A DNA stretch of 64,000 nucleotides from a virus (IMGVR_UViG_3300020431_000005:49898-113897); one strand, 5' to 3'; counted from the stretch's first letter, positions 1-64,000 are shown. Numbers and translations: made by a program. Notes: a model not told the origin generated them from the letters alone.

Positions 1-252
1 ATTAACTACACTCTCAACTTCACAATGAAGTCATACCTCTACGGTCCTTACAGCACTTCCAATATTATCAGGAAGGCAATTATCCATGAAACTATTGGAG
101 ATGCTGCTGTCAATCGTAGAACTATTACACGAACATATACACCCAAAGCAGTTGTAGACATTAATACAGATGGCGTCATCGATGTAAATGATGACGCACT
201 AGTGGATGCTGGCGATGACTTTGGATTTAATGAAGGGATTGAATTCTTATGA
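1..252 (+). CDS. gp15: Tail sheath stabiliser/tail terminator gp15, C-terminal part (5' end outside window)
   Basis: Frame is open from base 1 (INYTLNFTMKSYLYGP...DDFGFNE), matching the T4-like gp15 C-terminus; lies directly upstream of gp16. Confidence 0.85.
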   Translation: MNYTLNFTMKSYLYGPYSTSNIIRKAIIHETIGDAAVNRRTITRTYTPKAVVDINTDGVIDVNDDALVDAGDDFGFNEGIEFL

Positions 253-662
253 GTAACCTAGAAGATAACATGGAGGAAATCCTCAACATTAGTGCTGAAC
301 CTGTTGAGGAATCCAAACCATCCAAACCCCAACCACCCAAGGTTGATGCTGAAGATCGTGAGAAAGATTATAGATATACACGAACAGAATTGTACTCCCT
401 CATAGACAAGGGTCAGGAGGCGGTCAACGGTGCCTTAGAGGTCGCTCAGGAGTCAGGGCACCCAAGAGCGTATGAAGTCGCTGTAGCGGCAATGAAGCAC
501 GTTGCAGACATGACAGACAAACTTGCTGATCTTCATAAGAAGATGAAGGATCTTGACGAAGATAAGAAAGGTCCATCCAAAGTTACCAACAACGCTATGT
601 TTGTAGGATCTACAGCAGAGCTTCAGAAGATGCTCAAAAATATGAGTGGAGGTAAACGCTAA
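249..662 (+). CDS. gp16: Terminase small subunit gp16
   Basis: DYRYTR..LY.LI.KG, ESGHPRAYEV and NNAMFVGSTAELQKML motifs typical of T4-like gp16. Confidence 0.92.
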   Translation: MSNLEDNMEEILNISAEPVEESKPSKPQPPKVDAEDREKDYRYTRTELYSLIDKGQEAVNGALEVAQESGHPRAYEVAVAAMKHVADMTDKLADLHKKMKDLDEDKKGPSKVTNNAMFVGSTAELQKMLKNMSGGKR

Positions 663-690
663 ATAATCTCGTACACCCTCGTCGGTTGTC

Positions 691-1116
691 ATGAGAGATT
701 ATAAAGATCTAAAAGAACTCTGTGAAGCAAAGCGCGGTCTCTACGCAAATATCCACGCAAAGCGAAAACGAGGAGAAGCACCAGCGAAGTCAGGTAGTAA
801 GGACTACCCCGCTAAGGATGCTTTTCAAAAGGCGGCGAGGACTGCCAAAGAAAGTTTTGAACTCACCACAGAAGCAGCCTGGACAAAAAAGTCAGGCAAA
901 AATAAAGAAGGAGGTCTCAATGAAAAGGGACGAAGATCTTATGAAAAGGAAAATCCAGGATCTGACCTTAAAGCACCAAGCAAGAAGGTTGGAAACCCCC
1001 GTCGCGCATCGTTCTGCGCTAGAATGAAGGGCATGAAAAAGAAGTTGACCAGTAAGAAAACTGCTAGTGATAAGGACAGCAGAATTAACAAATCATTACG
1101 TGCGTGGAATTGCTGA
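691..1116 (+). CDS. Basic hypothetical protein (DUF6321-like), probable internal head protein
   Basis: C-terminal RRASFCARMKGMKKKL...DSRINKSLRAWNC module recurrent in cyanomyoviruses; N-terminus resembles a capsid-targeting sequence. Confidence 0.65.
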   Translation: MRDYKDLKELCEAKRGLYANIHAKRKRGEAPAKSGSKDYPAKDAFQKAARTAKESFELTTEAAWTKKSGKNKEGGLNEKGRRSYEKENPGSDLKAPSKKVGNPRRASFCARMKGMKKKLTSKKTASDKDSRINKSLRAWNC

Positions 1117-1123
1117 CATACTT

Positions 1124-1171
1124 GTTAAAAGTATGTTAAAATAGAGCAATTTTACTCACACAATCTATAAT
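1124..1171 (+). promoter_or_regulatory. Putative promoter of the petE cassette with an upstream direct repeat
   Basis: TATAAT at 1166-1171; GTTAAAA repeated at 1124 and 1135 (11-bp period), overlapping inverted repeat ACATACTT/AAGTATGT (1116-1136). Confidence 0.4.
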
Positions 1172-1177
1172 TATATC

Positions 1178-1345
1178 ATGAGTTCTGATATGACAATGCG
1201 TTTAAACGACTGCGACATCACACGCCTAATCACGGCTTGCCGTCTCTATCAAGAGAAGACAGGTTCTGAGTGGATGTGGGACGAGTATAATGATCTAATC
1301 AATAAACTCAATACTTACAAAGAACAACATTCTGTATCAAAATGA
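1178..1345 (+). CDS. Small hypothetical protein (55 aa, MSSDMTMRLNDCDITRLITACRLYQEKTGSEWMW...), not in ORF track
   Basis: Read manually; its TGA overlaps the petE ATG (ATGA coupling). Confidence 0.6.
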   Translation: MSSDMTMRLNDCDITRLITACRLYQEKTGSEWMWDEYNDLINKLNTYKEQHSVSK

Positions 1346-1665
1346 AAGCTCTAATCACGTTTCTGGTTGTGTTATTTTTTGCTGCTCCGGTGTGGGCAGT
1401 GGATGTATCAATGGGTGCCGGTGGCAACCTAGTATTTGAACCTAATGAGATTACAATCTCTGCAGGAGACACAGTTCACTTCATCAATGAATCACTACCT
1501 CCTCACAATATTATTGTTGAGGCACGTCCTGATCTCTCAAGAGAAGCACTACTGTTTGCTCCAGGAGAATCACAAGATGTTGTATTTGCTGACACAGGAG
1601 ACTATAACTTCTTCTGTGGTCCTCACCAGGGCGCAGGTATGACTGGAGTTGTTCACGTAAATTAA
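1342..1665 (+). CDS. petE: Plastocyanin
   Basis: Signal peptide ending PVWA; LVFEP, PHN and FFCGPHQGAGM give the type-1 Cu ligands His/Cys/His/Met. Confidence 0.95.
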   Translation: MKALITFLVVLFFAAPVWAVDVSMGAGGNLVFEPNEITISAGDTVHFINESLPPHNIIVEARPDLSREALLFAPGESQDVVFADTGDYNFFCGPHQGAGMTGVVHVN

Positions 1666-1670
1666 ATAAC

Positions 1671-2138
1671 ATGAAACTTGGAATGATAGGTCTTGGTAAA
1701 TTGGGTGAGGGTATTTGCCGTCGCCTTATTGAATCAGGACATGAGGTTTGGGGATACCAAACCAACTACGAAAAAGCATGTGAGCAGTATGAATCAAAGT
1801 ACATTAGTGGTTGTACCACATCTATAAAGTATTTGGTTCGAGCAGTTAAATCAGATGGTCTTCAATATACTAGTGCTGGTAAAGTTCCTGGTATATTTCA
1901 ACTGACAATTCCAGAAGTAAAGGTAGATAACACACTAGATGAGTTAATACCATTACTTGAGGAGGGTGATATCATTATTGATTATAGTAGTTCCGATATA
2001 GTAAAATGCATTGAACTAGAAAAATATTGTTCTAAGTTAGGTATCTCTTATATTTTTGGTGGGGTGTATGGAGCAAGTTATGCTATCTCTACATGCTCTA
2101 AAATTTTCCAATCTTTATCACCGGGTAATATTAAATGA
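1671..2138 (+). pseudogene. gnd: Truncated, degenerate 6-phosphogluconate dehydrogenase (Rossmann domain only); pseudogene or repurposed
   Basis: MKLGMIGLGKLG Rossmann start, EGDIIID, GGVYG; only 155 aa, with no C-terminal catalytic/dimerisation domain. Confidence 0.7.
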
Positions 2139-2266
2139 CCTTATCTGATGTCTTACTTTTCGGATCACTACCCTTTCTATGTGCCACCATATATTTCGGG
2201 CACAGAAGAGGTGAAAATATCTACTATGCAAGTGACAAATATGACGGAAATGGAACAGCGCATTAG
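2135..2266 (+). CDS. NdhP-like single-TM peptide (43 aa), not in ORF track
   Basis: MTLSDVLLFGSLPFLCATIYFGHRRGENIYYASDKYDGNGTAH; ATGA-coupled to gnd; C-terminus resembles the recalled cyanobacterial NdhP tail FG..NGFYDTDQYHGNGSAH. Confidence 0.75.
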   Translation: MTLSDVLLFGSLPFLCATIYFGHRRGENIYYASDKYDGNGTAH

Positions 2267-2453
2267 GATGAGACATGCATTTGCTATGTCATCATTTGCT
2301 AGACTGTATACACCAAATAGAATAACTTTTGAGATGAGAGCATTCTGTTTAGAGTGGTCAAAAAATGAAGAGCAACCACCCCAAGGTGATTTGTATACAG
2401 TAGATCGCTATTTTTTAGAAATCTGGAAAGTTAAAAACGAAGCAAACAAATGA
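2241..2453 (+). CDS. Hypothetical protein (MTEMEQRIRMRHAFAMSSFARL...)
   Basis: 3' part of track ORF 2148..2453; start moved downstream because the upstream region is better explained by the NdhP-like ORF. Confidence 0.55.
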   Translation: MTEMEQRIRMRHAFAMSSFARLYTPNRITFEMRAFCLEWSKNEEQPPQGDLYTVDRYFLEIWKVKNEANK

Positions 2454-2539
2454 ACCATGCTATTTTTTATGGATTAATTTTATTTTGCTTCATAGTAGCA
2501 AGTATCACCTTGAGCTTAGAATATGCATATACAATCTGA
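2450..2539 (+). CDS. 29-aa hydrophobic micro-protein (weakly NdhQ-like)
   Basis: MNHAIFYGLILFCFIVASITLSLEYAYTI; ATGA-coupled to previous ORF. Confidence 0.45.
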   Translation: MNHAIFYGLILFCFIVASITLSLEYAYTI

Positions 2540-2609
2540 GTTTTTAATTATAGGATTATATTGTTTGCTTGGATTATTTTTATTCACATTATCGGTAGTA
2601 TCAGAATGA
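2523..2609 (+). CDS. 28-aa hydrophobic micro-protein
   Basis: MHIQSEFLIIGLYCLLGLFLFTLSVVSE; stop overlaps the next ATG. Confidence 0.4.
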   Translation: MHIQSEFLIIGLYCLLGLFLFTLSVVSE

Positions 2610-2764
2610 TGTTACAGTTTGCTAAATTTTGTGGTGTTGTATTAAACAACCCATATGGATTAGGGTTTCTCTCGACCATTCTAATTTTTGTTCCTATCAT
2701 AGGAATGTGGGCAGTTCATAAATATAATTGGAAACACTGGGAACCTTTCCACAAACATGAATAA
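2606..2764 (+). CDS. Small membrane protein (52 aa), cyanobacterial-type ...VPIIGMWAVHKYNWKHWEPF
   Basis: One TM helix; ATG 2606 coupled to upstream stop; part of track ORF 2561..2764. Confidence 0.6.
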   Translation: MMLQFAKFCGVVLNNPYGLGFLSTILIFVPIIGMWAVHKYNWKHWEPFHKHE

Positions 2765-2948
2765 GGAACCAGACTACAGTGTCAATTTAACAATAGAAGA
2801 TATACGTCTTTTACATCACTGTGTAATAAAGAGAATTGAACGTTGGGAAGGTTTCCCTGCTCGACCTGCCGAAGAACAAGAACACTTATGGTTCATGAGA
2901 GATTCTTTATACAGAATGATTTTAGATTACCAATTCCACCAACTATGA
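2757..2948 (+). CDS. Hypothetical protein
   Basis: 63-aa ORF in a tightly coupled + strand run. Confidence 0.6.
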   Translation: MNKEPDYSVNLTIEDIRLLHHCVIKRIERWEGFPARPAEEQEHLWFMRDSLYRMILDYQFHQL

Positions 2949-3121
2949 AATTTGAATTAACAATGGAGGATTACACAATCATCCTCAATGCGCTTCACTA
3001 TTATAAGAGAGTTGAGAAGAAAGGAAACTTTCAGCAATATGACAATGAGCGTATTAATAAGTTGAGAGACAAAATGGCATATCAATTAATTCCTTCATCA
3101 GATAGTGGTAATAGATTATGA
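2945..3121 (+). CDS. Hypothetical protein (MKFELTMEDYTIILNALHYY...)
   Basis: ATG 2945 overlaps the upstream TGA; in frame with track ORF 2843..3121. Confidence 0.6.
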   Translation: MKFELTMEDYTIILNALHYYKRVEKKGNFQQYDNERINKLRDKMAYQLIPSSDSGNRL

Positions 3122-3198
3122 TGAGTGGAATATTTGTATTTGGATTTGTTCTGCTACTCACGATAGGAATGGAACTTACTTGGCCTGTTAAGAAATGA
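3118..3198 (+). CDS. 26-aa hydrophobic micro-protein
   Basis: MMSGIFVFGFVLLLTIGMELTWPVKK; ATGA-coupled at both ends. Confidence 0.5.
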   Translation: MMSGIFVFGFVLLLTIGMELTWPVKK

Positions 3199-3404
3199 AT
3201 TTGTTATTGCGTCCTTTAGATAATGTGAATGATCCTGTATGGTCAGTGATCTTTATGGTATTCCTTGCTGTCGCAGGAGCATTCTATTGCATCTACTATA
3301 TACTAGGAATAGCATTTAAGGAATTAGAAGATGGGAGCAATGACACCACCAAGCAGGAAGAGCTGCTACAACTTCCGAGTGACGGAGATCAATCGTGTCC
3401 TTGA
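3195..3404 (+). CDS. Small membrane protein
   Basis: TM segment VWSVIFMVFLAVAGAFYCIYYILGIAF; coupled start. Confidence 0.55.
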   Translation: MNLLLRPLDNVNDPVWSVIFMVFLAVAGAFYCIYYILGIAFKELEDGSNDTTKQEELLQLPSDGDQSCP

Positions 3405-3792
3405 TGGTGATACTATTGACGTTACTATCGACCTCGGGTTTGATCTATACAAGAAAGAAAGAGTTAGAGTTGCAGGAGTTGATACGCCAGAGAAGAGAAC
3501 GAGAAATCTAGAGGAGAAAGCCCTTGGAATCGACGCAACAAACTGGCTCAAAGAAAAACTCGAAGGCACGTTGGCTGGTGATGATGAGTTGTCTGTTAGG
3601 ACTGAACTTGTTGGTGGGACTGGGAAATATGGCCGTCTTCTGGGTTGGCTTTACATCGGGGATAGCAGCGTGTCCCTTAACGAGCAAATGATTACTGAAG
3701 GTTATGCTCATGCCTATGATGGAGGCACTAAAGATATGAACCTAGAAGCACTGAAAGAAATTCGCCGTGAGCATGGAACACTAGTAGAATGA
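3331..3792 (+). CDS. Thermonuclease (SNase-like) family nuclease
   Basis: RVLDGDTIDV, RVRVAGVDTPE, GKYGRLLG and LNEQMITEGYA match staphylococcal nuclease-family motifs. Confidence 0.88.
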   Translation: MGAMTPPSRKSCYNFRVTEINRVLDGDTIDVTIDLGFDLYKKERVRVAGVDTPEKRTRNLEEKALGIDATNWLKEKLEGTLAGDDELSVRTELVGGTGKYGRLLGWLYIGDSSVSLNEQMITEGYAHAYDGGTKDMNLEALKEIRREHGTLVE

Positions 3793-3878
3793 GTGTAAAC
3801 CAACACTTATAAAAATGTAGCCAAACGATACAATATTTTTCACTACATACACTATAATGTTTGTAGTGGAACAATATT

Positions 3879-4100
3879 ATGCTTGGCATATATGTAATCA
3901 TCACTCTCATTGTCCTCATGGTAGCGTATGCTGGCATGGAAGAAACTGTGCAGTTATTTGCTTACGTAGATCTTATGATTCGATGGCAATGGGTTCAGTT
4001 TAGAATGTTTATGATGAGACGTAAATTAGAACAACAACTTATAAAGGATCTACCCAACTTCAACAAACTCGCAAAGGAATTAAAAGATGACCAACGATAA
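3879..4100 (+). CDS. Hypothetical membrane protein
   Basis: 73 aa with N-terminal TM helix. Confidence 0.6.
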   Translation: MLGIYVIITLIVLMVAYAGMEETVQLFAYVDLMIRWQWVQFRMFMMRRKLEQQLIKDLPNFNKLAKELKDDQR

Positions 4101-4386
4101 GGAACTGTCAGATCTCAGACTTGAGAGAAAAGAATGTCCTAAATGTGGTGCTACTTGGATCAACGGTAAGCATGTGTTTAGAGGCACAGCTGCGTCATAT
4201 GACAAGAGTGAATTAGACCTTGCTGGTCTTGTTTGTAATAAACTAGGTAACGAGGAATGTATCAACCCATCAAAAGGAAAAGAGGGTGGAACTACTTGGG
4301 AATACCGTTCTGGATATATTGATGGCGTTCATGCCACAAAGAAAAAAGAAATGGAGGACTTGCGCGATCAATTTGGAGATCTATAA
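4087..4386 (+). CDS. Hypothetical Cys-containing protein (CPKC...C..C)
   Basis: 99-aa ORF overlapping the upstream gene. Confidence 0.65.
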   Translation: MTNDKELSDLRLERKECPKCGATWINGKHVFRGTAASYDKSELDLAGLVCNKLGNEECINPSKGKEGGTTWEYRSGYIDGVHATKKKEMEDLRDQFGDL

Positions 4387-4389
4387 ATA
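4382..4389 (+). promoter_or_regulatory. T4-type late promoter (gp17)
   Basis: Exact TATAAATA about 25 nt upstream of gp17. Confidence 0.75.
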
Positions 4390-4413
4390 CTAGTGGTGAA
4401 CTAGGTTTTTGTT

Positions 4414-6066
4414 TTGGCAACTGGTACTGATGTATATTTGGGTAATCCCAACCTTAAAAAGGCTGGGACCCCAATACAATTTACAAAAAAGCAAATTGAT
4501 GAGTGGATCAAGTGTAAGAATGATCCCATCTACTTTGCGATGAACTATATAAAAATCATCTCTCTTGACGAAGGTTTGGTGCCTTTTGAGATGTATGATT
4601 TTCAAAAAAAGATTTTGAGCGATTTTCATGAAACAAGATTTAACATCGCAAAGCTCCCAAGACAAACAGGGAAGTCTACTACGGTTGTCGCTTATCTTCT
4701 TTATTACGCAATTTTTTACGATAGTGTTAATATTGGTATTCTTGCAAACAAGGCATCTACCGCTAGGGAACTGCTAGGAAGATTACAACTTGCTTATGAA
4801 AATCTACCAAAGTGGATGCAGCATGGTGTATTGGTGTGGAACAAAGGTAATGTGGAGTTAGAAAATGGCAGTAAGATATTGGCAGCTTCTACATCTGCAA
4901 GTGCTGTCCGAGGCATGTCGTTTAACATTCTCTTCCTCGATGAGTTCGCCTTCGTTCCAAACCATGTTGCAGAGCAATTCTTTGCCTCTGTTTATCCTAC
5001 TATTACTTCTGGTAAATCAACGAAAGTAATTATCATCTCTACGCCTAATGGGATGAATCACTTCTACAAGATGTGGGAGGATGCTAGGCGTGGTAAAAAT
5101 GATTACACTACAAACGAAGTTCACTGGTCTCAAGTACCTGGCAGAGATGCTAAGTGGAAAGAAGAGACGATTAAGAACACATCCCCAAGACAGTTCGCAC
5201 AAGAGTTTGAGTGCGACTTTCTTGGATCTGCTGACACTTTAATTAGTCCAGCAAAACTACAAACTATACCATTCGCTGATCCGATTAAATCAAATGCTGG
5301 ACTTGATATCTATGAGAGAGTCGAAAAGGATCACGAATATATTATTACTGTTGATGTTGCCAGAGGAATTGGTGGGGACTATTCTGCTTTCCTCGTGTTT
5401 GATATCACCACGATGCCGTATAAGATCGTTGCAAAGTACAGAAATAATGAGATTAAACCTATACTGTTTCCCTCAGTAATTTTTCAAATTTGTAAAGAAT
5501 ATAACAACCCATACGTTCTGGTAGAAGTAAATGACATTGGTGATAGTATCGCTGCTACTCTTAATTACGATCTTGAATATCCTAACGTACTTATGTGTGC
5601 GATGCGTGGTAGAGCAGGTCAAGTCGTGGGGCAAGGATTCTCAGGAACAAAAACACAACTAGGTGTCAAGATGAGTGTAACGGTCAAGAAGATCGGTTGC
5701 TCTAATCTCAAAGCTATTATTGAAGAAGACAAATTAATATTCAATGACTTCCAGATCTTCCAAGAACTTACTACGTTTGTGCAGAAGAAACAAGCATGGG
5801 AAGCAGACGAAGGATATCATGATGACCTTGTAATGTGTATGGTTCTCTTCGCATGGTTAGTCATGCAAGAATACTTTAAGGAGATGACCGATCAGGATAT
5901 CAGAAGGAGAATTTATGATGAACAACGTAATCAAATAGAACAGGACATGGCTCCATTTGGTTTCCTTGATGACGGCATGGGTGATGATACTTTTGTTGAT
6001 GGAGATGGCAATCTTTGGGAGTATGGAGACAAGCAAGAAGAAGTCGGATACATGTGGAACTACTGA
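4414..6066 (+). CDS. gp17: Terminase large subunit gp17 (TTG start)
   Basis: YLGNPNLK, Walker A PRQTGKST, Walker B ILFLDEFAF, nuclease VDVARG...HDDLVM. Confidence 0.97.
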   Translation: MATGTDVYLGNPNLKKAGTPIQFTKKQIDEWIKCKNDPIYFAMNYIKIISLDEGLVPFEMYDFQKKILSDFHETRFNIAKLPRQTGKSTTVVAYLLYYAIFYDSVNIGILANKASTARELLGRLQLAYENLPKWMQHGVLVWNKGNVELENGSKILAASTSASAVRGMSFNILFLDEFAFVPNHVAEQFFASVYPTITSGKSTKVIIISTPNGMNHFYKMWEDARRGKNDYTTNEVHWSQVPGRDAKWKEETIKNTSPRQFAQEFECDFLGSADTLISPAKLQTIPFADPIKSNAGLDIYERVEKDHEYIITVDVARGIGGDYSAFLVFDITTMPYKIVAKYRNNEIKPILFPSVIFQICKEYNNPYVLVEVNDIGDSIAATLNYDLEYPNVLMCAMRGRAGQVVGQGFSGTKTQLGVKMSVTVKKIGCSNLKAIIEEDKLIFNDFQIFQELTTFVQKKQAWEADEGYHDDLVMCMVLFAWLVMQEYFKEMTDQDIRRRIYDEQRNQIEQDMAPFGFLDDGMGDDTFVDGDGNLWEYGDKQEEVGYMWNY

Positions 6067-6296
6067 TGAATATTGAAGATCAATTTTCACTGGAACATAT
6101 TCTGTTTAAAGAAAGAAAATGTAGATCATGTGGAATTAAAAAAGATCTTATCGAAGATTTTTATCTTACCAGAAAAACTAAGAAAGGACATCCATCAGCA
6201 TACGCATACGAATGTAAGGAGTGTACTGTCAAAAGGGTTATGGAATCTAGAAAAAAGAGAGATCCGTTTCATGATTGGGGATATCCAGATTGGTAG
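6066..6296 (+). CDS. Zn-finger (CxxC...CxxC) hypothetical protein
   Basis: CRSC...YECKEC; ATG overlaps the gp17 stop. Confidence 0.65.
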   Translation: MNIEDQFSLEHILFKERKCRSCGIKKDLIEDFYLTRKTKKGHPSAYAYECKECTVKRVMESRKKRDPFHDWGYPDW

Positions 6297-6377
6297 TTCA
6301 TGCATAGTTCACCACCTCTGAAACATTCAAAAATCTAAATAGATTTAGATAAATTTGATATCTAAAGAGGTATAAAC

Positions 6378-8294
6378 ATGGCAAGTCAAGTCTCGCCTGG
6401 TGTTGTTATTAGAGAGAGTGATTTGTCCAATGCAGTTGTTGTAGGCGATGTAGCTATTACTGGCGCTATTGCTTCCTCATTCCGCAAAGGACCCGTAGGC
6501 AAAATTACAAACGTTAGTACCGAAAGGGAACTAATCGACACATTTGGAGCACCATCCGAGGCTAACGCTGGAGATTGGTTGGTTGCTTCAGAATTCCTCC
6601 GTTATGGTGGAAGACTAGCAGTTGTTAGAGCAGCAACTGCAGTTGTTAACGCAACAGAATCTGGCACTGGTGTTCTTATCGCTGACAAGGATGCATTTGA
6701 TGCTGGAGTAACTTCAGAAAAATTTGCTGCTAGAGATGCAGGTGCAGATGGAAACAACCTTAGTGTTGTTATCATAGACAGAGGTCCTGATTACACCATC
6801 AACAAAACCGGTCATGGTCTAGCAGTCGGTGGCACATACACTGACGACGCTGCTGTAGCACACGAAGTTTATGAACTAAATGGTGCTAACAGTTTCAGAA
6901 TTATTAAAGGAAGTGCTGCTCCAACTCCTGCTGCAGGAGATACTGCTGTTCTATATTCAGCATCTGATTGGAACGCACGTCAGATTGGATCAACTGGTTT
7001 GACATTCAAATCAATTGCTCCTCGTCCTGGAACTTCTGCATACGCAACTGAGCGTTTCTTGTCATATGACGAAGTGCATGTTGCTGTAGTTAATACTGCA
7101 ACCAATACAGTTCTTGAGAGAATGACATATCTCTCCAAACTTACCGATGGTAAGTCTCCCGAAGGTAATTCAACTTACTGGAAGGATTATGTAAATCAGT
7201 ATTCTGGTTATATTTACGCTGGTGCTGCTCTAAGTGGAACCGAAATTACAACTGCCGGAGAAGATCCCGGTGCTGCAGCTGCCTCTTATGGTGCTACTTC
7301 AGGATCTCCATTGGTATTAGCAAGAATTCTTCCTACTGCAGGTGGAGCTCTTTCTGGTGGTACTGATGACTATGCATATACTGCTGGCGAAGTTAGTGCT
7401 GCATACGATTTATTCTTAGATACAGAAGCAACGGATGTTGATTTTGTTCTTATGGGTGGCGATGCTGCTGACGAAACAGACACAATTGCTAAAGCAGCTT
7501 CTGTTGCTGCTGTTGCTAATAGCAGAAAAGATTGTGTTGCATTCATCTCACCATGGACCGGTGCTCAAATTGCAACCTCTGGTGGCAGTGCATTAACTCC
7601 AACACAACAACTAGCAAATACACTAGAGTTCTTTGAAAGCATTGGTTCTAGTTCCTTTGTTGTTCTAGACAGTGGTGTTAAGTATACATACGATCGCTTT
7701 AATGACAAGTATCGTTATGTTGGTTGTAATGGTGATGTTGCTGGTTTATGCGTTTCAACTTCTGCAATTCTAGATGACTGGTTCTCACCAGCAGGTCTAA
7801 ACCGTGGTGGTTTGCAAAACGTTGTTAAGTTGGCATTCAATCCCAACAAAGCACAACGCGATGATCTCTATACAAATAGAATCAACCCAATCGTTTCATT
7901 CCCTGGTTCTGGTCCTGTTCTCTTTGGAGATAAGACTGGTCTTGCTTCACCTTCTGCATTCGATCGTATCAACGTTCGCCGTCTCTTCCTCAATGTTGAG
8001 AAGAGAGCAAGAGCTCTCGCAGAAAGCGTACTGTTTGAGCAGAATGATCCGGTAACACGTTCTAATTTTAATTCTTCTATTGCTTCTTATCTTTCCGAGA
8101 TTCAAGCACGTAGAGGTTTAACAGATTATCTAGTTGTTTGCGATGGAACAAACAACACTCCTGAAGTTATCGACAGGAACGAATTCGTTGCTGAACTATA
8201 CCTCAAGCCCACCCGCTCTATTAACTACGTAACTGTCACAGTGACTGCTACGAAGACGGGTGTTTCCTTTGAGGAAGTAGTCGGTAGAGGTTAA
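6378..8294 (+). CDS. gp18: Tail sheath protein gp18
   Basis: SPGVVIRE start, WFSPAGLNRG, FDRINVRRLF, KPTRSINY. Confidence 0.97.
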   Translation: MASQVSPGVVIRESDLSNAVVVGDVAITGAIASSFRKGPVGKITNVSTERELIDTFGAPSEANAGDWLVASEFLRYGGRLAVVRAATAVVNATESGTGVLIADKDAFDAGVTSEKFAARDAGADGNNLSVVIIDRGPDYTINKTGHGLAVGGTYTDDAAVAHEVYELNGANSFRIIKGSAAPTPAAGDTAVLYSASDWNARQIGSTGLTFKSIAPRPGTSAYATERFLSYDEVHVAVVNTATNTVLERMTYLSKLTDGKSPEGNSTYWKDYVNQYSGYIYAGAALSGTEITTAGEDPGAAAASYGATSGSPLVLARILPTAGGALSGGTDDYAYTAGEVSAAYDLFLDTEATDVDFVLMGGDAADETDTIAKAASVAAVANSRKDCVAFISPWTGAQIATSGGSALTPTQQLANTLEFFESIGSSSFVVLDSGVKYTYDRFNDKYRYVGCNGDVAGLCVSTSAILDDWFSPAGLNRGGLQNVVKLAFNPNKAQRDDLYTNRINPIVSFPGSGPVLFGDKTGLASPSAFDRINVRRLFLNVEKRARALAESVLFEQNDPVTRSNFNSSIASYLSEIQARRGLTDYLVVCDGTNNTPEVIDRNEFVAELYLKPTRSINYVTVTVTATKTGVSFEEVVGRG

Positions 8295-8329
8295 TCAATA
8301 CTAGATAAAACATAACGAGGTAAACAACA

Positions 8330-8953
8330 ATGGCAACGTCAAACGTAAGTCAATTTCTTCAGACAATTGGGCAAGGTGTCAAGCCCAATATGTTCTTGGT
8401 TGACATCAAATTCCCAGATGAATTAGGTGGTTCATCTACAGCACTAGGAACTGATCTTTCAAATATTCTTTGTAAGTCAGCAGCACTTCCAGGTTCTAAC
8501 TTGGGTGTTATTGAAGTTCCTTTCCGTGGTAGAACAGTTAAAATCGCAGGTGATCGCACCTTCGATACATGGTCTGCAACCTTCTTCAATGATAAGAACA
8601 TGGAACTCCGTGGTCTATTTGAAGAGTGGGCAAATCAACTCAACACCCATGAAGCAAATACTGCTCCTAGGTTCCTACCTGATAGTGCAAGTACTGGATA
8701 CATGGCAAGTCTCTATGTAACTCAACTAGAGAAAGATGATTCGGAAGGTGGTTCTGCAGTCAGAACTTACAAACTCCATCATTGCTTCCCAACCAACATC
8801 TCTCAGATTGATCTTGCTTATGATAGCAACGATCAGATTGAAGAGTTTACAGTTGAATGGCAGTATTCCTTCTTCACCGCGCAGAAGGAAAATAGCGAGA
8901 CCTCTGGTTCCGCTAATGTCAAGGGTACTGCATCTGCTAAGACTGTGGTCTGA
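8330..8953 (+). CDS. gp19: Tail tube protein gp19
   Basis: CKSAALPGSNLGVIEVPFRGRTVKIAGDRTFDTW, IEEFTVEWQY. Confidence 0.96.
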   Translation: MATSNVSQFLQTIGQGVKPNMFLVDIKFPDELGGSSTALGTDLSNILCKSAALPGSNLGVIEVPFRGRTVKIAGDRTFDTWSATFFNDKNMELRGLFEEWANQLNTHEANTAPRFLPDSASTGYMASLYVTQLEKDDSEGGSAVRTYKLHHCFPTNISQIDLAYDSNDQIEEFTVEWQYSFFTAQKENSETSGSANVKGTASAKTVV

Positions 8954-8959
8954 TAAATA
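8952..8959 (+). promoter_or_regulatory. Late promoter (gp20)
   Basis: GATAAATA (NATAAATA) upstream of the portal gene. Confidence 0.55.
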
Positions 8960-8989
8960 GTTGGAAGCGCACAAGTTGAATAGATAATC

Positions 8990-10693
8990 ATGAGTCAGTT
9001 ATTTGGCTTCCAAATTAACAGAAAAGAGGGGCAGCGAGGTCAATCTCCTGTCCCTCCTTCTGCTGAAGATCCAGTTGCAGTAGCCGCTGGTGGGTATTAT
9101 GGAACGTATGTAGATACAGACAATCAAGCTCGTAATGAGTTTGAGATGATCCGTCGTTATCGCGACATGGCAATTCACCCTGAGGTGGATAGTGCCGTAG
9201 ATGAAGTTGTAAACGAGTTTATCGTAAGTGATGCTTACGATTCTCCTGTAGAAATTAACTTAGATAATCTAGGTGTTGGTGCTGGAGTAAAAACTAAAAT
9301 TCGTAATGAGTTTGAGTATCTGAAAAGACTTTTAAACTTCGACAATCGAGCACATGAGATTGTCCGAACTTGGTATATTGATGGACGTTTATTTTATCAT
9401 AAGGTTATCGATTTAGATAATCCTAAAAAAGGTATTACAGAACTTCGTTATATTGATCCGATGAAGATCAAGAAAGTTCGTCAAAAAATTGACAATACTC
9501 CAAAAGATTCTCTAGCGAAAGCAGCAATCAAAGGCACGGCGCTTGAGTATGAATATGGAACGTTTGTTGATTACTATCTTTACAATCCAAAAGGTTTCTA
9601 TAAAGGCGGTGTCCTAGGACCGATTGGAGATATGTCTTTGTCTCAGGGTGTCAAGATGGCAACTGATTCGATTACATTCTGTCCCTCTGGACTACAAGAT
9701 TTAAACAAAAGAATGACTCTTGGTTTCCTACACAAGGCAATCAAGACTCTCAATCAATTAAGAATGATTGAAGATTCAATTGTTATCTACAGATTATCAC
9801 GCGCACCTGAGCGTAGAATTTTCTACATCGATGTTGGTAATCTACCTAAAGTTAAAGCAGAGCAATACCTGCGTGATGTCATGTCTCGCTATCGTAACAA
9901 ACTAGTGTATGACGCAAACACTGGTGAGATGCGTGATGACAAAAAGCATATGAGTATGCTTGAAGATTTCTGGTTGCCTCGTAGAGAGGGTGGTCGTGGT
10001 ACTGAAATTACTACGCTGCCTGGAGGACAGAACCTTGGAGAACTTAAGGACGTTGAGTATTTTAAAAAGAAACTTTATAACTCTCTCAATCTTCCTCCCT
10101 CTCGTCTCACAGACGATAGCAAAGGATTCAATCTCGGTAAAACCACTGAAGTCCTCCGTGACGAACTTAAGTTCACGAAGTTCATTGGTCGTCTCCGCAA
10201 GAGATTCTCTGAGATGTTCCATGACATGCTCAAGACTCAACTCATTCTTAAAGGAGTAATTTCTCCTGAAGACTGGGATGATATGAAGGAGCATATCCAG
10301 TATGACTATCTCTTTGACAATCATTTCAATGAACTAAAAGAAATTGAAATGATGAACCAGAGGATGATGACTGTAAGTCAGATGGATCCTTTTGTTGGCA
10401 AATATTTCTCTGTTGAATATATCCGTCGTCATGTTCTAAATCAAAAAGATACAGAATATAAGGATATTGACAAGCAGATAAAAGCAGAGATTGCTTCTGG
10501 TCTCTCTGTTGATCCGGCAGAAACAAATGCTATGGATCAAATGACAGCAGCAAACACTGCCCTTGCTCCTGAAATTCAGGATCAGCAAGCACAAGATGCT
10601 GCAGAAAGACAAGAACTTGCTGCGGATGCTGCGTCGGAAAGAGAAGTATCCAAGGCAAAGAAAATGCCTTCACCTTCTACAAATAATAAATAA
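8990..10693 (+). CDS. gp20: Portal protein gp20
   Basis: YRLSRAPERRIFYIDVGNLPK, MLEDFWLPRREGGRGTEITTLPGGQNLG. Confidence 0.98.
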   Translation: MSQLFGFQINRKEGQRGQSPVPPSAEDPVAVAAGGYYGTYVDTDNQARNEFEMIRRYRDMAIHPEVDSAVDEVVNEFIVSDAYDSPVEINLDNLGVGAGVKTKIRNEFEYLKRLLNFDNRAHEIVRTWYIDGRLFYHKVIDLDNPKKGITELRYIDPMKIKKVRQKIDNTPKDSLAKAAIKGTALEYEYGTFVDYYLYNPKGFYKGGVLGPIGDMSLSQGVKMATDSITFCPSGLQDLNKRMTLGFLHKAIKTLNQLRMIEDSIVIYRLSRAPERRIFYIDVGNLPKVKAEQYLRDVMSRYRNKLVYDANTGEMRDDKKHMSMLEDFWLPRREGGRGTEITTLPGGQNLGELKDVEYFKKKLYNSLNLPPSRLTDDSKGFNLGKTTEVLRDELKFTKFIGRLRKRFSEMFHDMLKTQLILKGVISPEDWDDMKEHIQYDYLFDNHFNELKEIEMMNQRMMTVSQMDPFVGKYFSVEYIRRHVLNQKDTEYKDIDKQIKAEIASGLSVDPAETNAMDQMTAANTALAPEIQDQQAQDAAERQELAADAASEREVSKAKKMPSPSTNNK

Positions 10694-10712
10694 ATTATAC
10701 AGAATACTTATT

Positions 10713-10925
10713 ATGGAACAACATAACCCTGAACCTGGCGTGGTAAATATCGTTGATAAGATCAGCGACAACGACAGGGCATCTGCTATTGATGCTATTC
10801 ATGATCTACTTTTTGCTAAAGCATCTGATGCTATGGCAACATATAAGCAGGTTGCCGCGAATACATTCTTTGATGAACCTACCGAAACGGAAGAACCCGA
10901 TGAAACTGATAACGGAAACGATTGA
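10713..10925 (+). CDS. Small acidic prohead core protein (gp67/gp68 position)
   Basis: 70 aa with acidic tail, between gp20 and gp21; AATAAATA upstream. Confidence 0.6.
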   Translation: MEQHNPEPGVVNIVDKISDNDRASAIDAIHDLLFAKASDAMATYKQVAANTFFDEPTETEEPDETDNGND

Positions 10926-11544
10926 GAACGTCAAAATCCTCACTGAGGAAAGAGACGGAAAGAAACTTCTTTATATTGAAGGAGTATTTTTACAGTCAGA
11001 ACTAAAGAACCGTAATGGTCGCATGTATCCTTTCGATGTTCTCAACAATGAAGTTGAGAGATACAACGAAGAGTATGTAAAATCAAAACGTGCTTTAGGT
11101 GAACTCGGTCATCCTGATGGTCCTACTATCAATCTTGATAGAGTATCACACAGAATCACAAGTCTTCGCGCTGAAGGAAATAACTTCATTGGTAAGGCAC
11201 AAATTCTAGATACACCTATGGGACAGATCGCTAAGTCTTTACTTGGCGAAGGAGTTCAGTTGGGTGTTTCATCTCGTGGTATGGGAAGCATTGAAAAGCG
11301 TGAAGATACTTCAGTAGTTCGCGATGACTTCATGCTTACAACTGCTGCTGATATCGTAGCAGATCCTTCCGCTCCCGATGCATTTGTTAATGGCATTATG
11401 GAAGGCAAAGAATGGGTATGGGACAACGGTATTCTTAAGGAATCAAAAGTTGATAAATACCAACGTTATATCAATGGCGCTCCGCGTCGTGAGTTAGAAG
11501 AGAGAACACTCAAGGTGTTTGAGGATTTCCTCGGAAAGCTTTGA
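10900..11544 (+). CDS. gp21: Prohead protease gp21
   Basis: KNRNGRMYP, ALGELGHP, GVSSRGMGS, DIVADPSAPDAFV; start MKLITE at 10900. Confidence 0.96.
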   Translation: MKLITETIENVKILTEERDGKKLLYIEGVFLQSELKNRNGRMYPFDVLNNEVERYNEEYVKSKRALGELGHPDGPTINLDRVSHRITSLRAEGNNFIGKAQILDTPMGQIAKSLLGEGVQLGVSSRGMGSIEKREDTSVVRDDFMLTTAADIVADPSAPDAFVNGIMEGKEWVWDNGILKESKVDKYQRYINGAPRRELEERTLKVFEDFLGKL

Positions 11545-11546
11545 TT

Positions 11547-11554
11547 TATAAATA
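11547..11554 (+). promoter_or_regulatory. Late promoter (gp22-gp23)
   Basis: Exact TATAAATA. Confidence 0.75.
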
Positions 11555-11597
11555 AACTTAGATTAATTATTTACGGAAAATTACGAGGTAATCTCAA

Positions 11598-12740
11598 ATG
11601 TCAGATATGTTAAATGAAAAATTTGAGGAGTTCGTTACCGAGCAAAAGGTGATTGTAGAAGCTGGCGATCCTATGCCAACAGTTTCTGCTAACATTATCC
11701 CCGGTGCTGGTAGCGAACCCTCTCAGGTTTCTGACGCGCAGACTGGTTCTGGCGGCAAGGATCCTATGCCTTCAGTTCAACCAGGTGTTGCTCCTGGACA
11801 ATCTGCTGCTGCAGATTTAGGTGGAACTTCCACCGCTCCTAATGAGGATGATGACGACGGCGAAGAGAATCCTGGCGCTAAAGCGGCAGCACCTATTTCG
11901 CAAGTATCTGGCGATCCCCAACAACGTGCCGGTAGTCCCGACGCTATGCCTACCGTTGGTGCTGATGTTGCATACGCGACTAGTACTGGACCTGCTGTTA
12001 CTTACCCCATCAAACCTTCTTTTGAAGAACTTGATGTTTCCGCTGATGTTGCCGCTCTAGTAGAAGGCACAGAACTCTCTGAAGAGTTCGCTGAGAAAGC
12101 AAAAGTCATTTTTGAGGCTGCTGTCAAAGCGAAAATCTCTGAGGAGTATGACAAACTTGTAGAGCACTTTGCTGCTGAACTCGATAAGCACGTATCATCT
12201 GCTAAGGCAGAACTTTCCGAGGAAGTAGACGGCACAGTGTCCTATGCCATCGGTCAATGGATGGAGCAAAACCAAGTTGCTATTGACCGTGGAATCAGAA
12301 ATGAGATCACTACAGACTTCATCGCAGGTTTGAAGGGTCTCTTTGAAGAGCACTACATTTCTATTCCCGACGAGAAAGTCGATGTTGTAGAAGGTATGGC
12401 TGAATCTATTCGTGAAATGGAAACCCGCCTTGACGAACAGGTCAAAGCAAACGTGAAATTACAAAATCGTCTTAACGAGTCTGCCAAACTCAATGTTCTG
12501 TCCACCGTGTCAGAAGGACTAGCAGATACTCAGAAAGAAAAACTCGCAGCACTTGCTGAGGGTCTAGAGTTTGTCTCGGAAGAGTCATTCTCCAAGAAGG
12601 TTACGACCATCAAGGAGTCTTACTTCAAAGAGTCAATCGCTACCCCAACGGAAGTTGTTGATGAATCCCCAGTTGAAGGTGTAGATGATTCTAACCCAGT
12701 AATGGCGCAGTATCTGAAAGCACTTGACCGCTGGTCCTAA
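11598..12740 (+). CDS. gp22: Prohead core scaffold gp22
   Basis: ELSEEFAEKAKVIFEAAV, GLKGLFEEHYI, IKESYF; position before gp23. Confidence 0.93.
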   Translation: MSDMLNEKFEEFVTEQKVIVEAGDPMPTVSANIIPGAGSEPSQVSDAQTGSGGKDPMPSVQPGVAPGQSAAADLGGTSTAPNEDDDDGEENPGAKAAAPISQVSGDPQQRAGSPDAMPTVGADVAYATSTGPAVTYPIKPSFEELDVSADVAALVEGTELSEEFAEKAKVIFEAAVKAKISEEYDKLVEHFAAELDKHVSSAKAELSEEVDGTVSYAIGQWMEQNQVAIDRGIRNEITTDFIAGLKGLFEEHYISIPDEKVDVVEGMAESIREMETRLDEQVKANVKLQNRLNESAKLNVLSTVSEGLADTQKEKLAALAEGLEFVSEESFSKKVTTIKESYFKESIATPTEVVDESPVEGVDDSNPVMAQYLKALDRWS

Positions 12741-12776
12741 TAATAAACCCCACATTTTTCAAACAAGAGCAAACAA

Positions 12777-14192
12777 ATGTTTAATTCAAAGGCTCTAACC
12801 GAAAAGTGGTCTCCTGTTCTAAGTCATGAAGGCGCTGGTGCCATCAAAGACAATTATAGAAAGGCTGTTACCGCTGTTCTGTTAGAAAACACAGAAAATC
12901 AACTACGCGAAGAGCGTGGTATGATGAACGAAGCTAGTACTGTTGGAGCTATCAGCGCAGCTGGTGGACAAGCACTAGGCGGTTCTGGTCTAACCACCAA
13001 GACTGGTGGACTTGCAGGTTTCGATCCTGTAATGATCAACCTTATCCGTCGTGCGGCACCTAACTTGGTTGCATACGACATCTGTGGCGTTCAACCCATG
13101 AGCGGTCCTACTGGACTTATCTTCGCAATGAAGAGCCACTACAACACCAGAGCTGGCGCTGAGGCACTCTACAACGAGCCTGACACCAACTTCTCTGGAA
13201 ACACTCAGGGTCCTGGCGCATACAACGATCCCGTATCTCCTCTTGGCGATGGCGGTTCGACTGATGCTAACCCTGGTCTGCTTAACGACGCCACTGGCGG
13301 CGGCACCACTGCTGCTAACTACGAGCGCCAAGCAGGCAACATTGCTAGAGAAACAGCAGAAGTTCTTGGATCGGGTTCGACCTTGTTCAACGAAATGGAC
13401 TTCAGCATCGAGAAGACTGCGGTCACTGCTAAGACCAGAGCTCTTCGCGCTGAGTACACTCTAGAATTGGCACAAGACCTTAAGGCAATCCACGGTCTTG
13501 ATGCAGAGCAGGAACTCGCTAACCTATTGTCTAGCGAAATCCTTGCTGAGATCAACCGTGAGGTTGTTCGTACCGTTTACACCGTTGCTAAGCCTGGTGC
13601 TCAGAACAACGTTGCTAACGCTGGTGTATTTGACCTCGACGTTGACAGCAACGGTCGTTGGTCGGTTGAGAAGTTCAAAGGACTTATGTTCCAAATCGAG
13701 CGCGATGCCAACGCTATCGCACAAGAGACTCGTAGAGGAAAGGGCAACTTCATCGTCACTTCTGCTGACGTTGCTTCTGCTCTTGCCATGTCTGGCACAC
13801 TCGACTATTCCTCAGGTCTAACTGGTTCTGGTGGTCCTTCCATCGGTGATGTTGATGACACCGGAAACCTTCTAGTCGGCACCATGAACGGTCGCATTAA
13901 GGTCTATGTTGATCCTTACTCTGCTAACGTTTCTAACACCCACTACTACGTAGTTGGTTATAAGGGTTCTTCCCCTTATGACGCAGGACTATTCTACTGC
14001 CCCTACGTTCCCCTCCAGATGCTACGCAGCATCGATCCTCAGACCTTCCAACCTAAGATTGGTTTCAAGACCCGCTACGGCATGGTCAGCAATCCTTTCG
14101 TTGAGTCTTCTGCAGGAACTCCTGATGCTGAAGCACTTACCGCTTCTAAGAACCAGTACTACAGACGTGTTCGCGTTGCGAACCTCGCCTGA
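12777..14192 (+). CDS. gp23: Major capsid protein gp23
   Basis: CGVQPMSGPTGLIFAM, ELAQDLKAIHGLDAE, FQPKIGFKTRYG. Confidence 0.98.
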   Translation: MFNSKALTEKWSPVLSHEGAGAIKDNYRKAVTAVLLENTENQLREERGMMNEASTVGAISAAGGQALGGSGLTTKTGGLAGFDPVMINLIRRAAPNLVAYDICGVQPMSGPTGLIFAMKSHYNTRAGAEALYNEPDTNFSGNTQGPGAYNDPVSPLGDGGSTDANPGLLNDATGGGTTAANYERQAGNIARETAEVLGSGSTLFNEMDFSIEKTAVTAKTRALRAEYTLELAQDLKAIHGLDAEQELANLLSSEILAEINREVVRTVYTVAKPGAQNNVANAGVFDLDVDSNGRWSVEKFKGLMFQIERDANAIAQETRRGKGNFIVTSADVASALAMSGTLDYSSGLTGSGGPSIGDVDDTGNLLVGTMNGRIKVYVDPYSANVSNTHYYVVGYKGSSPYDAGLFYCPYVPLQMLRSIDPQTFQPKIGFKTRYGMVSNPFVESSAGTPDAEALTASKNQYYRRVRVANLA

Positions 14193-14217
14193 TATCGGTT
14201 ATTACGAAATCAACACA

Positions 14218-14242
14218 GGGACGCTGCGGCGTCCCTTTTTTT
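14218..14242 (+). terminator. Rho-independent terminator after gp23
   Basis: GGGACGC-TGCG-GCGTCCC followed by T7. Confidence 0.9.
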
Positions 14243-14275
14243 GTGCTTAAATAGAAGTAGTAATTCTTTATCGTT

Positions 14276-14443
14276 ATGCCCCGTGGTCGCTTACAGAAAA
14301 CAGATATGCTTGCCAAAGTATATAAATTGAAAACTGAATTGTATGATAAAGAAACAAATCCTGGTATGACAGGTCAGTGGTATGACGGAGCTCATGATTC
14401 ACTAGATAAGATATTAGATATAATTAATGAATACGCACAATGA
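14276..14443 (+). CDS. Small hypothetical protein (55 aa, MPRGRLQKTDMLAKVYKLK...), not in ORF track
   Basis: Read manually; preceded by late-like TTAAATA. Confidence 0.6.
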   Translation: MPRGRLQKTDMLAKVYKLKTELYDKETNPGMTGQWYDGAHDSLDKILDIINEYAQ

Positions 14444-14510
14444 ATAATACAATAGAAGACGTAACTGATTCACAAAAAGACTGGGAAGATTTTTGGTACA
14501 ATGAAGATAA

Positions 14511-14987
14511 ATGATTGAAATTAGTAATTTTATATCAAACGAATATTGTGATAAATTAATAAAAATACATCAACAACATTGCAACACTAAAGTAGAACCA
14601 TTTAAACAAAGACCATACTACGTCAATGGAAAGTTTCCAGATATAGAAAATAAAGTAAAGAAAATTTGTAAAAACCTTTCCCCACTATCACTGTTAGATA
14701 CAACTGCTATTGTACATTGGTCTGTTGGATCATATATGAAACCACATTATGATCACCCAAAAGATTTGTTTGCATGTGTCATATACTTAAACGATGATTA
14801 CAAAGGAGGACAAACATGTTTTGATGGAGTAGAGATCCAACCAGAAAAAGGAAAGTTGTTTTTATTTTCTTCTTGTGGTGTAAAACATTGGGTTAATATG
14901 ATATCTGAATCTGATAGATATACTATTGGATTGTGGATTGCCAAAACAGATCCATACACATATGTTCCTGGAATAAATACTAAGTAG
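14511..14987 (+). CDS. 2OG-Fe(II) oxygenase (prolyl-hydroxylase-like)
   Basis: PHYD, YLNDDYKGG, H (VKHWV) and RYT motifs. Confidence 0.85.
   Translation: MIEISNFISNEYCDKLIKIHQQHCNTKVEPFKQRPYYVNGKFPDIENKVKKICKNLSPLSLLDTTAIVHWSVGSYMKPHYDHPKDLFACVIYLNDDYKGGQTCFDGVEIQPEKGKLFLFSSCGVKHWVNMISESDRYTIGLWIAKTDPYTYVPGINTK
14972..14979 (+). promoter_or_regulatory. Late promoter (gp3)
   Basis: AATAAATA just upstream of gp3. Confidence 0.55.
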
Positions 14988-15001
14988 CTTGGGAAGTTGA
15001 T

Positions 15002-15523
15002 ATGTCTGCTGATTGGTATAAGGAACAACCTACTAACAGGAATTTCCTGAACCCTATTGGTTATCTCCTCAAATTAGAAAAATTTGAAGGAGTAGATTTC
15101 TTTTGTCAAAGAGCAAATGTCCCCGACATTACAATGCCAACTACGGAAGTTGTAAGTCCTTTTAGAAACTTGCCTATCCTTCCTGGTGGTGGAGTAACGT
15201 TTGGGGATCTTTCTGTATCTTTTATTGTAGATGAAGATTTAAAAAATTATAATAGTATTCATAAGTGGATTCGTGATAATGGCAATGCAGATCAGATGCA
15301 ACGCACTACACCAAAAAATGACATCTTGACAAATGGTTTACTGCATATTGTTACTTCACAATACAATCCAGCATTTGTTGTAGAGTTTAAGGATATATTT
15401 CCTGTATCACTATCAGGATTAAATTTTGATGCTACAATAACAGATGTAGAATACATTACTGCTGAAATTACATTCAAGCATCAACAGTTCTTCATTCGTG
15501 ATAAAAACTTACAACCTCTATGA
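15002..15523 (+). CDS. gp3: Tail completion/tube terminator gp3
   Basis: NFLNPIG, FFCQRANVP, FIVDEDLKNY, FPVSLSGLNFDA. Confidence 0.9.
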   Translation: MSADWYKEQPTNRNFLNPIGYLLKLEKFEGVDFFCQRANVPDITMPTTEVVSPFRNLPILPGGGVTFGDLSVSFIVDEDLKNYNSIHKWIRDNGNADQMQRTTPKNDILTNGLLHIVTSQYNPAFVVEFKDIFPVSLSGLNFDATITDVEYITAEITFKHQQFFIRDKNLQPL

Positions 15524-15993
15524 ATTTTGAAACCCTTCGTAATAAATTTGACAAACTGAGAGAAGACTGGACAGAAGATTCTGCAGTTGACTTTCAATTT
15601 AAGAACAAACAGTATACCACGGATCTGGGGCAACTTGCATTATCGATCCCTTTCCAACACAATAAATACTTAAACCATTACACTGACATTCAGCAGATCA
15701 AGACTTCGCTGGAATTTGAGACCCGCAAACTGGTAAAGAATAAACGTGAGTATTACTCTGGCGAAGCAGACGCTAAGACATACGCCGCCAAACCATTCGG
15801 ATCAAGCATTAAGACTTCGGAAAAAATGAGAACTTACCTTGAGGCAGATGAGGAGATCATCAACCTTGAGGCGAAGATCAAATATCTAGACCAGATGCTT
15901 TACTGGTTGGATCAAGTCATGCGTCAAATTTCTAATAGAGGTTTCCAGGTCAAGAGTGCCATTGAGTGGGAGAAATTCGTTAATGGACAATGA
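15520..15993 (+). CDS. uvsY: Recombination mediator UvsY
   Basis: EYYSG, YLEADEE, RGFQVKSAIEW.KF; adjacent to uvsW. Confidence 0.9.
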   Translation: MNFETLRNKFDKLREDWTEDSAVDFQFKNKQYTTDLGQLALSIPFQHNKYLNHYTDIQQIKTSLEFETRKLVKNKREYYSGEADAKTYAAKPFGSSIKTSEKMRTYLEADEEIINLEAKIKYLDQMLYWLDQVMRQISNRGFQVKSAIEWEKFVNGQ

Positions 15994-17462
15994 TGACCAC
16001 CCTCAGTATCAAAAAGAAAAACGAAGTATACGTTACTATTCAATCTGCTGAGCCACATGTACATCAGGAACTCTCAGATTACTTTTCGTTTGAAGTTCCC
16101 GAAGCAAAGTTCCTGAAGAAGAATCCCAGATACAAATACTGGGATGGAACTATTCGTCTGTACTCTCCTGGTACAGGCGACCTTTATGGTGGTCTGATGA
16201 AGCACCTGCAGGTATGGGCAAACGAGCGACAATATAAAGTTGAGTATGAAACTAATGACTGGTATGGAGAAGTCAGAGAAACTAACGACTTTGTTTCATA
16301 CGCAGGCATTGAAACATTTATGAATAAAATTACACGATCTGAAATTAAACCAAGGGTGTATCAGTATCGTGCAGTTTATGAAGCAATTAAAAATAATAGA
16401 AAACTTTTACTTTCTCCTACGGGCAGCGGAAAGAGTTTGATGATCTATTCCCTCGTCAGATACTATACTGCTACCAACAAGAAAACGCTCATCATCGTTC
16501 CTACTACGTCCTTGGTGGAACAAATGGTCAATGACTTTAATGACTACGGATGGAACGCTGACGATCATGTGCATAAGATTTATTCGGGCAAGGATAAGAA
16601 TACGGATAAACCAATTGTTATTTCAACTTGGCAATCAATCTACAAGTTTCCGAAAAGATACTTTGATGATATTGATTGTGTTATCGGAGATGAGGCACAC
16701 CTATTTAAGTCGAAGTCCCTCACGGGAATTATGACTAAACTCCACAACGCTAAGTATAGGTTTGGTTTTACTGGAACCCTGGACGGCACCAAGACTCACA
16801 AGTGGGTATTGGAAGGATTGTTTGGCGACTGTGAACAAGTTACTAAAACAGACAGTTTAATTAAGGAAGGTTATCTTTCTAAATTTAGGATCAAAATCTT
16901 ACTTTGTAAACATGCTCCGCAACACTTTGAATCATATCATGAGGAGATTGATTACCTAGTAGAGCATCGTGGTAGAAATAATTTGATTAAAAATTTAGTA
17001 AAAGATATTGAAGGAAACACTCTTGTGTTATTTAACTATATCGAGAAGCACGGTGAACCACTTTTAGAATTGATAAATAGCACCATAGACCCCGAGCGAA
17101 AAGTATTTTTTGTTCACGGTGGTACTGATGTAGAAGATAGAGAAGAAGTCCGACAACTTACTGAAACTGAGAACAATGCAGTAATCATTGCTTCTTATGG
17201 CACATTCTCTACAGGGATTAACATCAAACGATTACACAATATTATTTTTGCTTCCCCAAGTAAGTCGCGCATTCGCAACCTCCAGTCCATCGGACGTGTC
17301 CTCAGGAAAGGCGAAGGAAAAGATATAGCAACCTTATACGATATCGCTGATGACATTGGCGGTCAGAATTATACCCTTAGACATTTGAATGAAAGAGTTA
17401 ACATTTACAATGAAGAGAATTTTAAGTATGAGGTTATAAAAGTAAACCTTAGAGCAAGTTAA
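15990..17462 (+). CDS. uvsW: UvsW SF2 helicase
   Basis: SPTGSGKS, GDEAH, FTGT, STGINI, LQSIGRVLR. Confidence 0.95.
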   Translation: MMTTLSIKKKNEVYVTIQSAEPHVHQELSDYFSFEVPEAKFLKKNPRYKYWDGTIRLYSPGTGDLYGGLMKHLQVWANERQYKVEYETNDWYGEVRETNDFVSYAGIETFMNKITRSEIKPRVYQYRAVYEAIKNNRKLLLSPTGSGKSLMIYSLVRYYTATNKKTLIIVPTTSLVEQMVNDFNDYGWNADDHVHKIYSGKDKNTDKPIVISTWQSIYKFPKRYFDDIDCVIGDEAHLFKSKSLTGIMTKLHNAKYRFGFTGTLDGTKTHKWVLEGLFGDCEQVTKTDSLIKEGYLSKFRIKILLCKHAPQHFESYHEEIDYLVEHRGRNNLIKNLVKDIEGNTLVLFNYIEKHGEPLLELINSTIDPERKVFFVHGGTDVEDREEVRQLTETENNAVIIASYGTFSTGINIKRLHNIIFASPSKSRIRNLQSIGRVLRKGEGKDIATLYDIADDIGGQNYTLRHLNERVNIYNEENFKYEVIKVNLRAS

Positions 17463-17464
17463 AT

Positions 17465-17863
17465 ATGGAAGAAGAATTCTATGCAACTATTAAATTAGTA
17501 TCCGGTGAAGAGTTAGTATCAAAAGTATGTTATCTTACTGAAGAAGATAAGATAATGTTAGAGAGACCTCTTATGGTTGAAAATTCTAAACTAAAAAAAG
17601 GTCAATTAGAAGTAACAGGTTTTGCTTTGAAAGAATGGATCTCTGCTACATTTGATAATATGTTTATTATTAAAAGAGATCATGTTATTACCATAACTCA
17701 AATTGAAGGAGAAATTGTTGACTTCTATGAAAAAACTCTCAACCGATTAGAAACTGGAAAGTCTCTAGCGGGTAGAGGAAATAAGATACCTAGAGGATCT
17801 GGATACCTAGGTTCAGTAAAGGAAATGAAAAAATCTTTAGAAGATCTATTTAATAAAAGCTAA
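17465..17863 (+). CDS. Conserved hypothetical, probable Sm-like fold
   Basis: IKLVSGEELVSKV...ERPL...W...IKRDHVITI pattern. Confidence 0.6.
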   Translation: MEEEFYATIKLVSGEELVSKVCYLTEEDKIMLERPLMVENSKLKKGQLEVTGFALKEWISATFDNMFIIKRDHVITITQIEGEIVDFYEKTLNRLETGKSLAGRGNKIPRGSGYLGSVKEMKKSLEDLFNKS

Positions 17864-17895
17864 GAGCTACAACCCTTCTGAACTCTGACATAGTT

Positions 17896-17924
17896 ATTCT
17901 ACTGAGTTTATGGGGATCTGTCAA
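17896..17924 (-). promoter_or_regulatory. Antisense sigma70-type promoter
   Basis: Minus strand TTGACA (17924-17919), 17 nt, TAGAAT (17901-17896). Confidence 0.55.
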
Positions 17925-17927
17925 GCT

Positions 17928-17956
17928 TTGACAATAATCGAATAGAGTGGTATACT
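17928..17956 (+). promoter_or_regulatory. Sigma70-type promoter for gp55-gp47-gp46
   Basis: TTGACA (17928-33), 17 nt, TATACT (17951-56). Confidence 0.85.
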
Positions 17957-17983
17957 TAATATTATGATAATGTAAGGCAAACC

Positions 17984-18493
17984 GTGGCATACACAGTAAT
18001 GGCAAAAAGAAAGCAAACCGAATATTACGTTAATAACAAAGAGTTTCTCGCTGCTATCACTGAGTATCGAGACAAAGTTATTAAAGCAAAAGAACAAGAA
18101 AAACCTCGACCGCGTGTTACTAATTACATTGGTGAGTGTTTCCTTAAGATCGCTACACATCTATCATATAAACCAAACTTTGTCAACTACATGTTCCGTG
18201 AGGACATGATCTGTGATGGTATTGAGAACTGCCTACAGTATATTGACAACTTCAATCCAGAAAAATCTCAGAACCCGTTTGCCTACTTCACTCAAATTAT
18301 CTACTACGCTTTCTTGCGTCGTATTCAGAAAGAGAAAAAGCAACTAGAGATCAAGGGCAAGATCCTAGAACGTTCTGGATATGATGAGGTTATGCATACT
18401 GATACTTACGATGGTACAATGTCTGGTATGAACGCTTCGTATTCTGACATGGGTAGTATCAAAGAAAACATTGAGACAAGAATGAACCGATGA
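17984..18493 (+). CDS. gp55: Late sigma factor gp55
   Basis: YYVNNKEF, MICDGIENC, NPFAYFTQIIYYAFLRRIQKEKKQ (start may be ATG 17999). Confidence 0.95.
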   Translation: MAYTVMAKRKQTEYYVNNKEFLAAITEYRDKVIKAKEQEKPRPRVTNYIGECFLKIATHLSYKPNFVNYMFREDMICDGIENCLQYIDNFNPEKSQNPFAYFTQIIYYAFLRRIQKEKKQLEIKGKILERSGYDEVMHTDTYDGTMSGMNASYSDMGSIKENIETRMNR

Positions 18494-18714
18494 ATTATGA
18501 ATGGTATGAAACACCCTATGGAAAATTCCGCATTGAGAAGAGACGGTTTGGAACGTGGTCTAGCTTTGGTGAGGATGGCGAGAGCATCGTCACAGGCGGT
18601 ACGAGGGAATCTGTCATGGTCGGAACGCCATTCCACTTGGAAGGTGTCGCTACTAACTGGGCAAACTGTAAATACTCAGCACGATACGATGGGACAGTGA
18701 GCGGTAAGTTATGA
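18490..18714 (+). CDS. Hypothetical protein
   Basis: 74 aa, ATGA-coupled on both sides. Confidence 0.6.
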   Translation: MNYEWYETPYGKFRIEKRRFGTWSSFGEDGESIVTGGTRESVMVGTPFHLEGVATNWANCKYSARYDGTVSGKL

Positions 18715-19751
18715 AGATTGCTTTAATTACTGATCAACATTTAGATGGACGTAAAGGTTCTTTAGCGTTCTGGAACTACTGGCAACAATTCTATGATAAT
18801 ATCTTTTTCCCAACTCTTGAAAAAGAAGGTATCGATACCGTCATTGATCTTGGCGACACATTTGATAATCGAAAGTCTGTGGACTTTAATACTTATCACC
18901 GTGTGCGTGAAAATTATTTTGAAAAACTAGCAAAGTATAAAGTTCATATGTTGCTCGGCAATCATTGTACTTACTACAAAAATACTAATCGTATTAACTC
19001 ACCAGAACTTCTATTAGAGAAGTATGACAACATCACAATCTATTCTGAACCCAAGCATCTAAAACTTGGAAACAAAAAATTTCTGATGCTTCCATGGATC
19101 AACAAAGAAAACCTAGAAGAAATAACAAATTTTCTTAACACTAGTGAAGCAGATATCTGTTGCGGTCATTTAGAACTTTCTGGGTTTGAGATTACTCCGG
19201 GCATGAAGATGGATCATGGTATGGATGCTGGTTTATTTCATCGCTTCAAACGTGTGTGGTCTGGACACTATCACCATAAATCTAAAAAGGGTAATGTTCA
19301 GTACCTAGGCAACCCTTATCAGATGTATTGGAATGATTATAAAGACGCTCGCGGTTTCCATATCTACGATACTGAAAGTGATAAACTTAAGTTTGTCCGA
19401 AATCCCTACGAAATCTTCGACAAGATCTTCTATGACGATTCCAGTATGGACTACAACAAACAAGATGTGTCTAGTTATAAAGACAAGTTCATCAAGATCG
19501 TTGTTAACGAAAAACGAGACTACCAAATGTTTGAAACATTGGTTGATCGTCTTTACAACGTAGGAGTCCATGATGTAAAAATTGTAGAGACCTTAGTTGA
19601 TATTGAAGACCAGGTAGACCTTGAAGTTTCTACTAAAGATACACTCACTCTTCTTAATGAGTATATTGATGAAGTAGAAATGACCGTAGATAAATCTGAT
19701 CTCAAGAGTTTAATGAGATCTCTATATATTGAGAGTTGTAATGTTGTCTGA
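18711..19751 (+). CDS. gp47: Recombination endonuclease gp47 (SbcD/Mre11-like)
   Basis: TDQH, LGDTFD, GNH, GHLE, SGHYH metallophosphoesterase motifs. Confidence 0.95.
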   Translation: MKIALITDQHLDGRKGSLAFWNYWQQFYDNIFFPTLEKEGIDTVIDLGDTFDNRKSVDFNTYHRVRENYFEKLAKYKVHMLLGNHCTYYKNTNRINSPELLLEKYDNITIYSEPKHLKLGNKKFLMLPWINKENLEEITNFLNTSEADICCGHLELSGFEITPGMKMDHGMDAGLFHRFKRVWSGHYHHKSKKGNVQYLGNPYQMYWNDYKDARGFHIYDTESDKLKFVRNPYEIFDKIFYDDSSMDYNKQDVSSYKDKFIKIVVNEKRDYQMFETLVDRLYNVGVHDVKIVETLVDIEDQVDLEVSTKDTLTLLNEYIDEVEMTVDKSDLKSLMRSLYIESCNVV

Positions 19752-20017
19752 TGTTTATCGTAACCTTAGAAGATCAACCTGATGGTGTGTACTCTGTCTT
19801 TGATGATGACGAGGATAGAGTAATTCCTATATTTCAGGACGAAGAAGATGCGGATAGATATTTGATGATGCTACAGATTGATGAAGATTATCCACCCATG
19901 CAGATCCTAGAGATTGACGACCATGCTATAATTACAGCATGTCAAGACAGGGGACATAAATTTTCTATCATAACCCCTGACGATTTTTTGATACCCCCTG
20001 ATGATTCTGAAGAATGA
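19751..20017 (+). CDS. Acidic hypothetical (DUF3110-like)
   Basis: FQDEEDADRY.MML...LIPP motif; sits between gp47 and gp46. Confidence 0.65.
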   Translation: MFIVTLEDQPDGVYSVFDDDEDRVIPIFQDEEDADRYLMMLQIDEDYPPMQILEIDDHAIITACQDRGHKFSIITPDDFLIPPDDSEE

Positions 20018-21744
20018 TTATTTTTAAAAAGATCCGTTGGAAGAATTTTCTTTCGACGGGTAATGTTTTTAGTGAAGTTGATTTAAGAACATCAAAAACA
20101 AATTTGATCATTGGTAGCAATGGCGCAGGTAAGAGTACTATTCTAGATGCTCTTACCTTTTCTTTGTTTGGGAAACCATTTCGTAAGATCAACAAACCGA
20201 TGCTGGTAAACAGTATCAATGAAAAAAACTGTCTTACTGAAATTGAATTTAGTATTGGTAAGAAAGAATACAAGTTGGTTCGGGGAGTCAAACCAAATGT
20301 ATTTGAGATTTACTGTAATGGTGAACTGTGGAATCAGGAGAGCTCTTTAGTAGAACAGCAGAAGAACTTTGAGAATAATGTTCTCAAGATGAACTACAAG
20401 TCATTCACACAGATTGTGGTGCTTGGTTCTTCTACGTTTGTTCCATTCATGCGTCTGCCTTTGGCACAGCGTCGTGAGATTATTGAAGACATCCTTGACA
20501 TCCAAGTATTCTCTACGATGAATGTTCTTCTTCGTGATAAAGTTAGAGAGAATAACGAAGACATTAAAACAATTGATTACGAGATACATCTTTTGGCGGA
20601 GAAGATTGATCTCCAGAAGAAGTATATGCTTGAACTCGAAAAGAAAACCAAGGAAGAGATTACTCGTAAAGAGAATAAGATTGCTGAATTGTTAGAGGAT
20701 GAGAATACCCAACACCAAGAAATTGCGCGACTAACTTCTGAAGTTGAAAAACATTCTAAAGAAATGGAAGAGGTGTCTAGCAGCACTTCAAAACTGAAGA
20801 AGTTAAACACTTTTCTAATTAAAGTTCAGGGTAAATTAAAAACATGTAAAAAAGAACATGAGTTTTTTGAGAAGAATCATGTGTGCCCTACATGTACTCA
20901 AGACTTATCAGAAGAATTTCGTGATGAAAAGTTGGAGTCTGGAAAAACTAAGGTTGATGAAATGCTTGTAGGATACAATGATATCCTTGCTGCTATAGGA
21001 GAAGAGGAAGTTAAATTTAATAAATTTACTGAGTTGTCAAGTCAGGTCATGACTATCAACAACTCCATCAGTCAATCTAATTTCCAGATCACTTCATTCA
21101 GAAAAACTATTTCTGATATCGAATCTGAGATCAAAGAACTGGAAGGTAGCAACCCAGACAAGAAAGCAGAGTTTGTAAAACTTGAGGGTCTTGTTAAGAA
21201 TAAAAAACAATTGGGTAGCACACTCGCAGAAAACCGCAAGGACCGTGATACACTATTGGTAGCATCGCAACTGTTGAAAGACAACGGTATTAAGACTAGG
21301 ATCATCAAGACCTATCTTCCAGCGATGAACCAACTCATCAATCAGTATCTTCAGAGTATGGACTTTTATGTCAACTTTACACTGAATGAGAACTTTGAGG
21401 AGATAATTAAATCTAGGTATAGGGATGTGTTTTCTTATGATAGTTTCAGCGAAGGAGAGAAATCTCGTATTGATATTGCTCTTCTGCTTACTTGGAGAAG
21501 TATTGCTAAGCTCAAGAATAGTGTGGATACTAACCTCCTCATATTAGATGAGATATTTGACAGTTCATTGGATCAGCAAGGTGGTATGGATCTAAGTTGG
21601 ATCCTACGCAACTTTGATGACAACTCAAACATCTATGTTATCAGTCATAGAGAAAACCTTGACGGTAAATTTGAGAGAACTATCACAGCAGAGAAAGAAA
21701 AGAACTTCTCCGTGATCCGAGAGACAGTTTCTGAACTGGACTAG
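20014..21744 (+). CDS. gp46: Recombination ATPase gp46 (SbcC/Rad50-like)
   Basis: GSNGAGKST, CPTC zinc hook, FSEGEKSRID, LILDEIFD. Confidence 0.96.
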   Translation: MIIFKKIRWKNFLSTGNVFSEVDLRTSKTNLIIGSNGAGKSTILDALTFSLFGKPFRKINKPMLVNSINEKNCLTEIEFSIGKKEYKLVRGVKPNVFEIYCNGELWNQESSLVEQQKNFENNVLKMNYKSFTQIVVLGSSTFVPFMRLPLAQRREIIEDILDIQVFSTMNVLLRDKVRENNEDIKTIDYEIHLLAEKIDLQKKYMLELEKKTKEEITRKENKIAELLEDENTQHQEIARLTSEVEKHSKEMEEVSSSTSKLKKLNTFLIKVQGKLKTCKKEHEFFEKNHVCPTCTQDLSEEFRDEKLESGKTKVDEMLVGYNDILAAIGEEEVKFNKFTELSSQVMTINNSISQSNFQITSFRKTISDIESEIKELEGSNPDKKAEFVKLEGLVKNKKQLGSTLAENRKDRDTLLVASQLLKDNGIKTRIIKTYLPAMNQLINQYLQSMDFYVNFTLNENFEEIIKSRYRDVFSYDSFSEGEKSRIDIALLLTWRSIAKLKNSVDTNLLILDEIFDSSLDQQGGMDLSWILRNFDDNSNIYVISHRENLDGKFERTITAEKEKNFSVIRETVSELD

Positions 21745-21769
21745 GGATGCCTTCGGGCATCCTTTTTTT
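21745..21769 (+). terminator. Rho-independent terminator after gp46
   Basis: GGATGCC-TTCG-GGCATCC followed by T7. Confidence 0.88.
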
Positions 21770-21783
21770 GTATATACTAGTAG

Positions 21784-21799
21784 CATCAACGAAACGAAC
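21784..21799 (+). repeat. 16-nt leader repeat CATCAACGAAACGAAC, copy 1
   Basis: Identical copy at 23990-24005; both lie between a -10 box and the ATG. Confidence 0.85.
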
Positions 21800-21801
21800 G
21801 T

Positions 21802-23937
21802 ATGTCATCCCAAGAAATCAAAGGAAACCTTGCTCGTCTGCTCGCAACAGAGAACTTGATTGTAGAGCACCGTAAGGTCTCCACAGCATCCTTTGATGTG
21901 GATCGCCGTGTGTTGACCCTTCCCAACTGGGACAAGGCATCTAGCACCGTATACGACATGCTGGTGGGTCATGAGGTTGGACATGCTTTGTTTACACCTA
22001 ACAAAGACTGGCGTGATGTTGCAGATTGTCCTAAGGACTTTGTTAATGTGATTGAGGATGCTCGTATTGAGAAACTCATGAAACGTAAGTATCCTGGATT
22101 GCGTAAGTCTTTTGCTGGTGGTTATAAAGAATTAAACGATGCTGACTTCTTTGACATTGATGGAGAAGACTTTAATACTTTTAGTTTGATTGATCGTATC
22201 AATCTCCACTTTAAGATTGGTGCTAGTGCTATGGTTCCTTTCTCTATTGAGGAGCAATTGTTTGTTGCTCGTACAGATGTTGCTGAGACTTTTGAAGAAG
22301 TCCTACAAATTGCTGTAGATGTTTTTAACTATAGTAAGCAAGAACAAGAAGAAGAACAGGAAGAAACTCCACAAGAGATGCCTGCTAATGAATCTTCATC
22401 AGAATCACAGGAAGATGTAGAGCAGCAAGAAACAAATGATGAAGAACAACCTAAACAAGAAAATACTACTAGTAGTGGTCAAGAGCAATCTGGTGTTGAA
22501 GAAGATGAAGAAGAAGAAGAATCTATAGAAGGTTCTAGGACACAAGATAGTTTCAACGAGGCAGCAAAAGGTTTAACTGATCGTTACTCTAATGATCCTG
22601 TATACGTAGAGATTCCTGACAGTGTGGATCTCCCCACGTTTGTTGCTGACTGGACTGAAGTTCATGACTGGATTGATGAGTATCGTAATAACTTCCTTGG
22701 TAAGAATGAAGGAGACGATTATTACAATCCTTATGAAACTGTAGATAAATCTTACACAGAGTTTCGTAAGCAATCACAGAAAGAGGTAAACTATCTTGTT
22801 AAGGAATTTGAATGTCGTAAGTCTGCTGACGCTTATGCTCGTGCTGGTCAATCTAAGACTGGTGTGCTTGATACTACTAAGCTACACACTTATAAGCACA
22901 ACGAAGATCTTTTCAAAAAAGTAACTGTAATTCCTGATGGTAAGAATCATGGTTTGATATTCTTGCTTGACTGGTCTGGTTCTATGCAGAGTGAGATTCT
23001 TTCTACAGTAAAACAGTTGTTGAATCTGACTGCCTTCTGTAAGAAAGTTCAGATCCCATTTGAGGTGTATGCTTTTACGAATGAGTTTTATACTGTTCGT
23101 CGTATTAAGAACGGTATTGATGAATACGTTTCTAATGATGAGTATTTTCAAAAAAATGGTTGTATGGAAGGCAAAATCTTTCTACCAAAAGATATGTTCC
23201 ACTTGATGAACTTTGTTTCTTCTCGTTCTAACTCTAAAAACTATGAGCGTATGTGTTTAAACTTGTATCGTGAGGCATATGCTTTTGTGTATGCTTGTGC
23301 TTATCAATCCACTATCGGTATTGGTCTTTCTGGCACTCCTTTGAATGAAGGTATTATTATGTTGAATTATATTATCCCTCAATTCAAGAAACAAAATGAT
23401 CTACAAAAAGTAAACGTGTGTGTTCTATCTGACGGAGAAGCATGTCAGTCTTCTTATGGTCGTGAACTTTATAACGATCATAAAGATGAATTTTATGTTC
23501 GTCCTCGCCGCCTTGATTACCGATCTGTTTTACGAGATCGTACCACTGGTCATGTTTATGCTGTAGGTGATAGTTGGTCTGGTATGACTAATATTTTTAT
23601 TCAACAACTGCGTGATCGTAATCCTGGTGTGAACGTTCTTGGTTTTCGTATTATGTCTAGTGGCGGTCTTAGTAACTTTGTCTCTATTTACGGCAATATT
23701 TCTTACTACGATCAAGTACAGAAACAATGGAAAAAATCTAAATCTGCTGTGGTTCCTTTCCCGAAGAGTTACACTGCTCTGTATGTGATTAGTAATAACG
23801 CTGTAGAATCTGATGTAGATTTTGATGTTGAGGCTGGTGCCAAGAAAGGCGAGATATCTCGTGCCTTTAAAAAGATGCTTGGATCTAAATCTACTAACAA
23901 GAAACTTCTAAACTCCTTCATTGAGTATGTCGCTTGA
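21802..23937 (+). CDS. HExxH peptidase-like + vWA (CobT-like) protein, partner of MoxR ATPase
   Basis: HEVGH and NVIEDARIE in N-domain, acidic linker, MIDAS LLDWSGSM, SGTPL, LSDGE. Confidence 0.82.
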   Translation: MSSQEIKGNLARLLATENLIVEHRKVSTASFDVDRRVLTLPNWDKASSTVYDMLVGHEVGHALFTPNKDWRDVADCPKDFVNVIEDARIEKLMKRKYPGLRKSFAGGYKELNDADFFDIDGEDFNTFSLIDRINLHFKIGASAMVPFSIEEQLFVARTDVAETFEEVLQIAVDVFNYSKQEQEEEQEETPQEMPANESSSESQEDVEQQETNDEEQPKQENTTSSGQEQSGVEEDEEEEESIEGSRTQDSFNEAAKGLTDRYSNDPVYVEIPDSVDLPTFVADWTEVHDWIDEYRNNFLGKNEGDDYYNPYETVDKSYTEFRKQSQKEVNYLVKEFECRKSADAYARAGQSKTGVLDTTKLHTYKHNEDLFKKVTVIPDGKNHGLIFLLDWSGSMQSEILSTVKQLLNLTAFCKKVQIPFEVYAFTNEFYTVRRIKNGIDEYVSNDEYFQKNGCMEGKIFLPKDMFHLMNFVSSRSNSKNYERMCLNLYREAYAFVYACAYQSTIGIGLSGTPLNEGIIMLNYIIPQFKKQNDLQKVNVCVLSDGEACQSSYGRELYNDHKDEFYVRPRRLDYRSVLRDRTTGHVYAVGDSWSGMTNIFIQQLRDRNPGVNVLGFRIMSSGGLSNFVSIYGNISYYDQVQKQWKKSKSAVVPFPKSYTALYVISNNAVESDVDFDVEAGAKKGEISRAFKKMLGSKSTNKKLLNSFIEYVA

Positions 23938-23989
23938 TGAACCGTCCACTAGGGGTCGCTAAGACCCTGCCCATCCTTTATAATAACTA

Positions 23990-24005
23990 CATCAACGAAA
24001 CGAAC
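23990..24005 (+). repeat. 16-nt leader repeat, copy 2
   Basis: Follows TATAAT (23979-84) and precedes ATG 24007. Confidence 0.85.
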
Positions 24006-24006
24006 C

Positions 24007-25107
24007 ATGCCTGCCAAACTCGATCTCACTACAACTCAACTCGCTTCTTTCCTATCAGAAAATTTTGGCAATGATGTCAATGCCGAGCACGTTCGTTCTG
24101 CCTGTGATCACTTTGGTATCACCTATGCTACTGCTACTAAGCGTCTGCGTGATTTCTATGTCAAGCGTGGCACTTGGAACCTGACAGTTCAGGAGCGTCT
24201 TGAGCAATCTCTTGCTGCCCCTGCTGCTATTCCAGTTGCTAATAGCAACGATGAGAATCTTGTTCCTATGAAGGACGAGAACTATGTTCCTTTCGGAAAC
24301 TTCTCTGATGTAAAGAAGATCATTCAATCTAAGATTTTTTATCCTACTTTTATTACTGGTCTATCTGGCAATGGTAAGACTTTCTCTGTTGAGCAAGCAT
24401 GTGCTGCTCTAAATAGAGAACTTATTCGTGTAAACATTACCATTGAAACTGACGAGGATGATCTTATTGGTGGGTTCCGTCTTGTTAATGGCGAAACTGT
24501 TTGGCATAATGGTCCTGTCATCGAAGCTCTGGAACGTGGAGCTGTGTTGCTTCTAGATGAAGTTGACTTGGCATCCAATAAGATTCTCTGTCTGCAGTCT
24601 GTTCTAGAAGGTAAAGGTGTTTTCTTGAAGAAAACTGGTCGTTACGTACAACCTGCTATGGGTTTCAATGTCATCGCTACTGCCAATACTAAAGGTAAAG
24701 GTTCTGATGATGGTCGTTTCATCGGCACCAATGTTCTCAACGAAGCATTTCTTGAGCGTTTTGCCTTGACCTTTGAGCAGGAGTATCCTACTCCCGCTAC
24801 TGAGCAGAAGATTTTGTTGCGTATTGCTGCTTCTGTTGGTAAGCACGATGAAGACTTCTGTAAGAATCTTGCTAACTGGGCAGACATTATTCGTAAGACA
24901 TTTGCTGATGGTGGTATTGATGAGATCATTAGCACCCGTCGTCTAGTCCACATTATCCGTGCTTATGCTATCTGGGGTGATCGTATGAAGGCGATCAAAG
25001 TCTGTGTAAATCGTTTCGATGATGAGACTCGTCAATCATTCATCGAATTGTATGATAAAATTGATGCTGACGTTCAAACTGGGGAGGAAGAAAATGCAGC
25101 ATACTGA
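24007..25107 (+). CDS. cobS: MoxR-type AAA+ ATPase (phage cobS-like)
   Basis: GLSGNGKT, LLLDEVD, TANTKG, NEAFLERF, ISTRRLV. Confidence 0.9.
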   Translation: MPAKLDLTTTQLASFLSENFGNDVNAEHVRSACDHFGITYATATKRLRDFYVKRGTWNLTVQERLEQSLAAPAAIPVANSNDENLVPMKDENYVPFGNFSDVKKIIQSKIFYPTFITGLSGNGKTFSVEQACAALNRELIRVNITIETDEDDLIGGFRLVNGETVWHNGPVIEALERGAVLLLDEVDLASNKILCLQSVLEGKGVFLKKTGRYVQPAMGFNVIATANTKGKGSDDGRFIGTNVLNEAFLERFALTFEQEYPTPATEQKILLRIAASVGKHDEDFCKNLANWADIIRKTFADGGIDEIISTRRLVHIIRAYAIWGDRMKAIKVCVNRFDDETRQSFIELYDKIDADVQTGEEENAAY

Positions 25108-25273
25108 AAAACTTCATGGGTATGTAAACAATCTCGCCATCATAGTAGATGGTGAGGATCGTAAAACTGTAAAAATTATGGGTGGCAATGGTTTGAAGTT
25201 GTTTGTCAAAGACCTTGACGGCAAGGTTCAAGAGTGCTACCATAGTAATCTACGCTTAATCTGGGATAACTGA
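25094..25273 (+). CDS. Hypothetical protein
   Basis: GGAGG SD before ATG 25094; 59 aa. Confidence 0.55.
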   Translation: MQHTEKLHGYVNNLAIIVDGEDRKTVKIMGGNGLKLFVKDLDGKVQECYHSNLRLIWDN

Positions 25274-25561
25274 ATGGCGAAAAAATACAATGAAGATGCT
25301 CTGTTGAAAGAGCTGAGTGATTACATTTCTGGAACTTATGGACAACACTATTCTGCTGGTAACGACAGCATTCAAACGTTAGATCTAATTGAAGCATGTG
25401 GAGACGCTGAGGCATTCTGCCGTAGCAACATCCTCAAGTATGCTTCACGCTACGATCGTAAAGGCACTGCCCGTCGTGATATCATTAAGATCCTTCACTA
25501 CGCATTGCTGCTGCTCCACTTCTCTGACAAATCCCAAATTACCGAATCTTACAATCAATGA
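25274..25561 (+). CDS. DUF3310-like protein
   Basis: TYGQHYS, FCRSNILKYASRYDRKG...DIIKILHY. Confidence 0.75.
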   Translation: MAKKYNEDALLKELSDYISGTYGQHYSAGNDSIQTLDLIEACGDAEAFCRSNILKYASRYDRKGTARRDIIKILHYALLLLHFSDKSQITESYNQ

Positions 25562-26232
25562 GTAAAGTTATTCTTTCTAGAAAAACCCTAGATGTTCTCA
25601 AAAACTTCAGTACTATCAATTCCTCGATTGTCTTCCGTAAAGGATCCACGGTTAGAACTATCTCTAATGCAGAGAACATCCTCGCAAAGTTTACTGGCGA
25701 GGAAGTGTTTCCTGTTGACTTCGCTATCTATGATCTTAGTCAGTTCCTTTCTGGGATCTCTTTGTTTAGCGACCCTCAGCTTGAGTTTGACAACGAAAAT
25801 TTTGTCAGCATCCGTGGCGGTCGTCAGTCTGCTCGCTATTTCTTTTCTGATCCAGAGATTACGCTCAAGTCTGCTCCAGAAAAAAACGTAAAGTTTCCTG
25901 GTGCTGACCTTCAGTTCAATCTAACTGGCGAAGATCTGATTGCTTTACAAAAAGCATCTGCTGTCTACAGTCTACCTGATCTTACCTTCCAATCGATTGA
26001 AGGTCATGAAGAGATTAAACTTATCCTTAGGGACAAAGAGAATGATACCAGTAATACTTATGATATCACTGTGGCAGGTTGCTCTACTGGCACCTATACT
26101 CTTGATCTTAAGATTGAGAACATTCGTCTTCTCCCTGGTGACTATACTGTCAAAGTATCCCAACACCTTATCTCAGAGTGGACCAATGTAAATACTGATT
26201 TGACTTACTACATTGCCCTTGAACCAGCGTGA
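25558..26232 (+). CDS. gp45: Sliding clamp gp45
   Basis: LKNFSTINSSI, FAIYDLSQFL, YYIALEP. Confidence 0.95.
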   Translation: MSKVILSRKTLDVLKNFSTINSSIVFRKGSTVRTISNAENILAKFTGEEVFPVDFAIYDLSQFLSGISLFSDPQLEFDNENFVSIRGGRQSARYFFSDPEITLKSAPEKNVKFPGADLQFNLTGEDLIALQKASAVYSLPDLTFQSIEGHEEIKLILRDKENDTSNTYDITVAGCSTGTYTLDLKIENIRLLPGDYTVKVSQHLISEWTNVNTDLTYYIALEPA

Positions 26233-26564
26233 AGCATATTCTCTTTACACTCAAAGGGTGTAATGTTGATCTTCTAAATGACGAGGAGTTCATCCGAGAT
26301 ATTATTTACACTACATCTAAAAGGTGTAAATCAACTCTGCTATCCATTAACTCACATAGGTTTGATCCGCAAGGTGTTACTTGTGTGGCGATGCTGGCAG
26401 AGAGTCATATTAGTATTCACACATGGCCAGAGAAAGGTATGGCAGTCTGCGATATCTTTACCTGTGGTGAGCATACCAAACCCAAGAAGGGTATGGAGTA
26501 TATGCAAATGATGTTCAGTGCCAAGGACATCGTATCTAAATCATTTACTAGACCATTAGAATGA
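26229..26564 (+). CDS. speD: S-adenosylmethionine decarboxylase proenzyme
   Basis: FDPQGVT..LAESHISIHTWPE...CDIFTCG with the pyruvoyl E-S cleavage site. Confidence 0.92.
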   Translation: MKHILFTLKGCNVDLLNDEEFIRDIIYTTSKRCKSTLLSINSHRFDPQGVTCVAMLAESHISIHTWPEKGMAVCDIFTCGEHTKPKKGMEYMQMMFSAKDIVSKSFTRPLE

Positions 26565-27505
26565 GCAAAGAATTTTTGTGGGTGGAGAAATACCGCCCAA
26601 ATATTGTTGAGGACTGCATCCTTCCTGCTAGCACTAAACAAGTGTTTCAGGGTTTTGTAGATCAAGGAGAACTCCCTAACCTGATGCTGACAGGCACAGC
26701 AGGCGTTGGTAAGACCACTGTTGCTAAGGCATTGTGTGAGGAGATTGGTGCTTCTTACATCGTCATCAACGGGTCTGACGAGGGACGTTTCCTAGACACT
26801 ATCAGGAACCGTGTTCGTCAGTTTGCTACGACTGTCTCTCTCACGTCTGGGGCATCCCACAAGGTGGTCATCATCGATGAGGCAGACAACACCACTAACG
26901 ACGTGCAACTGTCTCTGAGGACTGCTGTGGAAGAGTTCCATAGCAACTGCCGTTTCATCTTCACCTGCAACTTCATCAATAAAATTATTGAACCGTTGCA
27001 CTCACGTTGTACGGTAGTTGACTTTAGAATCAAACCTGAGCAGTCTACTAAACTTCAGGGAGAATTCTTTACTCGTCTCAAAACTATTCTAACAAATGAG
27101 AATGTTGAGTATGAAGACAAAGTTCTCGCGAAGCTTGTCAAGAGGTATTATCCTGATTGGCGTCGTCTTATTAACGAGTGCCAGCGTTATGCTGCCACAG
27201 GGAGTATTACTTCTGCTATCTTGGTTGACGTTGCAGATGTTAATCTGGACTCTCTACTTACATCTCTGAAGAAGAAAGACTTTACTACTGTAAAGAACTG
27301 GGTAGTTCAGCATCTGGATAACGATCCTAGTATGGTGATGCGTAAGATCTATGACAGTTTGTATGGTGTATTGAAACCTGCTTCTATTCCTGAAGCTGTT
27401 CTTATCATCGCCAAGTATATGAAAGACATTACTATTGTTCCTGATCAAGAGATCAATCTGTTGGCATGTCTGACAGAGATCATGATGAGTTGTGAATTCA
27501 AATGA
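26561..27505 (+). CDS. gp44: Clamp loader large subunit gp44
   Basis: LWVEKYRP, GTAGVGKTT, IIDEAD, PLHSRC. Confidence 0.96.
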   Translation: MSKEFLWVEKYRPNIVEDCILPASTKQVFQGFVDQGELPNLMLTGTAGVGKTTVAKALCEEIGASYIVINGSDEGRFLDTIRNRVRQFATTVSLTSGASHKVVIIDEADNTTNDVQLSLRTAVEEFHSNCRFIFTCNFINKIIEPLHSRCTVVDFRIKPEQSTKLQGEFFTRLKTILTNENVEYEDKVLAKLVKRYYPDWRRLINECQRYAATGSITSAILVDVADVNLDSLLTSLKKKDFTTVKNWVVQHLDNDPSMVMRKIYDSLYGVLKPASIPEAVLIIAKYMKDITIVPDQEINLLACLTEIMMSCEFK

Positions 27506-27645
27506 CGCTACTCAAATTTATTGAAAAAGAACCTAAATTTATTATGATGGAGGAAATGTATGAGAGACTCGAAAACGAAGCAGAACGGCAGTGGGCATAT
27601 ATCAAAAGTCAAAACGACACCAGAAAATGTAGCAGAAGCAAATAA
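27502..27645 (+). CDS. Small hypothetical protein (47 aa), not in ORF track
   Basis: MTLLKFIEKEPKFIMMEE...; ATGA-coupled to gp44. Confidence 0.4.
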   Translation: MTLLKFIEKEPKFIMMEEMYERLENEAERQWAYIKSQNDTRKCSRSK

Positions 27646-27772
27646 AGCATTGTTTCATGCTACAATGAACTTACCTCATGCTGCTGCTCATTGTGGTATG
27701 ACTGAACGAGAGATGAAACATATCTTTCGTGAATACTTAAAATATAACAATCCAGATTACGATGCCAGTTGA
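27560..27772 (+). CDS. Hypothetical, possible HTH-like protein
   Basis: MNLPHAAAHCGMTEREMKHIFREYL. Confidence 0.6.
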   Translation: MRDSKTKQNGSGHISKVKTTPENVAEANKALFHATMNLPHAAAHCGMTEREMKHIFREYLKYNNPDYDAS

Positions 27773-28361
27773 CTCTCTTTATTCTATCCCTTTTTATCGT
27801 GCTAGTGTATCTAACCTTGAAACAATTCAAAGTGAGTTAAAACCTGCTATTGAAAGTATTAAAATTGATACCATAGATGATTGGGGAAGTCCGCATAAGT
27901 TATCAACAACGACCTTTACTGATAGTTTTATTGATGAATACAATTTAATTAATTTTAAAAATGAAATCTATAAACATGTAGATGTAATGTTATCTGATCT
28001 TAGATTTGATATGAGTGCAAACTACACAGATTCTATGAGGGTGAAAATTAATTCTTCATGGGTTTCGTTGTTTGAAAAACATGACTATGCACATATTCAT
28101 GATCATGGTGATGCGGATATATCTGGAGTTTACTACTATAAAGTAGATGAATCTCATGGAGATTTTTTTGTATCCAGTCCTTTTCCTGCTCTCTCCTCTT
28201 CATATCCTTTCTTTCATTTGTGTAATAGAAGAACTTTTCAACCAGTAAATGGTACACTATATTTGTTTCCTGGATTTTTATCTCATGGAGTTTGTACAAA
28301 TACTTCTGATGTAACCAGGATCAGTGTAGCATTTAATATTTACTTTCAACGAAACGTTTAA
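27762..28361 (+). CDS. 2OG-Fe(II) oxygenase-like (TIGR02466-type)
   Basis: SWVS...HIHDH...ISGVYY...LFPGFLSHGV...RISVAFN. Confidence 0.85.
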   Translation: MPVDSLYSIPFYRASVSNLETIQSELKPAIESIKIDTIDDWGSPHKLSTTTFTDSFIDEYNLINFKNEIYKHVDVMLSDLRFDMSANYTDSMRVKINSSWVSLFEKHDYAHIHDHGDADISGVYYYKVDESHGDFFVSSPFPALSSSYPFFHLCNRRTFQPVNGTLYLFPGFLSHGVCTNTSDVTRISVAFNIYFQRNV

Positions 28362-28363
28362 TT

Positions 28364-29203
28364 ATGGCAAGTTTGAAATCTCTTAAGACTCCTCTTCGTT
28401 ATCCTGGTGGAAAGAGTCGTGCCTTGAGTAAACTCTTTCAGTACATTCCTAACCTGAAAGATTACACTGAGTATCGCGAACCATTTATTGGTGGTGGTTC
28501 TGTGGCATTGGAAATTGGTAAACGATATCCACACCTAGACATCTGGGTCAATGATCTTTATGAACCTCTCTATAATTTCTGGCGGGTGCTTCAGGATCAA
28601 GGACAAGAACTTCGTGATGAGTTGGTTCAACTTAAGCAACGTCATCCAGAACCAATATCAGCAAAACTATTATTTTTAGACGCCAAGGAGAAAGTGAACG
28701 ATGATCAGATATCCGATGTATTTCGTGCTGTTAGTTTTTACGTTGTTAATAAGTGCTCTTTTTCTGGTCTCACTGAATCCAGTTCCTTCAGCAAGCAAGC
28801 GTCAGAGAGCAATTTCTCGATGCGAGGCATTGATAAACTTCCAGACTACTCCTTGATGATCAAGAAGTGGAAGATTACTAATCTTCGCTATCAAGAACTC
28901 TTTACTGATAACAAAGACATCTTTACTTATCTAGATCCTCCTTATGAGATTGGTTCTAATCTCTATGGTAAGAAGGGGAATATGCATAAGGGATTTGATC
29001 ATGATGGGTTCGCTGCCATCTGTGATCGGTTTGTTGGTCATCAACTTGTGTCATATAATTCAACGCAACTGATCCGAGACCGCTTCAAGAAAGGGTGGAC
29101 AGCTGCTGAATTTGCACACACTTACACCATGAGGAGCGTGGGGAGTTATAATACAGATCAAGCGTCTCGCAAGGAACTCGTCCTAACCAACTATGAAATG
29201 TGA
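28364..29203 (+). CDS. dam: DNA adenine methyltransferase (D12 class)
   Basis: PLRYPGGKS, EPFIGGGS, YLDPPY. Confidence 0.92.
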   Translation: MASLKSLKTPLRYPGGKSRALSKLFQYIPNLKDYTEYREPFIGGGSVALEIGKRYPHLDIWVNDLYEPLYNFWRVLQDQGQELRDELVQLKQRHPEPISAKLLFLDAKEKVNDDQISDVFRAVSFYVVNKCSFSGLTESSSFSKQASESNFSMRGIDKLPDYSLMIKKWKITNLRYQELFTDNKDIFTYLDPPYEIGSNLYGKKGNMHKGFDHDGFAAICDRFVGHQLVSYNSTQLIRDRFKKGWTAAEFAHTYTMRSVGSYNTDQASRKELVLTNYEM

Positions 29204-29336
29204 AGTCACTCTCTACGTAGCAGGCACCGTCTTTAAGGAGGAGGTCATTGCTCGTAATTACGAAGAAGCAAGGCAAACTGCTATTGCTCGAAATCCCACT
29301 GCTAGAATTGTTTCTGTTACCGCTGTATTTAAATAA
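29193..29336 (+). CDS. Small hypothetical (47 aa, MKCEVTLYVAGTVFKEEVIARNY...), not in ORF track
   Basis: Fills the dam-gp62 gap; TAA overlaps the gp62 ATG. Confidence 0.65.
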   Translation: MKCEVTLYVAGTVFKEEVIARNYEEARQTAIARNPTARIVSVTAVFK

Positions 29337-29719
29337 TGTATCAACTGAAAGATTACCTGTACTCCATCAATCAATCGAAAAAAAGTATCCTAAATGATGA
29401 CGCTGATGGTGAGCGAGGGTATCCTCCTTATATTGTTAATAGGTGCTTGTCTTCTTTCACTGATACTATTCTATACGTCAATGAGATGAATAAAAATTCT
29501 CACCTTGACAAGAAGATGCAATATGACTTTTTACTAAATAGTGTGAAACCGAGGAAGCGTTTCTCTCCTTGGGCACGAAAAGATTCTATTGATTATCTTG
29601 AAGTAGTTAAAGAGTATTATGGTTATAATGACGATAAAGCTCTACAAGCACTCAGAATTCTCACCAAGGATCAGTTAGATCATATTACCAAGGTATTGAA
29701 TAAAGGTGGAAAAACATGA
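29336..29719 (+). CDS. gp62: Clamp loader small subunit gp62
   Basis: YPPYIVNRCLS, MQYDFLLN, KEYYGYN..KA. Confidence 0.93.
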   Translation: MYQLKDYLYSINQSKKSILNDDADGERGYPPYIVNRCLSSFTDTILYVNEMNKNSHLDKKMQYDFLLNSVKPRKRFSPWARKDSIDYLEVVKEYYGYNDDKALQALRILTKDQLDHITKVLNKGGKT

Positions 29720-30141
29720 ATGATGAAATTATAATCCAGTGGAAACAATCTGATATGGTTGAAGTGGTTCTTGGAGAACCAGATGATTTTCTCAAGGTGA
29801 GAGAAACTCTAACACGTATTGGTGTTGCTTCACGTAAAGAAAAAAAGATTTACCAGTCTTGTCATATTTTGCATAAGCAAGGTAAGTATTATATCGTTCA
29901 CTTCAAAGAGTTGTTTGCTCTTGATGGTAAAAATACTAACTTGTCTTTAAATGATGTTCAACGTCGTAATCGTATCATTCAATTGCTTAGTGATTGGGGA
30001 TTGATCACTGTTGTTAACCTTGAAACAATTAATGATCTTGCTCCTCTGAATCAAATTAAAGTCTTGTCTTTCAGAGAGAAAGGTGAGTGGACACTTGAGA
30101 GTAAGTACAATATCGGTCGCAAGAAGACTACGGTAGAGTAA
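29716..30141 (+). CDS. regA: Translational repressor RegA
   Basis: DDFLKVRETLTRIG, QSCHILHKQGKYYIVHFKELFALDG. Confidence 0.97.
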   Translation: MNDEIIIQWKQSDMVEVVLGEPDDFLKVRETLTRIGVASRKEKKIYQSCHILHKQGKYYIVHFKELFALDGKNTNLSLNDVQRRNRIIQLLSDWGLITVVNLETINDLAPLNQIKVLSFREKGEWTLESKYNIGRKKTTVE

Positions 30142-30247
30142 ACCGCAATTTTTAATAAGGAAAACCGTTATTAAACTTTAAACGATTGTCGTTAAATAAG
30201 AGTGTGATGCCTAACGGGTCGCATATAAACGTCGCTTATTTAAGGAC

Positions 30248-30652
30248 ATGGTAAACATTAACTGGGAAACATATACTCCCTACTCAATCGGATTTGATGA
30301 AACATTCAGCAGACTTGAAGCTATTGCGGGAGGTGGATCAAATTACCCACCTTACAATGTGGTGGACGGACATGATGGCAGAACCTTGCTGGAGGTCGCT
30401 CTTGCAGGATTTTCAGGAGCAGATATTGAAGTTACAACAGAACGAAATGTTCTAACAGTATCTGCTAAGAAAGCACCACCGGATAAAGAACGTAAATATT
30501 CCCACAAGGGAATTTCATATAGAACATTTTCACGCAACTGGCAAATGGCAGATGATGTAGAAGTGGAAGATGTGAAATTTGAAGATGGTCTTCTTAAAGT
30601 TCTTCTTGTCAAGAACCTACCAGAGAAACAGAAACGAAAAACTTGGTTCTAA
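30248..30652 (+). CDS. hsp20: Small heat-shock protein
   Basis: NYPPYN, EVALAGFS, HKGIS.R.F, FEDGLL. Confidence 0.93.
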   Translation: MVNINWETYTPYSIGFDETFSRLEAIAGGGSNYPPYNVVDGHDGRTLLEVALAGFSGADIEVTTERNVLTVSAKKAPPDKERKYSHKGISYRTFSRNWQMADDVEVEDVKFEDGLLKVLLVKNLPEKQKRKTWF

Positions 30653-30662
30653 ATAAAAATGG

Positions 30663-30698
30663 AAGGCACTTGACGGTGCCTTTTTTTAATGCTAAACT
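30663..30698 (+). terminator. hsp20 terminator superimposed on a sigma70 promoter
   Basis: Stem AAGGCAC/GTGCCTT plus T-run; the loop TTGACG is a -35 box 17 nt before TG-c-TAAACT. Confidence 0.75.
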
Positions 30699-30719
30699 TA
30701 GAAGGAATTCATAATAACT

Positions 30720-31079
30720 ATGGCAGTATCAATCTTAACTTTGAAAACTGGCGATCGTGTTATTGCTGAACTGAAAGAAATCTTTGATGGGGAGGGAGAC
30801 GACAAACGTGGAGTTTGTCTCCTCATGGAAGAACCATACGTTCTAAGTTTAGATGGCAGTTCGCCGCAATATCTTACTGAACAAAGTGGATCGGAATATC
30901 AAATTCGATTTAGTAAGTGGAATCCTTACTCTTCAGACTGGCAGTTTAAGATCCCCTATGATTGTATCATGACAATCAGTAATCCAGAACCTGGATTACA
31001 AGAAGCATACGAAAACAAAATCGCTGAGAAGCTTGAAAAATATGGAAGAGACACAGACACAGACACAACTGAAAGTTAA
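30720..31079 (+). CDS. Hypothetical, probable Sm-like fold
   Basis: LTLKTGDRVIAE...EPY...KWNPYS...IMTI pattern. Confidence 0.65.
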   Translation: MAVSILTLKTGDRVIAELKEIFDGEGDDKRGVCLLMEEPYVLSLDGSSPQYLTEQSGSEYQIRFSKWNPYSSDWQFKIPYDCIMTISNPEPGLQEAYENKIAEKLEKYGRDTDTDTTES

Positions 31080-31440
31080 TCATTCAGTTCGTATTGCAAT
31101 TCTTTCTACTGGAGAAAGAATACTTTGTTTATTTGGCGATGTAAAAGATGATCAGAACAGAACAATAGGGTATAAAGTAATTTATCCTTTTGCTTTGGGT
31201 CTTGGTGATAAAGATGAAAATGGAAACCTTCCAATTAGGTATTCAAAATGGTGTCCCTATACACCAGTTCAAGAGTTTCGTATTAACGGCGAACATATTA
31301 TCAGTGTAACATATCCAGATAATGCTATCTTGGAAAATTATGTTTCTGAACTTGAAGAATATGGGTTGACCAAAGATCAAATTTTTTATCCTGAGGAATC
31401 TAATGGAGATAACAGCGAACCTGCTGAAACTGCAGAATGA
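31042..31440 (+). CDS. Hypothetical, probable Sm-like fold (paralogue of upstream gene)
   Basis: ILSTGERILC...YPF...KWCPYT...IISV pattern. Confidence 0.65.
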   Translation: MEETQTQTQLKVNHSVRIAILSTGERILCLFGDVKDDQNRTIGYKVIYPFALGLGDKDENGNLPIRYSKWCPYTPVQEFRINGEHIISVTYPDNAILENYVSELEEYGLTKDQIFYPEESNGDNSEPAETAE

Positions 31441-31660
31441 GTGGATTATCGCTCAGGTAGAACCTGCTGAGGGTGACACTATACCAGGTGACCCTGACGT
31501 GTGGATGATCGAACCTTATGTGGTAGACTGTGAAGGTCAAATAAATCAATGGGCTCCTCATGCTGCTGAACGTGAATTCAACGTTAGGTCTTCTGACCTG
31601 ACTGTTGTGACCAATCCAAGCAAGGCACTCCTTGCTCGTTATATCGAATCTCTTGAATGA
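31403..31660 (+). CDS. Hypothetical, probable Sm-like fold
   Basis: LLKLQNEWIIAQV...EPY...QWAPH...LTVVTNP pattern. Confidence 0.6.
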   Translation: MEITANLLKLQNEWIIAQVEPAEGDTIPGDPDVWMIEPYVVDCEGQINQWAPHAAEREFNVRSSDLTVVTNPSKALLARYIESLE

Positions 31661-34149
31661 AGTTTTACACTAGTGTTGAGCAAGCAGGCAATCGTCTGCT
31701 TGTACGTGGTTATGAGAATGGCAATCGCTACAGCGTAAGGGTTCCGTTTAGTCCCACGATGTACTTGCCTAGTAAAAATTATTCTGAGTGGAAAACACTA
31801 GAAGGTGATTGTGTAGAACCACATAAGTTTGGTTCTATCAATGATGCCCGTGAATTTATCAAACAGTATAAAGAAGTTGATGACTTTGATATCTATGGAA
31901 ACTCTCGTTTCCTGTATCAATACATTGCAGAGCAGCATCCTGAAGAGGAACTAAAGTTTGATAGTAGTAAGATCCGTGTCTTTACTATTGACATCGAGAC
32001 TGCTGCTGAGAATGGTTTCCCTGACATCGAGACGGCAGACCAAGAGATCCTTGCTATCAGTATCAAGGACTCCTTCAGCGGTCGTATAACGGTCTTTGGT
32101 GCCCGTCCTTTTAACAACCAAGACAAGATGGTTGACTACATGCACTTCAGGTCTGAGGAGACTATGATGGGTGCTTTCCTTGACTTCTGGCAACAGAACT
32201 ACCCTGATGTTGTTACGGGGTGGAACTGTCAACTGTTTGATATGCCATACATCCATAATCGTATCAATCGTATTATGGGTGAGAAGTTTGTGAAGTTGTT
32301 GTCGCCTTGGAAACTTGTGTCGCAGCGTGAGATCTTTATCAAAGGTCGTAAGAACTTCTCTATCGATATGCTTGGCATCTCGCAACTTGATTACCTTGAG
32401 TTGTATAAGAAGTTTACTTATACCAACCAAGAATCATATCGTCTGGACCATATTGCTTTTGTTGAACTTGGATCTAAGAAACTAGATCACTCAGAGTTTG
32501 ATACATTCAAAGAGTTCTATGAGGGAGACTGGCAGAAGTTTATTGAATACAACATTCATGACGTTCGTCTGGTAGATCAACTAGATGATAAGATGAAGTT
32601 AGTTGAACTCGCATACACTATGGCATATGATGCTAAGGTAAATTACGAGGATGTATTCTCACAGGTTCGTATGTGGGATAACTACATCTATTGTGAACTG
32701 CTTAGGCGTAAGATTGCTATTCCTCCCAAGAAGGAAAGCGCAACTAAAACAGAGAAGTATGCGGGGGCATATGTTAAAGAACCGAAGCCTGGATTCTATG
32801 ATTGGGTGGTGTCTTTTGATCTCAACTCTCTGTATCCTCATCTCATTATGCAGTACAACATCTCGCCCGAGACCCTTCTTGACAAGAGACATTCAACAGC
32901 AACTGTTGATAAGATCCTTGATAAAGAACTAGAGATTGATGGTGAGTATGCTGTGTGTGCTAATGGAGCTCAGTATCGTAAAGATAAGCACGGGTTCCTG
33001 CCACAAATGATGAAGAAGATGTATGACAGTCGTGTTATATTCAAGAAGAGAATGATCAAGGCAAAGCAACAGTATGAGAAGACTCCTACTGTTGAACTCA
33101 TGAAAGAGATCGCCCGTTGTAATAACATCCAAATGGCAAAGAAGATTTCTTTGAACTCTGCTTATGGTGCTATTGGCAACGAACACTTTAGATACTATCG
33201 TCTTGCTAATGCTGAGGCTATCACTTTATCTGGTCAGGTTTCTATCAGGTGGATTGAATCTAAAATGAATGGGTATCTAAATACTCTTTTGCAAACGGAG
33301 AAGGTAGATTATGTCATCGCTAGCGATACCGACTCGATCTATCTTAATCTTGGACCTCTTGTTGATAAATTTTTTGCTAATAAGTCTAGCGATAAAGCAG
33401 CAATTGTTTCAATACTTGATAAGATCTGTGAAGACAAGTTGGAACCATTCATCGAATCCTCTTATCAGGAACTTGCGGATTACGTTGCGGCGTATGATCA
33501 AAAGATGAGTATGAAGCGTGAGAACATCGCTGATCGTGGTATTTGGACTGCGAAAAAGCGTTATATTCTCAACGTATGGGACAGTGAAGGGGTTAGATAT
33601 AACGAGCCCAAGATGAAGATTATGGGTCTTGAGACTGCGAGGTCTTCTACTCCAGCGTACTTTAGGGATAAGTTATATGCAGCGTTTAAGATTATTATCG
33701 GCAAAACAAATGATGAACTTATCGATTTCATCAATGTCGTGCGAGCAGAAACCAGACTGCGACCCTACGAAGAAGTCGCCTTCCCCAGAGGAGTTAACAA
33801 TCTGGCAAAGTATCGCCACCCAAATGAGATTTACCAGAAAGGAACACCCATTGCAGTGAGAGGTGCTCTACTCTACAACTACTATGTTAAAAAACATAAG
33901 GTAGAGAACAAGCATCCTCTTATTCAGGAAGGTGAAAAGATCAAGTTCATGTATCTTAAGACACCCAACCCTCTTCATGAAAACGTGATTAGTTTCTTTG
34001 GTGAGTTGCCTAAGGAGTTTGGTATTGAGAAGTATGTAGACTACCAGACACAATTTGAAAAGTCTTTTCTCGAACCGCTCAAGAATGTGCTATACTGTGT
34101 CGGGTGGCAACACGAGAAAACCATTACCATTACGAGTTTCTTTGGATGA
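31657..34149 (+). CDS. gp43: Family B DNA polymerase gp43
   Basis: Exonuclease DIET; SFDLNSLYP, KISLNSAYG, SDTDS. Confidence 0.98.
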   Translation: MKFYTSVEQAGNRLLVRGYENGNRYSVRVPFSPTMYLPSKNYSEWKTLEGDCVEPHKFGSINDAREFIKQYKEVDDFDIYGNSRFLYQYIAEQHPEEELKFDSSKIRVFTIDIETAAENGFPDIETADQEILAISIKDSFSGRITVFGARPFNNQDKMVDYMHFRSEETMMGAFLDFWQQNYPDVVTGWNCQLFDMPYIHNRINRIMGEKFVKLLSPWKLVSQREIFIKGRKNFSIDMLGISQLDYLELYKKFTYTNQESYRLDHIAFVELGSKKLDHSEFDTFKEFYEGDWQKFIEYNIHDVRLVDQLDDKMKLVELAYTMAYDAKVNYEDVFSQVRMWDNYIYCELLRRKIAIPPKKESATKTEKYAGAYVKEPKPGFYDWVVSFDLNSLYPHLIMQYNISPETLLDKRHSTATVDKILDKELEIDGEYAVCANGAQYRKDKHGFLPQMMKKMYDSRVIFKKRMIKAKQQYEKTPTVELMKEIARCNNIQMAKKISLNSAYGAIGNEHFRYYRLANAEAITLSGQVSIRWIESKMNGYLNTLLQTEKVDYVIASDTDSIYLNLGPLVDKFFANKSSDKAAIVSILDKICEDKLEPFIESSYQELADYVAAYDQKMSMKRENIADRGIWTAKKRYILNVWDSEGVRYNEPKMKIMGLETARSSTPAYFRDKLYAAFKIIIGKTNDELIDFINVVRAETRLRPYEEVAFPRGVNNLAKYRHPNEIYQKGTPIAVRGALLYNYYVKKHKVENKHPLIQEGEKIKFMYLKTPNPLHENVISFFGELPKEFGIEKYVDYQTQFEKSFLEPLKNVLYCVGWQHEKTITITSFFG

Positions 34150-34322
34150 GTAAGAGAATTTTTGTTGTGACATGGACTAACCATCTTGTCGGTCAAGTAG
34201 GACCAGAGGACATCAAGTGCTTTGAGGACTACAAAACTGCCTGTGGGTTTGCTAAACTCATGGGTAAGTCTTATAATTATGTAAACTTTTACGAGGAGAA
34301 TGTAGAAAAATGGGATTCCTAG
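34146..34322 (+). CDS. Hypothetical protein
   Basis: 58 aa, ATGA-coupled to gp43. Confidence 0.55.
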
Positions 34323-35323
34323 ACACAGTAATTAGGGATAGTGGCAATGAGTTTGCTAGTCGTGTTAGTGAAGGGGTTGCTGCTGGCGACATTACATCTT
34401 ACGTTGATACTGGGTCTTATATTTTTAATGCCCTGGTTAGTGGTTCGTTGTTTGGAGGTTTACCCGCCAATAAAGTTACTGCCTTGGCAGGAGAATCAAG
34501 CACTGGTAAGACTTTTTTTGCTCTCAGCGTCGTTAGTAATTTCCTTGCTGCTAATCCTACGGGTGGAGTCATTTATTTTGAGTCTGAATCTGCTATCTCG
34601 CGTGATATGATTGAGACTCGCGGTATTGATTCTAAGCGTATGATCATCATGCCTGTCGCAACGATTGAAGAGTTCCGGACACAAGCTTGTCGTATCCTAG
34701 ACAAGTATATTAAAGAACCTAAAGACGAGAGGGTTCCTATGCTGTTTGTGTTAGACTCTCTTGGTATGCTTTCAACATCCAAGGAGATGGAAGACGTTGC
34801 TAATGATAAGCAGGTCAGGGACATGACTAAGAGTCAGTTAATCAAGGGTGCCTTTCGTGTGCTTACCCTCAAACTAGGACAGGCATCTGTTCCTATGATT
34901 GTGACCAACCATACATATGATGTTATCGGTTCTTATGTTCCGATGAAAGAAATGGGTGGGGGAACAGGTCTTAAGTATGCTGCTTCCACAATCATTTATC
35001 TTGGTAAGAAGAAAGAGAAAGATGGCACTGAATTAGTAGGTAACATCATCAAGTGTGAGGCAAAGAAATCTCGTTTAACAAAAGAAGGTAGTAAAATTGA
35101 GACACGTTTGTTCTTTGATGAACGTGGACTTGACAAATACTATGGACTATTGGAACTGGGTGAGAAGTATGGAGTCTTTGAGAAAGTTGGAAATCGTATT
35201 AAGATTGACGGCACCTCTGTATATCCCAAATCAATTCTTGCAGATCCCGAGAAGTATTTCACAGAAGAAGTAATGGTTAAACTTGAAGAAGCAGCACAGC
35301 AAGAATTCTCCTATGGCAACTGA
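34310..35323 (+). CDS. uvsX: RecA-like recombinase UvsX
   Basis: [29 protein letters not shown]. Confidence 0.95.
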
Positions 35324-36701
35324 GCGCATTCAACAAACTATCTTACGTAATCTCATCTTCACTGAAGAGTATTATCGTAAAGTAGTCCCTTTCCTAAAAG
35401 CAGATTATTTTGAGGAGTATCATGAGAAAGTTATCTTTGAAGAGATCGCTGACTTTGCTGGTAAGTACGACAAGGTTCCTACTCAGGAAGTCTTATCGAT
35501 TAATCTCCAGAATCGTAATGATCTTACTGACGAAACGTTCAGAGATTCGTTATCGACAATACGAGGACTTACCGATGAATGGGTTGACTACGAGTGGCTC
35601 CTCGACGCAACTGAAAAGTGGTGTCAAGACAGAGCAATCTATCTCGCCCTTATGTCCTCGATCAAGATCGCAGATGGAGGTGATAAAAAAATATCAAAGG
35701 ATGCGATCCCAGGTATCTTACAAGAGGCCCTGGCAGTATCGTTCGACGAACACATAGGACACGACTACATTGAACAAGCAAAAGACCGCTATGAATTCTA
35801 CCATCGTAAAGAGGAGAAGGTTCCCTTTGATCTCGAAAAGTTTAACTATATCACGAAAGGTGGTATCTCTAACAAGACTCTCAGTGTCGCTCTTGCTGGA
35901 ACGGGTGTCGGCAAGTCTCTATTCATGTGCCATTGCGCTGGTGCCGCACTCACGCAAGGGAGGAACGTACTCTATATTACATGTGAAATGGCAGAGGAGA
36001 AAATTGCTGAACGAATTGACGCAAATCTTTTAAATGTTTCTATCAAAGATATTGCTGAACTACCTGAAGTTATCTTCAATTCTAAAGTTCAGGAGATCTC
36101 TAGGAAGACTAGAGGCAAACTTATTATCAAAGAGTATCCCACAGCATCAGCACATGCGGGTCACTTTAAATCACTTCTAAGTGATTTGTCTCTCAAGAGG
36201 GATTTTAAACCAGATATAATCTACATTGATTATCTGAACATCTGTGCATCAGCGAGGTATAAAGGTGCGATTGTCAATTCTTACACGTATGTCAAAGCGA
36301 TTGCTGAGGAGCTTCGGGGTCTTGCTGTGGAATGTAATGTTCCTATTGTCACAGCTACTCAAACTACTCGCAGTGGTTATGGCAATAGTGATCCTGACCT
36401 TACCGATACTTCTGAGTCTTTTGGTTTGCCTGCCACTGCTGACTTTATGTTTGCTCTTATCAGCACTGATGAGCTTGAACAACAGGGTCGCATCATGGTC
36501 AAACAACTTAAGAACAGATACAACGAAACCGCTGCCTCACGAAAATTCATGGTGGGAATTGACAGATCCAAGATGAGGCTGTATGATGTAGCGGAGGATG
36601 CTTCTGATATTAGCATCGACCAAGAGGACCCTGGTGAAGAGTTCTCACAATTTGCCCAAACACAAAACCGACTATCTAAATTTGCTGAGTGGAATGTATG
36701 A
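35313..36701 (+). CDS. gp41: Replicative helicase gp41
   Basis: [40 protein letters not shown]. Confidence 0.96.
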
Positions 36702-37102
36702 CTATTAATTTTGACCGTTATGAAGAATTTGTTTCAGCAGTTACTTCAGAAGCTTCTACAAACTTTGTTGATTTCGCTGACCGTATTGGTGATCTGGATC
36801 GACAAGGTGCCAATATTGAGAGACTGCTTACTGCTGGGGTTGGAATTAATGCTGAGGGCGGTGAGTTCCTTGAGATCATTAAAAAAATGGTCTTCCAAGG
36901 AAAACCGTGGAACGAAGATAATCGTGAGCATCTCATTATTGAGTTGGGTGACGTTATGTGGTACGTTGCTCAAGCTACAATGGCACTTGATATATCCTTT
37001 GATGAGGTAATTGAAACTAACGTTAACAAACTGAAGAAGCGTTATCCTGGCGGTGAGTTTAATGTTCATAATTCAGAAGTTCGTGCTGCTGGCGACAGAT
37101 AA
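36698..37102 (+). CDS. mazG: MazG-like NTP pyrophosphohydrolase
   Basis: GINAEGGEFLEIIKK, ELGDVMWY, NVNKLKKRYP. Confidence 0.92.
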   Translation: MTINFDRYEEFVSAVTSEASTNFVDFADRIGDLDRQGANIERLLTAGVGINAEGGEFLEIIKKMVFQGKPWNEDNREHLIIELGDVMWYVAQATMALDISFDEVIETNVNKLKKRYPGGEFNVHNSEVRAAGDR

Positions 37103-37299
37103 TGCTTAGTCTCTGGATCCACTTGGTAGCATTCTTTCAAGTTGTGGTAGTGAATTGTATTCATCCTGCCAACTGGCAGTATTGCTATCGAGTAGACCAG
37201 TGGCTCTTGCCAGAAGTCAAGGAAGGGTATAAACTATGGACAGGACAGACAACCCCCTATCAAAGTGAACAAAATTATCTCGACCTCCCCTCTAAATAG
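37102..37299 (+). CDS. Hypothetical protein
   Basis: 65 aa with hydrophobic N-terminus. Confidence 0.55.
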   Translation: MLSLWIHLVAFFQVVVVNCIHPANWQYCYRVDQWLLPEVKEGYKLWTGQTTPYQSEQNYLDLPSK

Positions 37300-37312
37300 T
37301 TAGACGGGAGGT
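37283..37312 (+). promoter_or_regulatory. Hairpin containing a late-like promoter (CTAAATA) and sequestering the GGAGG SD of the next gene
   Basis: ACCTCCC-c-TCTAA-ATAG-TTAGA-c-GGGAGGT; GGAGG (37307-11) is 7 nt before ATG 37319; followed by a short T-run. Confidence 0.7.
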
Positions 37313-37318
37313 TTTCTT

Positions 37319-38464
37319 ATGGCATTTAATAGCATACCTAAAAACTCCTCTGAAATGAGAGCTCTTGCTGGGAGTAGTATTGAAAAGAAATACAGAGGAC
37401 CAATTATTCATTTTTACAACCATATTAAAAAGCACTATGGTATAGAAGATGCGTTGGCATTTAATCCTAAAACTAACGCAGGTAAGAGTTGTAAAATTAT
37501 GCGTGGTTTGAAAGGAACAGTTGATGTAACAAAGGTTAAGAGACAGGTAGGATTGGATACTAATTTTAAAATTACTTGGGGTGATGGTAGTAGAGGTAAT
37601 CGTGGCACAGGTAATAGAGGTAATTTATTTGAGGGGCAACTTGAGAACGGATTGAATGATTGGATTGAGACTGGAGAATACTCTGACAATCCATATAAAA
37701 ATCTTATTGCTGATCTAATAAAATACTATGACCTTGAAGATTGTCAGATTGTAGGGGTTCAAGAAGAAGGTAGTCAAAATAAAGGAAGACCACTGAAATA
37801 TGAAAATGGAAATTGGAAAGTTGGTGATGCTGATGGATCTCATTATGATATTGGATCCACCGTTACAGACCTTACACTGACAACAAAGAAAGGATCTAAA
37901 AAAAGTGTTATCTATCTTTCTCTTAAAACTAGTGGCACTACTACCATGTCTAACTTGGGAGTAAAGAAAATATTTACCAAGGATGAAATACAGAAAGGTG
38001 TTATTGAAACTGATGTAGGATTAAAAGTTTTAGAAACTTTTGGTATTAATAACGATAGATTTTGTAGAATTTTTAATGAAGCAGCAATGGGTAGAGTTAG
38101 AAGTGGTGGAAATGATCCTAATCCACAATTTAATAGAACTTTGTTACAGGGTATGATTCGTGGATCTATTGGATATGGATATCACTATACACATAAACAA
38201 GGAAATAAAATTAAAAACTTTCCTATGACAAAGCAGTTGTGTGATCGTGCTACTAGTATCACTTCTGTAACTGTCCACTATGGAGGTAAGACTGGGACAG
38301 GACAGCGTGTTGATATCACGGTCAACACACCCATCATGGAACTTAAGTTTAATATTCGTGACACTAGCGGCAGTGCGGACCCATGGCCTGATAAACTACA
38401 GTCAGCATACAAGTTTGATGGTGAAGCTGTGTTCAGTGTTCCTGAGGATGGATACGTAGACTAA
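37319..38464 (+). CDS. Hypothetical, possible PD-(D/E)xK-type endonuclease
   Basis: GNLFE ... TVTDLTL ... IYLSLK pattern resembles a restriction-like catalytic core (inference). Confidence 0.45.
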   Translation: MAFNSIPKNSSEMRALAGSSIEKKYRGPIIHFYNHIKKHYGIEDALAFNPKTNAGKSCKIMRGLKGTVDVTKVKRQVGLDTNFKITWGDGSRGNRGTGNRGNLFEGQLENGLNDWIETGEYSDNPYKNLIADLIKYYDLEDCQIVGVQEEGSQNKGRPLKYENGNWKVGDADGSHYDIGSTVTDLTLTTKKGSKKSVIYLSLKTSGTTTMSNLGVKKIFTKDEIQKGVIETDVGLKVLETFGINNDRFCRIFNEAAMGRVRSGGNDPNPQFNRTLLQGMIRGSIGYGYHYTHKQGNKIKNFPMTKQLCDRATSITSVTVHYGGKTGTGQRVDITVNTPIMELKFNIRDTSGSADPWPDKLQSAYKFDGEAVFSVPEDGYVD

Positions 38465-39666
38465 TGGCAAACATTAAACAGCTCAAGCACCTAGAGCACT
38501 TGGAAGATGAGATGCTGAACTACGGCGTCGATGGGTGTAAGGCAGCAGTATCATTTCTTAAAGAACTCCGCAAGATGTTGGGTCAGCAAGAGAGTGGTGG
38601 TTTTATGCAGACTAAGTGGGACGGTGCTCCTTCTGTTATCTGTGGTATGGATCCTCTCGCTGATATCTTTTTTGTGGGAACTAAGTCTGTATTTAATAAA
38701 GACACTCCTAAAATTTGTTATTCGGAAGAAGATGTTGACTCCATGTATAGTGGAGACCTCGCAGAAAAACTTAAGTTTTCATACAGGTATTTTAGTAAAC
38801 TTGGTATCAAGGGAGTTATCCAAGGAGATCTTCTTTACACTTCTGATATTAGAAAAGAAACTGTAGATGGAGAATTACTATACACTTTTAGACCTAACAC
38901 TATTACCTATGGTATTCCTGTAGATCATCCTATTGGTAAAGCAGCAGGTAAATCCAAGATTGGTGTAGTATTTCATACTCATTATCAGGGAACTGACTTG
39001 CCTACTATGCAAGCACTGGCAGGAGCTCCTGTCGATACTTATAATGATATTCCTGAAGTTTTACTTGTCAAAAATGATACTCCTATGGATAGGGTTGGGT
39101 TCTCTAGAGCAGAGATGTCTAAATTCAATAACTATATTTCAAAAATTGAACGTATGTGTGGCATCTGTGGTGATTTTTTAGATGAATTAGTTGCTAAGAC
39201 AGGTACTACTGGTGATTCTAAGTTCCACATCGCATCTTATCTAAAGCAGTTCTTTAATAATGAGATTAAGAATGCTCGTAGTATTGTCAGAATTGATGAG
39301 ACGATGTATGACATGCTTAACTTCTATGAAGAGAAAACAAATAAAGAACTTGCCAAAATTAAAACAGTTGCGAACCTGACTAAGAAGAGATCTCTTGTAT
39401 ATGATAGTCAGAACTACGTAGTAGATAATGTATACAAGTTTAAAGCAATGCTTACTCTGTATAAAGAACTCCAAGCAGTCAAGCAAATGGTTATAGATAA
39501 ACTGGACCACCTGGAAGAGTTTAGAACATTCGTTCAAACTGACAAGGGATATAAGGTTACAACTCCCGAAGGGTATGTCTTACATAAAGACGGTGATATG
39601 ATTAAGTTTGTCAACCGTATGGAGTTTGCTTACAATAACTTCACCCTACAGAAGCAATGGCGTTAA
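38464..39666 (+). CDS. Conserved cyanophage protein (DUF6267-like) with ligase-type nucleotidyltransferase motifs
   Basis: K51-W-D-G, IQGD122LLY, E369GYVL and MIK381FV in the order of ligase/capping-enzyme motifs I, III, IV, V. Confidence 0.6.
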   Translation: MANIKQLKHLEHLEDEMLNYGVDGCKAAVSFLKELRKMLGQQESGGFMQTKWDGAPSVICGMDPLADIFFVGTKSVFNKDTPKICYSEEDVDSMYSGDLAEKLKFSYRYFSKLGIKGVIQGDLLYTSDIRKETVDGELLYTFRPNTITYGIPVDHPIGKAAGKSKIGVVFHTHYQGTDLPTMQALAGAPVDTYNDIPEVLLVKNDTPMDRVGFSRAEMSKFNNYISKIERMCGICGDFLDELVAKTGTTGDSKFHIASYLKQFFNNEIKNARSIVRIDETMYDMLNFYEEKTNKELAKIKTVANLTKKRSLVYDSQNYVVDNVYKFKAMLTLYKELQAVKQMVIDKLDHLEEFRTFVQTDKGYKVTTPEGYVLHKDGDMIKFVNRMEFAYNNFTLQKQWR

Positions 39667-40220
39667 ATTGTAATACTTGCTACTTTACATTTGGTAGGTT
39701 TCAACCACCTACTACAGGACACAAAGATAACTTTGATGGGGTGAAACGTATCGCAGGTAGTCATGACTATCGGATCTATATTTCTCAAACATTTGATACT
39801 AAAGGTAAGAACCCCTTACCACCTGATCGTAAATTGTATTACATGAACTTGATGTTTCCAGAACATCGTGGTAAGATAATATCTGGACCCAAAGATCCTG
39901 TTGCTATTATGCAAGACTTAATGTTGGCAGGATATAATGAAGTTGTATTTTTAGTTGGATCTGATCGTGTTAGTGCGATGCAGTTCTTACACAGATACAA
40001 TGGCAAAGACTTCTCGTTCAGAAAGATCGAGATACAATCTTCTGGTAGCAGAGATGCTGATGGAGATACCTTTGCTATTTCTGGAACGAAGATGAGACGT
40101 GCGGCATTTGCTGACGACTTTAAAACATTTCGTTCTGGTATTCCCAGAGCATTGAATGATAAACAGTGCCAGAAAATGATGGAAGAGATACAATCAAATC
40201 TACCTGCGAATTTTAAATGA
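39657..40220 (+). CDS. HxGH-superfamily nucleotidyltransferase (cytidyltransferase-like)
   Basis: FGRFQPPTTGH, KNPL, VGSDR, ISGTKMR. Confidence 0.85.
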   Translation: MALNCNTCYFTFGRFQPPTTGHKDNFDGVKRIAGSHDYRIYISQTFDTKGKNPLPPDRKLYYMNLMFPEHRGKIISGPKDPVAIMQDLMLAGYNEVVFLVGSDRVSAMQFLHRYNGKDFSFRKIEIQSSGSRDADGDTFAISGTKMRRAAFADDFKTFRSGIPRALNDKQCQKMMEEIQSNLPANFK

Positions 40221-40474
40221 AAGATTTCAAGAAACTACGAGAAGAAGCACTGCGGCAACAACAGAGGCAGGAAGAAATATTCAAAGAAGGTGATGCTGTT
40301 ATGTCATCACGTACAGGAGAGAAAGGACATCTCCATAGAGTAGGTGGAAACTATGCTATAGTAATTTCTGAAGAAGGTAATATGTTTAGAGAGTGGATTA
40401 GGAATATTAGATCTATAAATAATACGAGAAGAACCTCCTTGTTAAACGATGAAGTATCAGAAGACAGTCAATAG
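40217..40474 (+). CDS. Hypothetical (SH3/KOW-like), CTS-like N-terminus
   Basis: MKDFKKLREE start; IFKEGDAV...G....G.NY. Confidence 0.6.
   Translation: MKDFKKLREEALRQQQRQEEIFKEGDAVMSSRTGEKGHLHRVGGNYAIVISEEGNMFREWIRNIRSINNTRRTSLLNDEVSEDSQ
40414..40421 (+). promoter_or_regulatory. Late promoter
   Basis: Exact TATAAATA before ORF 40449. Confidence 0.7.
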
Positions 40475-41003
40475 CGTTAACAACAATGACGAGTTTTCGT
40501 CTGGGTTGATGGAAGCATACGGTAAATGGATGGGTGGAGATACCTTCCAGAATACTACCATCAGCGAAGCAGCATTTGATGGTATGCCACAGCAGTCCAA
40601 TGGTGCTGAAATTGAAGACACTACAATAAAAGCAAAGAAAGCAAAGAAAACGGTCAAGAAAGAAGAAGTAGAAGTTCTTGAGCGTGAAGAGTATGAGATC
40701 GATGGCGAGATTTATGTCATCGAGAAAGTAAAGATGGATGGCGTTGATGACAACGGCAACACCTCATGCTGGAAAGGATATAAGAAGCAAGGCACCAAGA
40801 AGAAAGGTGGTAAAGAAGTTAACAACTGTGTAAAAGCAGGCGTTGAGTATGAAGGTAATGAGCTTACAGAAAAGAAACTTGACCCCGTTGGTAAAGCAGA
40901 TGCTGACATCGACAATGACGGTGATGTAGATAAGTCTGACAAGTATCTCCACATGCGTCGTAAGAAGGTCTCCAAGATCATTGGTATGTCAAAGAAAAAA
41001 TGA
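40449..41003 (+). CDS. Modular hypothetical, probable internal head protein
   Basis: CWKGYKKQGTKKKGGKEVNNCVK module and a DxDxDG-type loop DIDNDGDVDKSD. Confidence 0.65.
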   Translation: MKYQKTVNSVNNNDEFSSGLMEAYGKWMGGDTFQNTTISEAAFDGMPQQSNGAEIEDTTIKAKKAKKTVKKEEVEVLEREEYEIDGEIYVIEKVKMDGVDDNGNTSCWKGYKKQGTKKKGGKEVNNCVKAGVEYEGNELTEKKLDPVGKADADIDNDGDVDKSDKYLHMRRKKVSKIIGMSKKK

Positions 41004-41329
41004 AAACATTTAGACAACTCCGCGAAGAGTGCGATTGTAAAGATAAGGAACGTAAAGGTAAGAAGAAAAAATCTACCATAGAAATCATGCCTGTTGTCAA
41101 CGATGGCAAGAAAGGCATGGTTACTAAACCTACTAATGAATCAGTATTTGCTGGTAATTATCAGGGACCATTGTATGCTCCTCATCCTGACCTTGTTAAA
41201 AAAGTTAAGAAAGAATCATTTGAAGGTGGCGTAGCAAAAGCAAGAAAAGACTACCGTTCTGGAACACTTTTAAATTTTAAACAGTTCATGTCAAAATTGA
41301 CAGACATTTTAGACGAGTGGGAGAAATAA
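41000..41329 (+). CDS. Hypothetical with CTS-like N-terminus
   Basis: MKTFRQLREE start. Confidence 0.6.
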   Translation: MKTFRQLREECDCKDKERKGKKKKSTIEIMPVVNDGKKGMVTKPTNESVFAGNYQGPLYAPHPDLVKKVKKESFEGGVAKARKDYRSGTLLNFKQFMSKLTDILDEWEK

Positions 41330-41356
41330 ATAGTTCATGCTCTATGACATGAACCA

Positions 41357-41560
41357 ATGTTATCCTTTCTACTTCCACTAGCATCCAAAATTATTTCTGA
41401 TGCTGTTAATAAAATTCCAGAAAATGAAGAACTGGGCGAGAAACTTGTTGAGATCTGTCTTGCTATTCTTGCTAAAGCAGTTAAGTTAACTAAGACTGAC
41501 ATGGACGATCAACTCTTGGAAGTTGTATCGAAAGCGATTGCTGCTCGCAAAGATTCCTGA
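41357..41560 (+). CDS. Hypothetical protein
   Basis: 67 aa, ...KLTKTDMDDQLLE; AATAAATA upstream. Confidence 0.65.
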   Translation: MLSFLLPLASKIISDAVNKIPENEELGEKLVEICLAILAKAVKLTKTDMDDQLLEVVSKAIAARKDS

Positions 41561-41563
41561 GAA

Positions 41564-41571
41564 TATAAATA
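41564..41571 (+). promoter_or_regulatory. Late promoter
   Basis: Exact TATAAATA. Confidence 0.7.
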
Positions 41572-41600
41572 ACCATTAGGAAAATAAACGCTGAATAAAC

Positions 41601-42218
41601 ATGTCTCTATACGGAAGAACTGACAGCAATGCAAATAAAACCAAAGCTGGTGTAGGCATTGCAGCGTCAAGTCAAGCAAAAACTACAGTCTTCGTTGACG
41701 AGACTGAAGCACAACTAAACGAAACCAGGTCTCGTGGTATCACTGGTCCTGGTTGGTGGTCTTATTTCACCTATACTGATTCTTCTGGCGCAACCCGTCA
41801 TAAGGCAGAGCAATTGATTGTTGTTGCTAACCCTGATCTCAACTCTAACGAGACTCAATCAGATGACACTATCGCATCAGACGTTGCGTCCGCAGTAACA
41901 ATTACTGTTCAACCTGCTAACTCCACATCTTCCTCTGGTGCTGGTACTTACACCCTCACCACTACGACAACAGGAACACCTGGAACACTTGCATATCAGT
42001 GGCAGCGTCAGACAGCAACTGGTAAGCGTTGGGTCAACATCGCTGCTGGTACAGACACAGGTATTACTTATGCAGACTTCACGACAGCAACTCTTGCTTA
42101 CAGTGGTCTCGCTGGCGATACTCTGGACGGTAATAAGTTTAGAGTCAAGATCACCTCTGCGGGTGGTACTGAAGAAGTAATGTCTGACGGTGCGGCAACA
42201 CTAACCTTCGGAAGTTGA
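41601..42218 (+). CDS. Virion decoration protein with C-terminal Ig-like domain
   Basis: GWW..TYTD.SG.TRHKAE.L N-domain; ITVQP...YQWQ...DGNKFRV.ITS Ig-like pattern. Confidence 0.7.
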   Translation: MSLYGRTDSNANKTKAGVGIAASSQAKTTVFVDETEAQLNETRSRGITGPGWWSYFTYTDSSGATRHKAEQLIVVANPDLNSNETQSDDTIASDVASAVTITVQPANSTSSSGAGTYTLTTTTTGTPGTLAYQWQRQTATGKRWVNIAAGTDTGITYADFTTATLAYSGLAGDTLDGNKFRVKITSAGGTEEVMSDGAATLTFGS

Positions 42219-42221
42219 TGA

Positions 42222-42575
42222 ATGAACTTCGATGAATTGACGCCAGACAACTGGCTCTTCTTTGCTATTCAAAATTATAACAACCCGTCGTCAGTAACTT
42301 ATAGTGATTTTGAAGAAGACTTAAAGAGATTTAAGTATATCAAAAGATTGCTAAAGCGATATGAGACGACGGGTGAATTAAAAACACATCTTATTTTAAA
42401 TCATATCATTGTATTATATAATGTGTTTGGTGATGCAGCAACTCCGTTGTTGTTTTACAAGACAGAAGCGACATATTGGCGACAAATTACTGCTTTCATG
42501 TTGTTTCTAAATAGATTACCACCTAACTTTACTGATGCTGACGAAGAATGTCTAAAAAGTCTGAATCTAATTTAA
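42222..42575 (+). CDS. Conserved T4-like hypothetical
   Basis: FEEDLKRFKYIKRLL...LILNHIIVLYNVFG. Confidence 0.75.
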   Translation: MNFDELTPDNWLFFAIQNYNNPSSVTYSDFEEDLKRFKYIKRLLKRYETTGELKTHLILNHIIVLYNVFGDAATPLLFYKTEATYWRQITAFMLFLNRLPPNFTDADEECLKSLNLI

Positions 42576-43255
42576 ATGAAATGGTAGCAGGAGACGGTTC
42601 TGGTCTTCAATTGCCACCTGCTTTTGTTATGGTGAATCCTAGACAGCACCGTAAGTATAAAAAGAACAACCAAGATAAAGTTGATGGGCGCACATCAGGC
42701 GCTCGCACTCTCTTCGATCGTATACAAAAAAGAAAAATGAAAGAACAAGTAGAATCACAAATTGATGAAGCTATTGTGTCCGATACAGAGAGGGCACAGA
42801 AGTCTATCCAACAGGGTAAGAAACTGAATCGCCAAAAAGATATGCAGAAAAAGCGTAAAGAGGCGAAAGAAAAAATGATGAATAAGTCTGGTGAGATGGA
42901 TACTCTCATGAAGGCACGTATGTCTGACTTTAAAAAGAAGGCAAAGGACCAAGAAAAGAAAGTCCAAAAAAATTCTTATGAACCCACAGGTGAAATTATG
43001 ACTGAAAATCAAGATGTAGTTCAAGTTGCATTAGACGTTGCGACATCAGAACTTAATCCACAAGGCGAAGGATCATTTGCTAAGGTACAATTTGGCGATG
43101 GATCTACACAGAACCTTGATAACTTCTCAGCAAAACGTATTGCTGCTTGTTATGCTCAATTGGATGATTCTCATAAGCAACAGTTTCAGTATCTGCTGAA
43201 CAAAGATGCTTCTTCATATCAAACAGCACTCAATTTCGCAGTAAGGAACGTTTAA
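42548..43255 (+). CDS. Hypothetical, probable internal head protein
   Basis: Lys-rich coiled segment; LNE/IDE/MTE putative gp21 cleavage motifs. Confidence 0.6.
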   Translation: MSKKSESNLNEMVAGDGSGLQLPPAFVMVNPRQHRKYKKNNQDKVDGRTSGARTLFDRIQKRKMKEQVESQIDEAIVSDTERAQKSIQQGKKLNRQKDMQKKRKEAKEKMMNKSGEMDTLMKARMSDFKKKAKDQEKKVQKNSYEPTGEIMTENQDVVQVALDVATSELNPQGEGSFAKVQFGDGSTQNLDNFSAKRIAACYAQLDDSHKQQFQYLLNKDASSYQTALNFAVRNV

Positions 43256-43257
43256 GT

Positions 43258-43674
43258 ATGGCACTTGGTCTTGGTAGATTAGCAGTATTAGAATCAAAAC
43301 TCGATATTTATGAAGACCTCTCGAAAGAGATGCTTGACAAGCTCGAAAGAGCAGTTGGAACAATCTCGGAAAACAGCAACAGAGTTGCTGTAATCTTGGA
43401 GCGCCACGAAAATCGTTTGGATGAATCTGAACGTGCCGATAAACTCATCATCGGTATGCTAGAAGAGATGAAGGAAAGGCATACAAAAGATATGGAGATG
43501 ATGCACGAGAGAATTGGCAAGGTCCAAAAGAAAACAGAAAGCAATGCTAAGTTTGTCATTGCTACCTCTGCTGTCTTGACAACCCTTGTGACAGTATTAC
43601 AAGTGTTCCCTCCTGTCTTCAAATTGTTGACACCACAAGTAAACGCTGCTATTATAGGACCAGCGAATCCTTAG
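43258..43674 (+). CDS. Coiled-coil protein with C-terminal TM helix
   Basis: Heptad region followed by FVIATSAVLTTLVTVLQVF. Confidence 0.65.
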   Translation: MALGLGRLAVLESKLDIYEDLSKEMLDKLERAVGTISENSNRVAVILERHENRLDESERADKLIIGMLEEMKERHTKDMEMMHERIGKVQKKTESNAKFVIATSAVLTTLVTVLQVFPPVFKLLTPQVNAAIIGPANP

Positions 43675-43680
43675 TAATGA

Positions 43681-44670
43681 ATGTCATTTATTGACGTAAA
43701 GTATATACAACTAGTATCCTCTCGCTTGACTCTTTTCAGTCGCAAGAAGGCAGACCTGTATAATTTCAGGTGTCCTTACTGTGGTGACTCACAGAAGAGA
43801 AAGAATAAAGCGAGAGGATATTTTTTTAAGATTAAGAATACTTTTGTATATAAGTGCCATAACTGTGGAGTTGGCAAAACACTTGCTAATTTTTTAAAGG
43901 ATCAAGATACTCTTCTTCATGACCAATATGTCATGGAGAAATTTAAAGATGGTGGAACTGGTAAGGGAACTACAGTACCCAATCCTAAGTTTGAATTCAA
44001 AGCGCCAAAATTTGCAAAGAAAGATACAAATCTTGAAAAGATTTCTTCGCTAAATATATCTCACCCGGCAAGAGAATATCTTGAGAACCGAGGGATCAAA
44101 GATCTAGATTACTTCTACTATTGTCCCAAGTTTAAGGCTTGGACAAATGAGCAAAAGAAGATGTTTGATACTCTTAGACAAGATAGTGCTCGCATTATCA
44201 TTCCATTCCGAGACAAAGAAGGTAACCTGTTTGGATACCAAGGCAGATCGCTCGCCCCTAAGGCAAAACTAAGATATATCACGATCATGCTAGACGAAGA
44301 ACACCCAAAGATCTTCGGACTGGATAAAATAAAAGACGACAAACCTGTTTACATTGTGGAAGGACCATTCGATGCCACCTTCCTCAGTAATTCTGTTGCT
44401 ATGGCAGGATCAGATGCTGATGTTAGAACCTTTGGTTGGAACAATTACATCTGGGTATTTGATAATGAACCACGCAACAAAGAAATCGTCAATCGAATCT
44501 CTAAAGTTATTAGCAAAGGAGATAAGGTAGTCATTTGGCCAAAGAAGATACAGGAAAAGGACATAAATGACATGTTCCTTGCTGGACACGACGTTCAAAC
44601 CATGGTAGACTCTAATGTCTATGGTGGACTAGAAGCAACCCTTAAATTAAACGACTGGAAGAAAGTATGA
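43681..44670 (+). CDS. gp61: DNA primase gp61
   Basis: NFRCPYCGDS...CHNC zinc finger; TOPRIM VEGPFDA, FDNEPRN. Confidence 0.96.
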   Translation: MSFIDVKYIQLVSSRLTLFSRKKADLYNFRCPYCGDSQKRKNKARGYFFKIKNTFVYKCHNCGVGKTLANFLKDQDTLLHDQYVMEKFKDGGTGKGTTVPNPKFEFKAPKFAKKDTNLEKISSLNISHPAREYLENRGIKDLDYFYYCPKFKAWTNEQKKMFDTLRQDSARIIIPFRDKEGNLFGYQGRSLAPKAKLRYITIMLDEEHPKIFGLDKIKDDKPVYIVEGPFDATFLSNSVAMAGSDADVRTFGWNNYIWVFDNEPRNKEIVNRISKVISKGDKVVIWPKKIQEKDINDMFLAGHDVQTMVDSNVYGGLEATLKLNDWKKV

Positions 44671-46988
44671 CAAACGGACACGGTATCAAAGTAAAGAAGC
44701 GTAATGGCGCTGTAGAGGGTTTGAACCTTGATAAGATCCATAAGATGGTAGAAGAGGCATGTGAGGGTCTAGGGAGCGGTGTGAGTGCCTCTCAGGTAGA
44801 GATGAACTCTGGTCTCCAATTCTTTGATGGGATTCAGACAAGCGATATCCAAGAGATCCTTGTTCGCTCTGCTAGCGACTTGATTAGTTTGGATAATCCT
44901 AACTATCAATTTGTTGCTGCTCGATTACTTTTATTTGGAGTTCGTAAGCAAGTCTTTGGTCCTGATTGGATCAGAGGATACCCTACTGTGTTGGATCATG
45001 CAATAAAATGTGTCTCCAAAAGTGTGTATGATGATGGTATCTTGCGTAAATATACTCAAGAAGAGTGGAACAAGATTGATTCTTATATGGATCATGATCG
45101 CGATATGTTGTTTACTTACGCTGGTCTTCGCCAAGTAGTAGATAAGTATCTGGTTCAAGATCGTAGCTGTGGCGAAATGTATGAGACTCCTCAATACATG
45201 TACATGATGATTGCGACAACTCTTTTTCAAAATTATCCTACGGAGACTAGACTGGATTATGTCAGACGATACTACAACGCAATCAGCAAGCACAAAATCA
45301 ACATCCCAACGCCAATCATGGCGGGAGTTCGGACACCGCTCCGTCAATTTGCATCTTGTGTTCTCGTTGATGCTGATGACTCCCTCGATAGTATCTTTAG
45401 CAGCGATATGGCTATTGGTAGGTATGTCGCACAGAGGGCTGGTATCGGTATTAACGCAGGCAGAGTTCGTGGCATCAATTCTAAAATTAGAGGCGGCGAG
45501 GTACAACACACAGGCGTTGTCCCCTTCCTTAAAAAGTTTGAAGCAACTGTCAGATGCTGTACACAAAACGGCATCAGAGGTGGTTCTGCTACAGTTCACT
45601 TTCCTATCTGGCACCAGGAAATAGAAGACATTATTGTTCTTAAGAATAATAAAGGAACAGAAGACAATCGAGTGAGGAAACTTGACTACTCAATCCAAAT
45701 TTCAAAAATTTTCTACGAGCGTTTCATTGCGAATGGAGAAATTAGCTTGTTCTCACCGCATGACGTACCGGGTCTGTATGATTCCTTTGGTACTGACAGG
45801 TTCGATGATTTATATGTGGGGTTTGAACGAGATGAGTCTGTTCCAAGAAAGACTATCGGGGCGCAGGAACTTATCCTAGATATTCTAAAGGAGAGAGCAG
45901 AGACTGGTCGGTTATATCTTATGAATATCGATCACTGTAATGCACATTCTTCTTTTAAAGACAAGGTTTACATGAGTAATCTTTGTCAAGAGATCACACT
46001 TCCAACAAAACCACTTCAGCATATCGATGACCCTAATGGTGAGATTGCTTTGTGTATCTTATCTGCTGTTAACGTAGGTAAGGTATCAAAGAAAGATGAA
46101 CTGGAAGAAATTTGTGATCTTGCTGTTCGTGGTCTGGAAGAACTGGTAGATTATCAGGAGTATCCAGTAGAAGCAGCAGAATTGAGCACTAAGAATCGTA
46201 GATCTCTTGGTATTGGTTATATCGGACTCGCACATTACCTAGCAAAAAATGGAGAACACTACGATGACCCAGGAGCATGGAAACTCGTCCACGACTTGTC
46301 TGAATCTTTCCAATATTACTTGCTCAAGTCAAGTAACGCCATCGCTAAAGAGAAGGGCAAGTGTGGATATTTTGATCGAACCAAGTATGCAGACGGTATC
46401 CTCCCAATCGACACTTACAAGCGTGATATCGATGAGTTCTGTGGAACGGAATTGAGTCATGATTGGGAAAGTCTTAGAGAATCTATCATTACCTACGGTC
46501 TTAGGCACTCAACACTGTCCGCACAGATGCCTTCAGAGAGCAGTTCCGTTGTGTCAAATGCCACCAACGGAATCGAACCACCTAGAGGATATCTGTCCAC
46601 TAAAAAGTCCAAGAAAGGACCACTCAAACAGATCGTTCCTCAGTATGGTACTCTCAAGAATAATTACACTCTTCTATGGGATATGAAAGGCAATGATGGA
46701 TACATTAAAATCGTTGCTGCTATGCAAAAGTTCTTTGATCAGGCAATTTCTGGCAACTGGAGTTATAATCCAGAGAACTATGACAATAATGAGGTTCCCG
46801 TATCTGTTATGGCAGGTGATTTCCTGAAAACATACAAGTATGGATGGAAAACTTCTTACTATCAAAACACATATGATAACAAAGATGATTTGTTAGATGT
46901 TATTGATGAAAAACCAAATCAAGTCCAAGATTTATTATCAGAAATTTTAGAAACCGAGGAGGATGACTGTGACAGTTGCAAAATTTAG
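44667..46988 (+). CDS. nrdA: Class Ia ribonucleotide reductase alpha subunit
   Basis: ATP cone, QFASCVL, SNLCQEI, MPSESSS, C-terminal CDSCKI. Confidence 0.97.
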   Translation: MTNGHGIKVKKRNGAVEGLNLDKIHKMVEEACEGLGSGVSASQVEMNSGLQFFDGIQTSDIQEILVRSASDLISLDNPNYQFVAARLLLFGVRKQVFGPDWIRGYPTVLDHAIKCVSKSVYDDGILRKYTQEEWNKIDSYMDHDRDMLFTYAGLRQVVDKYLVQDRSCGEMYETPQYMYMMIATTLFQNYPTETRLDYVRRYYNAISKHKINIPTPIMAGVRTPLRQFASCVLVDADDSLDSIFSSDMAIGRYVAQRAGIGINAGRVRGINSKIRGGEVQHTGVVPFLKKFEATVRCCTQNGIRGGSATVHFPIWHQEIEDIIVLKNNKGTEDNRVRKLDYSIQISKIFYERFIANGEISLFSPHDVPGLYDSFGTDRFDDLYVGFERDESVPRKTIGAQELILDILKERAETGRLYLMNIDHCNAHSSFKDKVYMSNLCQEITLPTKPLQHIDDPNGEIALCILSAVNVGKVSKKDELEEICDLAVRGLEELVDYQEYPVEAAELSTKNRRSLGIGYIGLAHYLAKNGEHYDDPGAWKLVHDLSESFQYYLLKSSNAIAKEKGKCGYFDRTKYADGILPIDTYKRDIDEFCGTELSHDWESLRESIITYGLRHSTLSAQMPSESSSVVSNATNGIEPPRGYLSTKKSKKGPLKQIVPQYGTLKNNYTLLWDMKGNDGYIKIVAAMQKFFDQAISGNWSYNPENYDNNEVPVSVMAGDFLKTYKYGWKTSYYQNTYDNKDDLLDVIDEKPNQVQDLLSEILETEEDDCDSCKI

Positions 46989-48153
46989 GACATACAACCA
47001 AATGCGTAGTCAAGTAGATGGCATGACGGTATTCAATACGAGTATCGTTGACAGCACCAAGCAAAAGATGTTCTTTGGACCCCCTCTTGGGGTTCAGAGA
47101 TATGATAAGTTTAAGTATCCTGTGTTTGATAAACTTACACAGCAGCAACTAGGTTATTTCTGGCGTCCTGAAGAGGTATCTCTACAGAAAGATCGCGCTG
47201 ACTATCAAATTTTAAATGATGCACAGAAACACATCTTCACGTCAAACCTCAAGTATCAGATCCTCCTTGACTCCGTACAAGGTCGTGGTCCTGGCATGGC
47301 TTTCATGCCTTATTGCAGCCTACCCGAGCTTGAGGGTGCCATGAATATCTGGCAGACCATGGAGATGATCCATAGTCGCTCTTACACCCACATTATCAAG
47401 AATGTATACGCTGACCCTTCGGATGTCTTTGATAAAATTTTAGACGATGATAGGATTCTTGCTAGAGCACAGTCAGTTACTAGTGCTTATGATGAATTCT
47501 TACGGGCAGCACAAGAATGGGGTGCTGGAAACCAATGGGAACATGCTCTTGACGAAGTTCCAACAGCACAGATAGAACTTCGTGAACTCAAGCGTAAATT
47601 GTATCGTGCTGTAGTTAATGTCTATATTTTAGAAGGCATTCGTTTCTACGTATCATTTGCTTGTTCGTTTGCTTTTGGTGAACTCAAACTTCTAGAAGGA
47701 TCTGCTAAGATTATTGGTCTCATTGCTAGAGATGAGAGTCAACACATGACTATCACCAAGAACATTATCAAAAAATGGCTGGAAGGTGATGATCCTGAGA
47801 TGGTTGAGATTGCTAAGGAAGAGGAAGAGAATGTCTATCAGATGTTCCGTGAGTGTGTAGAAGAAGAGAAGTCTTGGGCAGAGTATTTGTTCAAGGATGG
47901 TTCTATCATTGGTTTGAATGATAAATTGCTTGCTAAGTATGTTGAGTGGACTGCTAATCGTCGTCTGAGATCTATTGGATTGAAAGCAATCTTTGATACT
48001 CCTATTAGCAACAACCCTCTACCATGGACAGAGCACTGGTTATCTTCTAAAGGTATGCAAGTTGCTCCTCAGGAAACAGAAGTAGAATCATATTTAATTG
48101 GGAGCATTAAGCAAGATGTTGAAAAAGATACGTTCGCTGGTTTTCAGTTGTGA
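46963..48153 (+). CDS. nrdB: Class Ia ribonucleotide reductase beta subunit
   Basis: FWRPEEV, LDSVQGR, EMIHSRSY, LEGIRFY, RDESQH, VAPQETE. Confidence 0.97.
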   Translation: MTVTVAKFRTYNQMRSQVDGMTVFNTSIVDSTKQKMFFGPPLGVQRYDKFKYPVFDKLTQQQLGYFWRPEEVSLQKDRADYQILNDAQKHIFTSNLKYQILLDSVQGRGPGMAFMPYCSLPELEGAMNIWQTMEMIHSRSYTHIIKNVYADPSDVFDKILDDDRILARAQSVTSAYDEFLRAAQEWGAGNQWEHALDEVPTAQIELRELKRKLYRAVVNVYILEGIRFYVSFACSFAFGELKLLEGSAKIIGLIARDESQHMTITKNIIKKWLEGDDPEMVEIAKEEEENVYQMFRECVEEEKSWAEYLFKDGSIIGLNDKLLAKYVEWTANRRLRSIGLKAIFDTPISNNPLPWTEHWLSSKGMQVAPQETEVESYLIGSIKQDVEKDTFAGFQL

Positions 48154-48311
48154 TAAGATATTCTTTACCTGGTTGGAGGGAAGACCTCCTGCAGACAAAC
48201 CTACTCAATCAGGAGGAGAGAGATCTCCTCTCAAAGGGTCCGTCAAGTCTCGCTCAAGCGTGGAGAATGCAGGCAATAAAGTACAAATACGCGACCCATG
48301 GGACTGAATAA
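48150..48311 (+). CDS. Small hypothetical (53 aa, ...LSKGPSSLAQAWRMQAIKYKY), not in ORF track
   Basis: GTG overlaps the nrdB TGA; read manually. Confidence 0.55.
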   Translation: MIRYSLPGWREDLLQTNLLNQEERDLLSKGPSSLAQAWRMQAIKYKYATHGTE

Positions 48312-48314
48312 ATA
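48307..48314 (+). promoter_or_regulatory. Late promoter
   Basis: AATAAATA followed by GGAGG. Confidence 0.55.
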
Positions 48315-48328
48315 ATGGAGGTTATATC

Positions 48329-48715
48329 ATGAGTATGTGGCAGAAAATAAAGAGTATCCGAATCCCTGGATCTATCGTGGGAGCGTCTTTGACGGGTCTC
48401 TTATTGGGAACAACTATGGTTTTGTTTACAAGATTACCTGTAGCACCACCAACCGTTCCTACATCGGTAGAAAATACTTCTGGCAAAAACGAAAGCCTAG
48501 AGATACTGGTCAAACTACCAGACGGCGAAGAGTTACTAGTGAAAGTGACTGGAGAAAGTACTATGGAAGTTGTCCAGAGCTTACAGATGATGTTAAAAAA
48601 TATGGACGGGATGCTTTTGCTAGAGAGATCCTCTCCTTACACACCACACCAGGACGAGTCAACTATGAGGAGACCCGTCAACTCTTCGTCAACAACGTTC
48701 TTACCGAGAGCTTGA
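48329..48715 (+). CDS. Candidate overprinted membrane protein (128 aa)
   Basis: GGAGG 7 nt before the ATG; basic N-terminus then TM helix; lies almost wholly inside the GIY-YIG gene in another frame. Confidence 0.4.
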   Translation: MSMWQKIKSIRIPGSIVGASLTGLLLGTTMVLFTRLPVAPPTVPTSVENTSGKNESLEILVKLPDGEELLVKVTGESTMEVVQSLQMMLKNMDGMLLLERSSPYTPHQDESTMRRPVNSSSTTFLPRA

Positions 48716-48816
48716 CAGACCACACCCCCACCTACTATAATAGCAACATACTCGGACGCTACTACAGGAAAGACTATTTTGATTTTGGAAACGATTCTGG
48801 CGTTGACGCCTGCTGA
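48337..48816 (+). CDS. GIY-YIG family endonuclease (T4 endonuclease II/DenA-like)
   Basis: GFVY..T....RSYIGRK, YYGS, FAREIL, YEE, YYNSNI. Confidence 0.8.
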   Translation: MAENKEYPNPWIYRGSVFDGSLIGNNYGFVYKITCSTTNRSYIGRKYFWQKRKPRDTGQTTRRRRVTSESDWRKYYGSCPELTDDVKKYGRDAFAREILSLHTTPGRVNYEETRQLFVNNVLTESLTDHTPTYYNSNILGRYYRKDYFDFGNDSGVDAC

Positions 48817-49168
48817 CTACGACCACCTTGCACGAGCAGTGCAAGTTGAAGCAGCAATTAATACTAATGATGAATACTGTGTTGCGGTTTCTATCCTTAA
48901 CCGTGTGAATTCACAATACTTTCCTAACACTGTTGCCGATGTAGTCTATGCTCCTGGACAATACGAAGGTTTCTTATACCGTCGTCCAGCTGCTAAACCT
49001 AGTGTTGTTGCTAAGTTAAAAAACACAGACAAACTTCTGGAAGCATACTCGATTATTGGCGATAGAACCAGTTTCAAAGGACAACGTATGTTGCCTTATC
49101 GTGTAGTTGCAGAAGATCCCATGTGTGATCGCAAAGGAAACTTTTACCATTACCATTGGCAAAGTTGA
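48779..49168 (+). CDS. Cell-wall hydrolase (SleB/Hydrolase_2-like)
   Basis: LARAVQVEA, VAVSILNRV...FPNTVADVVY.PGQY. Confidence 0.82.
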   Translation: MILETILALTPADYDHLARAVQVEAAINTNDEYCVAVSILNRVNSQYFPNTVADVVYAPGQYEGFLYRRPAAKPSVVAKLKNTDKLLEAYSIIGDRTSFKGQRMLPYRVVAEDPMCDRKGNFYHYHWQS

Positions 49169-49176
49169 AAAGATAT

Positions 49177-49253
<77 letters not shown>

Positions 49254-49335
49254 GTCGGTATGGCGGAATTGGTAGACGCGCCAGGTTTAGGTTCTGGTGT
49301 CTTATGACGTGGAGGTTCAAGTCCTCTTACCGACA
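49254..49335 (+). tRNA. tRNA-Leu(TAG)
   Basis: Acceptor GTCGGTA/TACCGAC, anticodon loop TTTAGGT, long variable arm. Confidence 0.93.
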
Positions 49336-49338
49336 CTC

Positions 49339-49410
49339 GCTCGAATAGCTCAGAGGTAGAGCACCTCCTTTACACGGAGATTGTCGGGGGTTCGATCCCC
49401 TCTTCGAGCA
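49339..49410 (+). tRNA. tRNA-Val(TAC)
   Basis: Acceptor GCTCGAA/TTCGAGC, anticodon loop TTTACAC. Confidence 0.93.
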
Positions 49411-49438
49411 TTACTCATATGAGGTTAAATGCTTACAA

Positions 49439-49687
49439 ATGTTATCCGCAAGATGTAAAATGTGTGGCAAAGAACTGACAAGCACCAGCAAAGTTCAGTT
49501 CTGTGGATGTCCAAATCAGATGAAAGTCGTAGACGATACAGTAGGAGCGATTGACTTGGGTCAAGTAGTCCTTACAAATTATGACAAAAAGATTAAATAT
49601 CATGGTATGCTGACACCAGATGACCTAAAATACCAGGAGGAACGACGCCAACGTAAGGTCCGTCGCATTAATTTTGAGGAACGCTAA
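49439..49687 (+). CDS. Hypothetical Zn-binding protein
   Basis: CKMC...CGCPN. Confidence 0.65.
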   Translation: MLSARCKMCGKELTSTSKVQFCGCPNQMKVVDDTVGAIDLGQVVLTNYDKKIKYHGMLTPDDLKYQEERRQRKVRRINFEER

Positions 49688-49893
49688 TGATTAATCTAGA
49701 CGCTCGTTATCACGAATACTTACATAGCAATAAATGCTTTACTATCGATGGAGCATGTGAGAAAGTAATTGCTTACGGGTGGACAGATGATGGTTCGACC
49801 ATTGATGGGTATTATGTCTTGACAAAGAACTATAAACTCCAGTATAATATGAAAGAACAATGTATCTCGATGCAGCAACGCATCGGAGTGTAA
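49687..49893 (+). CDS. Hypothetical protein
   Basis: 68 aa, coupled start. Confidence 0.6.
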   Translation: MINLDARYHEYLHSNKCFTIDGACEKVIAYGWTDDGSTIDGYYVLTKNYKLQYNMKEQCISMQQRIGV

Positions 49894-49907
49894 TTAACCT
49901 ACCGAAT

Positions 49908-50555
49908 ATGAAAATTTTCCTAGACACTGCTGACTTTGACGCCATTTCTGAACGCTATGAGACTGGTCTAGTCGATGGTATCACTACAAATCCTACACTA
50001 GTTCGTAAGTCTGGTGTAAACTACCTTGACTTTATTAAGACACTTGCTTCTGAATTTCAGTTTGAAAGCATTTCTGCTGAAGTTGATGGAGATACTGATG
50101 TAGAAATGATTCGTAATGCTCAACAGTATATTGAGATTGGAGAAAACGTTACTATCAAACTGCCTCTCACTAAAGATGGGTTATCTGCATGTAAAGTTCT
50201 CACTGATGATGGTATTGAAACTAATGTTACGTTATGCTTTAGTGCTGCTCAGGCAGTGATGGCAGCGAAGGCAGGTGCCACATACGTTTCTCCATTTGTA
50301 GGACGTATGAATGACAATTCACTCAGTGGTGTTGAACTTGTTCGTGCTATCTCTGGATTGTATTGCGCTCATGGTGTTCGCACCAAGATCCTTGCTGCCA
50401 GTTTGAGAGATGTCCACCATGTCTCGCGTTGCTTCCTCTATGGTGCTAGTGTATGCACACTACCACCTGCTGTGTTCGACAAGATGTATAACCATGTCCT
50501 GACCGATTCTGGTCTGGCAATTTTTGAAAAAGATTTTAAGGAGATCAATGGTTGA
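49908..50555 (+). CDS. talC: Transaldolase (TalC/MipB family)
   Basis: MKIFLDTAD, GITTNPTL, Schiff-base Lys in TIKLP, NVTLCFS, YVSPFVGR, LAASLR. Confidence 0.95.
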   Translation: MKIFLDTADFDAISERYETGLVDGITTNPTLVRKSGVNYLDFIKTLASEFQFESISAEVDGDTDVEMIRNAQQYIEIGENVTIKLPLTKDGLSACKVLTDDGIETNVTLCFSAAQAVMAAKAGATYVSPFVGRMNDNSLSGVELVRAISGLYCAHGVRTKILAASLRDVHHVSRCFLYGASVCTLPPAVFDKMYNHVLTDSGLAIFEKDFKEING

Positions 50556-50751
50556 AGTCCCGTTTGCTGAATTTGAAAAAGACTTTGATGCCTACATGGA
50601 TCGCATTGAAGCAGGCGAAAAATTTATTGTTCGCAAACCAGATGGAACTGCTGTCATGGCAGTCCCTGCTGAAGAATACAAAGAACTAGCAGATCAAGTT
50701 ACTGATCTTGACTGGGAAGATATGATGACAACACATGATGATGCTAGTTAA
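50548..50751 (+). CDS. Phd/YefM antitoxin-like protein
   Basis: VPFAEFEKDFDAYMDRIEAGEKFIVRKPDGTAVMAVPAEEY fits the Phd/YefM N-terminal pattern; acidic tail. Confidence 0.6.
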   Translation: MVEVPFAEFEKDFDAYMDRIEAGEKFIVRKPDGTAVMAVPAEEYKELADQVTDLDWEDMMTTHDDAS

Positions 50752-51148
50752 AAAATTAATCTCTAAGTATATCTCTTTAATCCAAAAGATTCCAGAGAGA
50801 CATTATTGGCCTATCTTTGTGTTCCTGTCTCTATACTTCATCGTTCCGATGAGTGAGATCACAGTTACATTAACAGCAATTCTTTACTTCAAGTTTGAAA
50901 AGAAGATTGCTCCTGTGATAGGCAAATTCACCAAGAGACTTCCTAACTGGTTGAGGTTTGGTGGCGGTCTCGTCTTCTTCCTTGTGATGATTGATGATAC
51001 ATTGTTCTACTTTGCTCTGATTGCTCTAGCATTCTGGAGCAGCAAGCAGGTCAAAAAGAAAACTGTCCCACCCCCTTTACATGACGATGAGGAGGTGCTA
51101 CAATATGGAAGTAACAAGGAACCTGATGAAACCAACCGTCATTCTTGA
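50735..51148 (+). CDS. Multi-TM membrane protein
   Basis: Several hydrophobic segments. Confidence 0.6.
   Translation: MMMLVKKLISKYISLIQKIPERHYWPIFVFLSLYFIVPMSEITVTLTAILYFKFEKKIAPVIGKFTKRLPNWLRFGGGLVFFLVMIDDTLFYFALIALAFWSSKQVKKKTVPPPLHDDEEVLQYGSNKEPDETNRHS
51076..51104 (+). promoter_or_regulatory. Sigma70-type promoter with upstream AACTGTCC box
   Basis: TTTACA, 17 nt, TG-c-TACAAT. Confidence 0.6.
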
Positions 51149-51386
51149 GAGATCTCCCTACCGCTACGTTCAGTGCGGTCTTCTGGAGATCAATGGTAGA
51201 CCTGACTACCGCATTCAAAAAATGAATGAATGGACTAAGCGTTATACAGACATGTATTTCCTTGACAATCAGATGCAACTGGACACTTGCCTTGAAGATC
51301 CAGAGTATACCAAATGGTTAGACCCTGATCCCGATGTATGTGCCTATCGTAAATTCAATTCTGTGAGAAATCCCTATGTCAATTAA
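51126..51386 (+). CDS. Conserved cyanophage hypothetical
   Basis: ILERSPYRYVQCG...PDYRIQK...DNQMQLD; AAGGA SD. Confidence 0.7.
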   Translation: MKPTVILERSPYRYVQCGLLEINGRPDYRIQKMNEWTKRYTDMYFLDNQMQLDTCLEDPEYTKWLDPDPDVCAYRKFNSVRNPYVN

Positions 51387-51708
51387 GTCTCATCTCGAAA
51401 AAGCAGAAGACTCTGCTCGTCAAGCACTTATCAACGCTCTTGCTGAGGGCGAGGATTATTATCTCACTGACCTCTTTAATTTACTAAATGATGTTCGTGA
51501 GTTAAATAAAAAAGTTGGTAATACTATTCGTTTTACTGACAACTCAACACAATGGGAAAGCGATAGACTTGAATATAATTTCAATTTGTCGTCTGATTAT
51601 CTCAACCGTCCTGGTGGTGATATGGATGCCCTAGATAACGTTCTTGATTTCCCTAAAGGAGATATCATTATCAATACATCTGATGATGATACTATCACCT
51701 TCAGTTAG
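51376..51708 (+). CDS. Hypothetical protein
   Basis: 110 aa, overlapping start. Confidence 0.6.
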   Translation: MSIKSHLEKAEDSARQALINALAEGEDYYLTDLFNLLNDVRELNKKVGNTIRFTDNSTQWESDRLEYNFNLSSDYLNRPGGDMDALDNVLDFPKGDIIINTSDDDTITFS

Positions 51709-51882
51709 TCTCGGTAGGACTATAAACTAGCCCTGGTGCGGGTGATTACGTTGCCGCCTGGTTTCTACATTCCAGTTAAAGATGTAGTGGTGGTGCCAAA
51801 CCCCTTCCGTGTGGCTGTTTTCTTGTTTAGCAGTTAAAATAATAAAACAAGTGGCGTGCATGTGCTCGGGGTTGACAACCCC
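51706..51882 (+). ncRNA. Structured RNA, likely the manA RNA motif family of cyanophages
   Basis: Structured intergenic region with hairpins TAGTC/GACTA, GCGG/CCGC and GGGGTT/AACCCC plus two similar pseudoknot modules; family assignment from recall. Confidence 0.65.
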
Positions 51883-51909
51883 AACTTTACAAAATTCTCT
51901 CTTCTATCC

Positions 51910-52461
51910 ATGGCAAAAAATAATGGAATTTATTTAATTCCATCTGGAATTGACCAATCTGTATCCAATGTCATACAAAAACAACTTGCTGATTCTTCTC
52001 TCGTAGAAGGAAAACTTCAGGATGATATACTTGACAAACAAATTCGTAATGTTTCTGTTTCTTGGATTAATACAGATCATTGGATTTCTGGAATGTTAGC
52101 ACATTTTATTTCTGTTGCAAATAAAGATCATTTCCATTATGATCTACATGGGTGGGCTGATAGAATACAGTATAGTGTATACGATGGGAAAGGAACAGGA
52201 TATAGATGGCATAATGATCATCAAAAATCTGTTTACTATACTGATATGGTGAGAAAATTGAGTATTAGTTTGTGTCTAAGCGATGATTACGAAGGAGGAG
52301 AATTTCAAATTTATGATCATGACATTGAACTAAGTACATTTAAAATGAAATCTGGTGATGTTGTAATTTTTTCTTCAGAAATGATGCATCGTGTGAGACC
52401 TATTAAATCTGGATGTAGATCATCATTAGTTGGATGGTATGCTGGTCCTAACTACAAATAA
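51910..52461 (+). CDS. 2OG-Fe(II) oxygenase (PKHD-type)
   Basis: YRWHND, RKLSISLCLS.DYEGGEF, HRVRP, RSSLVGW..GP. Confidence 0.88.
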   Translation: MAKNNGIYLIPSGIDQSVSNVIQKQLADSSLVEGKLQDDILDKQIRNVSVSWINTDHWISGMLAHFISVANKDHFHYDLHGWADRIQYSVYDGKGTGYRWHNDHQKSVYYTDMVRKLSISLCLSDDYEGGEFQIYDHDIELSTFKMKSGDVVIFSSEMMHRVRPIKSGCRSSLVGWYAGPNYK

Positions 52462-52476
52462 CCCTTCGGGGTTTTT
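52460..52476 (+). terminator. Short cUUCGg hairpin, terminator-like
   Basis: AACCC-TTCG-GGGTT-TTT directly before tRNA-Gly. Confidence 0.55.
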
Positions 52477-52478
52477 CT

Positions 52479-52550
52479 GCGGGTGTAGCTCAGTGGTAGA
52501 GCGTCAGTTTTCCAAACTGAATGTCGTCGGTTCAAGTCCGATCTCCCGCT
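52479..52550 (+). tRNA. tRNA-Gly(TCC)
   Basis: Acceptor GCGGGTG/CTCCCGC (one T-T mismatch), anticodon loop TTTCCAA, GTTCAAGTC. Confidence 0.92.
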
Positions 52551-52552
52551 TT

Positions 52553-52560
52553 AATAAATA
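52553..52560 (+). promoter_or_regulatory. Late promoter
   Basis: AATAAATA before the structural gene cluster. Confidence 0.6.
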
Positions 52561-52597
52561 CTTCTAGCTTAGAAATAGTGTCTTCAGGACTGGAAGT

Positions 52598-54955
52598 ATG
52601 TCAAAAATTCTTGCAAACCAAATTGCCAACTACGGGGATAACTCTCCGGTTGAGGTGAAGGAGGGTGTAAATATTCCTGCTGGAAAACCATTACAGACTG
52701 GTGGTGTCAGTGGATCTTCTGGTCAAGTCCTTACATCAACTGGTACTTCTATTGAGTGGACGACACCTTTTAATGGTAGTTATCTTACTCTTACTAATAC
52801 ACCTTCAATTCCAGCAGCACAAGTTAAAGCAGACTGGCTTGCTGTGGGATCTATTGATGAAATTTTAAATAAACCTGTTGTACCTGCTCAACCATCAATC
52901 GTAAACGCTGGTGCTAATGGTGGGGGAACTCTTTCATATGATACTGTAAATGGTCAGTTCACTTTTGAATCTGCTGACTTATCTTCATATGCATTAACAA
53001 CTTCTTTAGCAAATTCTGGCAATTGGGACAGTGCATATGGTTGGGGTAATCATGCCTCTGCTGGATATTTAACTACAGAAACAGACCCACAGTTTAGTAA
53101 TTGGTATACTAATTCTGGCGCTGCTGGAATTACTACTACATCAATCAATCAGTGGAGCACTGCATATGGTTGGGGAGATCATTCTACTGGGGGTTATCTG
53201 ACATTTGAATCTGATACTCTTGCTAATGTAACTGGTAGAGGTGCTAGCACTAATAGTAATCTTACTTTTAATGGCACTGTAGAGTTTTATGATTCTGTTG
53301 AATTTAAAGGAACTAGCGGAGCTAGTTCAGTACACATGTATGATGAGAATGGAATTTATTTTGGTGATCAAAATGATGGAGAAATAATTTATAATAGTAC
53401 TGGAAATATTATTAAATTTGGACGATCTGGAAGTGCTGGTGAAATAGAAATTAATGCTACACCTATTACACTTAAGCATACTAGTAATACGAAATTACAA
53501 ACAACAGAAACTGGTGTAGATATCACTGGAAACCTTTCTGTAACTGGCACAACTGATATAGACATTGAAGATTTAAATAATGTTAATATTGGCGGTGGAT
53601 TATCTGATCAACAGGTTCTCAAGTGGGATGCTGCGTCCACTTCATGGAAACCTGCAAACGATTTAGTTGGTGGTCAGTCTGCTATTGAACTTGCTGATTT
53701 GTCTGTAGCATCAGCACCAGTTGGAACAGCAGGACTAGCATACAACAATACTAACGGTGTGTTTACATATACACCACCAGATTTAACTGATTTTATTAGT
53801 GATACTGATTTTGGCGCTGAAGGTCTGATGACTACAGATGGTTCTGGAACCTATAGTATTACTATCAATGCTTCAGCAAACTGGAATACTGCATATGGTT
53901 GGGGAAATCATTCTACCCAAGGTTATCTAACAACAGAAACTGATCCTGTATTCACTGCTCATGTAGCATCTGGTATTCTGCAGACAAATATCAACAACTG
54001 GAACGCTGCATATGGATGGAGTGATCATTCTTTAGCAGGTTATGCAACTACAACTGAACTTAATACAGCTGTAGCAAACGCTGCTAATTGGGATACAGCA
54101 TATGGGTGGGGTGATCATAGTGTTGCTGGATATTTAACAGCAGAAACACAAACATTAGATGCGGTTCTAACACTTGGAGCAACAACTACACAAGATATTA
54201 CTACTACTGGTAAAGTATATTTCTCTAACAACTTTGCCACGCTTGGAGATCTTCCAAACGCAACTACTTATCATGGTATGTTCGCTCACGTTCATGCTGA
54301 AAATCATGGATACTTCGCACATGCTGGTGCTTGGACACAACTATTAGACACTGGTTCTTCTATTGGTGAACTAGCAGATGTAGATTTAACTGTAGCGCCA
54401 ACAACAGGTCAAGTTCTTAAGTGGAATGGATCTAATTGGATTGCTGATGATGATGATTCTGGAAACATTGTCGCCAATGCATCTATCCAGGACACTGCTC
54501 CTGGTTCTGCTACTATTGGTGATCTGTGGTGGGAGAGTGATACAGGACGCTTAAAGATCTACTACAATGATACGGACAGCTCGCAGTGGGTTGATGCTTC
54601 ACCACCACTAACAAATCAAAATGTACCTTTGTACGTTGGTGAGTTAGAACTTTATAACTCTGGAACTCAAGTACAGTGGGTAGGTAATAATGGTGTGACA
54701 GTATCACTTAGAACTGCTGAAGGTGGTGGTGGATTCCAAAGTGATTATGTTAGAGTCAGTTTCCCAACAGCATTCGGTAGCATCAATGATTACGCAGTTC
54801 AAGCTACGGTATGTGATCCTGCCACAGTAGGGCACATTTACGGACACTCTATTCGTAAAACCAATCCACAATATTTTGATATGTTAATTTATAATTTGAC
54901 ATCATCTGCTAATGCTACACAGGCAACAGTTGCTATTACAATCTACGCAATCTAA
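52598..54955 (+). CDS. Tail-fibre-like virion protein with internal repeats
   Basis: Thr/Gly-rich; five W.xAYGWxxH repeats; QVLKW and FTYTPPDL fibre modules. Confidence 0.75.
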   Translation: MSKILANQIANYGDNSPVEVKEGVNIPAGKPLQTGGVSGSSGQVLTSTGTSIEWTTPFNGSYLTLTNTPSIPAAQVKADWLAVGSIDEILNKPVVPAQPSIVNAGANGGGTLSYDTVNGQFTFESADLSSYALTTSLANSGNWDSAYGWGNHASAGYLTTETDPQFSNWYTNSGAAGITTTSINQWSTAYGWGDHSTGGYLTFESDTLANVTGRGASTNSNLTFNGTVEFYDSVEFKGTSGASSVHMYDENGIYFGDQNDGEIIYNSTGNIIKFGRSGSAGEIEINATPITLKHTSNTKLQTTETGVDITGNLSVTGTTDIDIEDLNNVNIGGGLSDQQVLKWDAASTSWKPANDLVGGQSAIELADLSVASAPVGTAGLAYNNTNGVFTYTPPDLTDFISDTDFGAEGLMTTDGSGTYSITINASANWNTAYGWGNHSTQGYLTTETDPVFTAHVASGILQTNINNWNAAYGWSDHSLAGYATTTELNTAVANAANWDTAYGWGDHSVAGYLTAETQTLDAVLTLGATTTQDITTTGKVYFSNNFATLGDLPNATTYHGMFAHVHAENHGYFAHAGAWTQLLDTGSSIGELADVDLTVAPTTGQVLKWNGSNWIADDDDSGNIVANASIQDTAPGSATIGDLWWESDTGRLKIYYNDTDSSQWVDASPPLTNQNVPLYVGELELYNSGTQVQWVGNNGVTVSLRTAEGGGGFQSDYVRVSFPTAFGSINDYAVQATVCDPATVGHIYGHSIRKTNPQYFDMLIYNLTSSANATQATVAITIYAI

Positions 54956-54981
54956 ATACTACGGAAGGAGCATCTTAAGAA

Positions 54982-55956
54982 ATGGCAATTAATTTTCCCT
55001 CAACAGCAGGGCAAGCAGTAGATGGAACATTTACCTATGTTGTAGCAGGTATTACTTACTCGTGGAATGGTGAGAGTTGGACTGCTGCTGGTAGTGGTGC
55101 TACTGCTACAGACTTAACAGTATTTGGCGTTGTTACTGCTGCAAATTCTGGAGATGGTTCTCTAACATATGATACTACCAATGGAGACTTTACGTTCACT
55201 CCACCAGATCTTTCAACTTACTTAACTGGTACAGGATCTATCAGTTCTCATACTGATGTAAACATTACCGGTCCTAATGCCAATCAGTTATTAGTATATG
55301 ATGGACCCAATTTAAGGTGGGAAAATAAAACTCCTGGATCTGGATCTGGGTTAGATGCGGACCTTCTGGATGGACAAGAAGGTACTTACTATAGTGATGC
55401 ATCAAATTTAACTACCGGAACGTTGAGTTCTAGTAGGTTATCTGGAACTTACAATATCAGTATTAATGGTTCTGCAAACTCAATTGCATCTGTAGATAGT
55501 ATTACAAATGTCAATATTACTAGTTTGTCTAATGGACAAACATTAGTTTATAATGGATCTAATTGGGTAAATTCTGACGCTACTGGAATTAGAAATACAG
55601 TTTCTTATACATCAACAAATTTATCAGACGCTTCTACATCCACTTTTGGTATTACAACACCAAATACTTACGCTCTATTAAAAGTAGAGTTATCTCATGC
55701 TGCGTGGGTGAGGTACTATGTTGATGCTACTAGCAGAACAAATGATTCTGCCCGAGATCAAACTACAGATCCATTACCTGGATCAGGTGTAATTGCAGAA
55801 GTAATTTCTTCTGGATCTACTACTCAATTAATTACTCCAGGGGTCATTGGTTTTAGTTCAACTCAAAATAATACTACTTATGTTTCTATAACTAATCTTA
55901 GTGGTTCTCAAGTTAATCTGCAGATGATATTAACATTTGTGCCATTGGAGGCTTGA
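54982..55956 (+). CDS. Virion structural/fibre protein
   Basis: MAINFP...Y.WNG..W start, GSGSGLDADLLDG, FTFTPPDL. Confidence 0.72.
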   Translation: MAINFPSTAGQAVDGTFTYVVAGITYSWNGESWTAAGSGATATDLTVFGVVTAANSGDGSLTYDTTNGDFTFTPPDLSTYLTGTGSISSHTDVNITGPNANQLLVYDGPNLRWENKTPGSGSGLDADLLDGQEGTYYSDASNLTTGTLSSSRLSGTYNISINGSANSIASVDSITNVNITSLSNGQTLVYNGSNWVNSDATGIRNTVSYTSTNLSDASTSTFGITTPNTYALLKVELSHAAWVRYYVDATSRTNDSARDQTTDPLPGSGVIAEVISSGSTTQLITPGVIGFSSTQNNTTYVSITNLSGSQVNLQMILTFVPLEA

Positions 55957-55957
55957 T

Positions 55958-57958
55958 ATGGAAGATCAAATTTATATAGTAACTCTCTATGATAGAGAAG
56001 AATTGCAAAAATTTTATAATGAGATGCAGCTTACTGGATTTCCTTTGGTGTTGAAGCGTCCTATGAGTAGGAACACACACTATATGATGACAGCAGAACA
56101 GGCAGAAAAATTACGTCAAGATCCTAGAGTGTGGGGTGTTGAACGTGCTGATGATTTACATGTTAGATCTCAAAACATTATTAGTATTAATAATGAACCA
56201 TATTCTGTCGATGGAGATTTTTCAAAGTCGGGATCAAATTCTTCTTATTTTCAATGGGGACATTTACATTGTGCTGGAACACAAGCACAAAGACGAAAAG
56301 GTTCCTGGGGATCTGGTGTTATTAACGATGGAGTAAATGTTTTTAATAGTGGAAAACATGTTGATGTTGTTATTGTTGATGATCCAATGGGATATGATGC
56401 AGAAGAGTGGTATAGTCCTTCGACTGGAGCAACGAGATTTGTTCAGTATCAATGGTTTAATGAACTGAATACTATTGTCAATAGTATTGATGACGACTTC
56501 CAATCGGAACCTACTGGAACAATTACTTATCATCAAACTGCTAGTAATCCGGATTATCATGGAATGCATGTTGGTGGAACCGTGGCAGGTCAGCACTATG
56601 GGTGGGCAAGAGAAGCAAACATTTACAATGTGGCAGTTACTGGAAGTTGGCAGTCTGGTCAGTCAATAGGTCCTTATCTTATCTACGATTATCTTAGAGC
56701 ATTTCATAAAAATAAACCAGTAAATCCTGAAACTGGAGAGAGGAATCCAACTATTACCAATCATAGTTATGGTGGAATTTACTATACTCCTAATGAGAAT
56801 CTTCAACTGTCTGATATTAGCAATGTTGTATGGCAAGGCGTGACATATACATCTAGCAGTCCTGGTCCTAGTGGATGGACTACTTCTGGATTATCAGCAG
56901 ACTTTGGAATACGATTTGGGGTGGATACTATTCCAGCATACTCAGCAGGTATCGCTGCTGATGTTCAGGATGCTATTGATGATGGTGTTGTGATTATTGG
57001 TGCTGCTGGAAATGATAACATGCTGATAGCAGCACCAGGGGATGATAACTGGAACAATACAGCAACTATTGGTGGTTCATCTCGGTATCTTTGTAGGGGA
57101 GCATGGCCTAATACTCCCGATACTGATGTAATTAATGTTGGAGCACTTGATAAAAGTAGTAATTTTAAAAGAGCAACATTCACACAGTTTGGTCCTGGTG
57201 TAGATGTTTTTGCTCCTGGTGTTTATATACTTTCCTCTTTTAATAACCAAGGATTTACTGACTCAAAATACACACAAGGATCTGGAAATTATTATTATCC
57301 TATTCAAGGAACAAGTATGGCATCTCCGCAAGTATGTGGAGTGATGGCATGTCTTGCTACTGGAAAAAGAAGATTTACAAATGCAGATGTGAGAGGTTAT
57401 CTTGAAAAAATGTCAATCAAGGGGGACATGACATTTGATATTAATGGTGGTGGATTAGGTGATAATACTTGTAGACAGGGAAGTCCCAATATGTATCTAC
57501 ATATAGAAAATCCAAGACAAGCATCCGGATTTATTAGTGATGATTTAAGAGGAAAACGCACGACTGGAATGACTTTTCCCAGAAAAGTGACGTATTATCA
57601 GGAACCATTTACTGATGGTTCGCAAACTTATGAGATTGCTGTCGGTAATGTTGGAGCAAGTTCTTATGTAATGACAGGAAATCATGCAAATGGTTCCTTC
57701 GCAAACCAGAATGATCCGCCAATATATTTAAATGTTGGAGACACCGTAATATTTAATGTAACCGCTTCTGGACATCCATTTTGGATAAAATTTAGTCCTT
57801 CAACTGGAGTTGGTAATAGTGTGAGTGTAGGAACAACTGGTCAAGGAACTACAAATGGACCAGTTACTTGGGATACTACTGGAGCTCCAGGTGGAACATA
57901 TTATTATATTTGTCAGTACCATGGTTCTATGTATGGTCCTATCATTCTCTCTCCTTGA
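55958..57958 (+). CDS. S8 subtilisin-like protease with C-terminal cupredoxin-like domain
   Basis: Triad motifs VDVVIVDD / HGMHVGG / GTSMASP, oxyanion AAGN; C-terminal GHPF...YYYICQYHGSM. Confidence 0.85.
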   Translation: MEDQIYIVTLYDREELQKFYNEMQLTGFPLVLKRPMSRNTHYMMTAEQAEKLRQDPRVWGVERADDLHVRSQNIISINNEPYSVDGDFSKSGSNSSYFQWGHLHCAGTQAQRRKGSWGSGVINDGVNVFNSGKHVDVVIVDDPMGYDAEEWYSPSTGATRFVQYQWFNELNTIVNSIDDDFQSEPTGTITYHQTASNPDYHGMHVGGTVAGQHYGWAREANIYNVAVTGSWQSGQSIGPYLIYDYLRAFHKNKPVNPETGERNPTITNHSYGGIYYTPNENLQLSDISNVVWQGVTYTSSSPGPSGWTTSGLSADFGIRFGVDTIPAYSAGIAADVQDAIDDGVVIIGAAGNDNMLIAAPGDDNWNNTATIGGSSRYLCRGAWPNTPDTDVINVGALDKSSNFKRATFTQFGPGVDVFAPGVYILSSFNNQGFTDSKYTQGSGNYYYPIQGTSMASPQVCGVMACLATGKRRFTNADVRGYLEKMSIKGDMTFDINGGGLGDNTCRQGSPNMYLHIENPRQASGFISDDLRGKRTTGMTFPRKVTYYQEPFTDGSQTYEIAVGNVGASSYVMTGNHANGSFANQNDPPIYLNVGDTVIFNVTASGHPFWIKFSPSTGVGNSVSVGTTGQGTTNGPVTWDTTGAPGGTYYYICQYHGSMYGPIILSP

Positions 57959-57960
57959 GG

Positions 57961-57968
57961 CATAAATA
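57961..57968 (+). promoter_or_regulatory. Late promoter
   Basis: CATAAATA. Confidence 0.55.
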
Positions 57969-58002
57969 AACACGAGCACTAGTACCCATTTGGTTTAGTT
58001 AG

Positions 58003-61000
58003 ATGTCTGATAGATTTCCTCTTATTGTTAATGCCGTATCAAAGAAAATTGAAGAACTTGTATCGGGAGACAATCTGGAATTAACTGGCAATGGAATTGT
58101 TATTAGTGGCGATACTGGTTCTGGTAAATATCTTACGAGTGATGGAAGTAATGTCGCTTGGGGAATTCCTGGTGATGTTTTTCTTGATGCGACTCAGAAT
58201 GTATCTAATAAGACACTACAATTATGTACTATTTCTGGATCCAATAATTCTATTACGAATATCCCCAACAGCTCTCTAGTTAATTCTGGTTTTGTTGTTA
58301 ATGGTGAAACTGTTTCTCTTGGTGGATCTCTTACTCTTTCTGATACCAATACAACTTATAGTATTTCAATACAAAATTCTGTAGTTACTACAGAGAAAAT
58401 TATTAGACTTCTTGATAGTGATGATAATAATGATGACATTAAAATTGCAGTTGGTCCTCCTGCATCTGTACCTAGTGGATACAATGCGTTAGAATTATTT
58501 GTAGATAATGTTAGTGATAGTATTACTATATCTGGGTATGTACCGGATAATAATACTATTACTACTATTGAGTCTGCTACTGGCGGTAGTGCTGTAAGCG
58601 GTGCTGTAATTTTAACTGCTGGTAATTTCACTACCATTAGTCAAACAGGTAATACGATTACAGTTTCGGGTCAAGATACTGATACGATTACAAGAATTAG
58701 AGCAACTACAGGTCAAACCGCTGTTTCTGGAAACTTTACATTCTTAGCAAGTGGTTCAGCTTCTGTATCACAGGGGGTAGATGCTAGTGGTGATCCTACT
58801 ATTACAGTGGGATCTACAAATACAGTAACTAGAATAAAAGGTGGAGCTTCTGGATCTCTTACTAGTGGAGATATTGATTTTACTGGTGGTACTAATGTAA
58901 CAGTTTCACAATCTGGTAATAGTATTACAGTTGAGTCTACCGATACAAATGATGTAACTAAATTTGGTGCAAACTCAGAGACACTGGCATTCGGTGATTT
59001 TAGATTACTTGCTGCTGGTGCTGCTAATATCACTACGGCAACAAATAGTGGTGTAAAAGAGATTACTATTAGTTCTGTTAATACTGATACTGGTGCTAGT
59101 CTAACTGCATCGGGTGGTGTTGTTAAAACTTCGGAAGATTTTTCTCTTAAAAATAATACAAATTTTGTTGGTAATACTGTTATTAAATGGGATAGTGGAA
59201 ATAATCAATTATCTAATAGTATTATTCAGGACGATGGCAGTACTGTAACTATTGGTGGCGATCTGATAATAACAGGAACTCAAACTATACTAGAGACACA
59301 GACTTTAATTGTCGAAGATAATATTATTGAGATGAGAAGGGGTGCAAATCTTACTTCTACTGATGGTGGTATCCAAGTTAACTTAACTACCAATTCTAGT
59401 GGCGATGTTATTTCATATAGACAACTTCAATGGAATAACTCTGGTGGGTATTGGAGATCGTGGGACGGATCAGTTGATAATAGATTTGTAACAGAAACTG
59501 AAACTCAAATTCTATCAAATAAAACATTACAAAACCCCACACTAAATTCTCCAACTCTTGGAAATGCTACAGCAACTGCTATTAATGGACTTGAAATTGT
59601 TAGCACTGCATCAGCAACTTTAGATATTGCATCTGGAAAAACTCTCGATGTTAATCGAGATCTTGTTTTAACTTCTGATAATAATAGTGGATCTGTAACT
59701 GTCAACGTTAGAAACGGAGGCAATCTTGCAATGACCTCTGATACATTGGCAACGTTTGCATCTACTACATCTACACAAATGCGTGGTGTTGTTTCTGATA
59801 GTACAGGAACTGGATCACTTATGTTTAGTACTAATCCAAGTGTTGTTAGTGGAATTACAACTGGATCATCTGGATTAACATTATTCAATGCTAATGCTAC
59901 TTCCATTACTGCATTTGGTGCAGCAGATCAATTAATAATTGGTAATGCTGGGGGAATTACAAAATTAAATCAAGATCTTCATGTGTACGAAGATCTTGAA
60001 ATCGGTGTTAATGACAGCGGAACTATTACAGATGGTAATGTGATTGTTCATGGGCAATTAGATTTAAGAGAGAATGATCTTCTTATTCGTGGCACTGCTA
60101 CGAACCCCATGAGAATAGGAAGAGGAATTGGTGAGGTTAACACTAACACTGCTGTTGGTGTACGATCAATTAATTCTGTTTCTAGTGGATCTCAGAACAC
60201 TGCTTTGGGATTTGAGACATTATTAACAGCAAATACTGGCGCATCTAATACTGCTATTGGTAATAGAGCATTAAGAGCATGTGGTATCGGATCTAGGAAC
60301 GTTGCTCTCGGTAAAGATTCTCTTCTTACAAATCTTTCTGGTGATAATAATGTTTCTATCGGTGCTGATAGCATGGTTGGAAATAGTACCGGTTCTAATA
60401 ATATTTGTATTGGATACTATGCTGGATATGCACTGACTGGTAATGGTAATGTTATTATTGGTCCTGCCGATGATGAAAATTCTACAAATGCTACTTATAT
60501 TCCACCTGTTCCTGGTGGCAATAGACAGTTAGTTATTGGATCTGGAACTGAAGCATGGATTAGAGGAGATGATACATTTAAAGTTACTGTTCCAAATGAT
60601 CTAAATGTATCTGGGGATCTAGAACTTGGTGGATCACTTACAGTTAATGGTACTGTTACTACTATTAATTCAAACGTTGTGTCTGTTGACGATAAAGAGA
60701 TTGAACTTGCTTCTGTTGGAGCAGCAACATTTACTGCAGTCACACAAAATAATAGTGATACAATTACTGCTGTCACTCCATCTGCAGGACTAATTCCTGG
60801 TATGGAAGTCACATCTTCTACTGGTGGAATTAGTGTTCCTCCTAATACTATTATTTCATCTATCTCTGGAAACACTGCCATTCTTTCTGCATCTGTTACT
60901 GGCGAAGGAACTGCGACGTTTACATCTCCTGGTGCTACAGATTTGACAGCAAATGGTGGAGGTATTCGTGTCTTAGGAACCTCTGATAAGAGAATTTACT

Positions 61001-61572
61001 ATGATCACTCAAGAACCGATAAGTATTGGGTGATGTCCGAGAACCTTGAGATTCCTTTCGGTAAGAAGTTTGTTATTGGAAATCAACTAGCACTTAGTGC
61101 AAGTTCACTTGGTTCTACAATTGTTAACTCTTCTCTGACATCGGTCGGAACACTTACTAGTTTGGAGGTTGATGGATCTCTTACTATCGGTGGTGTGGTC
61201 ACTGAGAAAGTATTTAATAATTACAGTACTGTACTTACTCCATCTGCTAGCGTTCTTACAGTTAATGTTGCTGGTGCTAACACAATTTGTGGAACACCTG
61301 CAGCAGCGCAGATTGATGAGTGGGCATTCACTGGAGTTGGATTATCCAACGGTCAATCTAAGACTATTACATTAATCCTTTCAGCAAATACCGCTGCTAT
61401 ATATGGTGATGACTGTAGTGTTGATGGCACAGCAATTACTAATGGTGTCCAGTGGTCTGGAGGTTCTCCTCCAATTGCAACATCAAACACTGATATACTT
61501 ACTTTTATTATAGTAACCGATAACTCTGGTGTAACTAAAGTATTCGGACAAGGTAATACGGACTTTAGCTGA
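58003..61572 (+). CDS. Large virion structural/tail-fibre protein
   Basis: MSDRFPLI start, Ser/Thr/Gly-rich, NTAVG/NTALG/NTAIG/NVALG adhesin-like repeats. Confidence 0.75.
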   Translation: MSDRFPLIVNAVSKKIEELVSGDNLELTGNGIVISGDTGSGKYLTSDGSNVAWGIPGDVFLDATQNVSNKTLQLCTISGSNNSITNIPNSSLVNSGFVVNGETVSLGGSLTLSDTNTTYSISIQNSVVTTEKIIRLLDSDDNNDDIKIAVGPPASVPSGYNALELFVDNVSDSITISGYVPDNNTITTIESATGGSAVSGAVILTAGNFTTISQTGNTITVSGQDTDTITRIRATTGQTAVSGNFTFLASGSASVSQGVDASGDPTITVGSTNTVTRIKGGASGSLTSGDIDFTGGTNVTVSQSGNSITVESTDTNDVTKFGANSETLAFGDFRLLAAGAANITTATNSGVKEITISSVNTDTGASLTASGGVVKTSEDFSLKNNTNFVGNTVIKWDSGNNQLSNSIIQDDGSTVTIGGDLIITGTQTILETQTLIVEDNIIEMRRGANLTSTDGGIQVNLTTNSSGDVISYRQLQWNNSGGYWRSWDGSVDNRFVTETETQILSNKTLQNPTLNSPTLGNATATAINGLEIVSTASATLDIASGKTLDVNRDLVLTSDNNSGSVTVNVRNGGNLAMTSDTLATFASTTSTQMRGVVSDSTGTGSLMFSTNPSVVSGITTGSSGLTLFNANATSITAFGAADQLIIGNAGGITKLNQDLHVYEDLEIGVNDSGTITDGNVIVHGQLDLRENDLLIRGTATNPMRIGRGIGEVNTNTAVGVRSINSVSSGSQNTALGFETLLTANTGASNTAIGNRALRACGIGSRNVALGKDSLLTNLSGDNNVSIGADSMVGNSTGSNNICIGYYAGYALTGNGNVIIGPADDENSTNATYIPPVPGGNRQLVIGSGTEAWIRGDDTFKVTVPNDLNVSGDLELGGSLTVNGTVTTINSNVVSVDDKEIELASVGAATFTAVTQNNSDTITAVTPSAGLIPGMEVTSSTGGISVPPNTIISSISGNTAILSASVTGEGTATFTSPGATDLTANGGGIRVLGTSDKRIYYDHSRTDKYWVMSENLEIPFGKKFVIGNQLALSASSLGSTIVNSSLTSVGTLTSLEVDGSLTIGGVVTEKVFNNYSTVLTPSASVLTVNVAGANTICGTPAAAQIDEWAFTGVGLSNGQSKTITLILSANTAAIYGDDCSVDGTAITNGVQWSGGSPPIATSNTDILTFIIVTDNSGVTKVFGQGNTDFS

Positions 61573-61582
61573 GGATAGATAA

Positions 61583-64000
61583 ATGCCAGTAGGTTTTAAT
61601 AGTCCTGCCAGAAACCTTTTCCTTTTAGGTTCATCCGGGCAGCAAGTTGTAACAAATTTCTTTGAGGCAATTGATAAGTCAGCAGGCACTGATGGTGTCT
61701 ATATTCCTGACGAGATTAGATATATTGCCTCTAGTCAAAAGTATGCTCTCGCTGGAACTGCAGCAGACAGCAACTCGAAAAATTTTGGGTGGTTGGAGAG
61801 ACAGGACTATGATTTAGAAACAGGGTCTCTCACTACAGATTATTCTAATAGGATTGAATCAACCCAATCGGGTGTTAATACAACTCTACGTGCTATGGAG
61901 TTGGATTCTAATGACAATCTAATTGTTGTTGGTAAAACGGGTACTGTTCCATGGATTGCTAAGTATTCTAATGGTGGTTCTATTGAATGGTCAACAACAA
62001 CCAACACTGCAAACTTAGAATATTTTGATGTTGCATCTGATAGTAATGGAAGATATTATGCTTGTGGTAGAACACCTCTAACTGCTAGTGATACACAAGC
62101 ATTTGTAGAAAGTTTTGATGAATATGGAAACCCTAGATGGGGTAAGCAGGCGTACATGCTGGGCAGAGAGGTTACTACTATTGCTATTGATGCCAATAAC
62201 CAAGGACATGTTGTCGCTGTTGGATATCTAGAAGACGATACTAGAGACAAAGGATATATTATTAAGATTAACACTGCCACTGGTAATGTTATGTGGGACA
62301 GAACATTAAGTTCTGGTGTAGACTTAAAATGCACAGATGTTTTTATTGACAGTAAAGATCAGATTTTTGTGACTGCAAATGATGATACTAATGGATATCT
62401 TGTAAAGTATACTGCTGAAGGTAATATGATATGGCAGAAGAAAACTAATCAATCTGCTGGTACGTTATCCCATCTTCAAGTACAGTCTGATGGTGAGACT
62501 GAACAAACCATTGTCTTTGGAAATTATGAATATAATGGAGATCAGTCTGGAGTACTGAGTAAGTATGCAAAGGATGGCAGACTAGTCTTCCGAAGAACTA
62601 TGGTTAGTTCTAACAATAATTCTGATACATTTGATAATATTTGTTTAGATGCTGACGCATCATTTTACTACTTCATGTATACTGATCAAACTGAAAGTGG
62701 ATTTGCTGGAACCCCAGATGCATATATTTTTGGTAAAGTAAGTAGTTCTGGCAATGGTCTTGGTGCATTCCAATATGAAGATGGAACAGGAACAACTATT
62801 GACTACGAGATTCTTAATACGGGAGATACTATTGGTAGATTATCAGATGGTTCTGTGAGGAATGATACAAGTGATTTAATTACCTATCCATTCACTGCTA
62901 ACAAACTAGTCTTTGATGACCTTGCTACTCATGTCTCTAACAAGAGGAGACAGATGGATGGTCCTGGTAGCTTTGAATATAGTGGTAGTCCTGCTATTAG
63001 AGTTGCTGACTTCCAAGAACTGAACTTGGGAACAGAATTTAATACTACTAATATTTCAGTAACTACTTCTGGTCCTCCTGTAAATCAAGCAGAATTCACA
63101 ACAACTGGATCTTTCAGTTGGACTGCTCCTACTGGTGTAACTTCAGTAAGTGTAGTCGCTATTGGTGGTGGTGGTGGAGGTAATCTTTATAATAGTAATT
63201 ATAACACTGGTGGTGGAGGCGGTGGTCTTGGATGGAGAAATAATATTAGCGTAACTCCAGGTCAGGCATACACGGTGGTTGTTGGTGCGGGCGGCGCAGG
63301 AGCTTCTGGTTCTGGTAGTGCTGGTAGTTCTGGTTCTGAATCATATTTTGTTAATTCAGGTACTGTTAGTGGTGGTGGAGGCGGTGGTGCAAATCCAAAT
63401 GGTGGTTCTGGTGGCACTTTCACTGGAGATGGTGGTGGTAATGGTGGAGTAGGTGGTCAGGTAACAAACACTAGTCCTGTTGGAGCTGTTGTTGGTGGTG
63501 GAGGTGGTGCTGGTGGTTATTCTGGAAATGGTGGAGCAGGTGGTGTGAACGAAGCTGTTAGTGGACAAAATCCGTCGGGGGATGGCGCTGGCGGCGGTGG
63601 TGGTGGCGGTATTCAATTTTATGGTGGTGGTGTAGGAATATTCGGTCAAGGATCTAATGGTTCTGGTGTATCTGGCAACGCTGGCACAGGTGGTGGTGGA
63701 TCTGGTGCGACTGATGAAGTATATGGTGGAGGTGCTGGATATAATGTAACTGGAGCTGATGGTGCCGTAAGAATTATTTGGGGTACTGGTAGATCATTCC
63801 CGTCTACACTGACAGCAGATCAAACTCCTTCTGCAGGTGGACCTATTACTACCACAGAAACTGTATACACAGCTTTAGATCAATCAGGTAATGGTAATGA
63901 TGGTGTAGCAGATGGTGCCACCCTCAACGCATCTGGATACTGGGAGTTTGATGGGACGAATGACATTATTGATCTAGGATCAACACCTTTGGTTGCTAGT
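61583..64000 (+). CDS. Large virion protein, 3'-truncated (beta-propeller-like repeats, Gly-rich domain, probable LamG/ConA start); not in ORF track
   Basis: MPVGFNSPARNLFLLG...; repeated D..G...W units; VAIGGGGGG...GADGAVRIIW Gly-rich module at about 63.1-63.8 kb; appears to read open to the window end. Confidence 0.75.
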   Translation, partial: MPVGFNSPARNLFLLGSSGQQVVTNFFEAIDKSAGTDGVYIPDEIRYIASSQKYALAGTAADSNSKNFGWLERQDYDLETGSLTTDYSNRIESTQSGVNTTLRAMELDSNDNLIVVGKTGTVPWIAKYSNGGSIEWSTTTNTANLEYFDVASDSNGRYYACGRTPLTASDTQAFVESFDEYGNPRWGKQAYMLGREVTTIAIDANNQGHVVAVGYLEDDTRDKGYIIKINTATGNVMWDRTLSSGVDLKCTDVFIDSKDQIFVTANDDTNGYLVKYTAEGNMIWQKKTNQSAGTLSHLQVQSDGETEQTIVFGNYEYNGDQSGVLSKYAKDGRLVFRRTMVSSNNNSDTFDNICLDADASFYYFMYTDQTESGFAGTPDAYIFGKVSSSGNGLGAFQYEDGTGTTIDYEILNTGDTIGRLSDGSVRNDTSDLITYPFTANKLVFDDLATHVSNKRRQMDGPGSFEYSGSPAIRVADFQELNLGTEFNTTNISVTTSGPPVNQAEFTTTGSFSWTAPTGVTSVSVVAIGGGGGGNLYNSNYNTGGGGGGLGWRNNISVTPGQAYTVVVGAGGAGASGSGSAGSSGSESYFVNSGTVSGGGGGGANPNGGSGGTFTGDGGGNGGVGGQVTNTSPVGAVVGGGGGAGGYSGNGGAGGVNEAVSGQNPSGDGAGGGGGGGIQFYGGGVGIFGQGSNGSGVSGNAGTGGGGSGATDEVYGGGAGYNVTGADGAVRIIWGTGRSFPSTLTADQTPSAGGPITTTETVYTALDQSGNGNDGVADGATLNASGYWEFDGTNDIIDLGSTPLVAS

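Follow-up and report, generated by a model that had tools for sequence, protein, structure and literature searches.

A ligase-like nucleotidyltransferase fold predicted for the phage protein family DUF6267 and its pairing with a HIGH-type nucleotidyltransferase

The Pfam family DUF6267 is annotated as hypothetical throughout, and no mention of it was found in the literature searched. It occurs in 468 phage records and comprises at least 7,521 clusters at 90% identity (2,318 representatives at 50% identity); eight complete genomes of marine T4-like cyanophages and pelagimyophages were examined, and each of them encodes it. What kind of protein this family encodes is the question raised by one of its members, here called ORF-B, which matches the Pfam model with an E-value of 1.3e-123 and is encoded in a 64,000-nucleotide stretch of DNA from a marine T4-like cyanophage (IMGVR_UViG_3300020431_000005:49898-113897; hereafter the window).

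ORF-B is housed in a replication block: g43, uvsX, g41 and mazG flank it on one side, g61 and nrdA on the other. As an earlier, sequence-only reading of the window had proposed, it is the middle one of three overlapping ORFs on the + strand (Table 1); the coordinates were reproduced, all of the motifs quoted for these ORFs are present, and every junction overlaps. ORF-A and ORF-B share 1 nt at 38464 (TAATG), ORF-B and ORF-C share 10 nt (39657-39666), and ORF-C runs into ORF-D through ATGA, with a 4 nt overlap at 40217-40220. Further downstream, ORF-D also matches positions 208-276 of phrog_395, carries the database name 'ribonucleotide reductase alpha subunit', and is joined to the C-terminus of the HIGH-type enzyme (C+D fusions) in at least 19 loci. 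A canonical TATAAATA is located upstream of ORF-E at 40414-40421, and ORF-E has a 38-residue segment in common with SSZBM1_139 (61% identical within the segment), a protein detected in S-SZBM1 virions (PMC9146016). A PADLOC search of ORFs A, B and C gave no match.

Table 1. Coordinates of the features in and around the module (positions in the window)
Feature	Position	Strand	Assignment or remark
Hairpin RNA + U-tract	37282..37313	+	Conserved; -18.2 kcal/mol, z -3.84; 7 related loci
ORF-A, 381 aa	37319..38464	+	HinP1I/MspI-like PD-(D/E)xK restriction endonuclease fold (predicted); accessory gene
ORF-B, 400 aa, Pfam DUF6267	38464..39666	+	Ligase-type (lysine) nucleotidyltransferase, predicted
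ORF-C, 187 aa	39657..40220	+	Putative HIGH-superfamily nucleotidyltransferase; TxGH + ISGTxxR
ORF-D, 85 aa	40217..40474	+	N-terminus MKDFKKLREE; phrog_4808 match
ORF-E, 184 aa, Pfam DUF7201	40449..41003	+	Pfam match
109-aa ORF	41000..41329	+	Start MKTFRQLREE, T4 capsid-targeting-like

Sequence family and predicted fold of ORF-B

Six motifs had been read from the ORF-B sequence, QTK51WDG, FFVGTKS, VIQGD122LLY, VVFHT, PE369GYVL and MIK381FV, and all of them occur in the translation in the order given, which, judged by sequence, is far more than chance would be expected to produce. Across 157 aligned DUF6267 segments, which are representatives of 50% identity clusters and in which gaps come only from fragments, zero substitutions were found at K51, D53, G54, K74, D122, Y149, H171, E369, G370 and K381. 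The four residues whose conservation had been put forward as a check (K51, D122, E369 and K381) are therefore all unsubstituted, and the complete motif I, K51-W-D53-G54 (KxDG), is unsubstituted in at least 145 aligned segments.

At the sequence level, no significant link between DUF6267 and ligases was obtained (hhalign probability <=3%). ORF-B matched no Pfam ligase model, three families being reported at E <= 1 with PF09414 not among them, and it was likewise without a match to PF01068 (ATP-dependent DNA ligase) and PF09511 (T4 Rnl1/Trl1). Four related complete genomes, translated in six frames and searched with PF09414 (Rnl2-type), gave no match, the T4 control being positive, and sequence searches of solved structures with ORF-B alone or with an 88-relative profile returned only coiled-coil noise. 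The only family with any sequence signal to DUF6267 is that of T4 Rnl1/Trl1: Pfam RNA_lig_T4_1 was matched by 2 of 88 DUF6267 members (best E 6e-4, below the family threshold), and hhalign against a 36-sequence T4 Rnl1-family profile gave a match local to motifs IV-V (E 0.016), in which E369-G370 pairs with E227-G228 and K381 with K240. In a split alignment of the N-terminal core, K51, D53 and G54 paired non-significantly (E 0.34) with K99, D101 and G102 of Rnl1. Against single proteins, the family profile yielded only a short motif IV-V match with T4 Rnl1 and a probability of 0.1 with T4 Rnl2.

The AF2 model of ORF-B (pLDDT 94.7, pTM 0.91) comprises a core formed by residues ~45-205 and 354-382, into which a helical domain of ~135 residues (215-350) is inserted between motifs IIIa and IV, much as the long helical insertion before motif IV had been anticipated. 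The motifs were assigned as I, K51xDG; III, D122 (in strand 118-125); IIIa, F142 (in strand 137-142); IV, E369-G370 (leading into strand 370-375); and V, K381 (in strand 378-382), with two deviations, namely Asp rather than Glu in motif III and a single lysine in motif V. The model contains no OB domain, and only residues 385-394 follow motif V.

When ORF-B was compared with 48,161 chains in an unbiased structural scan, the top eight matches that are not helical were all RNA ligases (Z 6.7-8.3, 163-191 residues), headed by NgrRnl (5cot; Z 8.3, 184 aligned, rmsd 3.9) and including TbREL1 (Z 8.1), Trl1 ligase domains (7.6, 7.5 and 6.7), T4 Rnl2 (7.3) and T4 Rnl1 (6.7); DNA ligases ranked below them, at Z 5.3-6.1. 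A Z of ~8 is moderate, 'middling' on the tool's own scale; the case for a ligase fold rests on all top non-helical matches being ligases and on the positions of the motifs. In a viral fold library, too, RNA ligases came first once members of the ORF-B family were set aside. An AlphaFold and Foldseek comparison of 38464..39666 had been suggested as a check; Foldseek of the model against the PDB returned nothing at E <= 1e-3, with several ligases among its weak rows. The suggested kinship with both ligases and capping enzymes needs narrowing, since the nearest folds are RNA ligases and mRNA capping enzymes are not nearest, none occurring among the best 50 structural matches listed, which does not exclude that family.

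Assignment of ORF-B to the ligase-type nucleotidyltransferase fold is strongly supported by the model, and the original inference is now backed by fold, invariant residues and topology. By its motifs and predicted structure, DUF6267 appears to be a catalytically intact, previously unrecognised family of the covalent lysine-nucleotidyltransferase superfamily. The resemblance could instead reflect a common beta-sheet arrangement combined with chance motifs, DUF6267 being a structural or scaffolding virion protein devoid of nucleotidyltransferase activity, as the moderate Z, the lack of a Foldseek PDB match at that threshold and the non-significant profile links would permit. Such a coincidence is highly improbable when five ordered ligase catalytic motif positions are invariant over ~150 diverged clusters, when the eight best non-helical matches among so many chains are all ligases, and when DUF6267 went undetected in two virion proteomes, those of S-SZBM1 and S-CREM2 (PMC9146016, PMC10665884).

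Among known systems, the nick-sealing RNA ligases NgrRnl (Rnl5, 5cot), Trypanosoma REL1 (1xdn) and T4 Rnl2 (2hvq, 1s68) are the most similar to ORF-B (Z 7.3-8.3, 177-191 residues), with an alignment that spans the whole nucleotidyltransferase domain and in which KxDG, an acidic motif III, EG(Y/F)V and the lysine of motif V follow one another just as they do in ORF-B. Motif IV of ORF-B, EGYVL, resembles that of T4 Rnl2. Unlike these enzymes, ORF-B contains ~135 helical residues inside the core and no appended N- or C-terminal domain, lacks a PF09414 match, has Asp in motif III and a single Lys in motif V, and is accompanied by a HIGH-type partner. ATP-dependent DNA ligases (T4 gp30, Chlorella virus 2q2t, archaeal and eukaryotic enzymes) have the superfamily fold and motifs in common with ORF-B (Z 5.3-6.1); in contrast to them, ORF-B has no OB or known-type DNA-binding domain, and they score a lower Z than RNA ligases. 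On the model, the nearest folds are those of nick-sealing and tRNA-type RNA ligases, and RNA is somewhat the more likely substrate of ORF-B.

The HIGH-type partner and the composition of the module

ORF-C carries the signatures GRFQPPTTGH and ISGTKMRR, and its residues G13, R14, P17, G21, H22, S142 and R147 do not vary among 48 relatives, in agreement with the HIGH-type nucleotidyltransferase that had been claimed as the partner of ORF-B. It matches phrog_3041 'cytidyltransferase' at 3.6e-71. Against PF01467 it scores 14.5 bits, under the cut-off of 21, which relatives pass with up to 35.1 bits; against TIGR01526 (the NadR/NadM equivalog) it scores 14.4 bits, the cut-off being 341. The first matches of a 48-relative profile were M. 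jannaschii NMNAT (1f9a, 0.004) and NadR (1lw7, 0.006), with PPAT weaker, all of these matches to the PDB spanning the N-terminal third only (the HxGH region). Judged from these comparisons, ORF-C is a HIGH-superfamily nucleotidyltransferase closest to NadM/NadR-type NMN adenylyltransferases, which, like PPAT, display GRFxP...GH and ISxTxxR; its first His is replaced by Thr, as in PPAT.

A survey of gene neighbourhoods and fusions, also proposed at the outset, was in favour of a stable pairing: of 80 DUF6267 loci, 67 contained the partner, the other 13 mostly seeming short of downstream sequence (judged by eye from the coordinate table), and the two proteins are fused in both orders among relatives, with one such fusion, of 591 aa, present in S-PM2. 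From adjacency and fusions, ORF-C appears to be an obligate partner of ORF-B. Complex prediction for the two proteins gave a score of 0.01 (mark 0.32). We know of no ligase requiring a HIGH-type partner, nor of any described case in which a lysine nucleotidyltransferase is obligately coupled to one of the HIGH type.

The guess that ORF-A is a nuclease was confirmed at the level of the predicted fold. Its model (pLDDT 84.6) has a nuclease fold at residues ~90-370 that resembles the monomeric type IIP endonucleases HinP1I (Z 8.2, 191 aligned) and MspI (Z 8.2, 197 aligned), the next match reaching 4.5, and Foldseek gave 8.5e-4 and 1.2e-3 for HinP1I/MspI; unlike these enzymes, ORF-A has an additional N-terminal domain of ~90 aa. 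E105, D184, S201 and K203 do not vary across 34 sequences, and D184-x16-S201-x-K203 together with E105 resembles the D...(Q/N)xK variant of HinP1I/MspI. The family is narrow (236 clusters, cyanophage-only), and the nuclease is found in 12 of the 80 related loci, with unrelated genes in its place elsewhere. A conserved three-gene module, as had been claimed, is thus not upheld; since ORF-A is carried by a subset of relatives only, the conserved core consists of two genes.

Relatives extend this core in other ways. An adenylate kinase (3e-40) lies within the module in some relatives, and further additions include another P-loop kinase as well as a Pol-beta nucleotidyltransferase (also in fusions), although single-sequence PDB searches with the kinase and Pol-beta domains were uninformative. 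P-loop kinases are fused to DUF6267 (P0205) and to the partner (L046), and in one fusion a RimK ATP-grasp domain is present together with a Zn protease. The fusion in P0205 recalls the ligase-kinase layout of fungal Trl1 and the T4 Pnk + Rnl1 repair pair, and the T4 Rnl1/Trl1 ligase domains (9do4, 6n0t, 9r3w) are also structurally similar to ORF-B (Z 6.7-7.6); DUF6267 differs from them in having a different helical module and no visible CPDase or phosphatase domain.

Such a composition bears on whether the pair joins polynucleotides at all. ORF-B might adenylylate a protein or small molecule, or cap RNA, as part of a nucleotide-cofactor or signal pathway; run together with the NMNAT-like enzyme, the adenylate kinase and further kinases, this pathway would replenish or redirect NAD+/adenylate pools, for instance when a host defence depletes NAD. 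The affinity of the partner to NMN adenylyltransferases, its description as an NMNAT homologue by the authors of a virion proteome (PMC10665884), the entry of a true adenylate kinase and further nucleotide kinases into the module, and the RimK/Zn protease fusion are consistent with this scheme. We consider it rather unlikely, given that the close structural neighbours of ORF-B are all polynucleotide ligases, that capping enzymes are absent from the best 50 structural matches, that all of the ligase motifs, IV and V among them, are invariant, and that the loci examined contained neither Nampt nor another recognised partner for NAD salvage.

Probable late timing, capsid-targeting leaders and the lack of canonical ligases

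A late promoter had been claimed in front of the module. A CTAAATA box (37292-37298) is located 21 nt upstream of the ORF-A ATG and lies in the loop of the hairpin listed in Table 1, whose 3' arm is the ORF-A Shine-Dalgarno sequence GGGAGG (37306-37311). The arrangement of box and hairpin is kept in seven related loci with changed arm sequences, and to that extent the claim stands; the word itself is not enriched across the window (10 observed vs 13.4 expected), and late-promoter words were dropped as a window-wide signal. For timing, published data on the relative P-HM2 list g41 and mazG as middle genes and PHM2_162 and PHM2_163 as late (PMC5082946 supplement), and the DUF6267/partner pair is classed as late there (PMC5082946). 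By analogy with P-HM2, the module is probably made late.

Among the proteins with a leader of the form MKxFxxFLxE are DUF6267 homologues, kinases and C+D fusions; of 1238 minus-strand ORFs, none has one. The leaders of relatives, such as MKTFKQFIKE and MKSFKQFLKE, closely resemble the targeting sequences of T4 internal proteins (IPII and IPIII, MKTYQEFIAE; IPI, MKTFKEFTST) and end in (L/I)xE, the form cut by the T4 prohead protease. In the window itself, ORF-B, which starts with MANIKQLKHLEHLED, and ORF-C have no capsid-targeting leader, and the only look-alikes are those of ORF-D and the ORF at 41000. The partner has been detected in the virions of both S-SZBM1 and S-CREM2 (PMC9146016, PMC10665884), and virion proteomes also include proteins from downstream of it.

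Because the record from which the window derives is a 114-kb fragment that is 59% complete, so that absence there says little, complete relatives were used to survey ligases. Pfam DNA-ligase families were absent from seven complete marine T4-like genomes, and RNA-ligase families from the four of these seven that were searched, with positive T4 controls in both cases. Homologues of g30 have previously not been found in cyanomyoviruses, undetected distant homologues being left open (PMC2984593). DUF6267 could be regarded as the 'missing' DNA ligase of cyanomyoviruses and pelagimyoviruses, replacing T4 gp30 and sealing nicks in phage DNA (e.g., Okazaki fragments, recombination intermediates or packaging-blocking nicks), with the partner supplying NAD+ or acting as an accessory. 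In favour of this possibility are the position of the gene between replication genes, the lack of canonical DNA ligases in the seven genomes, the opening left by the g30 report, and the presence of DNA ligases among the structural matches of ORF-B; we nevertheless hold it to be unlikely. The gene is late in P-HM2 while the adjoining replisome genes are middle, many homologues bear capsid-targeting-like leaders, RNA ligases structurally outrank DNA ligases, no OB domain is present, and Stenotrophomonas phage DLP6 encodes both DUF6267 and a canonical ATP-dependent DNA ligase. A replicative Okazaki ligase in particular was ranked lower because of the late timing in P-HM2 and this co-occurrence.

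A proposed mechanism and its implications

The reading that we favour, with slightly better than even confidence, is that DUF6267 is a ligase-type enzyme in a fixed pair with the NMNAT-like ORF-C, serving as a late-made or delivered heal-and-seal or counter-defence kit; such a kit is proposed because the module is late and T4-type capsid-targeting leaders are carried by many relatives. The chemistry, the substrate, the role of the partner and the packaging of the module we infer as follows. K51 of ORF-B would attack ATP, or an NAD-like dinucleotide, at the alpha-phosphate and so give enzyme-AMP, from which AMP would move to a 5'-phosphate end, and attack by a 3'-OH would then seal the break, with D122, E369 and K381 acting as motifs III, IV and V. 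Nucleic acid may be bound by the helical insertion, a role played in other ligases by separate C-terminal domains or OB folds. By conjecture, ORF-C would make or regenerate the adenylyl donor or otherwise handle nucleotide by-products. In related phages, the pair is joined by an adenylate kinase, a kinase resembling zeta/PSTK/PNK and a Pol-beta nucleotidyltransferase, giving a nucleotide and end-processing kit that would act late in infection or be delivered with the DNA at the next infection.

A more far-reaching and decidedly improbable version would be an undescribed two-enzyme ligation, in which the NMNAT-like enzyme makes NAD+ or a related donor on site for a ligase derived from RNA ligases; together with the adenylate kinase and a polynucleotide-type kinase, the pair would be loaded into the capsid through T4-like leaders, injected, and used as infection begins to mend breaks that the host inflicts on tRNA, mRNA or phage DNA.

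Genes for ligase-like proteins, kinases and nucleotidyltransferases all occur with capsid-targeting leaders, which points to an injected enzyme kit. That a recognisable ligase is missing in these phages has been noted since 2010 (PMC2984593), and a ligase-fold enzyme predicted in their replication block makes this question testable, in a very large protein family found in phages that are among the most abundant viruses of the ocean.

Organization of the locus and its conserved gene pair

The virus carrying the window is an uncultured T4-like cyanomyovirus (Kyanoviridae), represented here by a 114-kb fragment. Its nearest isolates, Synechococcus phages Sf-CH1b and S-RSM4, share 80-83% nucleotide identity with it over the module. 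Along the + strand, uvsX, g41, mazG, and a 65-aa ORF precede ORF-A through ORF-E, an order that is identical in S-RSM4, where g61 and nrdA follow. ORF-A, ORF-B, and ORF-C were confirmed at the positions assigned by a sequence-only reading, with successive overlaps of 1 nt (TAATG), 10 nt, and 4 nt (ATGA), and all motifs quoted for ORF-B and ORF-C are present in the order claimed.

Coordinates of the features discussed (window positions, except where a related viral contig, L, is named)
Feature	Position	Strand	Remarks
141-aa ORF	691-1116		start MRDYKDLKELCE resembles a capsid-targeting sequence; far from the module
Hairpin with U-tract	37282-37313		between the mazG block and ORF-A; -18.2 kcal/mol, z -3.8
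ORF-A	37319-38464	+	predicted nuclease fold
ORF-B	38464-39666	+	DUF6267
ORF-C	39657-40220	+	HIGH-type nucleotidyltransferase
ORF-D	40217-40474	+	85 aa
Perfect TATAAATA	40414-40421		upstream of ORF-E
ORF-E	40449-41003	+	DUF7201
41000 ORF	41000-41329	+	
Adenylate kinases beside DUF6267	L048:4464-5045; L063:6471-7031; L077:1244-1828		pelagimyophage-like contigs; Pfam ADK up to 3e-40

ORF-A, ORF-B, and ORF-C had been proposed to form a three-gene module of a nuclease, a ligase-fold enzyme, and a second nucleotidyltransferase. The nuclease part is upheld by the ORF-A model (pLDDT 84.6), which matches the restriction endonucleases HinP1I (Z 8.2, 191 residues) and MspI (Z 8.2, 197 residues) ahead of a next score of Z 4.5; Foldseek concurs (8.5e-4 and 1.2e-3), and E105, D184, S201, and K203 are invariant. 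The notion of a conserved triad fails, with ORF-A belonging to a narrow family (236 clusters) and occurring in only 12 of the 80 related loci. Its position is taken by other genes without a Pfam family in P-SSM3, P-HM2, S-SZBM1, HTVC008M, Melnitz, and DLP6; the one replacement gene set against ORF-A in a direct comparison, SSZBM1_142, is not similar to it. As modeled, the nuclease fold appears real but the gene is accessory, leaving the ORF-B/ORF-C pair as the module's conserved core.

The 80 related viral contigs are T4-like without exception, with g41 upstream in most of those having upstream sequence. The survey of neighborhoods and fusions placed the partner directly downstream of DUF6267 in 67 contigs, and the remaining 13, by eye from the coordinate table, mostly appear to end too early to include it. 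Fusions occur in either order, DUF6267 preceding the HIGH enzyme in S-PM2 and in proteins P0132, P0204, P0206, and P0251, and following it in P0135, P0157, and P0217. The pair is also found in Pelagibacter phage HTVC008M, Methylophilales phage Melnitz, and Stenotrophomonas phage DLP6. The P-SSM2 annotation lists no HIGH-enzyme gene beside DUF6267.

The nucleotidyltransferase motifs attributed to ORF-C were located as GRFQPPTTGH and ISGTKMRR. ORF-C matches phrog_3041 'cytidyltransferase' (3.6e-71) and scores 14.5 bits against Pfam CTP_transf_like, under the threshold of 21 that its relatives pass with up to 35 bits. A profile of 48 relatives ranked M. jannaschii NMN adenylyltransferase (0.004) and NadR (0.006 and 0.016) ahead of PPAT. 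By sequence, ORF-C belongs to the HIGH-superfamily nucleotidyltransferases and is closest to their NMNAT clade. Its assignment as NMNAT proper could not be demonstrated (TIGR01526, 14 bits versus a cut-off of 341). ORF-D forms a C-terminal extension of the HIGH nucleotidyltransferase in many relatives; its public label 'ribonucleotide reductase alpha subunit' (phrog_4808; S-RSM4, ACG-2014 phages) looks like a propagated misannotation, and no Pfam RNR match was found at E <= 1.

Conservation and predicted fold of the DUF6267 protein

ORF-B was assigned to DUF6267 by Pfam (E 1.3e-123) and to phrog_455, of unknown function, by PHROGs; no mention of DUF6267 was found in the literature searched. 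Reading 1.84 billion cluster representatives yielded 2,318 matches at E <= 1e-3. In an alignment of 88 full-length relatives (~33% identity to the query), H12, K51, D53, G54, P56, G61, F70, K74, D122, Y149, H171, K340, E369, G370, K381, and F388 are invariant. When 150 listed representatives of the 2,318 were realigned to the family HMM, zero substitutions were observed at K51, D53, G54, K74, D122, Y149, H171, E369, G370, and K381. Since neither alignment contains a substitution at them, all catalytic residues originally named for ORF-B are under absolute constraint.

The AlphaFold2 model built from the 88-sequence alignment (pLDDT 94.7, pTM 0.91) comprises an N-terminal helix (13-39), a beta-rich core (~45-205), five long helices (215-350), and four strands (354-382) that rejoin the core, bearing E369-G370 and K381; the catalytic residues would be co-located in one pocket. 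Foldseek alone returned no significant PDB match, probably hampered by the long insert. A structural scan of 48,161 PDB representatives bore out the suggested ligase fold, with RNA ligases nearest: Naegleria RNA ligase ranked first (Z 8.3, 184 residues, rmsd 3.9), followed by T. brucei REL1 (Z 8.1), fungal Trl1 ligase domains (Z 7.6, 7.5, and 6.7), T4 Rnl2 (Z 7.3, two entries), and T4 Rnl1 (Z 6.7). Archaeal Rnl3 and DNA ligases lie below them (Z 5.3-6.3), and the other listed rows cover the helical insert only. The ligase alignments span the model from ~5 to ~390 and the whole target nucleotidyltransferase domain (3-234 in T4 Rnl2); because they are sequential, all five motifs very probably fall within each of them. 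A library of predicted viral structures gave annotated RNA ligases as its first hits beyond the DUF6267 family. At the sequence level, two of the 88 DUF6267 members match Pfam RNA_lig_T4_1 (best 6e-4), and hhalign against the T4 Rnl1-family profile sets pEGFVa..g.aVKL opposite iEGYVa..G..FKL, pairing E369/G370/K381 of ORF-B with Rnl1 E227/G228/K240, the motif IV and V residues of that enzyme; these links are weak but point in the same direction as the structural evidence. A short form of ~295-300 aa, found in P-SSM3 (contig L083), P-SSM2 (L085), and many S-RIM/ACG-2014 phages, aligns to residues 8-399 of the query and thus has a much smaller helical insert. Considering the predicted fold together with the catalytic motif set, ORF-B is very likely a lysine-adenylyltransferase of the ligase type.

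A possible alternative role is the sealing of DNA nicks. DUF6267 sits in the replication block, and no other ligase was found in the marine T4-like genomes searched: six-frame Pfam searches of S-RSM4, P-SSM3, P-HM2, and P-SSM2 detected neither an ATP- nor an NAD-dependent DNA ligase, nor any family of RNA ligases (gp30, Rnl2, and Rnl1 of T4 scored as positive controls), and a search of S-SZBM1, HTVC008M, and Melnitz for the two DNA-ligase families found neither. The literature agrees that no such ligase is found in these phages, while allowing for undetected distant homologs (PMC2984593). In DLP6, DUF6267 and a canonical ligase occur together.

Probable late expression and capsid-targeting-like leaders

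In the hairpin preceding ORF-A, the loop holds CTAAATA, which resembles a late promoter, and the GGGAGG ribosome-binding site of ORF-A forms the 3' arm, a layout repeated with altered arm sequences in seven relatives. The same arrangement is known from T4 genes e and soc, in which the ribosome-binding site is hidden in read-through transcripts and exposed in those that begin within the hairpin, at its late promoter. By analogy, the hairpin looks like a T4-style switch that would restrict translation to late transcripts, and it could double as a terminator for transcripts from upstream. The proposed late expression gains independent experimental support from the P-HM2 infection transcriptome, in which g41, mazG, and PHM2_160 are 'Mid' and the 'Late' class, in light and dark alike, includes PHM2_162 (DUF6267), PHM2_163 (HIGH enzyme), 164, and 165 (PMC5082946, supplement file 3).

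In most of the distant DUF6267 homologs, a leader (e.g., MKTFKHFVTES, MKSFKQFIKEQ, or MIKFKKFLVEG) resembling the T4 internal-protein N-termini (MKTYQEFIAE in IPII and IPIII, MKTFKEFTST in IPI) directly precedes the conserved HLEHLED. Across the 80 loci, a strict leader pattern matched 7 DUF6267 genes, 5 fusions of the HIGH enzyme, and 11 further + strand ORFs, including module adenylate kinases and zeta-like kinases, and none of 1,238 minus-strand ORFs. In the window, ORF-B lacks the leader, and look-alikes begin ORF-D (MKDFKKLREE) and the 41000 ORF (MKTFRQLREE).

Virion proteomes of S-SZBM1 and S-CREM2 contain the 'cytidylyltransferase' and proteins encoded directly downstream (PMC9146016, PMC10665884). 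An S-SZBM1 virion protein, SSZBM1_139 (PMC9146016), shares with ORF-E a 38-residue CWKGYK segment, 61% identical over that segment only; ORF-E itself combines a CWKGYK..GTKKKGGKEVNNC motif with an Asp-rich DADIDNDGDVD stretch. The S-SZBM1 DUF6267 protein, SSZBM1_141 (40% identity to ORF-B), is not among the detected virion proteins examined (PMC9146016), and S-CREM2 ORF153, a candidate DUF6267 gene by its position before the cytidylyltransferase gene, is not in the virion list (PMC10665884). The authors of the S-CREM2 study warn of possible contamination (PMC10665884). On this evidence, packaging of the partner and of leader-bearing homologs is plausible, and that of ORF-B is unproven.

Accessory enzymes and possible functions

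In relatives, a zeta-toxin/AAA_33-type P-loop kinase is fused to DUF6267 (protein P0205), fused to the HIGH enzyme (contig L046), or encoded on its own (HTVC008M gp129 among others). Matches to the kinase profile include zeta toxin (6e-5) and seryl-tRNA(Sec) kinase (4e-4), together with adenylate kinases and, at 0.026, what is presumably the kinase domain of Clostridium Pnkp. Pol-beta nucleotidyltransferase domains and DUF5824 are also fused to the HIGH enzyme, and in the metagenomic protein P0256 (1325 aa), DUF6267 and a HIGH nucleotidyltransferase share one chain with an ATP-grasp domain of the RimK type and a putative ATP-dependent Zn protease domain. In combination, a kinase, a terminal-transferase-type enzyme, and a ligase-fold enzyme are reminiscent of known RNA heal-and-seal systems. 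Some relatives carry a true adenylate kinase in the module, which, alongside the NMNAT-like partner, keeps a cofactor pathway under consideration; adenylate kinase and an NMNAT-like enzyme would suit adenylate or NAD handling equally well. The adenylate kinases of L063 and L077, two of the three, fit the T4 capsid-targeting-like leader pattern, and a virion-packaged adenylate kinase, if true, would be unusual.

Because of the late expression, the targeting leaders, the closest structural neighbors, and the kinase and Pol-beta companions, we favor a late-made or injected repair or counter-defense kit that would act on RNA or nucleic-acid ends.
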